Source: Patescibacteria group bacterium (GTDB lineage Bacteria; Patescibacteriota; Patescibacteriia; Patescibacteriales; UBA12075). From it: 36,575 bases of DNA. The notes beneath the pieces are model-generated. The model was not told where the DNA came from, did no database searches, and saw nothing but the letters and a program-made list of their open reading frames with translations. Location: contig JAYEHJ010000087.1 in assembly GCA_034659435.1 (NCBI GenBank), positions 1 to 36,575 on the forward strand, in the 5' to 3' direction. This document shows, piece by piece, positions 1 to 36,575 of the stretch; position 1 is the stretch's first letter; each line of letters starts with the position of its first letter. Made by a program: the position numbers and the translations under genes.

Positions 1-68
1 CGTAAATTATAAATTTTTTGTCAGCCTGGGTTTTAAAACCCAGGCTGACAAAAAATTTATAATTTACG
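1..68. terminator. perfect 68-nt palindrome; bidirectional intrinsic terminator after pilC
   Basis: Positions 1-34 are the exact reverse complement of 35-68. The GC core gtcagcctggg/cccaggctgac is flanked by T and A runs. It lies 8 nt beyond the pilC stop and may extend past the window edge. Confidence 0.6.
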
Positions 69-76
69 GAAAAACA

Positions 77-1225
77 TTAAATGGACTCTGTAATACTATA
101 CATTGGCATTATAATCGCGATCGCGACGCCGCCAACGCCAAAACCCAACACAAGAATTAACAATGGCTCAATAATCGCCGGTAGATTTTCCATAACCTGA
201 TCAACCTCTTCTTCGTAAAATTCAGCTAATTCAACTAAAATATTATCAAGCTCTCCTGTTTCTTCGCCAACCGCAATCATTTGCGCCACAACCGGGGTAA
301 AAAGTTTGGGGTAGGAATCAATCGCTTCGCTTAATTTTCCGCCTTGCTTGATTTTTTGCGCCATATCCAAAAGAGCTTCGCGGTAATGAAGATTGCCCAG
401 CACATTGGCGGTAATTTGAAAGGTTTTAATTATCATAATATCGGTTTTTAAAAGGGAGCTTATGTTGCGGGCAAAACGAGCTAAATTAATTTTTTTGATT
501 ATCGTGGAAAAAATCGGCATTTTAAGAAGCATTGCTTGAAATATATATTTTCCTTTATAAGTTTTAATCGTTTTTATAAAAGATATGACAACAATAATAA
601 AAATTGCCAAAGAAAGCAATCCATTATTGACAATCGCGTCGCTGACTCCGATTAAAATTTTAGTCGGCAAAGGCAGTTCAGTGTCCATTTCGGCAAACAT
701 ATCGGTAATTTTAGGTATTATAAAAACAATCATGAACGTTCCAATGCCAAACATGGCTATAAGTATTATCACCGGATATGTAAGCGCGCCTTTGATTTTT
801 GATCTTAGCTTGTGGTCTTTTTTCATTTGCAGATACAATTGGCTTAACACATCTTCAAGTTTTCCTGAAAGTTCTCCGGCTTCCACCATGCTGACAAACA
901 GCTCGCCGAATATTTTTTTATGAGGCGTTAAAGCTTCTGTGAAGCTTTTTCCTTTTTCAACTTGTTCTCCTGTGTCAGTTAAAATTTTTTTAAAATATTT
1001 ATTTTCAGTTTGCTTGGCAAGAGTTTTTAGCGCTATTGACAATGATATGCCGGATTTAAGCATCACCCCCAAATGCTGCACAAAAAATAGCTTTTCTTTT
1101 AACGGCACGCACGAAAGAGTTAGTAAAAAGCCGTTAATTTTTTCAATAATACTTTTATTTTCCTCAATATCGCCAGTGCTGTTTTCCGTATTTTTAATTT
1201 GTTTTTTAGAAAAATTTACAGGCAT
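77..1225 (-). CDS. pilC: type IV pilus / type II secretion platform protein (GspF/PilC family)
   Basis: 382-aa ORF with ATG at 1225. Two tandem T2SS-F-like halves, each a helical cytoplasmic segment followed by TM helices. Lies 44 nt downstream of a GspE-type ATPase gene on the same strand. Confidence 0.85.
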   Translation of the reverse strand: MPVNFSKKQIKNTENSTGDIEENKSIIEKINGFLLTLSCVPLKEKLFFVQHLGVMLKSGISLSIALKTLAKQTENKYFKKILTDTGEQVEKGKSFTEALTPHKKIFGELFVSMVEAGELSGKLEDVLSQLYLQMKKDHKLRSKIKGALTYPVIILIAMFGIGTFMIVFIIPKITDMFAEMDTELPLPTKILIGVSDAIVNNGLLSLAIFIIVVISFIKTIKTYKGKYIFQAMLLKMPIFSTIIKKINLARFARNISSLLKTDIMIIKTFQITANVLGNLHYREALLDMAQKIKQGGKLSEAIDSYPKLFTPVVAQMIAVGEETGELDNILVELAEFYEEEVDQVMENLPAIIEPLLILVLGFGVGGVAIAIIMPMYSITESI

Positions 1226-1269
1226 ATAATAATTTATGATGTTAGATTTATGATTTACGATTTAATTTA

Positions 1270-3006
1270 TTATTCCTTTGTTACCCTCATTATTTCTTCT
1301 ATTGTGGTGATGCCGTTTTTAGCTTTAATAAAGCCGTCTTCAACCATTGTTAGCATTCCTTTTTTAACTGCTTGTTTGTTTATTTCGTTTGTATCCGTGT
1401 TTTTTCGTATAAGATCGGATATTTCTTCGGTATTTTCAAGAATTTCATATATTCCTATCCGTCCTTTATAGCCGGTGTTGCTGCAGCGCTTACAGCCTTT
1501 GCCGCGATAAAATAGCAATGACTCCAGACCCTTTTTAGCGTCAATAATAATTTTTTCTTTTTCAAGTGTTTTTAAAAGATTTTCAATGCTTAGCTGTTTT
1601 TCCAGTTCTTTTATTGTTTCTCCGTCAAGATTAAAACTTTGAATGCAATTTGGGCATATTTTTCTCACCAGGCGCTGGGCGATGATTATGTTGGTGGTGG
1701 TGGCGATTAAAAATGTTGGAATTCCCATTTCCGACAATCTGGGCATAGTTGCCGCGGCGCTGTTAGTATGTATAGTTGATAAAACCAAATGTCCAGTCAT
1801 AGCGGCATGCACGGCGATTTCGGCGGTTTCCCGGTCGCGGATTTCTCCGACCATTATAATATCCGGATCTTGCCGCAAAAACGCCCTTAGACCGGAAGCG
1901 AAAGTATAGCCGATTTTCGCGTTTACCTGCGATTGGTTGACATGCGGCATCCGGTATTCAATAGGATCTTCAACGGTGGATATATTAACTTCGGGCGTGT
2001 TTAAAATATTTAAAACAGTATAAAGCGTGGTGGTTTTTCCAGAACCGGTAGGACCGGTTACCAGTATTATTCCATGCGGTTTTTTAACGTTTGCTTTCAA
2101 AACTTTAAGCGGTGTGGATTGCAGTCCCAATTGTTCCAGAGTTAAAACTTGGGCTTTTTCATTAAGAAGCCTTAGGACGATTTTTTCTCCGTCAAAGGCT
2201 GGAATAATTGATACGCGGAAAGCGACCTTGTATTCATTAGTCGCTATTTTAAAACGCCCGTCTTGAGGAAGCCGATGTTCGTCAACTTTTAGGTTGGCAA
2301 GTATTTTAATGCGCGCTATAATTCCAGACTGGACGGTTTTCGGCAAAACCATAACATTTCTTAAAATTCCATCAATGCGATAACGCACTAAAACATTTTT
2401 TTCTTCAGGTTCAATGTGGATATCACTTGCGCCCTCAATGATTGAATATTCAAGCAAAGTGTCAACAATGCGCACTACCGGCAAATCCGCGGCCAGTTTT
2501 TTTAAATCTTTTGTCTCTTCAGGTTCGTCTTCGCCGCCGTCTTTGTCGCCGCTTAAATAATTAAATTCAGCCTTTAAACTTTTATGATATTGCTTAAGAG
2601 TTTCTTTAATATTTTCCGGAGTAGTCAAGCTGATGTTAATGTCCAGTCCGGTTTTTTTCTTAATAAATTCAAATATTTCCAAATCCTCAGGGTCGGTAAC
2701 CGCCAATTTAATTTCTTTATTATCAGCGTCATAAGCTATGATTTTATGAGTTGTTGCTATCGGTTCCGGAATTAAAAATAATATATCTTTGCGGATTGTT
2801 TGGTTTTTTAAATCTATAAAAGGAATTTTGTAATAAGCGGCGGCGTTTTCATACAGAACTAAGGGTGTTATTATTTTTTTTTCAATCAAAAAAAATTCCA
2901 TTTTTTTTCCGTTTTGCCTGGCTTCCAGCAATAGGGAGTCAAATTTTTCAGGATTTAATATTTCCGCTTTGACTAAAATGTTTTTTAATTGTTTGTCTGA
3001 AAACAT
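1270..3006 (-). CDS. pilB: type IV pilus assembly ATPase (GspE/PilB family)
   Basis: 578 aa. N-terminal GSPII_E_N-like region, Walker A GPTGSGKTT, Walker B-like IIMVGEIRD, tetracysteine CPNC...CKRC typical of PilB/GspE. Confidence 0.9.
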   Translation of the reverse strand: MFSDKQLKNILVKAEILNPEKFDSLLLEARQNGKKMEFFLIEKKIITPLVLYENAAAYYKIPFIDLKNQTIRKDILFLIPEPIATTHKIIAYDADNKEIKLAVTDPEDLEIFEFIKKKTGLDINISLTTPENIKETLKQYHKSLKAEFNYLSGDKDGGEDEPEETKDLKKLAADLPVVRIVDTLLEYSIIEGASDIHIEPEEKNVLVRYRIDGILRNVMVLPKTVQSGIIARIKILANLKVDEHRLPQDGRFKIATNEYKVAFRVSIIPAFDGEKIVLRLLNEKAQVLTLEQLGLQSTPLKVLKANVKKPHGIILVTGPTGSGKTTTLYTVLNILNTPEVNISTVEDPIEYRMPHVNQSQVNAKIGYTFASGLRAFLRQDPDIIMVGEIRDRETAEIAVHAAMTGHLVLSTIHTNSAAATMPRLSEMGIPTFLIATTTNIIIAQRLVRKICPNCIQSFNLDGETIKELEKQLSIENLLKTLEKEKIIIDAKKGLESLLFYRGKGCKRCSNTGYKGRIGIYEILENTEEISDLIRKNTDTNEINKQAVKKGMLTMVEDGFIKAKNGITTIEEIMRVTKE

Positions 3007-3012
3007 AAATTT

Positions 3013-3018
3013 ATTATA
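3013..3018 (-). promoter_or_regulatory. TATAAT box 6 nt upstream of the pilB ATG (leaderless-type promoter candidate)
   Basis: The minus strand reads gcTATAATaaatttATG. Confidence 0.35.
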
Positions 3019-3035
3019 GCATATTTTAAAAGAAT

Positions 3036-3119
3036 ATTACAAATTACAAATAGCTGCAAATAACACAAATATTATATAATAAATTTTTTTATTATTTGTA
3101 GCTATTTGTAATTTGTAAT
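3036..3119. repeat. 28-nt-arm AT-rich inverted repeat upstream of pilB
   Basis: attacaaattacaaatagctgcaaataa (3036-63) versus ttatttgtagctatttgtaatttgtaat (3092-3119): one mismatch. Confidence 0.75.
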
Positions 3120-3143
3120 CTTAATATTTCTTTAATTTTTATA

Positions 3144-3152
3144 TGTTATAGT
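3144..3152 (+). promoter_or_regulatory. extended -10 (TGtTATAGT) with no CDS immediately downstream
   Basis: tatatgttatagtaaaag matches TGnTATAGT. A hairpin plus U-run follows about 100 nt downstream. Confidence 0.3.
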
Positions 3153-3252
3153 AAAAGTGAAAAAGAGGGAAACAGGGATTATTTCAAGTTATGTGATAAT
3201 TCTTGTGGGAAACTGGTTTTTGGATAGCATACGCAGGTTAAGAATGGGATAC

Positions 3253-3285
3253 AAAAGCTCCAACTTTTTGGAGTTTTTGTTTTTA
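3253..3285 (+). terminator. plus-strand hairpin plus U-run with no upstream CDS (end of a candidate sRNA or leader)
   Basis: ctccaa cttt ttggag followed by tttttgttttt. Confidence 0.35.
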
Positions 3286-3317
3286 TGTGCTATTATAAAA
3301 ATATAATTATTAACATG

Positions 3318-3351
3318 CTCGGTTTCGCAAAGCCGAGTAATTATTTTTTTT
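3318..3351 (+). terminator. second plus-strand hairpin plus U-run abutting the ATG at 3352
   Basis: ctcggttt cgca aagccgag (8 bp including one G-U pair), then taattatttttttt running into the start codon. Confidence 0.35.
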
Positions 3352-3702
3352 ATGGCTAATTTACAAGAAATTTTTAATCGCTTGCAAAAAACAAAAAAAG
3401 AACAGCGTGAAATCAAAGCAATGTACCGCGATGCTTTAAAAAATTCAAGCGGACACAAGGCGGTTTTGGATGAAGTCGTGAAGTTAAAAGAAAAGAAGAA
3501 AATAATTGAAGATGGGATTCAGGATGATTTTCGGGTGGAGTTTGACAAGCTGGAAGTTTTAAAAGCTGACATTGAAAATGACTCCATGCTTTTAAGCGAC
3601 GCGGCTTTATCGGAATACTTAAAAGGCAAGGGTGTGGAAATAATTGATGAGTATGAAAATAAGTATGAGCCGATTTTTAAAGTGCAGTTTAAAAAAATAT
3701 AA
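3352..3702 (+). CDS. hypothetical charged, helical (coiled-coil-like) protein, 116 aa
   Basis: ATG ORF followed by an intrinsic terminator at 3708-3746. No recognisable motif. Confidence 0.5.
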   Translation: MANLQEIFNRLQKTKKEQREIKAMYRDALKNSSGHKAVLDEVVKLKEKKKIIEDGIQDDFRVEFDKLEVLKADIENDSMLLSDAALSEYLKGKGVEIIDEYENKYEPIFKVQFKKI

Positions 3703-3707
3703 ACAAT

Positions 3708-3746
3708 AAAGACTTGATGCAGTTTTTACAATCAGGTCTTTTTTTG
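3708..3746 (+). terminator. intrinsic terminator of the 116-aa ORF
   Basis: aaagacttgat / atcaggtcttt stem (one G-U pair) followed by a run of T. Confidence 0.6.
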
Positions 3747-3843
3747 TGATTCATTTTTAAGCCGCATTTAATTCTTGGCTGTTGGTTATTTTACGTCAGC
3801 TTGAATTTTTTATTAAAATTAGGTATAATATTGGTATAGGTTT

Positions 3844-4563
3844 ATGAAATATATTAAAGACAGAAAAACGGGTAAAATAGCTTTGTTCGTGTTTGGTGTT
3901 GCTTTTATTTTTTTACTCGCGTTTTGCGATTTTAAAAAGCAAAATATCCAAAATAGTAATGATTGGGAAAATGAAGTGCTGTATGCCGATGAGTGCGGTT
4001 TTGACGGTTTGCGATGCTGTGATGACGTGGAACAACAATGTAAATTCGGGCAAAATTGCTGTGTCAACCCAAGAAACGAGAAAGAAAATTATTGCGCTGA
4101 AAGCTGTGATTTTGGCAAAGAAAACACATTCTGCCGTAATGAAAATTTCGCTTGCGACTCAGGTCTTGTTTGTGAAAATAGCCGTTGTTTGCCATGCGGA
4201 GGAGAAGATCAGCTTTGTTGCGGCAAAGAATATTCTTGCAAAAATTCGTTGATTTGCTTTAATGATAAATGCGTCAGCTGCGGACAAGCGGGATATCCTT
4301 GCTGTGATTCTGAATTGCCATGCTTAAAGCAAAATAATCTCGGAAATACGCGGACAGAATGCCGTAATAAAATTTGCCGGTCTTGCGGTTATGGTGGAGC
4401 AGAGCCCTGCGCGAATGAGCCGTTTTGCAATCCGGATACTTTAAATAATAATAACTTATGCTACAAATGCGGAGGATTAAATCAACCTTGCTGTGATGAA
4501 AAAAGCTGTAATTTAGAAAAAAATTTAGTATGTGAATTAGGATTTTGCGTTAAAAAAAATTAA
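3844..4563 (+). CDS. cysteine-rich repeat protein with N-terminal signal/anchor (secreted or surface)
   Basis: 239 aa. N-terminal KDRKTGK followed by the hydrophobic stretch IALFVFGVAFIFLLAFC. 35 Cys in total. About six modules of pattern CG-x3-5-CC-x3-5-C-x4-11-C-x3-5-C. Confidence 0.7.
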   Translation: MKYIKDRKTGKIALFVFGVAFIFLLAFCDFKKQNIQNSNDWENEVLYADECGFDGLRCCDDVEQQCKFGQNCCVNPRNEKENYCAESCDFGKENTFCRNENFACDSGLVCENSRCLPCGGEDQLCCGKEYSCKNSLICFNDKCVSCGQAGYPCCDSELPCLKQNNLGNTRTECRNKICRSCGYGGAEPCANEPFCNPDTLNNNNLCYKCGGLNQPCCDEKSCNLEKNLVCELGFCVKKN

Positions 4564-4589
4564 ATATTAATATTAACTTAAACAATAAT

Positions 4590-4817
4590 ATGCAAAACTT
4601 ATTCAAAGAAATTAATAAAAAAGTTAATGGCCTTATTTGGTCGCTTTTAAGCACTGGCATAATTTTAATGCTTTTGGCGATTTTAATTGTTTGGACTGAT
4701 TTTATTTTACGGCTGGTTATCGGCATGTTTATTTTGGTGCTTGCTTACGCTTTTATATACGGCGCCTATAAAGTATGGTCAATAAAACGCGAAGTGGATA
4801 GGCATTTTAAATTTTAG
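4590..4817 (+). CDS. small two-TM membrane protein, 75 aa
   Basis: ATG ORF with two clear hydrophobic helices, 26 nt after the Cys-rich gene. Confidence 0.5.
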   Translation: MQNLFKEINKKVNGLIWSLLSTGIILMLLAILIVWTDFILRLVIGMFILVLAYAFIYGAYKVWSIKREVDRHFKF

Positions 4818-4874
4818 TGAAAAATAAAAAACATGCTAATTTAATAATTTGTATATTAGTAAAATTCGTAGTAT

Positions 4875-6536
4875 ATGGTAAACCCAAATTTAAGCAGAAT
4901 ATCTGAAAAAAAATTAACGCCTACGATTAACGCTAAGCGTCTTTTTCAGATTATATATCGCGAACAATCAAAAGCGGAAGCAAAAGAAGACGAAGTTCCA
5001 AAAATAAATGTTTCGGAATTAATCTCCAAGATGTCTTTTTATTATGAAAAAATTAGGAACACGGTTGATTATAAAGAAGAACACCTTCTTAGAAAAAATG
5101 CGATTGAAAGAATTATTAAAAGAAAAGTCGTAATTGAAGGCACGATATCGGTAAAAGGTGTAAATAGCGTTGAAATAGCAAGACATCTGTTAACAGAATT
5201 AATCAGAGCGGCGTATTTGCCCAATAATTCAATTCCGGAAACTAAAATTGGCGAGGTAGCGAAAACTATTAAAAAATATTTAGATTTAAAAAGAGCGATT
5301 GCAAAAGTAAAAGGCTGGGGATTATCTGAAAAAAATGATTTGAATAATTGGATAATAGCTTTAGCGGCAAGCGATATTGAAGAGCGCTTAGGCTTAAGCA
5401 AAATTAACAGAACCGTGGTTGATTATATAAATAAAATTTTGCTTAAAAATATTGAATTGCCTGGTGATTCCGAATATGAGACAGATAAAGAAATTCAAAT
5501 ATTTTTAGGGATACATAGGTGTTACTTAAAATTTGACCGCGATATGATGAGCTTTATACTTTTTAAATATTATGTAGCCGATTGGAAAAATCCGAATGCG
5601 GAAAAAATTGAAGAGGTTGCCGCAAAAATAGTTTTTTTGCGAAAAGCGATTAACAAACAGCTTGAACACCCGATGGTTAAACAGCTTAATCGGATTATTA
5701 GCCGTTATACTGTTTTTTTTGCGATTTTAACCGACGTAATTAAAGAAAATCCAGTAGCGGTTTATGAAAGTATCAAGAAGGATCCAAAGGTTTTTCCGCG
5801 TGAAATAAAAAAAGCCTGCGGCAAAAAATACAAAGAGTCTTCCAAAAAATTGTGGCGAGCCGCTGTCAGAAGCATAATTTATATTTTTATTACAAAATCG
5901 GTTTTTGCCGTATTATTAGAGCTTCCGGCGACAAAATGGTTTGGCGAGGAGCTTAATGTTATTTCGTTGATTATTAATATTAGTTTTCCGGCAGTTCTTT
6001 TGTTTTTTATTGTTTTATTCACTAAAATGCCGTCTGAAGATAATAGTAATAAGATTAAAGAAGGAATTGAAGAAGTCGTTTTTGAAGAGCATGAACGCAA
6101 AGAGCCGTTTCGCTTGCGCAAGCCGGCGCGCCGCAGCAAAAGCATGGGGCTTATTTTCGGAATTTTATATTTCATAACTTTCTTTTTTTCATTTGGAGCT
6201 GTTATTTGGGCATTAAATAAAATTAATTTTACATGGGTAAGCATTGTAATTTTTTTATTTTTCTTAACGTTTGTCAGTTTTTTTAGCATTCGTATCCGCA
6301 AGAACGCCCGAGATATGATTATTATTCCGCCGCGGGAAAATATTTTAAGTTTTATCAGCGACTTTTTTTATATTCCGATTGTTGCCGTCGGCAAGTGGAT
6401 GAGCGAAAAATTTTCTCAAGTAAATGTTTTTGTGTTTATCCTTGATTTTATAATAGAAGCTCCGTTTAAAATTTTTGTTGAAATCGCTGAAGAGTGGACA
6501 AGGTATGTGCGTGAAAGGAAGGAGGATATTGTGTAA
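4875..6536 (+). CDS. hypothetical membrane protein: about 330-aa soluble helical N-domain plus about 4 C-terminal TM helices
   Basis: 553-aa uninterrupted ORF. TM segments from about residue 330. No family recognised by eye. Confidence 0.7.
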   Translation: MVNPNLSRISEKKLTPTINAKRLFQIIYREQSKAEAKEDEVPKINVSELISKMSFYYEKIRNTVDYKEEHLLRKNAIERIIKRKVVIEGTISVKGVNSVEIARHLLTELIRAAYLPNNSIPETKIGEVAKTIKKYLDLKRAIAKVKGWGLSEKNDLNNWIIALAASDIEERLGLSKINRTVVDYINKILLKNIELPGDSEYETDKEIQIFLGIHRCYLKFDRDMMSFILFKYYVADWKNPNAEKIEEVAAKIVFLRKAINKQLEHPMVKQLNRIISRYTVFFAILTDVIKENPVAVYESIKKDPKVFPREIKKACGKKYKESSKKLWRAAVRSIIYIFITKSVFAVLLELPATKWFGEELNVISLIINISFPAVLLFFIVLFTKMPSEDNSNKIKEGIEEVVFEEHERKEPFRLRKPARRSKSMGLIFGILYFITFFFSFGAVIWALNKINFTWVSIVIFLFFLTFVSFFSIRIRKNARDMIIIPPRENILSFISDFFYIPIVAVGKWMSEKFSQVNVFVFILDFIIEAPFKIFVEIAEEWTRYVRERKEDIV

Positions 6537-6612
6537 TTTATGATTTATGATTTTGAATTTATGATTTTAATGTATTATAAATTTTTTAAATCTGAAATCA
6601 TAAATCATAAAT
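6536..6612 (+). terminator. AT-rich 18-bp hairpin (atttatgatttatgattt / aaatcataaatcataaat)
   Basis: Perfect 18-bp complementarity between 6536-6553 and 6595-6612, starting at the last base of the 553-aa ORF stop codon (6534-6536). Terminator function is inferred. Confidence 0.4.
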
Positions 6613-6625
6613 CTAAAATTATAAC

Positions 6626-7384
6626 ATGCTATATATAGTTGCCACGCCAATCGGTAATCTGGAAGATATATCACTTCGCGCGTTAAGAATTCTCGGCGAA
6701 GTTGATTTTGTTTTATGCGAAGATACGCGGGTGACCAAAAAGCTGTTAGAGTATTATAAAGTTAAAACCAAAACAATTTCTTATCATCAGCATTCGGGTA
6801 TTAAAAAACAGGATTATCTTTTGGGGTTATTGGAAGCAGGTAAAGATTTGGCGCTGGTGTCTGATGCCGGTACGCCTGGTATATCAGATCCCGGCGGCAA
6901 ACTGGTATCTGCTGTGATTGAAAAATTTGGTGAATCAATTAAAATTGAATCTGTTCCTGGTCCTTCCGCGGTTACAGCCGCGTTATCAATATCAGGAATA
7001 GCAACTGATAAATTCATATTTTTAGGATTTCCTCCGCATAAGAAGGGACGACAGAAATTTTTGCAAAAAATAGTTGACAGTATTTTTCCGGTTGTAATTT
7101 ATGAGTCAAAACATCGGATACTTAAATTTTTGGAAGAGTTAAAAAAGATAAATCAGAATATTGTTAAGCATAATCAAGAAATTGATGAGCAAAAAAGCAA
7201 GGACATAATCAGACCTAAAAATTTACCTAGAAAAATAAATTTAATTACATCAGTCGTCGTTTGCCGTGAGTTGTCAAAAATGCACGAAACGGTTTATCGC
7301 GGAGAGCTTTCTGATGTTATTGATAAAATTAAAAATAGCCATAATGATCAAAGAGGGGAGTTTGTGGTTATAGTTGGGAGATAA
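6626..7384 (+). CDS. rsmI: 16S rRNA (cytidine1402-2'-O)-methyltransferase
   Basis: N-terminus LYIVATPIGNLEDISLRALRIL...CEDTR and SDAGTPGISDPG are the tetrapyrrole-methylase-fold RsmI signatures. Confidence 0.9.
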   Translation: MLYIVATPIGNLEDISLRALRILGEVDFVLCEDTRVTKKLLEYYKVKTKTISYHQHSGIKKQDYLLGLLEAGKDLALVSDAGTPGISDPGGKLVSAVIEKFGESIKIESVPGPSAVTAALSISGIATDKFIFLGFPPHKKGRQKFLQKIVDSIFPVVIYESKHRILKFLEELKKINQNIVKHNQEIDEQKSKDIIRPKNLPRKINLITSVVVCRELSKMHETVYRGELSDVIDKIKNSHNDQRGEFVVIVGR

Positions 7385-7397
7385 TAAAGTAAAAATT

Positions 7398-8858
7398 ATG
7401 TCAAGTATTGAAAAAAAACAAAAATTTTATATCACAACAAGCCTGCCGTATGTGAACGCTAATCCGCATATTGGATTTGCCGCTGAAATTGTTCGCGCGG
7501 ATTGTTTGGCGCGCTGGGCCAGACAGCAAGGGAAAGAGGTATTTTTTAATACTGGAACGGATGAGCATGGCTTAAAAATATATCGCAAAGCCAAAGAGAG
7601 AAAAATGGATCCGCAAAAATATGTTGATGAATGCGCGGCTAAATTTGATGAATTAAAAGAGGCGTTAAATCTTTCTTACAATAGTTTTGTCCGCACCACT
7701 GACGAACATCATAAAAAAGCGGCGCAAGAATTTTGGAAACTCTGCGAGACTAACGGCGATATTTATAAAAAAAATTATCAAGTTAAATATTGCGTTGGCT
7801 GTGAATTGGAAAAGACGGAATCCGAACTTATGAACGGCAAATGTCCGTACCACCCTGATCAAGAATTGGAATTAATTGACGAGGAAAATTATTTTTTCCG
7901 CTGTAGCAGATACGCGGATAAGCTTTTAAAATTTTATAAAGAAAATCCTGATTTTATCGTTCCGGCGCACAGAATGAATGAAATGAAAAATTTTATTAAA
8001 AGCGGATTGCAAGATTTTTCCATTTCTCGCTTAAAATCAAAAATGCCATGGGGCGTGCCGGTTCCCGGCAACAAAAAGCATGTGATGTATGTTTGGTTTG
8101 ACGCTTTAGTAAATTATATTGATTCTTTGGGCTGGCCGGAAAATAAAGAAAAATTTAGTGATTTTTGGGGAGATATTGAAAAAAGCAACGCGCTTCAAGT
8201 CGCGGGCAAGGACAACCTTAGGCAGCAAACAGCTATGTGGCAGGCAATGCTTATGTCTGCCGGATTACCTTTGTCAAAACAAGTATTGATTTTTGGCTTT
8301 GTTACCTCAGACGGGCAGAAAATGAGCAAATCAATCGGCAATGTGGTTAACCCCAAGACTCTGGTAAAAAAATATGGCACTGACGCAGCGCGCTATTATA
8401 TTTTATCGGGACTAATGCCTTTCGAAGATTCTGATTATACAGAGGAAAAATTTAAAATAAAATATCAGGCGGATTTAGCCAATGGTCTTGGCAACTTGGT
8501 GGCGCGCGTTTCCAATCTGCTTGAAAGAAATAAAATAGAATTAAATTTAGGTACCGGAACTGATGAGATTTTAATTGATCAAGCCGCCCTAGAGTTGAAA
8601 AAATATCGTTTTGACGAAGCCTTAAATATTTTGTGGCGCAAATTAAGAGAAATGGATGAGTATATTACTTTAAAAGCGCCATGGAAAATGGAAGATAAAA
8701 ATAAAATTAAAAAAGTATTAAAAATCGTCGTGCAAAATATTTTAAATGTGGCTGATTTGTTAAAACCTTTTATACCAAAAACAGCGGAAAAAATCATAAA
8801 ACAATTCAGCGCAAAGCAAATCAAAAAAGGCGAGCCATTATTCCCGAGGTTAACTTAA
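7398..8858 (+). CDS. metG: methionine--tRNA ligase (short form, no C-terminal tRNA-binding domain)
   Basis: Class I HIGH-type motif PYVNANPHIGF, KMSKS motif, zinc-knuckle CVGC...CPYH. The ORF is open from a TTG at 7374 overlapping the rsmI stop; the ATG at 7398 is preferred. Confidence 0.9.
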   Translation: MSSIEKKQKFYITTSLPYVNANPHIGFAAEIVRADCLARWARQQGKEVFFNTGTDEHGLKIYRKAKERKMDPQKYVDECAAKFDELKEALNLSYNSFVRTTDEHHKKAAQEFWKLCETNGDIYKKNYQVKYCVGCELEKTESELMNGKCPYHPDQELELIDEENYFFRCSRYADKLLKFYKENPDFIVPAHRMNEMKNFIKSGLQDFSISRLKSKMPWGVPVPGNKKHVMYVWFDALVNYIDSLGWPENKEKFSDFWGDIEKSNALQVAGKDNLRQQTAMWQAMLMSAGLPLSKQVLIFGFVTSDGQKMSKSIGNVVNPKTLVKKYGTDAARYYILSGLMPFEDSDYTEEKFKIKYQADLANGLGNLVARVSNLLERNKIELNLGTGTDEILIDQAALELKKYRFDEALNILWRKLREMDEYITLKAPWKMEDKNKIKKVLKIVVQNILNVADLLKPFIPKTAEKIIKQFSAKQIKKGEPLFPRLT

Positions 8859-8920
8859 ATTTTACTTTATAACTCATCTTAGGCATTTACGCAACACGCC
8901 AATTAATTTAACCTTATTTT

Positions 8921-9170
8921 CTGTCATTCCCGACACACCTTAGCCCCCGCAGGGAATTATTATTAAATGATCGGGAATCTCTTTAAAAGAAAAAGATTTA
9001 AAATAATATTCAAAGATAAAAAAAGAATACATCTATTAAACAATTAAGATAAATACAATTTAAATTTTTATAAACGGATATTTCATAATTAATATTTAGA
9101 TGCTTTTTACGAGATCTCCGATCATTTAATATAACTTCCCTGCGGGGCAAGGAGTGTCGGAGATGACAGA
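8921..9170. repeat. family-A inverted doublet of about 60-nt GC-rich hairpin units (REPIN/MITE-like)
   Basis: The left unit tgtcattcccgacacacc...aaatgatcgggaatctc and the right unit gagatctccgatcattt...gtgtcggagatgaca are inverted copies (roughly 85-90 percent identical by eye) around an AT-rich centre of about 130 nt. Confidence 0.8.
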
Positions 9171-9214
9171 TGCGGTGCGTAAGGTTAGTTTATAATTCTT
9201 AACTAAAAAAACAA

Positions 9215-9730
9215 ATGCCACTAATTGACGTAATTTTAGTTGTAATATTGGCCGGATTTATTTTTTATGGATTGTTTTTCGGACTCATACGCACGCTTGG
9301 CGCTTTTATAGGTCTGATAGCGGCGGCATTTTTAGCAAGCCGCTTGTATCTGCCGGTGTCTTATTGGCTTGAAAATTTTTTCTTTGGCTATAATAATCTT
9401 GGAAAAATTTTGGTTTTTGTGATTTTATTTTCTTTAATAAACCGCCTTGTGGGTTTTTTATTTTATCTGCTTCACAAAACTTTTAATTTAATATCAATTA
9501 TCCCGTTTTTAAAAACCTTTAATCGCCTTGGTGGACTGATTTTAGGGTTTTTAACAGGCTCGCTTTCAATCGGCTTGTTTCTTTATGTAATATCCCGCTA
9601 CGCTTTTGCGGAAACTTTATTTGGTGACTGGCTGTCCCAATCCGAACTGGCGCCATTTTTTTTAAAATTCGCCAGTGCGCTTTTACCTCTGTTGCCTGAT
9701 GTTTTGAAAAAATTGAAAAGTTTGTTTTAG
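9215..9730 (+). CDS. cvpA: CvpA-family membrane protein
   Basis: 171 aa with 4 TM helices. N-terminus IDVILVVILAGFIFYGLFFGLIR is typical of the colicin V production protein family. Confidence 0.7.
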   Translation: MPLIDVILVVILAGFIFYGLFFGLIRTLGAFIGLIAAAFLASRLYLPVSYWLENFFFGYNNLGKILVFVILFSLINRLVGFLFYLLHKTFNLISIIPFLKTFNRLGGLILGFLTGSLSIGLFLYVISRYAFAETLFGDWLSQSELAPFFLKFASALLPLLPDVLKKLKSLF

Positions 9731-9812
9731 ATTATAAAAATAAAAAAAAATGTACGTACAATATGTACGTATATTCAATTAGGACAATAAATTATAATGA
9801 AGCGCGTAATTT

Positions 9813-10448
9813 ATGAAAACAATAAAAATCAATAAAAATAATTTTACAAAATCGGATATTGATTTTGTAGCGGACGAATTAAGGCAAGGAAAAGTAATCG
9901 TTTTGTTGACTGATACTATTTACGGCTTGCATTGCGTCGCAACAAATAAAAAATCTGTTGAAAAAATTTATAGAATCAAAAAAAGAAATAAGAAATATCC
10001 ATTGCTGATTTTGATAAAAAGCTATTGCATGTTGCATGATTATGCTTTTGTTTCCAAGAAACAAGACAAACATATTCGCTCTATTTGGCCACCGACTACT
10101 CGTTTGGCACAAGATAAAAATTATCCGTACAAGAAAAAGCCGACCACTTTTATTTTAAAAGCAAAAGAGAAATTACCAAAAGAAATTTGCGGAAAAGATA
10201 ATTCTTTGGCAATCCGCTTGCCAAAAAACGATTTTTTGATTAAAATAATAACAAGGCTTAATATTCCGCTGGTTTCTACCAGTTTTAATCTTAGCGGGCG
10301 GGAATATAATGAGAATTTTTTAGTAAATTTCAAAAAATCGCAAACAAATCCGGATATGGTAGTTGATTTTGGGAAATCAAAATACAGTAAAGGATCGCGA
10401 ATTATTGATATTAGGGATATTAACAATATAAAAAATATTAAAAATTAA
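9813..10448 (+). CDS. tsaC: L-threonylcarbamoyladenylate synthase (YrdC/TsaC domain)
   Basis: Motifs GKVIVLLTDTIYGLHC and IYRIKKRNKKYPLLILI match the YrdC-fold t6A pathway enzyme. Confidence 0.8.
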   Translation: MKTIKINKNNFTKSDIDFVADELRQGKVIVLLTDTIYGLHCVATNKKSVEKIYRIKKRNKKYPLLILIKSYCMLHDYAFVSKKQDKHIRSIWPPTTRLAQDKNYPYKKKPTTFILKAKEKLPKEICGKDNSLAIRLPKNDFLIKIITRLNIPLVSTSFNLSGREYNENFLVNFKKSQTNPDMVVDFGKSKYSKGSRIIDIRDINNIKNIKN

Positions 10449-10506
10449 AAAATAATCTGAATTTTTTAACAAAAAATAATTTGTTTGTTTAGATTATCAC
10501 AATCTT

Positions 10507-10620
10507 ATGGGATGGTTATCAAAATTATTTGGACAAAAAGACGAAGAAGCAAAAGAACAAACGCAAGATCAGTCTTCCGAGGTTAAAGAAGGCTCAGAGC
10601 AAGAAGAAAAGACAGAATAA
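10507..10620 (+). CDS. possible small acidic peptide (37 aa) with amphipathic N-terminus
   Basis: ATG ORF MGWLSKLFGQKDEEAKEQTQDQSSEVKEGSEQEEKTE in an otherwise empty 237-nt gap. No RBS and no homology recognised. Confidence 0.2.
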   Translation: MGWLSKLFGQKDEEAKEQTQDQSSEVKEGSEQEEKTE

Positions 10621-10685
10621 CAAGCAATGTAATTTTTGCTTGGTAGTTTTTTAAAAGTTTAAATTAGGCTTAATTTTAAATATCT

Positions 10686-11525
10686 ATGTTAATAGACACG
10701 CACGCGCATGTTAATTTTAGTTTTTTCAAAAAAGACGTTAATGAAGTCATACAGCGGACTTTAAATGAAAAAATTTGGATGATTAATGTCGGAGCGGAGC
10801 ATAAAACATCAAAAAGAGCTGTTGCGCTGGCAAACAAATATGAAAAGGGGGTTTACGCGGCTGTCGGCTTGCATCCGATTCATCTCTTTGAAACGCGAGC
10901 AAGTGGCGCAGATTACGATTTTAGCACTCGCGCGGAAGTGTTTAATTATGATATTTATGAAAAATTAGCCAAATTTGAAAAAGTCGCGGCTATCGGTGAA
11001 ATTGGCTTAGATTATTATCATATTGATAAAAATTCCGATGTTGATTTAATTAAAAAAACTCAAAAAAAAACATTTTATGAACAATTGCTTTTGGCAAGAA
11101 AATTGGGTTTGCCAACAATAATTCATTGCAGGCAAGCGCATGATGATATGCTTGTCTGTCTTAAAGATTTTCGCAAAAAGCATATCAATTTGATCCCTAA
11201 AAATAAACCTTGGGCTGTTATGCATTGTTTTTCTGGAGATGAAGATTTAGCTTGGAAATATTTTAATATGGGCTTGATTATATCATTTACAGGTCTAATT
11301 ACTTTTTCCGCGCAATGGGATAGTTTAATCAGAAAAATGCCTTTGGAGAAAATTATGATTGAAACAGATTGCCCTTTTATGACACCAGAACCGCATCGCG
11401 GCAAACGAAACGAACCTATGTTTGTAAAATACGTTGCGCGAAGAATCGCTGAAATTAAAAATTTAAGTATAAATAAAGTTGCTGATATTACAACAAAAAA
11501 TGCTAGGGGATTTTTTAATATATAA
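10686..11525 (+). CDS. tatD: TatD-family metal-dependent hydrolase/DNase
   Basis: N-terminal IDTHAHVNF metal-binding motif, EIGLDYY, HCF and ETDCPF motifs. Confidence 0.9.
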   Translation: MLIDTHAHVNFSFFKKDVNEVIQRTLNEKIWMINVGAEHKTSKRAVALANKYEKGVYAAVGLHPIHLFETRASGADYDFSTRAEVFNYDIYEKLAKFEKVAAIGEIGLDYYHIDKNSDVDLIKKTQKKTFYEQLLLARKLGLPTIIHCRQAHDDMLVCLKDFRKKHINLIPKNKPWAVMHCFSGDEDLAWKYFNMGLIISFTGLITFSAQWDSLIRKMPLEKIMIETDCPFMTPEPHRGKRNEPMFVKYVARRIAEIKNLSINKVADITTKNARGFFNI

Positions 11526-11642
11526 TGGGACTGTTCCGTAGTAACAGCATCAGATTTGCTGACCGTTTGACTTTTTAAGAAATTTGTAAAATAATAGAAA
11601 TGTGGCAAATAGCATAGGCTCATTTTGACTTATATTTACAGC

Positions 11643-11670
11643 AAGGACTTTGAGTGTCCTTATTTATTTT
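11643..11670 (+). terminator. hairpin plus T-rich tail between tatD and atpZ
   Basis: aaggac / gtcctt stem followed by tatttatttt. Confidence 0.4.
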
Positions 11671-11676
11671 ACTTGA

Positions 11677-11949
11677 ATGAGTAAAAATAATAAAATTTCT
11701 GAAAATAATTCAAAACAGGCATGGTGGCAACCCGCGTTGATTTTATTCGCTAAATTTTCCGGATGGATAGTTATTCCAGTAATAGTAGGAGCATTCATTG
11801 GAAAATGGCTTGACAATAGATATGACACTGATCCTTGGTTATTTTTAGTATCAGTCGGTTTTGCTTTCTTAATTTCAATGTTTGGATTAATTAAAAATGT
11901 CACAGAAGAATACAAAAAAATTGATAAAAATATTAAAAGAAAAAAATAA
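11677..11949 (+). CDS. atpZ: AtpZ/AtpI-family ATP synthase accessory membrane protein
   Basis: 90 aa with two TM helices, immediately upstream of atpB at the head of the atp operon. Confidence 0.7.
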   Translation: MSKNNKISENNSKQAWWQPALILFAKFSGWIVIPVIVGAFIGKWLDNRYDTDPWLFLVSVGFAFLISMFGLIKNVTEEYKKIDKNIKRKK

Positions 11950-11998
11950 CAGGAATAAAATTGTCCTTAATTCTTGATTCCTAATTCTGAAATTAAAT

Positions 11999-12847
11999 AT
12001 GTCCCACCAAAATGAAAATGACAATTTAACTGAAATTCACGCGGAGGTAATTCACGAACATACTCTTTTTGCTGAACCGATTTTTAATCTTGGCGGTTTT
12101 CATGTTACTAATTCTTTATTAAATTCATGGCTGGTGGTCTTGATAGTGTTGACAATAAGCCTGTCTTTGAAATCCCGCGTTAAAACAATACCAAAAGGAA
12201 TTCAAAATGTTTTTGAAATGATAATAGAAAAATTTCTGGAAATTTTTGACTCCATTACAGGAGAGCGCAAGCGGTCGCTGAAATTTTTTCCGCTTGTTTT
12301 TTCTTTTTTTACATTTATATTATTGTCAAATTGGATGGGGCTTCTTCCCGGCGTTGGATCCATGGGGCAGATTATATCGGAGCATGGGAATAAAATTTTT
12401 GTGCCGTATTTCCGCGGAGGCACAGCAGACCTGAATACCACATTGGCTTTGGCGATAATCGGCGTTGTTGCGAGCCACGTATTCGGCGTTGTGGCTGTGG
12501 GTTTATGGAATTATTTTAATAAATTTATAAATATAAAAGCCTTTTTGGAAATACCAAAGAAAATAATGAAAGACCCAGCGATTATTATAGTTAATCCAAT
12601 TAAAGCGTTTGTCTGTCTGATTGAAATAGTAGGCGAGGCAGCTAAGGTAGCCAGCCTTTCTTTTCGTTTGTTCGGCAATATCTTCGCCGGCGAAGTTTTA
12701 CTGGCGTCAATGTCTGCCATCTTAGCGTTTGGTCTGCCAATACCGTTTATGTTTTTGGAAATAATCGTGGGCTTGATTCAAGCCTTAATATTTGCTATGT
12801 TAATATTGGCATACTTAACAATAAATACTAGTTTAGAAGAACACTAA
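11999..12847 (+). CDS. atpB: F0F1 ATP synthase subunit a
   Basis: Conserved SLSFRLFGNIFAGE (essential Arg) and operon position. Confidence 0.9.
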   Translation: MSHQNENDNLTEIHAEVIHEHTLFAEPIFNLGGFHVTNSLLNSWLVVLIVLTISLSLKSRVKTIPKGIQNVFEMIIEKFLEIFDSITGERKRSLKFFPLVFSFFTFILLSNWMGLLPGVGSMGQIISEHGNKIFVPYFRGGTADLNTTLALAIIGVVASHVFGVVAVGLWNYFNKFINIKAFLEIPKKIMKDPAIIIVNPIKAFVCLIEIVGEAAKVASLSFRLFGNIFAGEVLLASMSAILAFGLPIPFMFLEIIVGLIQALIFAMLILAYLTINTSLEEH

Positions 12848-12893
12848 TAATAGTTAAAAGTTTATAAAGTTCATAAAGTTTAAAGTTATGTAA

Positions 12894-13160
<267 letters not shown>

Positions 13161-13224
13161 AATTATTCTATGCGCGGGCGATTATTAGCTTAATCTCCTG
13201 CAGATAAAATAATTTTTGAATAAT

Positions 13225-13290
13225 GAATTGAGAATAAAGAATTAAGAAGCTGTTACGAAATCTTGATTCTTTATTCTTAATTCTTGATTC
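13225..13290 (+). repeat. related imperfect hairpin of about 24 bp at the atpE-atpF junction
   Basis: gaattgagaataaagaattaagaa / ttctttattcttaattcttgattc use the same aagaat/attctt heptamer vocabulary as 14204-14255. Confidence 0.6.
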
Positions 13291-13296
13291 TTTTTT

Positions 13297-13788
13297 ATGG
13301 AAAATTTAATTGAAACATTTCATATTGATATAAAATTGCTAATAGCGCAAGTGATTAATTTTGCTATTGTTTTTAGTGTTTTGTATTTTTTCGCGCTGAA
13401 GCCGTTGCTTAAAGTTATGTGTGATAGAACCAAAAAAATTGAAAAAAGCATTGATGACGCGCAAAAAATAGAAGAAAAATTAAGCAAGACAGACGAAGAA
13501 TACAATAAGGCAATCAGCAATGCGAAAAAAAAAGCAAATATTATTATGGAAAAGGCAAATGTTATGGCAGAAAAAAAAAGGCAGGATTTAATAAAAAAAG
13601 CAAAAGACGAAATAGGACAGATTATTAATAAAGAAAAAGAGCAAATGCAGATTGAAAAAGCTAGAACGTTAAAAGAAATAAAAAAAGAAACAGCAGATTT
13701 AGTTGTTGCTTCTTTGGAAAAGATTTTGGAAAAAAAAATGGATAGCAAGAAAGACGGAGAATTAATTAAGAAGATGGTTAAAAAATAG
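13297..13788 (+). CDS. atpF: F0F1 ATP synthase subunit b
   Basis: One N-terminal TM helix followed by a long charged helix. Operon position. Confidence 0.85.
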   Translation: MENLIETFHIDIKLLIAQVINFAIVFSVLYFFALKPLLKVMCDRTKKIEKSIDDAQKIEEKLSKTDEEYNKAISNAKKKANIIMEKANVMAEKKRQDLIKKAKDEIGQIINKEKEQMQIEKARTLKEIKKETADLVVASLEKILEKKMDSKKDGELIKKMVKK

Positions 13789-13801
13789 GCGCTACATTTA
13801 T

Positions 13802-14203
13802 ATGAAGATTACCGCAAAACAATACGCTGAAAGTTTATACGAAGCCGTTCAAAATAGGAATGACAGCCAGATTAAAGTTGTAATAAATAATTTTTTTAGT
13901 ATTTTAGTTCAAAATAATGATATTGCGAAAGCCGAAGATGTTGTTGTTGAATTTGAAAAAATATGGAATATAGAGCAGGGAATTATTAAAGCTGAAGCTA
14001 TGAGTGCGCGCGAGCTTGATAAAAACACTGTTAAATTATTAAATAGTCATATTGTTGAATTGTCTAGCGCTAAAAAAGTTATTTTAGATCAAAAAATAAA
14101 TAAAAATATTTTAGGAGGAACGGTCATTAAATATGAAGATAAAATTTTAGATGGGAGTTTGAGGATGAGGTTAAGTGAGTTAAAAAGCGAGATGGTAAAA
14201 TAA
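13802..14203 (+). CDS. atpH: F0F1 ATP synthase subunit delta (short, 133 aa)
   Basis: OSCP-like ends (YAESLYEA at the N-terminus, GGTVIKYEDKILDGSLRMRL at the C-terminus). Operon position. About 45 aa shorter than typical delta. Confidence 0.8.
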   Translation: MKITAKQYAESLYEAVQNRNDSQIKVVINNFFSILVQNNDIAKAEDVVVEFEKIWNIEQGIIKAEAMSARELDKNTVKLLNSHIVELSSAKKVILDQKINKNILGGTVIKYEDKILDGSLRMRLSELKSEMVK

Positions 14204-14255
14204 GAATTAAGAATAAAGAATTAAGAATAAAATCTTAATTCTTTATTCTTAATTC
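14204..14255 (+). repeat. perfect 23-bp AT-rich hairpin at the atpH-atpA junction
   Basis: gaattaagaataaagaattaaga (14204-26) / tcttaattctttattcttaattc (14233-55), with loop ataaaa. Confidence 0.8.
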
Positions 14256-14271
14256 GTAATTCAATATTATT

Positions 14272-15852
14272 ATGTCAAATACTAAAGATTTTATTGTGGA
14301 ACAATTAAAACAGCAGATTGCCGGTTTTAAGCATGAAGTTAAAGAGCAAACAGTCGGCAAGGTTATTAAAATAGGAGACGGAATTGCTCAAATTTCCGGG
14401 CTTTCCGACGTTATGATGTCAGAAATGCTTAAATTTTCAAGCAATAAAGAATCTGAAATCCGCCAGCCCGAGGCTGGTCCGCCTCGGGCGGAAAATCCGA
14501 AATCCGAAATCCGACACGGTGTCGCCTTGAATCTGGAAGAGGATAGCGTTGGCGCTATTATTTTGGGCGACTGTTCAAGCATTAAAGAGGGTGATGAAGT
14601 TAAATCGTTAAAAAGGATCTTGGAAGTCCCAGTTGGCAATAGCATGATTGGCAGAGTTGTTAATCCATTAGGCAAGGCCTTGGACGGAAAAGGCGAGATA
14701 ATCGCTGATAAATTTTATCCGATAGAAAAAATAGCTCCGGGCGTAATCGCCCGCGAATCAGTAAGCGAGCCGGTGCAGACAGGCATAAAAGCCATTGACG
14801 CTATGATTCCGATTGGAAGGGGGCAAAGAGAGTTAATTATCGGCGATAGGCAAATTGGCAAAACCGCTATTGCTATTGACGCGATTATTAATCAAAAAGG
14901 ACAGAATATGAAATGTATTTACGTGGCAATCGGACAGAAAGAATCAAAAATAGCAAATATTGCCGCTAAACTGGAAGAACATGGAGCAATGGAATATACG
15001 ACAATTGTTTTGGCAGGAGCTTCTGACCCGGCATCACTTGCGTATATAGCTCCTTATGCCGGATGCGCTATGGCTGAATATTTTTTAGACAAAGGCGAGG
15101 ATGTTTTGATCGTTTATGACGATTTAAGCAAACATGCCGTTGCCTATCGTGAAATTTCATTATTATTAAAAAGACCGCCGAGTCGTGAAGCTTATCCCGG
15201 AGATGTTTTTTATCTTCATTCAAGGCTATTGGAAAGATCTTGCAATTTAAATAAAGAACATGGCAGCGGATCAATAACGGCTTTGCCGATTATTGAAACT
15301 CAGGCAGGGGATGTGTCCGCGTATATTCCGACAAATGTTATTTCAATTACCGACGGACAAATTTATTTGGAGCCTGATTTGTTTTATCAAGGCAACAGAC
15401 CCGCTGTGAACGCGGGCTTATCGGTCTCACGCGTTGGTTCAGCCGCGCAGATTAAAGCCATGAAAAAAGTTGCCGGCAAGATGAGGCTGGATGCGGCACA
15501 ATATCGTGAGCTTGCGGCATTCGCGCAATTCGGATCAGATTTGGACGAGGAAACAAAAAACAAACTTGAGAGAGGCAAAAGGCTTGTGGAAATATTCAAA
15601 CAAGATCAATATAAAACAGTTTCAGCCGCAAATCAGGTGCTAATATTTTTCGCGATAACTTCCGGATTATTAGATAATATTTCAGTTAAAAAAATTAATA
15701 ATTTTGAAGAAGGATTAAATAAATATGCTAAAAATAACGGGCAAGATATTTTGCAAGAAATTGCGGATAGAGGGGAGTTGAGTGAAAAATTGGAAGAGAT
15801 GATGAAAAAATTGGTTGAAGATTATAAGAGCACAATTGATTTGGAAAAATAA
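14272..15852 (+). CDS. atpA: F0F1 ATP synthase subunit alpha, carrying an in-frame insertion of about 22 aa
   Basis: Walker [18 protein letters not shown] and other alpha signatures. The extra segment [22 protein letters not shown] lies in the N-terminal beta-barrel. Confidence 0.95.
14449..14514 (+). repeat. in-frame GC-rich palindromic element within atpA
   Basis: 9-bp stem gcccgaggc (14466-74) / gcctcgggc (14481-89). Flanking near-identical tctgaaatccgcc / tccgaaatccgac. Three tandem aaatccg heptamers at 14493-14513. Confidence 0.7.
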
Positions 15853-15854
15853 GC

Positions 15855-15947
15855 TTCCACCGGCCTTTAGGCCATGGTTCGTGAGACTTTAGTCTCATAG
15901 CTAGGAATGCTAAAGCATTCCGAACCCTCGGCTAAAGCCATGTGGAA
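15855..15947 (+). other. two-fold symmetric four-hairpin GC-rich element (candidate structured RNA) between atpA and atpG
   Basis: Outer stem ttccac/gtggaa and inner stem ggttcg/cgaacc. Four hairpins with CTTTAG or CTAAAG apices: ggcc-ttta-ggcc, gagac-ttta-gtctc, ggaatgc-taaa-gcattcc, ggc-taaa-gcc. Palindromic centre tagcta. Confidence 0.6.
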
Positions 15948-15955
15948 ATTTACTT

Positions 15956-16924
15956 ATGGCATCAACAAGAGATATACAAAACAGAATAAAATCCATTAAT
16001 AACACTAAGAAGATTACCAAGGCTATGGAAATGGTGGCGGCGTCCAAGATGCGGCGCGCGATTGAGGCTGTGCTTAAAACCAGGACTTACGCTAATTTAA
16101 GCTGGAAAATTGTTTTAAATTTGTCGCAAGCAAGCAATGGCAACGGAGAAAAAGCATTGCATCCGCTTTTAACAAAGCGCGAAAAAATTAAAAAAGTCGG
16201 AATTATTTTAATATCGTCCAATAGGGGATTGTGTGGCGGGTTTAATTCCGCTATTATTAATAAAGCGCGCAATAGCGTTAAAATTCACATGGAACCGGAA
16301 AAAGAAAATCCGGAATTTATAATAATCGGAAAAAAAGGCGCTCTTGTAAAAAAATATTATAATTATGATATTGCGGCGGAATTTCCCAAGGCTGATATAA
16401 CCAGTGAAATAAAAGAGGTTTTGCCAATAGCAAAAATAGTTTTGGATGATTATTTAAGCGGAAAATATGATAAAATAATGGTTGCCTACACTGATTACGT
16501 TAGCGCCGCCAAGCAGATACCGCGCGTCAAACAGCTTTTGCCGATTGATATATCAACGCAGGATGAATATTTAGGCATTGTCGGCGAAGATACTAGAGTT
16601 GGTATTGACAAAGAATTTATTGATAAGAAAAAAGAAAAACATTTGCAAGACAAAAGGCATATATATGAATATGCTTTTGAGCCGAACCCAAAAGAAGTTT
16701 TAGACGAAATGATACCGCGCTTGATTGAAATTCAGCTTTTTCAGGCATTGCTTGAATCTAACGCGTCTGAACACAGCGCGAGAATGTCGGCTATGCATCA
16801 GGCAACAGACGCGGCCAATGATATGTCAGAAGAATTAACGCTTTTTTACAACAAATCAAGACAAGCTGCGATTACAAATGAAATTGCAGAGATTTCGGCA
16901 GGGGCGAATGCTTTGGCGGAGTAA
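15956..16924 (+). CDS. atpG: F0F1 ATP synthase subunit gamma
   Basis: N-terminus IKSINNTKKITKAMEMVAASKMRRA and C-terminus QAAITNEIAEISAGANAL. Confidence 0.9.
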   Translation: MASTRDIQNRIKSINNTKKITKAMEMVAASKMRRAIEAVLKTRTYANLSWKIVLNLSQASNGNGEKALHPLLTKREKIKKVGIILISSNRGLCGGFNSAIINKARNSVKIHMEPEKENPEFIIIGKKGALVKKYYNYDIAAEFPKADITSEIKEVLPIAKIVLDDYLSGKYDKIMVAYTDYVSAAKQIPRVKQLLPIDISTQDEYLGIVGEDTRVGIDKEFIDKKKEKHLQDKRHIYEYAFEPNPKEVLDEMIPRLIEIQLFQALLESNASEHSARMSAMHQATDAANDMSEELTLFYNKSRQAAITNEIAEISAGANALAE

Positions 16925-16991
16925 GTTAGGAATTAAAAATAATATTTTTTATAAAACAAATTATGTTGCGTTTACAATAAATCTCATTTTT

Positions 16992-17170
16992 TGTCATTTC
17001 GACCGGAGCGTCAGCGGAGTGGAAAAATCTTTAATATGTTTAAACCTTTTCCAAATATTTTTTGTTTCAATCTTTTGGTGTAATTCACGTATTATAGATT
17101 TATCCGCTCCGTTCTACCCCAAGGGCACTTCCGTTGGGCGCGCTGTCGCTCCACTCTGGTCGAAATGACA
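16992..17170. repeat. family-B inverted doublet (tgtcatttcgacc ... ggtcgaaatgaca) in the atpG-atpD gap
   Basis: The 13-nt termini are perfectly complementary. The internal ggagcg-cagcg-gag-gga-aaatct blocks are shared in inverse orientation. The right unit carries an extra GC-rich block of about 30 nt. Confidence 0.75.
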
Positions 17171-17202
17171 AAAATAAGGGGTTTGTTTTGGAAAGTGAGC
17201 TG

Positions 17203-17239
17203 AGAAAAGAAAAAGACCACAACGGTGAGGATGTGGTCT
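17203..17239 (-). terminator. intrinsic terminator of the antisense small ORF
   Basis: agaccaca / tgtggtct stem. On the minus strand it is followed by ttttcttttct. Confidence 0.6.
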
Positions 17240-17270
17240 GAAAAAAAGTTAATTTTTTTATTAGAAGTTA

Positions 17271-17489
17271 CTATTTGATAAGTTTTAGTATATACTTGCT
17301 ATTTATGTTAAGATTAAGAGATAAAAATCTAACATATAATATTCCTGCGAATATTGCAGAAAAAAATACCAATCCAAAAAATGTTATAAAAAAATTCATC
17401 CAATTTTTGCTTGCTTCGCTAACACAGGCAGAAGCCAAATAAATAATAAAAAAATAGTAAAACGGAAAAAATTTTTTAAAAATAATCAT
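17271..17489 (-). CDS. small two-TM membrane protein (72 aa), antisense to the atp operon
   Basis: ATG preceded by AAGGAGG 8 nt upstream, one of only two strong SD sites seen in the window. It has its own intrinsic terminator at 17203-17239. Confidence 0.55.
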   Translation of the reverse strand: MIIFKKFFPFYYFFIIYLASACVSEASKNWMNFFITFFGLVFFSAIFAGILYVRFLSLNLNINSKYILKLIK

Positions 17490-17585
17490 TTTTCATACCT
17501 CCTTTTTAAAAAGTTGTTTTTATTTTATTATACATTTTAAATTTAATCTGCCAATCCTACGCTAAAATTTCGGATTGCAAGCTAA

Positions 17586-18974
<1,389 letters not shown>

Positions 18975-18980
18975 AATTTT

Positions 18981-19418
18981 ATGTCAAATAAATTAATAAA
19001 ATTTGAAATAGTTACGCCTGAAAAAGTTGTTTTAAAAGAGCAAGTTGTTCAAGTAACCGTGCCTACAAAGCAAGGTAAAATTACTGTTTTGCCTAATCAT
19101 ATTCCCTTGGTAGCCGGTTTAATGCCCGGAGTGATTGAAATTGTCAAGGAAGACGGAAACAGTGAAATTATGTCTGTTTCAGGAGGATTTATTGAAGTAT
19201 CAAAAAATAAAGTGGTTATTTTGGCTGATACCGCGGAAAGAGCCGAAGAGATTAATATGGCCAAGGCTGAGGAAGCAAAAGAAAGAGCCGAGGCGGCCAT
19301 TAAAGAATTAAGGCATTTTGACAGCGAGAGATTTGCCGGCATTAACGCCCAAATCGCCAAGGAATTGGCGAGAAGCAGGGCGGCAAAAAAATGGAAAAAA
19401 ATTAAAAAGGTTGATTGA
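18981..19418 (+). CDS. atpC: F0F1 ATP synthase subunit epsilon
   Basis: 145 aa: beta-sandwich N-domain plus helical C-terminus, 6 nt after atpD. Confidence 0.85.
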   Translation: MSNKLIKFEIVTPEKVVLKEQVVQVTVPTKQGKITVLPNHIPLVAGLMPGVIEIVKEDGNSEIMSVSGGFIEVSKNKVVILADTAERAEEINMAKAEEAKERAEAAIKELRHFDSERFAGINAQIAKELARSRAAKKWKKIKKVD

Positions 19419-19425
19419 TTTTTTT

Positions 19426-20442
19426 CTACTCCACAATATCCAAACTGCGGTCGCATTGCGCGCAGCAGCCGTTTTGGTCAAGCCGTTCAATATGATATCC
19501 AAGCCTTCTGATTGCAAGTTCGCCACAGCGCGGGCAATAAGTATTTTCTTTCTGATCGCCGGGGATATTGCCCACATAAACATATTTAAGCCCTGCGTCT
19601 TTAGCTATTTCAAAAGCTTGATAGATTATATCTTCTCCGGTTGGATGGATATTTTTTAATTTCCATGAAATATCAGGCGAGAATTTGCTTAAATGCCACG
19701 GAGTGTCGCCGTCCAACTCCAAGGCGATAAAATCGGCTATTTGGCTTAAAGTTTTAATATCATCAGAAAGGCTCGGAATAATTAAAGTTGTTATCTCCAA
19801 ATGAATTTGTTCTTGTTTAATTTTTTTTAAATTATCCAAAACCGGCTCCAATTTAGCCGAACAAATATTATTATAAAAATTATTATCAAAAGATTTTAAG
19901 TCAATATTAATCGCGTCAATATATGGAAATATTTCTTCCATGCATTCATCGGACATATAGCCGTTAGACACCCAAAGATTTTTTAAGCCATTGGCTTGTG
20001 CTAGGCGCATAATATCAAGATAATATTCAACATTGACTGTGGGCTCGTTGTAGGTATATGCTATTGACCGGCAATCATTGCCGATTGCTTCTTCAACAAT
20101 CCGTTCGGGATTAATATTATCAAAATTATCAAGTATTTTTTCAATACTTTTTATTTGGCTTATTTCGTAATTTTGGCAATTATCACATTTAAAATTACAA
20201 CCCAAAGAGCCTATTGAATATGCAAGCGAGCCTGGCATAAAATGAAAAAATGGCTTTTTTTCAATCGGATCAATATTTTGCGCGCTGACAACGCCATAGC
20301 CAAGAGTATATAAATTTCCATTATTATTTACTCTGTTCAAACAAATGCCAGTCTGCTTATTTTTAATAATACAATAATGGTTGCATAGCAAGCACTGAAC
20401 AGATCCATCGGGCTTAGTTTTATAAAATTTGGCTTTTTTCAT
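19426..20442 (-). CDS. amrS: AmmeMemoRadiSam-system radical SAM enzyme (PFL-activase-like)
   Basis: CNFKCDNCQN (CxxxCxxC) radical SAM cluster motif. N-terminal Cys cluster CLLCNHYC...GIC and C-terminal CPRC...CAQC are typical of this family. Confidence 0.8.
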   Translation of the reverse strand: MKKAKFYKTKPDGSVQCLLCNHYCIIKNKQTGICLNRVNNNGNLYTLGYGVVSAQNIDPIEKKPFFHFMPGSLAYSIGSLGCNFKCDNCQNYEISQIKSIEKILDNFDNINPERIVEEAIGNDCRSIAYTYNEPTVNVEYYLDIMRLAQANGLKNLWVSNGYMSDECMEEIFPYIDAINIDLKSFDNNFYNNICSAKLEPVLDNLKKIKQEQIHLEITTLIIPSLSDDIKTLSQIADFIALELDGDTPWHLSKFSPDISWKLKNIHPTGEDIIYQAFEIAKDAGLKYVYVGNIPGDQKENTYCPRCGELAIRRLGYHIERLDQNGCCAQCDRSLDIVE

Positions 20443-20670
20443 TCTTCTACGAATTACGAATTTTACGAATACACAAATACTCTATAAACGTTTAAATATA
20501 ATTTTCATATATTTACGGCAACACAAAGCATATTTAAACATGTAATATGAGTTATCAATAAAATATCATATTTTATTGCGTAATGCAAGAATATTTATTA
20601 TAATTAAAATAGCTCTTTAAATGATTTTGTGTGTAATAAATATTATATTACGATTTTCGCCTCTTTTTTT

Positions 20671-20880
20671 TGTCATCTCCGACACACATTGCCCCGCAGG
20701 GAAATTATATTAAATGATCGGAGATCTCGTAAAAATCAACGAACATAAAAAATAAAAAAATATTTTAAAAAAATATTATATTAACAACCGTTATTTTAAA
20801 AAATAATTTAGATGCTTTTAAAGAGATTCCCGATCATTTAATATAATTTCCCTGCGGGGCAATGTGTGTCGGGAATGACA
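20671..20880. repeat. family-A inverted doublet, second copy
   Basis: tgtcatctccgacacacattgccccgcaggg...gatcggagatctc and agagattcccgatcattt...ccctgcggggcaatgtgtgtcgggaatgaca. The right-internal segment tttagatgctttt is shared with the 9095 copy. Confidence 0.8.
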
Positions 20881-20950
20881 AGGATGGTGCTTGTTAAAAT
20901 AATAAAAATATAATATTTATTACCCACAGAATTATTGAGCCATTAAAATT

Positions 20951-22162
20951 ATGAACAAAAAAAAAAGTATAAATATACTGGGAGTAAATATTGATAATAT
21001 TTCCAAACAAAATCTTTTATCGCGAATTGAAAAAGATTTAGAAGAAAATAACTTTAAATTTTTAACAACGCTTAATCCGGAAATAATTTTGCGCGCGCAA
21101 AAAGATGAAGAGTATTTTTATATTTTAAATAAAGCGGATTATTCAATTCCGGACGGAATCGGATTGAAATTTGCAGGCATAGCGCTGGGAAAAAATATTA
21201 AACGGATTACCGGCGCTGATTTAAGCCGTGATATTTTAAAAATAGCGCAAAATAAATCTAAAAAAATATTGATAATTAATTGGAAAAAAGGATTGTCAAG
21301 CAAGAAAGATATTGAAAAAATGTTGTCTGCCAAATTTCCAAAGTTAAAATATATGATAATTGACGGTCCGCGTGGCAGAGATGAATGGCAGAATATAATT
21401 AATAAAAAAATAAATGATTTCGCGCCGGATATTTTATTCTGTTTGTTTGGCGCGCCATTGCAAGAAAAATTTATTTATCATAATGCCGGTAAAGTTAATT
21501 CTATTAAGCTGGCGCTTGGAGTAGGCGGAGCTTTTGATTTTTTAACCAAAAAAATCAAGCGCGCGCCTTGTATTTTTAGAAAACTAGGGCTGGAGTGGCT
21601 GTGGCGGCTTTTAAAACAGCCAAAACGAACAAAAAGAATTTATAACGCGGTAATTAAATTTACTTACAAATTTTTATGCTGGCGATTTATACTGCCTTTT
21701 TTATACCGTCCAAATGTTGTCTGTCTCTTGTATAAAAAAGAAAATAATAAAAAATATATATTATTGGTGGAAAGAAAAAATGACTTTAATCATTGGCAGC
21801 TTCCGCAAGGCGGAACAGATAGCGAAGATATTAAAAAGGCTGGCGAGAGAGAATTAAGCGAAGAGCTTAATTGCGATAAATTTGAATTTATAAAAACTTA
21901 TAAAAATGTTTATAAATATAAATTCAGGCAGAGAAATGAAGGCGAAAAATACGCAAAAAACGCGCGAAAACACACAGGTTATAAAGGTCAAAAACAAAGT
22001 TTATATATTGCAAAATTTACCGGAAAAGATATTAATATTAAAATAAATTTTTGGGAACATAAAAATTGGAAATGGGTTGAGGATGGTAAAGTATTGAATA
22101 TTGTTCATAAGTGCCGCAAAGAAGCAGTTGAAAAATATTTGACATTATTTGACAATATTTAA
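20951..22162 (+). CDS. fusion protein: WecG/TagA/CpsF (GT26) glycosyltransferase domain plus C-terminal Nudix hydrolase domain
   Basis: Residues 1 to about 245: LNPEII..., IPDGIGL, LFGAPLQEKFI, GVGGAFDF, LEWLWRL (GT26 motifs). Residues about 250-403: Nudix-box-like core GERELSEEL. Confidence 0.8.
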   Translation: MNKKKSINILGVNIDNISKQNLLSRIEKDLEENNFKFLTTLNPEIILRAQKDEEYFYILNKADYSIPDGIGLKFAGIALGKNIKRITGADLSRDILKIAQNKSKKILIINWKKGLSSKKDIEKMLSAKFPKLKYMIIDGPRGRDEWQNIINKKINDFAPDILFCLFGAPLQEKFIYHNAGKVNSIKLALGVGGAFDFLTKKIKRAPCIFRKLGLEWLWRLLKQPKRTKRIYNAVIKFTYKFLCWRFILPFLYRPNVVCLLYKKENNKKYILLVERKNDFNHWQLPQGGTDSEDIKKAGERELSEELNCDKFEFIKTYKNVYKYKFRQRNEGEKYAKNARKHTGYKGQKQSLYIAKFTGKDINIKINFWEHKNWKWVEDGKVLNIVHKCRKEAVEKYLTLFDNI

Positions 22163-22173
22163 AAAATGTAATA

Positions 22174-22200
22174 AAGTAAGAATATAATAATTTCTTACTT
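22174..22200 (+). promoter_or_regulatory. 9-bp inverted repeat enclosing TATAAT: candidate operator/promoter of the TA operon
   Basis: aagtaagaa TATAATaat ttcttactt, 9 nt upstream of the antitoxin ATG. Confidence 0.4.
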
Positions 22201-22208
22201 GTAAAAAT

Positions 22209-22514
22209 ATGACTAAAATAATCAAGGCTACTTCAAAAGGGCAAATTACTATTCCTGCTGAATGGAGGCGTGAATTTAAAACTGATCAATTTATAATAAT
22301 CCGCCAAAAAGACGGGATAAAAATAAAACCGATTAATATAAATAAAATTATGGAAGAAGAAAAAAACAGATTAGCCAGAATGAAAGAATATGAAAAATTT
22401 AAAAAAAATCGCCCTAAAAATGAAACAGTAATTTTTGACGCAATCAGGGATAATAATGGAGAAGGCATATCAGCAGACGATTTTATAAAAATGATAGAAG
22501 AAATAGATGGATAA
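22209..22514 (+). CDS. AbrB/SpoVT-domain antitoxin
   Basis: N-terminal SKGQITIPAEWRREF swapped-hairpin motif. Its stop overlaps the toxin start (ATGGATAA). Confidence 0.7.
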   Translation: MTKIIKATSKGQITIPAEWRREFKTDQFIIIRQKDGIKIKPININKIMEEEKNRLARMKEYEKFKKNRPKNETVIFDAIRDNNGEGISADDFIKMIEEIDG

Positions 22515-22752
22515 AATTAAAAAAATTTTAAAAAAAATTTTAAAAATTGAAAGAAAAAATATTTTAAGGCAAATTAAGCTAACACAAGAACGAAAAATTA
22601 ATCCCGCTAAAATAAAAAAAATCAAGGGTTCAAAAAACTTTCGTATTTGCATTGGTAGATTCAGAATTTTGTTTTATTGGAAAAAAGACGGATCAATTGC
22701 CTTAATTGATATGTGTAATCGTGATGAAAATACTTATAAAAACCTAAAATAA
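22507..22752 (+). CDS. RelE/ParE-family type II toxin
   Basis: 81 aa. The segment KGSKNFRICIGRFRILFYWKKDGSIALIDMCNRDENTY matches the RelE/ParE core pattern. Translationally coupled to the upstream antitoxin. Confidence 0.7.
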   Translation: MDKIKKILKKILKIERKNILRQIKLTQERKINPAKIKKIKGSKNFRICIGRFRILFYWKKDGSIALIDMCNRDENTYKNLK

Positions 22753-22755
22753 ACT

Positions 22756-24228
22756 ATGCCTGATAAAAAAATAAGAACGCGTTTCGCGCCCAGCCCAACC
22801 GGATTTTTACATATTGGCAGCTTAAGAACTGTGCTTTTTGCGCATTTGTTAGCCAAATCGCTAGGCGGTAAAATGATTTTACGATTAGATGATACCGACC
22901 AAAAACGTTATGTTGAGGGGTCTGAGGAAAAACTTTATGATATTTTGGATCGCTTGGGATTTAAATTTGATGAAGGACCGCGCGCCAAAGGCGATTATGG
23001 TCCGTATATTCAAAGCCAAAGAAAAGAGATTTATAATAAATATATTAAAAAATTGCTTGATAAGCAAAAAGTTTATCATTGTTTTTGCCCGCCTGAGCGT
23101 TTGCAAAAAACGCGCGAAGACCAGCAAACGCGAAAACTGCCGCCGAGATACGATCGTTGTTGTCGGAATTTAAGCAAAGAAGAAGTTGCTAAAAAAATAG
23201 CAGCCGGTAAAAAATTTGTTATCAGGCAAAAAATGCCGCTTGCGGGCGAAATAATTGTTAATGATGGGCTTAGAGGAGAAATTAAATTTAAAGCCGGCGA
23301 ATTGGAAGATCATGTTCTAATAAAATCAAACGGAATGCCAACTTACCAATTCGCTGTTGTAATTGACGATCATTTAATGGAAATTAGCCATGTTGTCAGG
23401 GGAGAGGAATGGATACCGAGTTTTCCCAAGAATATTTTGCTTTACAAAGATTTTGGCTGGGAACCGCCAAAATTTATTCATATTCCGCTCACTTTAAATA
23501 AAGGAGGCGGCAAATTAAGCAAGCGCCAAGGCGATGTGGCAGTTGAGGACTATTTAGAAAAAGGATACTTGATTGAGGCTTTAATAAATTTTTGCGTGCT
23601 TCTCGGCTGGCGCCCTGAAGGCGACAATGAAATATTCAATTTGAATGAATTGGAAAAAGTATTTAAATATAAAGATATGAATATTTCTCCAGCGATTTTT
23701 GATATTGAAAAATTGGATTATTTTAACGGCTATTATATACGCAAAATGGATTTGGATAAATTAGTTGAGATTATCAAGCCTTATCTGGAAGATAATATTA
23801 AAAAAACAAGCAGCAAAAAAAAGCAGACGGGTGAATTTATAAAAAATGTTGTTTCTACGGAGCAGGAAAGATTAAAAAAACTGTCTGAAATAGGGGATTT
23901 GACAGAATTCTTCTTTGTTGATAAATTAAATTATCCAAAAGATATGCTACTTTGGAAAAAACAAGAAGAAACGGACTGCAAAAAAAATCTTGAAACAATA
24001 AAAAATATTTTAAAAAAAATTTCGAAAAATGAATGTACCGAAAAAAACATTGAAAATATAATTATTAAATATCTAAAAGATAACGATTTAAAAATTGGAG
24101 ATTATCTTTGGCCGGCAAGAGTTGCTTTAACAGGAAAAAAACAAAGCCCCGGACCGTTTGAAGTCGCTTTTGTTTTGGGTAGAGAAGAAAGTTTAGTAAA
24201 AATTCAAAACGCTATTGATTTAATTTAA
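22756..24228 (+). CDS. gltX: glutamate--tRNA ligase
   Basis: RFAPSPTGFLHIGSLRT (HIGH) and KLSKRQG (KMSKS), 490 aa. Confidence 0.9.
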   Translation: MPDKKIRTRFAPSPTGFLHIGSLRTVLFAHLLAKSLGGKMILRLDDTDQKRYVEGSEEKLYDILDRLGFKFDEGPRAKGDYGPYIQSQRKEIYNKYIKKLLDKQKVYHCFCPPERLQKTREDQQTRKLPPRYDRCCRNLSKEEVAKKIAAGKKFVIRQKMPLAGEIIVNDGLRGEIKFKAGELEDHVLIKSNGMPTYQFAVVIDDHLMEISHVVRGEEWIPSFPKNILLYKDFGWEPPKFIHIPLTLNKGGGKLSKRQGDVAVEDYLEKGYLIEALINFCVLLGWRPEGDNEIFNLNELEKVFKYKDMNISPAIFDIEKLDYFNGYYIRKMDLDKLVEIIKPYLEDNIKKTSSKKKQTGEFIKNVVSTEQERLKKLSEIGDLTEFFFVDKLNYPKDMLLWKKQEETDCKKNLETIKNILKKISKNECTEKNIENIIIKYLKDNDLKIGDYLWPARVALTGKKQSPGPFEVAFVLGREESLVKIQNAIDLI

Positions 24229-24256
24229 TGGTGATAAAAAATAAATTCACCAAACG

Positions 24257-24295
24257 AAAAAGGGGTTGCAAAAAAATCATGCAACCCCTTTTTTA
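24257..24295 (+). terminator. intrinsic terminator after gltX
   Basis: ggggttgca / tgcaacccc stem followed by tttttt. Confidence 0.7.
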
Positions 24296-24317
24296 TTATT
24301 CAAAAATATGTTATATT

Positions 24318-25598
24318 ATGAATGTAAAAATAAAAGCTAAACCAAGCCCCATGAATAATAAAATATTTAAAAAAATAACTAATTTTACAATAATTTTATT
24401 AGTCTTTTTGTTGCTTTCCGGTTCAACAACAGTCGGGCTGGCAGATACAAATGAAGCAAGTTTGCTTAATAGGGAAGTAAAGCGGATTAATGAAGACATT
24501 TCAGATAAAAAAAGTGAAATTAAGCGGATTCAAGAAAAACAAGAGAAATATTCAGCCGCGATTAATGAAAAACAGCGGGAAAAGGCAAGCCTAAGCAATC
24601 AATTGGCGCTTTTAGATAATCGTTTGGCAAAATCCGAACTGGATATTGAGCTTGTTGAGATTGATATTGACCGTGTTAAATTGGAAATCCAAAAAACCGA
24701 TTTGGAAATTGTAAACAAGGACAAGAAAATCGCCAGAGAAAAAAAACAGATTACCGATGTTATTCGCTTAATGCAGAAGCGCGATAATATTAATTCTCTG
24801 GAAATAATGCTTTTAAACAAGTCTTTATCGGAATTTTTAACCCAAGTAAAATATTTAGAAGATATAAACGAAAGTCTGGATAAAAGTTTGGGAAATTTGG
24901 AAAAATTAAAAAGAGAACTGGAAAAAGAGCAAAAAATTTTAACGCGAAAAAGCGAAGATTTGGTTGAAATGAAAAAGGATTTGGAAGAAAAAAAGATTAA
25001 ATTGGCAAGCGAAAAAGAAAATAAAATTCATATTCTTTCGCAAGTCGGACAATCCGAGCGCGAATACCAGCGGCTTCTAGTCAAAGCAAGACAAGAACAG
25101 GAAAATACGGCCTCTGAAATAGCCAGCATGGAAAAACTGGCTCGGGCAAAATTGGCCAAACTTGAAGGAAAAAAACTGGAATTTAATGACAATGGCTTAA
25201 CATGGCCTGTTAAAAAAAATATTATTACCGCCTATTTCCATGACCCTGATTATCCGTTTCGCCATATCTTTGAACATCCAGGAGCGGATATTCGCGCGGC
25301 GCAGGGGAGTACGCTTATGGCGGCCGCTTCAGGATATGTTGCCCGTGTAAGATCAGACAACAGCGCGCGTTACGGCTATATTATGATTATTCATGGCGAT
25401 GGACTATCTACAGTGTATGGCCACATTTCCAAAGCTTATGTTAAAGAAGATGATTACGTGGTTCAGGGACAAAAAATCGCTCTTTCAGGAGGATTGCCCG
25501 GAACTCCGGGAGCAGGTCGCCTGACAACCGGCCCGCATCTTCATTTTGAGGTAAGATTAAACGGAATACCGGTTGACCCTTTGAGTTATTTGCCGTAA
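24318..25598 (+). CDS. M23-family metallopeptidase with N-terminal signal and long coiled coil (EnvC-like)
   Basis: C-terminal GADIRAAQGS...HGDGLSTVYGH...GPHLHFEV (M23 HxxxD/HxH motifs). The ORF is open from 24228, but the gltX terminator hairpin lies inside that extension. ATG 24318 or 24351 (MNNKIFKK followed by a signal peptide) is the likely start. Confidence 0.85.
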   Translation: MNVKIKAKPSPMNNKIFKKITNFTIILLVFLLLSGSTTVGLADTNEASLLNREVKRINEDISDKKSEIKRIQEKQEKYSAAINEKQREKASLSNQLALLDNRLAKSELDIELVEIDIDRVKLEIQKTDLEIVNKDKKIAREKKQITDVIRLMQKRDNINSLEIMLLNKSLSEFLTQVKYLEDINESLDKSLGNLEKLKRELEKEQKILTRKSEDLVEMKKDLEEKKIKLASEKENKIHILSQVGQSEREYQRLLVKARQEQENTASEIASMEKLARAKLAKLEGKKLEFNDNGLTWPVKKNIITAYFHDPDYPFRHIFEHPGADIRAAQGSTLMAAASGYVARVRSDNSARYGYIMIIHGDGLSTVYGHISKAYVKEDDYVVQGQKIALSGGLPGTPGAGRLTTGPHLHFEVRLNGIPVDPLSYLP

Positions 25599-25647
25599 AA
25601 AAACAGGCTCCAAGAGCCTTTTAAAGGCTCTTGGAGCCTGTTTTTTT
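25597..25647. terminator. bidirectional intrinsic terminator between the convergent M23 peptidase and xerC genes
   Basis: Near-perfect palindrome aaaaaaacaggctccaagagcctt / aaggctcttggagcctgttttttt, with an A run on one side and a T run on the other. Confidence 0.8.
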
Positions 25648-25655
25648 ATGCAAAC

Positions 25656-26618
25656 CTACTCTTTCATCTTCCGCCAGCCATGAACTTTTTTGTGAATATC
25701 TTTCAGCTGTTTATTAGTCACATGTGTATAAATTTGCGTAGTGGCAATGTTCTGATGTCCTAAAAATTCCTGCACCATGCGCAAATCAACGCCTTGCGCG
25801 AGCAAGTCCGTTGCAAAAGAATGCCTGAGCGTATGCGGAGTAGATGTTATTGGAAGTCCGCAAATTTTAATATATTTTTTCACAATATTTTCAATGCTCT
25901 TTGTTGTTAAACGGCGCTCCGCGCCGTTTTTTTCAATTCCCGGCTTATAGTTTATAAATAAAGCCTCATCAATATCGTCGCGCTTGTCCAAATATTTTTT
26001 TAAAGCGCTTGCCGCGCGCATAGAAAAATAAACGGTTCTGACTTTTTTTCCTTTGCCGACAACTGACAATTCAAGCTCTCGCGCTATTTTTGGAATTTTA
26101 ATTTGCTCGCGATTCAATGCGACAAGTTCGGCAACCCTAAGTCCGGTTGAAAATAATGTTTCAAGAATAGCCCTGTCCCTTAATCCAATTGTAGTTGATA
26201 GGCAGGGGGAAAGCAAAAGCTTTTCAAGCTGCTCCAGCTTTAAAAATTTTACTTCCCTCTGAGTTTTATCTTTAGCTAATTTAATGGAGGTAGGGGATAG
26301 TGAGTTAATTTTTTTTTTAACAAAAAAATCAAGCAGGCTCCTAAGAGCTATTAAATAATAATTTTGCGTTGATTTTTTAAGAGAGGTTTTTGTCCTCGGA
26401 TCAATGTGTCTGGATAAAAAAATTCTATATTTCAAAATATGCCTGGCATTTAATTTTTCCGGCTTTAATTTATCCAAATTATTATCGCTCAGCCAATTAA
26501 AAAATTTGTTCAAAAAACGAGAGTAATTCTCCTGTGTTTTTGAACTTAATCCTCTTTCAATTTCCAAAAAATCAAGATAGTCAATTAGGTATTCAATTAT
26601 TGGTTTATTTTTAATCAT
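25656..26618 (-). CDS. xerC: tyrosine recombinase, XerC/XerD family
   Basis: Catalytic pattern GLRVAEL (Arg), HTLRHSFAT (HxxR), GHQNIATTQIYTHV (His/Tyr). N-terminal SAM-like core-binding domain. Confidence 0.85.
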   Translation of the reverse strand: MIKNKPIIEYLIDYLDFLEIERGLSSKTQENYSRFLNKFFNWLSDNNLDKLKPEKLNARHILKYRIFLSRHIDPRTKTSLKKSTQNYYLIALRSLLDFFVKKKINSLSPTSIKLAKDKTQREVKFLKLEQLEKLLLSPCLSTTIGLRDRAILETLFSTGLRVAELVALNREQIKIPKIARELELSVVGKGKKVRTVYFSMRAASALKKYLDKRDDIDEALFINYKPGIEKNGAERRLTTKSIENIVKKYIKICGLPITSTPHTLRHSFATDLLAQGVDLRMVQEFLGHQNIATTQIYTHVTNKQLKDIHKKVHGWRKMKE

Positions 26619-26624
26619 ATTACT

Positions 26625-26630
26625 ATTATA
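26625..26630 (-). promoter_or_regulatory. TATAAT box 6 nt upstream of the xerC ATG
   Basis: The minus strand reads gcTATAATagtaatATG. Confidence 0.35.
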
Positions 26631-26640
26631 GCATAAAACA

Positions 26641-26673
26641 ACCCCCGCGCTTTAACTAATAAGCGCAGGGGCA
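26641..26673 (-). terminator. hairpin between the small basic ORF and the xerC promoter
   Basis: cccctgcgctt / aagcgcgggg stem on the minus strand (one bulge) with a moderately T-rich tail. Confidence 0.35.
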
Positions 26674-26677
26674 ACAT

Positions 26678-26830
26678 TTAACTTTTTTCTTTATTAGCTA
26701 AACGTGGATTTACAATATAGCTTGGTTTTTTAAGCCGTTGGCTTTGGCTTTCAATAACATCTATATTGTAATATTCGTCATCATTCTTATTTTTTTCTTT
26801 TCTCTTCTTTAAAAATTTTTTTAATCCCAT
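26678..26830 (-). CDS. possible small basic protein (50 aa)
   Basis: ORF MGLKKFLKKRKEKNKNDDEYYNIDVIESQSQRLKKPSYIVNPRLANKEKS, not in the supplied track because it is under 60 aa. AGGAGG lies 7 nt upstream of the ATG and a hairpin follows at 26641-26673. Confidence 0.4.
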   Translation of the reverse strand: MGLKKFLKKRKEKNKNDDEYYNIDVIESQSQRLKKPSYIVNPRLANKEKS

Positions 26831-26880
26831 AATTAAATCCTCCTATTTTTTAGATTTTTGGTTAGCTTAATATTTTAATA

Positions 26881-26954
26881 ATTCAAGTATTATAGATCTC
26901 TCCTCGCTGCCGCTCGTCGAGATGACAAAAAGTTGAGGATAGTTGAAATGACGG
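26881..26954. repeat. family-B solo unit with a second degenerate terminus
   Basis: attcaagtattatagatct matches attcacgtattatagattt at 17085. It ends in gtcgagatgacaaaaa, and gttgaaatgacgg follows 26 nt later. Confidence 0.6.
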
Positions 26955-27069
26955 AGAAAAAGCTAGCATTGGCTATATTCTACGACCGATTACACCTCTA
27001 TACAATACTTCGCATAATGTAGATTAAGCGAAGTATTACCAAAAAAATATAATATTTTTAACTCTACTG

Positions 27070-27225
27070 TTATCTTAATTCAGTCGGGCTAAAATGTATT
27101 CCAAAAAAATTAAATTCCCCCGTAAACACAAACAATATTTTAATAAACAATAAAAAAAATCCGATTATTGCCAAGCAAAAAACAATTACAGCTAAAAAAA
27201 ATACAATTTTAAAAGCAATTTCCAT
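27070..27225 (-). CDS. possible small hydrophobic peptide (51 aa)
   Basis: ORF MEIAFKIVFFLAVIVFCLAIIGFFLLFIKILFVFTGEFNFFGIHFSPTELR, downstream of ftsQ. No RBS and no homology recognised. Confidence 0.2.
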   Translation of the reverse strand: MEIAFKIVFFLAVIVFCLAIIGFFLLFIKILFVFTGEFNFFGIHFSPTELR

Positions 27226-27288
27226 ATTTTATTATTTTAGCTAATATTAAATAAATTATACTTATTTTACTTAATATTAGCGCTTAAA

Positions 27289-28140
27289 TCAACGATAATA
27301 AATACTATCTCCAATTCTGACATCTATATACTCTTTGTCAAAAAAACTTTCTTTTAGCTTTTCGTTTTTTATTATTATCACTTTATTAATTTGTTTTTCT
27401 ATTTCGTTTCTGACATTAAAAAATATTTTGGGACCATCTAATAATTCAACTTTAACAGTATTCAATTCATCATCAATAATAAATTTATTTATTTCAAATT
27501 CTTTTTCATAATTTTTAAATTCTTGAAATAATTTTAAAATATAATCAATTTGTTCTTGTTCTATTTTTGTTCGCTCAATTAAATTTTCAATAATCGGATA
27601 GTCTTTTTGATTTATCTCAACAACATTATTAATTTCAAAAATTATTTCCGCCTTATTTCCGCAATAATAATATTTATCACCTTCCTTAATAATTAACGCG
27701 TATGCCTTTTCATTAAATTTAATTATGATTTTATCAGGTATCTTTTTAATAATACTCAAATCATTAAAGACATATTTAGCTTCAAGAGTATTTTTTAATT
27801 TATTTTTATTAAATATAAAAATATTTTTTTGCGGTATAACAACTAAATACGAATCATTAATTTGTTTCCATGCCACTTCCTTGATTAACTCCGGATTAAT
27901 TCTATCCCCTCCCCTAACTTCAATTTCTTTAATTGAAAAAAAATTTGAATAAAAAATAAACCATATTGTTAAACCGATAAACAAAATCAAACCCAGTAAA
28001 AACAATTTAGATATTTTTAAAATCCGCGAGCTGCTTGCATGGCGCCTTTTTTGTTTTTTTGATTTTTGAAAAAAAGGATTTGTGTATTTTTTGCGTTGAT
28101 AAAAATTTTTGTTATTTTTACGCGATTTTTTCAGAAACAT
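27289..28140 (-). CDS. ftsQ: FtsQ/DivIB-type cell division protein (POTRA domain)
   Basis: Basic N-terminus, single TM helix, then FSIKEIEVRGGDRINPELIKE (POTRA start), 283 aa. Confidence 0.7.
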   Translation of the reverse strand: MFLKKSRKNNKNFYQRKKYTNPFFQKSKKQKRRHASSSRILKISKLFLLGLILFIGLTIWFIFYSNFFSIKEIEVRGGDRINPELIKEVAWKQINDSYLVVIPQKNIFIFNKNKLKNTLEAKYVFNDLSIIKKIPDKIIIKFNEKAYALIIKEGDKYYYCGNKAEIIFEINNVVEINQKDYPIIENLIERTKIEQEQIDYILKLFQEFKNYEKEFEINKFIIDDELNTVKVELLDGPKIFFNVRNEIEKQINKVIIIKNEKLKESFFDKEYIDVRIGDSIYYR

Positions 28141-28158
28141 AAGTCTGAATTATTTTGC

Positions 28159-29478
28159 TTAATTTTTTTTGCCTATCTTTTTAATATTTCCCGGCATATA
28201 TTTTCTAAGCGCTTCCGGAATAACAATACTACCGTCGGATTGCTGGTAATTTTCCATAATAGAAATCATCGGTCTGACGGTCGGCAAAGCCGTGTTATTT
28301 AACATATAAACAAATTTTTTCTTTCCGTCTTTTGCTTTGTATTTAACATTTAAGCGCCTTGCCTGCCAGTCTAAAAAATTCGACGCCGAGCCGGTTTCTC
28401 CGTATCCATTACGGCTTGGCATCCATACTTCCAAATCAAACATTTTATATTTTCCCGCGCTCATATCGCCTGTGCAAATTTGCAACACGCGATATGGCAG
28501 ACCAAGATCTTGATGCAATTCTTTTGAAATTTCAACCATTTCATTATGCAATTTATCAGATTCATTAATATCTGCTTTGGAAATGCAAACTTGTTCAACT
28601 TTCATAAATTCATGTACGCGGTAAAGGCCTTTTGTGTCTTTGCCGTAAGAGCCGATTTCACTTCTGTAACACTGGGAAAAACCGCAGATTTTCATCGGCA
28701 AATGGCTTTCATCAAGTGTTTCCCCCGCGTAATACGCCAAAAGCGATGGCTCAGCGGTTCCAATTAAAAATTTATCTTCTTTATTTTTTTTACCGTCAGA
28801 TTCAAGCTCTTCATTGGCGATTTTATAAATTTCATCAACCTCCGGGTTAAATGTTCTTCCGGCAAAATAACCGGAACCAAACAAAGCGAACTCTCTAACC
28901 AAGGTTGGCGGAATCATCGGCATAAAGCCTCTCTGGATTAACTTTTCCAGAGCAAACATCATTAAGGCTATTTGCAGGCTAACAGCTTCGTTTTTAACAT
29001 AATATCCGCGGTAGCCGGCTGTTTTTGTACCGCGCTTTAAATCAAATAAATCCAAATCTTCAGCCAATTCAATATGACTCTTGAATTTAAAATCAAACTT
29101 TGTCGGTTCGCCCCATTTAAAAATTTCCACGTTTTCCGACTCATCTTTGCCTACCGGCGTATCTTCGGAGGGAATTGTCGGCACTTTAACCATTAAATCT
29201 TCATATTTTATATTTATACCCAATAGCTCGTCCTCGCATTTGGAAATTTGATCTTTAAGCTTTTTACCCTCTTTAATCTGCTCGTCTGTAGGCCGTACGC
29301 CTTTAGCGAATTTGGCAAGTTCATTGCGCTTAGCGCGCAATTCATCAATTTTTGTCTGCAATCCCCTTCTCTCTTCATTAATTTTTAACAGCAAATCAAT
29401 ATCAACATCAATATTTTTATTCTTAGCCGCCTCCTTAATTTTCTCCTTGTTTTCTTGGATATATTTTATGTCTAGCAT
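28159..29478 (-). CDS. serS: serine--tRNA ligase
   Basis: N-terminal coiled-coil arm (MLDIKYIQEN...ELRAKRNELAK) and class II core motifs (FRSE-like CYRSEIGS, GSASN). Confidence 0.9.
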   Translation of the reverse strand: MLDIKYIQENKEKIKEAAKNKNIDVDIDLLLKINEERRGLQTKIDELRAKRNELAKFAKGVRPTDEQIKEGKKLKDQISKCEDELLGINIKYEDLMVKVPTIPSEDTPVGKDESENVEIFKWGEPTKFDFKFKSHIELAEDLDLFDLKRGTKTAGYRGYYVKNEAVSLQIALMMFALEKLIQRGFMPMIPPTLVREFALFGSGYFAGRTFNPEVDEIYKIANEELESDGKKNKEDKFLIGTAEPSLLAYYAGETLDESHLPMKICGFSQCYRSEIGSYGKDTKGLYRVHEFMKVEQVCISKADINESDKLHNEMVEISKELHQDLGLPYRVLQICTGDMSAGKYKMFDLEVWMPSRNGYGETGSASNFLDWQARRLNVKYKAKDGKKKFVYMLNNTALPTVRPMISIMENYQQSDGSIVIPEALRKYMPGNIKKIGKKN

Positions 29479-29515
29479 ATGGTTAGTTTAAAGTTATGAA
29501 GTTAAAAGTATAAAG

Positions 29516-30127
29516 TTATATATTTTTATATTCTTTTTTCCATTTCATGCCATTTTTTATATAAGATGCTTTCATTTCTTTTTGTAAGCAAGCATATAAA
29601 TCTTTAAGTTCCAGAGTTTCTTTTAAATATGTATTTGCGTAAGTGGCAATATAACCCGCGTAATATTTTGCCGGCTTGCCTTTTTCAAAAAATGTCATTA
29701 AGCCTTCAATTTTATCAAGACTTGCCACTATTTTTGCTTCTTTTGTTTTTCGCACGATATATTCTTCCCATAATAATTCAATCTCTCTGCCAATTTTTTT
29801 TGGAGCAATTTTTATAATTTTTTTCATTGCAATTCTTTCATTTTTTATTTTTTCTTTGTCTGAAATATTTTTTTTCACTCTATCAGCGCGCGTTATGTCT
29901 TTGGCTATAATTTCAACTAAATCATGCGTGAGGGCAATCTTAATGGCTTTAAGAATATTTATTTTGATTTTATAAAACTCAGCACTTAAAACCACCATCA
30001 TTGCCAATCTCCAGCTATGATCAGCTGAATTATCACCTTTAATATTTTTAACGCCTAAAAATCTTTTCTCTTCTTTTAACTTATTTAAAAATTTTATAAA
30101 TTTGTAAAATTTAAAATTTTCGTTCAT
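29516..30127 (-). CDS. HD-domain phosphohydrolase (YfbR-like 5'-deoxynucleotidase fold)
   Basis: HSWRLAMM...THDLVEI (H...HD) metal-binding motifs. The ORF is open to a TTG at 30145; the ATG at 30127 (MNENFKF) is preferred. Confidence 0.75.
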   Translation of the reverse strand: MNENFKFYKFIKFLNKLKEEKRFLGVKNIKGDNSADHSWRLAMMVVLSAEFYKIKINILKAIKIALTHDLVEIIAKDITRADRVKKNISDKEKIKNERIAMKKIIKIAPKKIGREIELLWEEYIVRKTKEAKIVASLDKIEGLMTFFEKGKPAKYYAGYIATYANTYLKETLELKDLYACLQKEMKASYIKNGMKWKKEYKNI

Positions 30128-30184
30128 TTTGATTTTGTTTAGCAAATTACATCTAAATTTATTGTTTTGAATTTATTTCTTTTT

Positions 30185-30301
30185 AAGAGATTCCCGATCA
30201 TTTAATATAATTTCCCTGCGGGGCTATTGTGTGTCGGGAATGACAGAGAGAATAAAGTGTGTCGGGAATGACAAAAAGAAGAAAGTGCGTCGGGAATGAC
30301 A
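30185..30301. repeat. family-A solo unit followed by iterated 17-nt termini
   Basis: aagagattcccgatcatttaatataatttccctgcgggg... then gtgtgtcgggaatgaca at 30229 and 30257 and gtgcgtcgggaatgaca at 30285 (exact 28-nt period). Confidence 0.8.
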
Positions 30302-30325
30302 AAAAAAATAAAAATAAAAATCCCA

Positions 30326-31108
30326 CTAAACAATTTCTTCTAAATCCTTGATCATTAACCCGCTTAATAGTTTTATTAATTTATTAATATCCAAATTTTC
30401 ATACCCGTAAATCATTGCTTCAATATATTCTTGCCGTATTTTAACCGGAATGGAAAAAAGCGGATAATTGTTTTGCAGTAAAACAAAATTCATTAAAAGC
30501 CGTGCTGTTCTTTTATTTCCGTCAAAAAACGGCTGTATTAAAGCTATCGTAAAATGAATAATAATCGCCTTTAAGTATATGTCAATTTTCAAATTATTAA
30601 AATCCGCTAAAAAAACGCTTATTAAATTTTCAATTTCTTGATTTGTTTTTGGCGGTGCATAATTTGTTCCGCCTATTTTTACCCGTCCAGTTCTATATCG
30701 TCCCGGGTTAACCACAGTATCTTTACCAACTCTCCAATGAATATCTTTAATTAAATTTTCAGTTATGCTAATTTTTTGTTTTTGAAAAGCGTTATTTAAA
30801 GTAAATTCCCATGCTTTTTTCTGATTTAATATTTCATTTTCTTCTTTAATCGTATGCCCGCCAATTGTAACACCTGATAATAATGTTTCTGTTTCCGCGT
30901 AAGTATATGTGTTTCCTTCCAGCGCCGTAGTATTATAAACAAAATCAACTTTTTGTGAAAATGCCAGTTTTTTTTGCTCATCTTGATTAAAATTTTGTTG
31001 AAATTTTTTTTGCAATTCCAAAATTCTCCGGCTTATTTTCTTGTCGGTTTTATATTTTATATTTTTTAATATAAAATTTTTGTGTTGTACTATTGCTAAA
31101 TTATTCAT
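30326..31108 (-). CDS. fic: Fic-family protein with N-terminal inhibitory-helix motif and degenerate active site (His to Gln)
   Basis: Fic core reads IQPFFDGNKRTARLL versus consensus HxFx(D/E)GN(G/K)RxxR. TTALEGN matches the (S/T)xxxE(G/N) inhibitory motif. Confidence 0.8.
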   Translation of the reverse strand: MNNLAIVQHKNFILKNIKYKTDKKISRRILELQKKFQQNFNQDEQKKLAFSQKVDFVYNTTALEGNTYTYAETETLLSGVTIGGHTIKEENEILNQKKAWEFTLNNAFQKQKISITENLIKDIHWRVGKDTVVNPGRYRTGRVKIGGTNYAPPKTNQEIENLISVFLADFNNLKIDIYLKAIIIHFTIALIQPFFDGNKRTARLLMNFVLLQNNYPLFSIPVKIRQEYIEAMIYGYENLDINKLIKLLSGLMIKDLEEIV

Positions 31109-31120
31109 ACTAAATTTTTA

Positions 31121-32596
31121 TTAATTTTTCGGCTTAACCAGCGGAAATAAGGAAACTTCGCGGATAGGTTTATCCACCAAAAACGCGAATAAGCGCTCTC
31201 CAAAGCCGAAGCCGCAGGTTGGAGGTATGCCGTATTCAAGCATTTCCACAAATTCCCAGTCAGGCATCATTGCTTCTTCGTCCCCTGCTTCCAAAAGTTT
31301 TTTTTGCTCTTCAAAGCGCTCTTTTTGATCAATGGGATTGTTAAGTTCGGAATATCCATTGCCTATTTCGGCGCCGGCAATCAAAATTTGGAATCTTTCG
31401 GTTAATTCAGGGTTGTTTTCTTTTGCTTTTGCCAAAGGCGAAACAATTTTTGGATGGTTAACTAAAAACGCCGGTCCTGAAATTGATCTTCGACAATATT
31501 TCCATAAAGTGTCTATTAACCGCTCTCGCGTTTCGCCGTCATATTTGATTTTTAATTTTTTAAGTTTTTCTTCTATTTCTTTTTTTGTTGCTTTTAAAAT
31601 ATCAATTCCTGTTTGCTTGATAATTTCTTCTTGATAATCTATCTTAGGCCATTTGCCTGATAAGTCAAATTTATGTCCGCGCGCCTCAAATTCGCAGGTT
31701 TTAAAAACTTCTTTAGCAATTGTTTGGTATAACTCGCGGGATAAATTCATTCCGTCTTCATAATCCGCGTAAGCCCAATAAAATTCCATATTGGTAAATT
31801 CCTGCGTATGCTCGGTGCTGGTTCCTTCATTGCGATAAACGCGACCGATTTCAAAAGTTTTTTCAAATCCGGCTGCCATTAAACGTTTTTGCCACAACTC
31901 CCCTATTGATATGCGCAGATAAACAGGCAAATTAAAATCCTTATGATGCGTTTTAAACGGATTTGCCTCGGCGCCGCCGGTGCTTGTTTCAATTGTCGGA
32001 GTTTCAACTTCAAAAAAGCCTTTTGCTTTCATAAAATTACGGGTAACTTCCCAAAATTTCGCCTTTTTCCTAAACATATCCCTTAACTCAGGGTTCATTA
32101 ATAAATCAAGATAGCGCTTTCTAAATTTTTCTTCTTCGTTTTTCAAGCCATGCCATTTATCAGGTAAAGGGCGGATTGCTTTTGAAAGCAATTTAAATGA
32201 TTTAACCATTATGCTTTGCTGGCCTTTATGCGTTAAAAAACAATTTCCGCTTACTTCTAAAAAATCTCCGACATCAATTAAATTTTTTAAAATTTTATAA
32301 TTATCAGCGCCGACTTCTTTTTTAGAAATGGCTATTTGGATATTTCCGCTAACGTCTTCCAGATTGGCAAAACTTAAATTTCCGTGCGTTCTTTTGCTTC
32401 TAAGCCGTCCACATAGAGATATATTTTCTTTATTTTTTTCCAAATTAGAAAAATTTTCAATAACTTCAAAAATTTTATGCGTACGTTTAGCTTTTGAAGG
32501 ATATGGATTCAAGTTTATTTTTTTTAGTTCATTGATTTTATTTTTTCTTTCCTCAACCTCGCTAATAGCATTAACTGAACTATTTGTATTATTCAT
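31121..32596 (-). CDS. lysS: lysine--tRNA ligase (class II)
   Basis: OB-fold N-domain, class II motifs (FRNEG-like YRNEGTS, GFGFGERL), 491 aa. Confidence 0.9.
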   Translation of the reverse strand: MNNTNSSVNAISEVEERKNKINELKKINLNPYPSKAKRTHKIFEVIENFSNLEKNKENISLCGRLRSKRTHGNLSFANLEDVSGNIQIAISKKEVGADNYKILKNLIDVGDFLEVSGNCFLTHKGQQSIMVKSFKLLSKAIRPLPDKWHGLKNEEEKFRKRYLDLLMNPELRDMFRKKAKFWEVTRNFMKAKGFFEVETPTIETSTGGAEANPFKTHHKDFNLPVYLRISIGELWQKRLMAAGFEKTFEIGRVYRNEGTSTEHTQEFTNMEFYWAYADYEDGMNLSRELYQTIAKEVFKTCEFEARGHKFDLSGKWPKIDYQEEIIKQTGIDILKATKKEIEEKLKKLKIKYDGETRERLIDTLWKYCRRSISGPAFLVNHPKIVSPLAKAKENNPELTERFQILIAGAEIGNGYSELNNPIDQKERFEEQKKLLEAGDEEAMMPDWEFVEMLEYGIPPTCGFGFGERLFAFLVDKPIREVSLFPLVKPKN

Positions 32597-32702
32597 AATA
32601 AAATTTACTTAATATTTTGTTAATTTTCAATATAAAAATTAGAAAAAAATATTTTCCGTATATTTATATTTTAAGCTATTTTTCGCTAAAAGTCAAAAAA
32701 AT

Positions 32703-32737
32703 CAAAAAACCCAAAAAATATTTTTTGGGCTTTTTTT
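32703..32737 (-). terminator. intrinsic terminator after the Wzy-like/TPR gene
   Basis: cccaaaaaa / ttttttggg stem flanked by A and T runs. Confidence 0.55.
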
Positions 32738-32756
32738 AAATAAAATTTTGCTAATA

Positions 32757-35213
32757 CTAATTCAAAATACCTTCAAATTGCCGCCTAACAGTATTTTTTA
32801 CGTTTTCATCTTGCAATACATTAAGTAATGATTGGACTCCAATTTTTGCGTTTTCAATTTCGTTAATTTTTTGATACAAAACAGTAAGACTATAAAGCGC
32901 GTTGGCGTGATTAGGATTATTTTTAACAATGCTTAAAAATAATTGTTCCGCGGATATTATATCAGCGTTTTTACTGACCGTATTGCCGGTTGCCTGAGTC
33001 GGTTTTACGCTCAATTGTTCTCCAGAAGAGGACGCGATTTCAGGGTTAATGTCATGCTCGGCTATCTGTTCCGGAACGATTTGATCTAGGTTTGGCTGGG
33101 CAACCCCCCTGTTAAAATAAAGACGGCCTAATTCAAAACGATAATCAAGATTATTTCGTGAAACCAAATTAGCTTGCTTAAGATTTTCAATAGCATTGTC
33201 AATATCAGCCATTTTTTCATAAGCGATTGCTTTTCCGTAATACGCGACGGCTAAATCGCCTTTTTTTTGGATTGCTTTATCATATTTTTTAATTGCCTCG
33301 CCAATATAATATTTTTTTTCTTCATCATCCAACTCCGCGTTTGCCCTGGCCATATTAATTAAAGCGATTCGCAAATATGGTGTTGGATTTTTAGGGTCAA
33401 GTTTAATAACTTCTTCGTATGACTGTTCTGATAATGTTAGAGCCTCCCTCATAAAAAAGGATGTGTTTTCATAAATTAACGCTAAAGATTCATTGTTTGC
33501 CGCTTTATTTTTAGCTAAATCAACCGCGCTTTTACTATGTTCAATCGCTTGGCTCAAATTAGCGCTTACCTCCGGCTGATTACTTTCGCTTAGCGCCAGC
33601 TGATTGGCTTTTGCCATATAAACGTCAGCCGCGTTTATGTAATAACTATCTTGATATGGAAACAAGCTTATGGCTTTGTTTAATTTTTCAATTTTTTTAT
33701 CAATATCCCCTGCTGCCATTGCCTCTTTAGCGTAAATATCAGCCATATACATTTTAAGCCCCATGGTAAAAAGAATTACCACGCCGGCGCTTACTGTTAA
33801 AAATATGGCGGCCAAAGCCAATGCGTATTTTGGGGAGGCTCTGAATGACAATTTTAAATCTTTGAATCTTTCCGGGTACATTACTATGGCCGATGATATC
33901 GCGAAAATTGAAATTAATACTGTTAATAAAATCAATGAATTATTTTGCGCGAATAGCAAGCTAAAAAGAACTGCTGAAATAAAACTTGCAAAAAGCGCCA
34001 AAAGAATTGATACATTTTTTTTATCTTTTGTTTTTATTATAGATAAAAAGATAATTGACAAAGAAACAAGAAACAAGATTATAATTGATAAAGCTCCGAG
34101 CGAGCCGACAGTGGCTAAAAATTCAAATAAAGACCCTGAAGAACTGTCAAAACGGACATTCCAAAGCGGAGATGAATTAAAATCATTGCTTTTGAATTTG
34201 GAAAAGCTATAATAAAAAGTCGCGGGACCGGAACCGAGTATCGGGTTTTCTTTTAAGCCGGCCTTTGCAATATCCCAAGAAGCGTTTCTGGAAAGACTGA
34301 CTTCCGCGGGTAAATTCATTTGGGTAAAATTAAAATTTCCCAAAACCAATAATATTACTAAAATTAAAAATATTCCCAAAGGAATTAATAAATTGTTATT
34401 GCTGATTTTTATTATTTTCGCCAAATAAAACATTAAAACTATAACCGCGCCAACAATCGCAATCGGCCAAAATGTAAAACCGCTTAAAAGGGATAAAATA
34501 ACAAAATTACCGATTATCACTAAGCCTAAAATAGATTTTATAATAATTATTAAGCTTGAGCCGGCTTTTGACAAAATTTCCCTAGTTTGAGCCATTGCGA
34601 CTGAAAGAATGGGCAAGGAAATAACTAAAAACATCGTAACAGCGGAAAGTGAGCCTAAAGGATTAAAACCGATATTTTTCGCGAAAGAAAAAGGAAGAAT
34701 ATACCAGCCTTTAAGCTGAAGCAGAATATATATTGTTAAAATACTGATAGAAGAAATAAATGTCCAAAAATATATTTTTATTTTTTTCGCGTTAAGATTA
34801 TTAATTACCAAATAATAAAACAAAATAAAAATTATTAAAGCAATAAGGCCTTTTGAAGAGTTTCCGTAAGATCCGATTAAACTGTCAATTCTGTTAACCG
34901 AAAGAATCGTTGATAAAATAAAAATTGCCAATGTTAATGCTATTGAGATATCCAATGGCGTTCGCTTTAAATTAAGTTCACCGCAGATAACCCCCTTGGT
35001 AACCCACGCGACTATGCCGATTAAAACCAAAAAATAAAACAAAATCATTTTTTCAAAACCTAAGCCTTGGGCGGCAAAACCCGTAAAAAATAATGGGGTA
35101 AGAAAGAACACTAACCCGATAACAAGCGAAATAATAATATCCAGCCCGCGAGTTGAAAAATGTTTTTCTTTCCCACTTTCCTTGACTGAATTTTTAATTT
35201 TTTTTTCTTCCAT
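32757..35213 (-). CDS. polytopic membrane protein (O-antigen ligase/Wzy-like) fused to C-terminal TPR repeats
   Basis: 818 aa. At least 10 TM helices in the first 480 or so aa, then repeated TPR-like A..Y..A...P helices. Confidence 0.65.
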   Translation of the reverse strand: MEEKKIKNSVKESGKEKHFSTRGLDIIISLVIGLVFFLTPLFFTGFAAQGLGFEKMILFYFLVLIGIVAWVTKGVICGELNLKRTPLDISIALTLAIFILSTILSVNRIDSLIGSYGNSSKGLIALIIFILFYYLVINNLNAKKIKIYFWTFISSISILTIYILLQLKGWYILPFSFAKNIGFNPLGSLSAVTMFLVISLPILSVAMAQTREILSKAGSSLIIIIKSILGLVIIGNFVILSLLSGFTFWPIAIVGAVIVLMFYLAKIIKISNNNLLIPLGIFLILVILLVLGNFNFTQMNLPAEVSLSRNASWDIAKAGLKENPILGSGPATFYYSFSKFKSNDFNSSPLWNVRFDSSSGSLFEFLATVGSLGALSIIILFLVSLSIIFLSIIKTKDKKNVSILLALFASFISAVLFSLLFAQNNSLILLTVLISIFAISSAIVMYPERFKDLKLSFRASPKYALALAAIFLTVSAGVVILFTMGLKMYMADIYAKEAMAAGDIDKKIEKLNKAISLFPYQDSYYINAADVYMAKANQLALSESNQPEVSANLSQAIEHSKSAVDLAKNKAANNESLALIYENTSFFMREALTLSEQSYEEVIKLDPKNPTPYLRIALINMARANAELDDEEKKYYIGEAIKKYDKAIQKKGDLAVAYYGKAIAYEKMADIDNAIENLKQANLVSRNNLDYRFELGRLYFNRGVAQPNLDQIVPEQIAEHDINPEIASSSGEQLSVKPTQATGNTVSKNADIISAEQLFLSIVKNNPNHANALYSLTVLYQKINEIENAKIGVQSLLNVLQDENVKNTVRRQFEGILN

Positions 35214-35220
35214 AGTTTTT

Positions 35221-35226
35221 ATTATA
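35221..35226 (-). promoter_or_regulatory. TATAAT box 7 nt upstream of the Wzy-like/TPR gene ATG
   Basis: The minus strand reads cagTATAATaaaaactATG. Confidence 0.35.
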
Positions 35227-35392
35227 CTGAAATGTATTAAAAATTGAAGTTTTTTAATAAATAATTTTATTTTTTTACTAATATTAAAGAATAAATAATT
35301 TAATATTTATTTACTACTTCAAATTCAAAAGTGTTTTAGTATAATTTATTTTATTAAAGTAATTATATATTAGCAAAAAGATAAAAAAAAGT

Positions 35393-36565
35393 CTAATTAT
35401 ATTTGTTGATATCCTCAAAAAAATCCAGATACTTTTTCGCGCATTTATCCCAAGAGTATTCTTCTTTAATATTGGCAAATTTTTCCAAAAAAATATTATT
35501 ATTTATTTTATTAAAACAATGCAATTCAATTGCCTTGGCAATTGATGAAATATCATACGGATTAATTAAAGTTGAGTAATCCCCAATAATTTCGCTCAAA
35601 CTGGAATTATTTGCCGTAATTACAGGACAGCCGCAAGCCAAAGCTTCAAGCGGCGGAAAGCCGAAACCTTCATAATAAGAAGAAAAAATAAATAACGATG
35701 CTAAATTATATAAATATTTTTTATCGTTTTTATCAATATATCCGATAAATTTGATATTATTTTTTTGCGCGGAATTTTTCCAAGTTTTAAAAATATTTTT
35801 ATTTTTCCAGCCGCTCCCGCCGGCGATTACAAGCTTATAATCCGTTTCCTTTGGATTTTTTTCTAAAAATACTTCAAAAGCCTTGATTGTATTTTCAATA
35901 TTTTTTCTTGGTTCAATCGTTCCTAAATATAAAATAAATTTATTAGGCAAATTATATTTTTGCTTAAAATCATAGTTATCTCTAATCAAATTTAATTCTT
36001 GCTCGCTTATTTTTCGCATATCATTTTCAATCCCTGAATAAATTACCTGAATTTTGTTTTCCGGAATATTAAATAGCTCAATTAAATCATTTTTAGTGTT
36101 ATGGCTTACGGCAATTATTTTATCGTATTTTTGCGGAATTTTTTTAATATTTATCATTTTATGCCACAAATTTTTTCTTAAAGAAAAAAACTCAGGATAT
36201 TTTACAAAAGACAAATCATGAATGGTTATTATTTTTTTAGGAGCATTAGTATAGTTATAAAAATTGAGATGCGGAGAAAAAAATAAATCAACCTTGCCTA
36301 AAAATTTATCCACTTTGGGAAATTTAAACAAATTTTGCATTATATGATTAAAAATTTTGTTTGGATAGCGAGTTTGTATAACTTTTACATCTGGATATTT
36401 AAAAAAATTAATTTTAAAATTTTTAGGCGCGAATGAATTAAAATATAAAATATATTCATTTTTTTTATCTTTTTCAATAATTTTTTTAATAAGATTATAG
36501 CTATACTCGGAAACTCCGCTAAAATATGCGTCCATTAAAGTTGAAATGTCAATTCCGATTTTCAT
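35393..36565 (-). CDS. glycosyltransferase family 4 (GT-B)
   Basis: C-terminal SYYEGFGFPPLEALACGCPVI (E-x7-E region) is typical of GT4. Confidence 0.85.
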   Translation of the reverse strand: MKIGIDISTLMDAYFSGVSEYSYNLIKKIIEKDKKNEYILYFNSFAPKNFKINFFKYPDVKVIQTRYPNKIFNHIMQNLFKFPKVDKFLGKVDLFFSPHLNFYNYTNAPKKIITIHDLSFVKYPEFFSLRKNLWHKMINIKKIPQKYDKIIAVSHNTKNDLIELFNIPENKIQVIYSGIENDMRKISEQELNLIRDNYDFKQKYNLPNKFILYLGTIEPRKNIENTIKAFEVFLEKNPKETDYKLVIAGGSGWKNKNIFKTWKNSAQKNNIKFIGYIDKNDKKYLYNLASLFIFSSYYEGFGFPPLEALACGCPVITANNSSLSEIIGDYSTLINPYDISSIAKAIELHCFNKINNNIFLEKFANIKEEYSWDKCAKKYLDFFEDINKYN

Positions 36566-36575
36566 AAAACATATT

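Follow-up and report, generated by a model that had tools for sequence, protein, structure and literature searches.

The short repeat units in the window (the whole 36.6-kb stretch of DNA analysed here) are probably long-loop NTS/SRM hairpins, that is, recognition sites of Ssn proteins, which spread as MITE-like, gene-less inverted doublets. The observations behind this reading are the membership of the units in the motif class, the pairing constraint on their stems, the linkage of ssn genes to such motifs in related genomes, including the closest one, and the presence/absence polymorphism of the doublets. The system to which the units belong was first reported in 2025, for Neisseria meningitidis and many phyla (Chenal et al. 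2025, Nat Commun 16:2388, PMC11893778); what our study adds is the long-loop form, the mobile, gene-less doublets in which stem versions are mixed, and the occurrence in CPR bacteria.

Units and doublets in the window

The window is part of an ordinary low-GC CPR (Parcubacteria-like) chromosome, its DNA was obtained from a brine metagenome, and its genes include aminoacyl-tRNA synthetases, ATP synthase subunits and glycosyltransferases. A first-pass annotation had reported five units of about 60 nt, here called family A, and direct reading of the sequence located all of them with coordinates that agree within 1-4 nt (Table 1). Each unit consists of 5'-TGTC, an 8-nt arm, a loop of 35-37 nt, the complementary 8-nt arm and CTC; in the five units of the window, the 8-nt box that follows TGTC is perfectly complementary to the box 35-37 nt downstream. 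The two stem versions that had been described are also seen, with both boxes of a unit always carrying the same one: the TC version (arms ATTCCCGA/TCGGGAAT) in three units and the CT version (arms ATCTCCGA/TCGGAGAT) in the other two. Both doublets, D1 and D2, join one TC unit with one CT unit, as had been stated.

The gene map of the window places all five units in intergenic regions. D1, whose AT-rich spacer of 129 nt has no ORF, is located between the genes for MetRS and CvpA; D2 has a radical-SAM gene on one side and WecG/NUDIX on the other; and the solo unit U5 is found between a Fic gene (stop at 30326) and a gene for an HD-domain hydrolase. The terminal pattern TGTCATYYCCGACAC has seven true matches against 0.82 expected (none of 100 shuffles reached eight), and the inner pattern AAATGATCGGRRATCTC has five against 0.43 expected by chance.

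Table 1. Coordinates of the repeat units and of associated features in the window.
Feature	Positions	Strand	Description
MetRS stop codon	8858
Pyrimidine tract before U1	8912-8921
D1	8922-9168		inverted pair U1/U2 with outward TGTC...GACA ends
U1	8922-8981	+	TC version; TGTC 8922-8925; 5' arm ATTCCCGA 8926-8933; 37-nt loop 8934-8970; 3' arm TCGGGAAT 8971-8978; CTC 8979-8981
U2	9111-9168	-	CT version; TGTC 9168-9165; 5' arm ATCTCCGA 9164-9157; 35-nt loop; 3' arm TCGGAGAT 9121-9114
CvpA start codon	9215
Extended D2 element	20612-20939		outer inverted repeat 20612-20642 / 20913-20939
D2	20671-20880		inverted pair U3/U4, 210 nt
U3	20671-20728	+	CT version; TGTC 20671-20674; 5' arm 20675-20682; 35-nt loop; 3' arm 20718-20725
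U4	20823-20880	-	TC version; TGTC 20880-20877; 5' arm 20876-20869; 3' arm 20833-20826
Xer-like tyrosine recombinase gene	25656-26618		no unit adjacent
U5	30187-30245	-	solo unit, TC version
Two extra tandem 5'-half copies	30246-30312	-	28-nt period; 11-nt pyrimidine tract plus TGTCATTCCCGACRCAC
Extra half-sites TGTCATTCCCGACRCAC	30259-30273 and 30287-30301	-

Two structures that the first-pass annotation had not listed adjoin the units. Beside U5 there are two additional tandem copies of the 5' half; U5 has a single 3' arm, with which either of these half-sites could pair. The three tandem copies of TGTCATTCCCGAC that span 30231-30301 led us to consider the end of a multi-site transposon of the Tn7/Mu/IS21 type, a candidate that was rejected because the neighbouring genes code for an HD hydrolase, SerRS and an FtsQ-like protein and not for transposition functions. 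Around D2, an outer inverted repeat (GCTCTTTAAATGATTTTGTGTGTAATAAATA / ...CTGTGGGTAATAAATAT) carries a motif homologous to the one that brackets SRM doublets in a Falkowbacteria genome. This motif was not found on its own and occurs only beside SRM doublets, which leaves the outer repeat without support as a free-standing target palindrome; it appears to belong to a longer form of the element.

No transposase gene is present in the 36.6-kb window, as the first-pass annotation had noted, and it contains no ssn gene or remnant of one. At the gathering thresholds of Rfam, the window matched no family; at permissive thresholds it matched only plant miRNA hairpin models, far below threshold, a result explained by the long-hairpin shape of the doublets.

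Stem pairing in a wider set of copies

In order to leave both arms free to vary, the pattern used to collect further copies was anchored in the loop (CCGCAGGGAANNNNNNTTAAATGATC), and genome and metagenome collections were scanned with it. The scan returned 14 and 12 loci, respectively, from three MAGs (Parcubacteria RS_13_30, Parcubacteria RS_2_9 and Falkowbacteria UBA12426) and a few metagenome contigs; the long-loop pattern had no match in viral contigs. Copies restricted to one contig would have pointed to a local duplication, and the family is instead found in other CPR genomes and contigs. After a profile search and de-duplication, the set comprised 25 distinct long-loop units from five CPR genomes or contigs.

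The covariation claimed for the stems was borne out in this set as a pairing constraint. Standard base pairs are formed in 199 of the 200 stem cells (99.5%), and pairing collapses to 4-60% when the 3' partner is slid as a control. At stem positions 3 and 4, both sides have changed in eight of the 25 units (C-G/U-A, or A-U/U-A in a third version); seven of these belong to the CT version and one, in L016, to the third version, ATATCCGA/TCGGATAT. The remaining departures are two U-G wobbles, one G-U wobble and one mismatch. Neither the covariation score nor the number of doubly changed cells was reached by any of 500 shuffles, and the number of pairs with a double change (three observed against 2.0 in shuffles, with 40 of 500 reaching three) is not significant. 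It is necessary to consider that the copies are related and record few independent events, and that the CT version may stem from a single one. The basis becomes broader with the other subtypes: complementarity is kept in at least six stem versions (TC, CT, AT, ..CGC/GCG.., ..CTGC/GCAG.. and ..CAGG/CCTG..), as it is in ATTCCCGC/GCGGGAAT, ATTCCTGC/GCAGGAAT, ATTCCAGG/CCTGGAAT and ATCCTGGR/YCCGGGAT.

Two other parts of the unit are conserved as well. TGTCAT and the C after the palindrome (column 58) are invariant in the 25 units, and the loop holds a strongly conserved sequence (GCCCCGCAGGGAA...ATATTAAATGA) that the long-loop SRM model does not account for.

Correspondence with the NTS and the Ssn-related motif

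The Neisseria Transformation Sequence (NTS) is the 28-nt sequence CGTCATTCCCGCGMAVGCGGGAATCYRG, and the "Ssn-related motif" (SRM) has been defined by the pattern HGTCWY..YYVSBRH-N0-5-WNVSBRG..RNCYNB (PMC11893778). SsnA, a GIY-YIG protein of 94 aa, binds the NTS hairpin only as ssDNA and does not bind RNA; it cuts one strand only, a few nucleotides upstream of the hairpin, and leaves RNA uncut (PMC11893778). Cutting depends critically on the three bases that precede the palindrome, and binding on the C that follows it; SsnA activity is abolished when the palindrome is altered with the hairpin kept, and an NTS split over two oligonucleotides is still cut (PMC11893778). It is at these critical positions that the family-A units have their invariant TGTCAT and C.

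The family-A units share with this class the HGTCWY flank directly before the palindrome (common to both is (H)GTCAT), the palindromic, hairpin-capable arms (YYVSBRH...WNVSBRG, here of the ATTCCCG/CGGGAAT type), the C immediately 3' of the palindrome within RNCYNB, the directionality, and the many intergenic copies that the SRM class requires. The point of departure is the loop, for which the published pattern allows 0-5 nt: the loops of 35-37 nt in the window are about ten times longer, and the pattern matched none of the five window units. Other differences are the organisation in inverted doublets that have no gene and whose presence varies between relatives, the mixing of two or three stem versions within a doublet, and a host among the CPR/Patescibacteria, which are absent from the main text of PMC11893778.

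The two forms of the motif occur together in Falkowbacteria. In their loci the published pattern has 30 exact short-loop matches, and a long-loop unit forms the left end of elements of 120-210 nt whose right end is a short hairpin (...ATTCCCGC-CTNC-GCGGGAATGACA, i.e. TGTCATTCCCGCGAAGGCGGGAATCTTG or ...CCAG). These short right ends are identical to the Neisseria NTS at 26-27 of 28 positions. Loop lengths of 4, 14, 22, 26, 31-37 and 57 nt are found among CPR SRMs, with loops of up to 57 nt at Parcubacteria ssn genes, and the cleavage of the split NTS suggests that loop length is not essential to Ssn function. Furthermore, 60 distinct SRMs are rich in pyrimidines and poor in G at positions -10 to -1 relative to TGTC (68-97% Y, compared with about 50% at more distant positions), and this tract coincides with the region in which Ssn has been reported to cut.

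These data bear on two other explanations. First, the units could be a structured RNA or a regulatory element expressed from the intergenic regions, such as a small RNA, a 5'-UTR structure, a terminator or an attenuator. The exclusively intergenic copies and the covarying stem are in line with this proposal, as is the position of D2 between a promoter-like sequence and the WecG start codon, a place held by another hairpin in a relative. It is nevertheless quite unlikely, considering that the units are found on either strand and in inverted pairs, that the genes at the insertion sites are unrelated, that no T-run follows the hairpin, that no Rfam family is matched, and that SsnA does not bind RNA. 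The first-pass annotation had left the choice between ssDNA and RNA open; its single-stranded nucleic acid is supported, whereas the RNA alternative is unlikely for the last two of these reasons.

Second, the units could be recombination target sites comparable to Neisseria dRS3, where filamentous prophages integrate, and serve a recombinase such as the Xer-like protein encoded in the window. The short ends from Falkowbacteria do fit the dRS3 definition, ATTCCC-N8-GGGAAT, and an ATTCCC...GGGAAT palindrome that bounds short intergenic repeats is common to dRS3 and the Neisseria intergenic mosaic elements (NIMEs). In the window units, however, ATTCCC and GGGAAT are separated by 39-41 nt, a distance incompatible with a recombinase core site; the recombinase gene adjoins no unit; the internal sequences are unrelated to those of NIMEs; and no prophage, filamentous or other, was seen at the units in the fetched loci. 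We therefore regard this second proposal as scarcely credible.

ssn genes in related genomes

We searched all ORFs of the fetched loci for ssn by phmmer with an approximate GIY-YIG consensus as the query. Two strong matches were obtained (E 1e-26 to 1e-27), and both were confirmed as PF01541. The Ssn-like ORFs are 94-102 aa long, match PF01541 over residues 7-83 with E-values of 1e-14 to 1e-16, and correspond to single-domain GIY-YIG proteins of less than 150 aa, as the Ssn family requires. For comparison, an SsnA orthologue of N. gonorrhoeae was taken from a tblastn search of a plasmid collection, where it lies on a mislabelled N. gonorrhoeae chromosome; its Y6, Y17 and E64 are spaced as published for SsnA, and the ORF lies among seven NTS matches within 1.67 kb that flank it. 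Over their full length, the CPR proteins share 44% (E 1e-28) and 51% (E 2e-32) identity with this orthologue, and the catalytic Y6, Y17 and E64 are aligned. More than 2000 Ssn homologues were found in a database search at E <= 1e-10, and the best-scoring ones bearing a source name are mostly from Patescibacteria. No relative of the CPR Ssn was found in the PDB, and NCBIfam has no specific model for it.

The ssn carriers include RS_2_9, with at least three copies (L003 and two further ones, L034 and L037), RS_13_30, the closest relative of the window, with one (L040), Falkowbacteria, and other Parcubacteria. In every context that was fetched, ssn is enclosed by inverted motifs in the arrangement SRM(+)-ssn-SRM(-) with outward TGTC...GACA ends, and the surroundings of these cassettes are unrelated to one another (a type IV pilus cluster, an mreBCD-PBP2 cluster and a mur cluster). 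In L016, the ssn start codon is reached 32 nt after the end of a family-A doublet, and a short SRM is found past the stop codon; in L003, long-loop SRMs (TGTCATCCTGGR-[31-33 nt]-YCCGGGATCCA) flank the gene as an inverted pair; and in the Falkowbacteria locus L027, three tandem SRMs precede ssn and one follows it. Small GIY-YIG genes flanked on both sides by the motif are a trait shared with the published NTS/SRM-Ssn system.

The ssn gene of RS_13_30 is flanked by another stem subtype, ATCCTGGR/YCCGGGAT, and given the palindrome specificity reported for SsnA its product need not be the cognate enzyme of the ATTCCCGA and ATCTCCGA versions in this lineage. Fragments resembling ssn occur in the source metagenome together with very abundant SRMs, and none of the fragments could be assigned to the genome of the window. 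From the linkage in its relatives, an Ssn encoded elsewhere in the window genome would be expected to bind and cut these units, and the assignment of any one paralogue as their partner is likewise presumptive.

The linkage to ssn also affects the comparison with REPINs, inverted REP hairpins that would be moved in trans by a RAYT (Y1 HUH, IS200/IS605-like) encoded elsewhere in the genome. The REPIN- or MITE-like architecture that had been proposed for the doublets is supported by our data, and the Ssn paper itself draws the REPIN analogy (PMC11893778). REP/REPIN-RAYT systems and BIMEs have in common with the CPR elements inverted intergenic hairpin doublets in many copies, mobility, ssDNA recognition, and an enzyme gene present in one or a few copies and flanked by the same hairpins. 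By contrast, the signature of the units is that of NTS/SRM and not of REP, the genes flanked by this class of motif are GIY-YIG ssn genes and do not code for Y1 HUH enzymes, and the cleavable sites of the CPR elements lie on opposite strands. In the fetched loci, which total 384 kb, no RAYT/TnpA/Y1-like ORF scored better than E 0.04, a weak test since the queries were approximate. IS200/IS605 elements and PATEs resemble the doublets in that sub-terminal ssDNA hairpins are recognised and no target-site duplication is made, but their ends are not inverted repeats and both of their cuts fall on one strand; neither TnpA nor TnpB was found. The RAYT or IS200/IS605-type partner that had been suggested is thus most likely not the right one, and movement by a RAYT is, in our estimation, very improbable.

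Mobility and abundance of the doublets

The comparison of insertion sites that had been recommended as a check on mobility could be made with the locus L011 of RS_13_30, which is syntenic with the window over 19.4-27.4 kb at a nucleotide identity of approximately 84%. At the D2 site (radical SAM | WecG), the intergenic region measures 501 nt in the window and 129 nt in L011, where the doublet is absent and a different hairpin occupies its place. Conversely, L011 has at 4871-5082 a doublet that is 94.8% identical to D2 and occupies a non-orthologous site, between the genes for GluRS and an M23 peptidase, just past the GluRS stop and before the terminator; the window has no doublet there. These reciprocally filled and empty sites indicate that the doublet behaves as a mobile unit, and they provide direct evidence, from the comparison of genomes, for the movement of whole SRM elements. 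In the reading favoured here, the spread would be driven by Ssn and not by host recombination.

In the source brine metagenome, the units reach a depth of 530-970 against 14 for the unique flanks (40-70x), and metagenome contigs break at units.

A presence/absence polymorphism would also be produced by a classical MITE, derived from an IS with a DDE transposase, whose TIRs of 60-90 bp (TGTCAT...ATGACA) would be bound as dsDNA and whose boxes would be protein sites. Long terminal inverted repeats and a small, AT-rich, non-coding core are expected of such an element, and the tandem terminal half-sites at 30257-30312 recall multi-site transposon ends. The doublets also have in common with the Correia, RUP, ERIC and Nezha MITEs a size of about 210-250 bp, long TIRs, an intergenic location, and a fold into a long hairpin. 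Against this origin, no direct repeats that would represent a target-site duplication were found at any of seven doublets, where one flank is a pyrimidine tract and the opposite flank a purine tract of the complementary type; between the window and L011 themselves, a duplication is not definable because intergenic DNA has diverged too far in genomes that are 84% identical. The compensatory changes between the inverted boxes within one end fit base pairing better than independent protein sites, and a covarying hairpin of its own in each end sets the doublets apart from the MITEs named above. Finally, the fetched loci contain no DDE transposase with these ends, and the gene-bearing elements with TGTC...GACA ends carry only ssn. 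We consider a DDE-derived MITE unlikely, and return below to MITE-like derivatives of the ssn cassette.

Predicted folding and proposed mechanism

Folding was predicted for ssDNA. The 8-bp stem appears in both the minimum-energy and the centroid structure of each unit; taken in isolation, this hairpin is a weak one, with energies of -6.6 to -8.5 kcal/mol and z of -1.0 to -2.1. Each whole doublet folds as one long hairpin, with energies of -67 and -54 kcal/mol and z of -14 and -10, in which the dinucleotides that distinguish the two versions give rise to 2x2 bubbles. According to these predictions, the long inter-unit hairpin would dominate if the whole doublet became single-stranded. The first-pass annotation had proposed that the mixture of versions favours the unit hairpin over the inter-unit pairing. 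This idea fails on thermodynamic grounds, since version mixing produces 2x2 bubbles only and is not sufficient to tip the balance towards the unit hairpin. It also fails on the existence of homotypic doublets, which were seen in Falkowbacteria and in L002. Six of the seven long-long doublets are heterotypic, five of those coming from one doublet family.

The mechanism that we propose for these long-loop SRMs is modelled on the published properties of SsnA. The DNA would become single-stranded, for example during uptake in natural transformation, replication or repair, and the 8-bp stem would then form on the strand that reads 5'-TGTC. Ssn would read the stem along with its immediate flanks, GTC on the 5' side and C on the 3' side, and the loop of 35-37 nt would be tolerated because the half-sites need not be covalently close. 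An inverted doublet would offer one cleavable unit per strand, each at an outer border. The doublets themselves are probably gene-less, MITE-like derivatives of an IS-like SRM-ssn-SRM cassette that move between intergenic sites. By analogy with Neisseria, a possible role of the units would be to limit the recombination of incoming DNA.

A bolder version of this proposal is conceivable, and we put it forward as doubtful. The SRM-ssn-SRM cassettes and the gene-less doublets might represent a new class of hairpin-dependent transposable elements mobilised by a GIY-YIG ssDNA nickase of about 95 aa, with the family-A doublets as its non-autonomous MITEs. The two ends would be nicked on opposite strands, each within the pyrimidine tract on its 5' side; the arrays at 30257-30312 would be footprints of repeated cutting and repair; and the conserved 35-nt loop would have a second function.

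Implications for motif counts and for CPR genomes

The loop of 0-5 nt in the published pattern misses the long-loop class, so that SRM counts in AT-rich, uncultured lineages are underestimated. The natural long-loop and stem-swapped variants provide ready substrates for defining how Ssn reads its site, and could be useful for the ssDNA-cutting tools that have been proposed. Several Ssn paralogues, each associated with a particular hairpin subtype, are present in small CPR genomes. CPR bacteria presumably rely on pili to take up DNA. In one Parcubacteria genome ssn lies inside a type IV pilus cluster, and the system may shape which incoming DNA can be integrated. In this genome, represented by a scaffold of 769 kb (L031), ssn is located between pilB and pilC, and a second, divergent ssn paralogue is found 3.3 kb away with a repeat type of its own.

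Repeats associated with complete SRMs

Tandem arrays that repeat only the 5' half-site, that is, a pyrimidine tract followed by TGTCAT(TCCCGAC...), or ...GGAATGACAA on the other strand, were identified next to complete Ssn-related motifs (SRMs) in the window and at two comparison loci, one carrying ssn beside a family-A doublet (L016) and the other the RS_13_30 ssn locus (L040). The window array has a period of 28 nt. The single 3' arm of the SRM is a possible pairing partner for every half-site copy in the array, and these arrays may be the footprint of repeated cutting and repair.

Coordinates of half-site arrays, outer inverted repeats and heptamer-like repeats
Feature	Location	Sequence	Context
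5' half-site tandem array	window 30246-30312		adjoins complete SRM
5' half-site tandem array	L016, about 930-1090		adjoins complete SRM
5' half-site tandem array	L040, downstream of 3352		adjoins complete SRM
Outer inverted repeat	window 20612-20642 and 20913-20939	GGTTCTTTAGAYAATTYTRTGGGTAAAATATT-like	encloses SRM doublet
Outer inverted repeat	L005, L006, L008, L010, L014		encloses SRM doublets
Heptamer-like short repeats	window 1224-1263, 6534-6634, 13216-13298, 14198-14270, 20446-20475		intergenic

The outer inverted repeat around SRM doublets contains an extended -10-like TGnGTAAAAT and is common to two genomes with a mutual identity of only about 70%; no case of this repeat without an SRM doublet was found in about 180 kb. 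The loop of the family-A units (the long-loop SRMs), with a length of 35-37 nt (window 8934-8970 and equivalents), reads CAC..GCCCCGCAGGGAA..ATATTAAATGA, and is conserved at about 90% between genomes with about 70% identity in their housekeeping genes. Within this loop lies a 3-bp mini-stem (CCC/GGG), which shows one compensated change, C-G to U-A, at locus L002.

ssn paralogues and the distribution of short SRMs

In a 769-kb Parcubacteria scaffold (L031, 8203-16584), two divergent ssn paralogues, 48% identical, are located within a type IV pilus gene cluster in the order pilB / ssn / pilC ... pilins ... ssn ... pilM. Pilus-dependent natural transformation is the process that Ssn modulates in Neisseria; in L031 the linkage may be functional or may reflect mere insertion into intergenic gaps. 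Ahead of the second paralogue, at 13420-13600, there are tandem hairpins of a further type, TGTCATTGC-GAGCGCCAGCGAA-GCAATCCC, in an array broken by an assembly gap. Several CPR SRM subtypes have a GAGCGNNAGCG core in common within their loops.

IMG/VR 'viral' contigs contain at least 120 stretches with the short SRM TGTCATTCCCGCGNNGGCGGGAATC (L042-L121 among them), and a pattern scan of such contigs returned zero matches to the long-loop family-A pattern. The N. gonorrhoeae record NZ_CP119142.1 (L041) is a 2.17-Mb chromosome that the plasmid collection catalogues as a plasmid, and the start of its ssnA orthologue appears shifted, with an ATG in another frame.

Other features of the window

The very first bases of the window (1-68) form a perfect 68-nt palindrome, with arms 1-34 and 35-68 and no spacer, just past the gene at 77-1225 (-) and its stop codon; a terminator and a fold-back artefact of assembly at the contig end are both possible readings. 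The heptamer-like repeats, runs of TTATGAT/TTACGAA/TTCTTGA, belong to several families unrelated to family A, and their inverted pairs enclose genes. The solo family-A unit directly adjoins a Fic/DOC-family gene (30326-31108); the syntenic Falkowbacteria locus (L008) has no HD-unit-Fic segment between SerRS and LysRS. A MazE-like antitoxin ORF overlapping an 81-aa ORF (22209-22752) may constitute with it a toxin-antitoxin pair. At about 25580-25665 the genes change orientation and the cumulative GC skew flips as well; a hairpin with 39-nt arms separates convergent genes there, beside the Xer-like recombinase. The region is a possible replication terminus.

Follow-up and report, generated by a model that had tools for sequence, protein, structure and literature searches.

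A 30-nt two-hairpin DNA element in the atpA gene of a Patescibacteria bacterium and its dispersed copies in other Patescibacteria

The atpA locus and its enlarged turn

The stretch of DNA analysed here (36,575 nt in full and hereafter called the window) is an AT-rich contig from a Patescibacteria group bacterium that carries a complete F-type ATP synthase operon. Its atpA gene encodes an F1 alpha subunit, for which a protein search returned 8000 homologues with the domains PF02874, PF00006 and PF00306 at E<=1e-30. Between SEMLKF and ALNLEE, the window AtpA holds a 29-residue segment. Since the same turn measures only 3-4 residues in solved alpha subunits (T. maritima 2r9v and Bacillus PS3 4xd7/6n2y, from PDB alignments), about 22 residues are surplus in the window protein, in agreement with the roughly 22 extra codons counted in an earlier note on this DNA that was made from the sequence alone. 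The features of the locus are listed below.

Positions 13802-14203, + strand: atpH (delta/OSCP), 133 aa, matching Pfam OSCP positions 58-172 of 172; given for context only, outside the element
Positions 14272-15852, + strand: atpA (F1 alpha subunit), the host gene, a CDS of 526 aa taken from the ORF list
Positions 14437-14523, + strand: codons S56-V84, forming the enlarged turn that joins two beta-strands in the N-terminal domain, hypervariable in length among Parcubacteria
Positions 14446-14462, + strand: left host heptamer tract, a degenerate aaagaatctg plus one AAATCCG (14456-14462), base for base as in L004, L006 and L007
Positions 14463-14492, + strand: inserted twin-hairpin element CCAGCCCGAGGCTGGTCCGCCTCGGGCGGA, encoding (R) plus ten residues, an exact 30-nt gap relative to L004
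Positions 14463-14477, + strand: hairpin A, CCAGCC-CGA-GGCTGG, 6-bp stem and 3-nt loop, covariation at 1/15, 3/13, 4/12 and 6/10
Positions 14478-14492, + strand: hairpin B, TCCGCC-TCG-GGCGGA, 6-bp stem and 3-nt loop, covariation at 17/29 and 18/28
Positions 14493-14513, + strand: right host heptamer tract, three perfect AAATCCG units (21 nt, NPKSEIR in frame); relatives have 2-5 units

The length of this turn ranged from 4 residues (TEKG) to about 27 in an alignment of the 120 closest AtpA proteins, which are 75-88% identical and whose source labels are Parcubacteria or Patescibacteria. The long versions found in these relatives resemble translated short tandem repeats. In the window's clade the turn is occupied by an (AAATCCG)n tract, which was recognized in the DNA of relatives with 2 units in L007, about 5 units in L004, and 5 units preceded by another repeat in L006. 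Other lineages use other repeat units at the same turn, such as (ACACGGAT)n in L129. Three AAATCCG units amount to 21 nt and encode KSEIRNP, so that changes in unit number by threes preserve the reading frame. The turn in the AtpA N-terminal domain is a permissive site that has repeatedly taken up short repetitive DNA in Parcubacteria. In the AF2 model of AtpA, which is poor overall (mean pLDDT 62.9), residues 60-78 are predicted to be unstructured (pLDDT <50) between strands at 51-56 and 81-88, and this low-confidence stretch agrees with a tolerated loop.

Comparison with the atpA gene of the relative L004 delimited the insertion. The two sequences run in identical register, and their sole gap is 30 nt long, at 14463-14492. 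The earlier note had described an element of 66 nt bounded by SEIR...SEIR direct repeats; the alignment of filled and empty alleles reduces it to 30 nt, and because L004 aligns base for base outside the gap, the direct repeats are the older, pre-existing (AAATCCG)n tract of the host, which is also found in relatives lacking the insert. The three perfect heptamers that had been reported at the end of the segment are indeed located there (14493-14513), with a fourth unit at 14456-14462. The insert, CCAGCCCGAGGCTGG followed directly by TCCGCCTCGGGCGGA, sits between two heptamers (AAATCCG^AAATCCG) without target duplication. A 7-nt target duplication at atpA was considered and rejected, since the window and L004 both contain five heptamer units and since the empty sites of tRNA copies match exactly. 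The heptamer tract is likewise present without the 30 nt in L006, L007 and L008; relatives with AtpA 84-88% identical hold it in this empty state, and the decapeptide encoded by the element was absent from all 120 closest AtpA proteins in the alignment. The comparison of orthologues that the earlier note had suggested thus finds the insert missing from the closest ones, as a segment of 30 nt and not of 66.

The inserted length is a multiple of three and holds no stop codon, both as previously noted. Of the segment described as GC-rich, sharp enrichment is confined to the 30 nt (24/30 G+C, 80%); a 100-nt GC profile peaks at 0.57 at the insert and reaches 0.58 elsewhere in atpA. The 29-mer core occurs a single time in the window, with 0 chance matches expected, and no second copy of the element, exact or diverged, was detected within the 36.6-kb window. 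A search of JGI metagenomes for the atpA-specific allele (the element within the AAATCCG tract) gave 0 matches. One copy of a 30-nt non-autonomous element was inserted at a heptamer boundary in the lineage of the window.

The same heptamer junction is occupied by a different 27-nt GC palindrome in the sister lineage L001 (AtpA 88% identical). This palindrome is also the groEL terminator of the L001 genome, including the left flank AAAAAATCCG, and judged from the two sites it looks like the outcome of templated copying through microhomology. Palindromes of the L001 type are common in metagenomes, where they are mostly centred in larger inverted repeats.

An alternative explanation is that the whole 29-residue loop is ancestral and arose as an adaptation of the crown at the protein level, to a truncated delta subunit for instance, and that the palindrome is incidental. 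The delta subunit is unusually short, as had been remarked before (133 aa, leaving the N-terminal third of the OSCP profile unmatched), and long loops occur at this position in many Parcubacteria. However, neither the length nor the sequence of the loop is conserved, and relatives with 84-88% identical AtpA dispense with the 30 nt. The delta of L004 also measures 133 aa while its atpA has no insert, indicating that the short delta and the atpA insert are unlinked, and the identical 30-mer occurs in dozens of unrelated genes. We consider an ancestral loop extremely improbable, and the filled/empty alignment has largely refuted it already.

Dispersal, fold and target sites of the element

To survey the element, species-representative genomes were scanned with CAGCCNNNGGCTGGTCCGCCTNGGGCGG, keeping the stems fixed and leaving the loops free. 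The same 30-mer occurred at 125 other sites among the matches listed, in at least 118 contigs of other genomes and between unrelated flanks. Most of the labels on these listed matches are Patescibacteria, with over 15 named CPR lineages represented (Parcubacteria/Paceibacterota, Moran-, Saccharibacteria, Staskawicz-, Nomura-, Wolfe-, Giovannoni-, Falkow-, Portnoy-, Nealson-, Taylor-, Buchanan-, Magasanik-, Adler-, Doudna- and Berkelbacteria), and some contigs are labelled Gammaproteobacteria, Pseudomonadales or Bdellovibrionales. The "Bdellovibrionales" label of L026 is doubtful because this contig is 98% identical around the element to L118, labelled "Moraniibacteriota". Sources of the listed matches are MAGs from many independent studies and one single-cell genome, with 1-5 exact copies per MAG among the matches listed, an apparently low copy number that is unusual for a selfish repeat. 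L004 contains a near-copy with different loop bases upstream of tRNA genes.

These results bear on two further explanations of the insert. An assembly or binning artefact would be compatible with the lack of a second record of the exact AtpA protein, with the missing allele in JGI metagenomes and with the perfect 68-nt palindrome at the start of the window. Both flanks, however, continue atpA in register and in frame with no stop, and the element recurs in the same way in MAGs and one SAG from many independent studies, leaving a negligible chance that the insert is artefactual. Alternatively, the insert could have been made locally, through slippage or fold-back synthesis in the tract or through copying of a nearby terminator hairpin, for which the L001 palindrome and its match to the groEL terminator of that genome provide a parallel. 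Local synthesis is at odds with the occurrence of the same 30-mer in at least 118 other contigs amid unrelated flanks, and the window is otherwise free of similar sequence. A de novo local origin of the window insert is refuted and local production in general is unlikely, while the element may spread by templated copying of a copy elsewhere in its genome.

The element consensus is CCAGCC-CRA-GGCTGG followed by TCCGCC-TYG-GGCGGA, i.e. two tandem 15-nt GC hairpins. Among the matches listed, the base preceding CAGCC is C in 124/127 copies and the base following GGCGG is A in 125/127. Copies from the same loci with <=6 mismatches display paired changes, from C1/G15 to T/A, from A3/T13 to C/G or G/C, and from C18/G28 to G/C or A/T. 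Fold tests were run on 59 distinct element variants. The twin hairpin paired in 97.9% of cells and contained 32 double-change cells compared with 5.7 in shuffles, with 0/500 shuffles as high. A single long hairpin was rejected as the fold of the family, its pairing (73.3%) equalling that of shuffled sequences (72.8%) and its double-change cells numbering 17 against 20.3. The 9-bp stem gcccgaggc/gcctcgggc that the earlier note had recognized does exist and forms the minimum-energy fold of the window copy, but across the family it is unsupported and the twin hairpins take its place. Both folds have similar predicted energy in the window copy, whose loop combination of G8 with C23 is rare (4/127 among the matches listed) and renders the long stem perfect. 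When compared with shuffles, the 30-mer folds at z = -3.5 and the 66-nt segment, at z = -1.66, folds little better than they do. An Rfam search of the whole window returned no match at the gathering score and only chance-level matches around the element (E >= 0.78).

Ten independent filled/empty pairs, comprising atpA and tRNA fragments set against an intact tRNA that lies 70-95 nt from them, demonstrated an exact 30-nt insertion with no target duplication. The flank logo of the listed matches reads T,T,S ^ A,A,A,T,Y,Y, and the preferred target so suggested, TTS^AAAT(CC), resembles tRNA T-loop DNA (GGTTC^AAATCC) or an AAAxxxx heptamer boundary. Period-7 repeats were detected at 8/126 empty sites among the matches listed versus 9/5078 random positions (odds ratio 38, p = 2e-9), and in this junction-centred test the insertion always fell at a unit boundary; a strict test that asked for long periodic flanks gave a negative result, with 2/125 among the listed matches. 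The same AAATCCG^AAATCCG context surrounds the L080 copy, which lies in a GT4 glycosyltransferase gene. The enrichment of period-7 sites at unit boundaries identifies the atpA tract as a typical landing site. About 20 of the listed matches lie within short partial duplicates of an adjacent tRNA, where 3'-end fragments with the element are situated downstream of the gene and 5'-end fragments upstream. These fragments may be either relics of former attachment sites in which insertion is merely tolerated or by-products of insertion itself.

A vehicle or enzyme for the element was sought in several collections. IMG/VR viral contigs contained 0 element matches, and hence no sign of a phage vector, and PLSDB plasmids yielded nothing meaningful. 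Housekeeping genes without relation to one another make up the 82 neighbours of non-coding copies, with no recurrent transposase or integrase and no RAYT or Y1 transposase among them; the lack of a recurrent neighbour fits a non-autonomous element. Among closely related strains, the presence or absence at atpA is the one insertion event that was observed. When concatenated decapeptides were searched against proteins, 754 word-sharing candidates emerged and none reached E<=10, the motif being too short to score. In the freely accessible literature that was searched, we found no paper on the DNA motif, the peptide motif or such a CPR repeat. The two-hairpin element is apparently undescribed, as we could not find a publication, an Rfam family or a viral copy of it.

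Orthologous sites in diverged species, such as those in the CCA-adding enzyme (L009/L012), trigger factor (L061/L091) and TGT (L010/L079), have 24/24 identical stem positions between flanks that are only 59-67% identical, where the stem identity is inflated by ascertainment because the pairs were picked by exact match. This difference requires nucleotide-level selection, gene conversion or repeated insertion, and the "neutral passenger" account of the element may be incomplete on the strength of these alignments. It is conceivable, although we judge it rather unlikely, that the element is a selected cis-signal bound by a conserved CPR factor, with a role for example in recombination, DNA uptake, nucleoid organisation or mRNA handling. 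Its presence in atpA would then be more than tolerated, and mobility is compatible with such a signal. The stem identity at orthologous sites is what a signal would predict, as are the compensatory changes that keep the hairpins even when the peptide alters and the near-identical sequence from Saccharibacteria to Parcubacteria at low copy number among the matches listed. Several observations point the other way. Sites among the matches listed are dispersed and follow no rule of position with respect to genes, presence and absence differ among close relatives, the exact-match finding of orthologous pairs favours intact copies, no U-tract follows the hairpins, which rules out a terminator, and no binding factor is known.

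Copies inside genes and the proposed explanation

Results from the analysis of copies within genes elaborated on the way the element is accommodated. Among the matches listed, 66/127 copies (52%) are located in frames that are open for >=40 codons on both sides after in-silico excision, and all 66 of these ORFs stay open with the element in place. The hosts in the listed matches represent 98 Pfam families over 61 ORFs, with DnaJ accounting for 10 occurrences in which the element lies in the G/F linker; other hosts, likewise ordinary housekeeping genes, include GT4 glycosyltransferases, TsaD, TGT, class I aaRS, MiaA, CCA-adding enzyme, UvrC, trigger factor and SecA. The coding copies listed are oriented 52:14 (p = 3e-6), the 52 being opposite to that of the window, whereas non-coding copies among the matches listed have no orientation bias relative to neighbouring genes or ORFs. 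A single orientation and phase, encoding (F)SAQGGPASGW, accounts for 42/66 coding copies among the matches listed; the two Arg-rich frames are rare, and the decapeptide in the frame of the window is a minor recurrent class of 5 copies. Expected phases reflect how often these same genes offer the consensus target hexamer. Phases observed among the matches listed were 42/3/7 against 24/8/20 expected (p = 6e-6), and orientation likewise departs from target-hexamer availability (p = 7e-8). Loop changes introducing a stop codon into the main frame were found in 0/42 coding versus 7/61 non-coding copies among the matches listed (p = 0.04). Where the listed matches fall in tRNA sequence, they affect fragments beside the real gene and never a tRNA that would otherwise be intact. 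Frame and orientation bias beyond target availability, stop avoidance and the lack of an intact tRNA hit together argue for an element that is retained in the RNA and translated, not spliced, and for selection on the encoded peptide.

These distributions also weigh upon a tiny intron-like insert that is cut from transcripts and leaves the AtpA protein unchanged. Such an intron would be in keeping with the position of the element in the loops of tRNA-like sequences, which recalls archaeal non-canonical tRNA introns, and with a length of 30 nt that is frame-neutral whether kept or removed. It would not account for the strong frame and orientation bias, nor for the lack of stop-generating loop variants in the coding copies listed or the restriction of tRNA hits in the listed matches to fragments beside the real gene. 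The exon-pairing motif is absent as well, and we regard splicing as very unlikely.

We favour, at a probability of roughly 0.78, a three-layer account of the locus in which a permissive turn, a heptamer tract and one dispersed 30-nt element, inserted without duplication, are superimposed. The element would prefer TTS^AAAT(CC) sites, as offered by tRNA T-loop DNA and AAAxxxx heptamer boundaries, and its 30-nt length and usual lack of stop codons enable it to persist inside genes. There it would be transcribed and translated, in AtpA as a decapeptide, and selection would retain only those frames whose decapeptide, rich in Gly/Pro/Ser/Ala and placed in a loop or linker, does no harm. Its mobilisation might perhaps occur in trans, through an enzyme recognising either the folded hairpins or the near-two-fold-symmetric combination of element and target. 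The copy in AtpA is most likely a passenger that the disordered loop tolerates and not an adaptation of the ATP synthase. The oddity of atpA in the window is thereby explained, and is probably harmless to the enzyme. The earlier proposal of an in-frame palindromic mobile element tolerated in a surface loop survives in its essentials, given the same 30-mer elsewhere and the closest atpA genes without it, and has to be corrected in the size, the ends and the fold of the element.

A bolder reading, which we put forward as tentative and doubtful, holds that the 30-mer is the smallest site-specific bacterial mobile DNA yet, active throughout the Patescibacteria, aimed at T-loop-like TTS^AAATCC sites and kept at the nucleotide level. 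If true, it implies that a dedicated and conserved enzyme mobilises the element or that the hairpins serve the cell, and the insertions would form a natural map of where essential CPR proteins tolerate added sequence. More generally, confirmation would mean that genome-reduced episymbiotic CPR bacteria host an active or recently active repeat that edits AtpA, DnaJ, SecA, TsaD and aaRS, and the element copies provide a natural catalogue of permissive insertion sites. The exact 30-mer, its target motif and the filled/empty sites offer a handle for finding a hairpin-specific DNA enzyme. The recurrent 10-residue insert (SAQGGPASGW and frame variants) can also distort CPR alignments, phylogenies and structure predictions.

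Comparison with known systems

REP superfamilies carry a GTAG or CGTC tetranucleotide tag at one end (PMC3733652). The CPR element shares with REP/BIME sequences the GC-rich imperfect palindrome of 20-40 nt, the non-autonomous nature, the compensatory changes and the sometimes paired arrangement. It lacks the GTAG/CGTC tag, its ends being CCAG... and ...CGGA with flanks TTS and AAAT. REPs are extragenic and usually number hundreds per genome, whereas the CPR element is 52% intragenic among the matches listed, with few copies per genome.

MITEs possess terminal inverted repeats and a target-site duplication and measure about 50-500 bp. The CPR element differs from them in its 30-nt length and in the absence of a duplication in 10 filled/empty pairs. 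PATEs derive from IS200/IS605 and move by single-strand 'peel and paste'; those known are at least about 100 nt long with distinct left and right ends. Hairpin ends, the lack of target-site duplication and insertion beside a short specific motif are common to PATEs and the CPR element. The latter nonetheless comprises 30 nt, no TnpA was found for it, and its non-coding copies have no orientation bias relative to neighbour genes. The USS/DUS sequences of Pasteurellaceae and Neisseria arise by point mutation and recombination and occur in thousands of copies. They resemble the CPR element as short, nucleotide-conserved motifs within genes, with preferred frames, in lineages thought to depend on DNA uptake; in contrast, the CPR element is a demonstrable 30-nt insertion present in low copy. 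Group I, group II and BHB introns appear to be set apart by the frame and orientation bias of the element, its avoidance of stops and the lack of any intact tRNA target.

The earlier note had likened the element to the Rickettsia palindromic elements (RPEs). According to PMC10969869, which summarises Ogata et al. 2000, RPEs of about 100-150 bp are found in frame in unrelated housekeeping ORFs of Rickettsia. Both are short palindromes placed in frame in unrelated housekeeping ORFs and read as a tolerated peptide, and both also occur in non-coding DNA and near RNA genes. The two differ in that the CPR element measures 30 nt, occurs in many CPR lineages and adds ten residues, while RPEs measure about 100-150 bp and are described in Rickettsia; length by itself sets the element outside the RPEs. 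The CPR element is further distinguished by its two hairpins, its clear target motif, the absence of target duplication and an apparent lack of sequence relationship. The likeness to RPEs consequently holds for behaviour, with 66/127 copies in open ORFs among the matches listed, and does not extend to membership by size, host range or, apparently, sequence. If confirmed, the CPR copies represent a phenomenon like that of the RPEs, but in a very different and far larger section of the tree and with an element five times smaller.

Element copies in tRNA fragments and in tandem

Comparison of the element with 100 nt on either side in ten loci (L018, L022, L029, L072, L084, L089, L097, L099, L103 and L104) placed copies of the 30-nt element inside short partial duplicates of an adjacent intact tRNA gene. 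The element occupies the T-loop or D-loop of each tRNA fragment, and the fragments lie 12-85 nt away from the real tRNA gene. Elsewhere the element occurs in tandem pairs:

L057, 6043-6108, tandem pair
L071, 2266-2330, tandem pair

Between the two copies of a pair lies a single host repeat unit of 7-8 nt, giving a period of 37-38 nt; both copies belong to the same ORF, but each is translated in a different frame.

Among the MAG contigs that contain the element, some carry the names Gammaproteobacteria, Pseudomonadales, Bdellovibrionales or Methylomirabilis (L020, L022, L026, L028, L034, L038, L047, L057, L065, L067, L077 and L108). Sequence identity between L026 ('Bdellovibrionales') and the Moraniibacteriota contig L118 reaches 98%, so these labels look unreliable.

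Repeats and the delta subunit in the window

The window itself carries MITE-like repeats and intergenic hairpins, together with a short delta (OSCP) subunit:

8921-9171, 16993-17172, 20670-20881 and 30158-30312, MITE-like repeats with inverted ends TGTCAT...ATGACA
1224-1263, 3033-3122, 6534-6634, 13216-13298 and 14198-14270, intergenic hairpins with arms of tandem 7-8-nt units
13802-14203, delta subunit of only 133 aa, matching OSCP profile positions 58-172

One MITE-like repeat is contained in the atpG-atpD spacer, which is unusually long at 664 nt, and another (30229-30312) is followed by three tandem 28-nt units (GTGTGTCGGGAATGACA...). The hairpin arms consist of units such as AAGAATT/AAGAATA and AAATCAT. 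Short units of this kind also occupy the atpA loop of the window's clade, and they are a favoured landing site of the 30-nt element. The window opens (1-68) with a perfect palindrome of 34+34 nt, CGTAAATTATAAATTTTTTGTCAGCCTGGGTTTT followed by its reverse complement; it may be either an artefact of fold-back at the contig end or a terminator that works in both directions.

Judged from the profile match, the N-terminal alpha-binding part that delta usually has elsewhere is missing or unrecognisable. Delta is of equal length in the insert-free relative L004 and in L127-L128.

Other GC palindromes in relatives

Two further palindrome types were found in relatives:

L004, 3421-3461 and 3697-3745, 39-nt twin GC hairpins, CCACGGCATCCGCCGTGG + CGCCCCGATGGATATCGGGGCG
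L001 (sister lineage), 10186-10212, 17547-17573 and 20494-20518, 24-27-nt palindrome CCCCGCCNCTCGCGAGNGGCGGGG, also in L130-L249

The twin hairpins are placed within the T-loop of tRNA-like sequences, for which ARAGORN made no tRNA call. The CCCCGCCNCTCGCGAGNGGCGGGG palindrome is present in at least 120 metagenome contigs with a GC content of 0.29-0.72, where it often forms the mid-point of larger inverted repeats and often occupies T-loop-like sites. It doubles as a terminator hairpin, and in the sister lineage it also stands in frame within atpA, at the same heptamer junction as the insert of the window.
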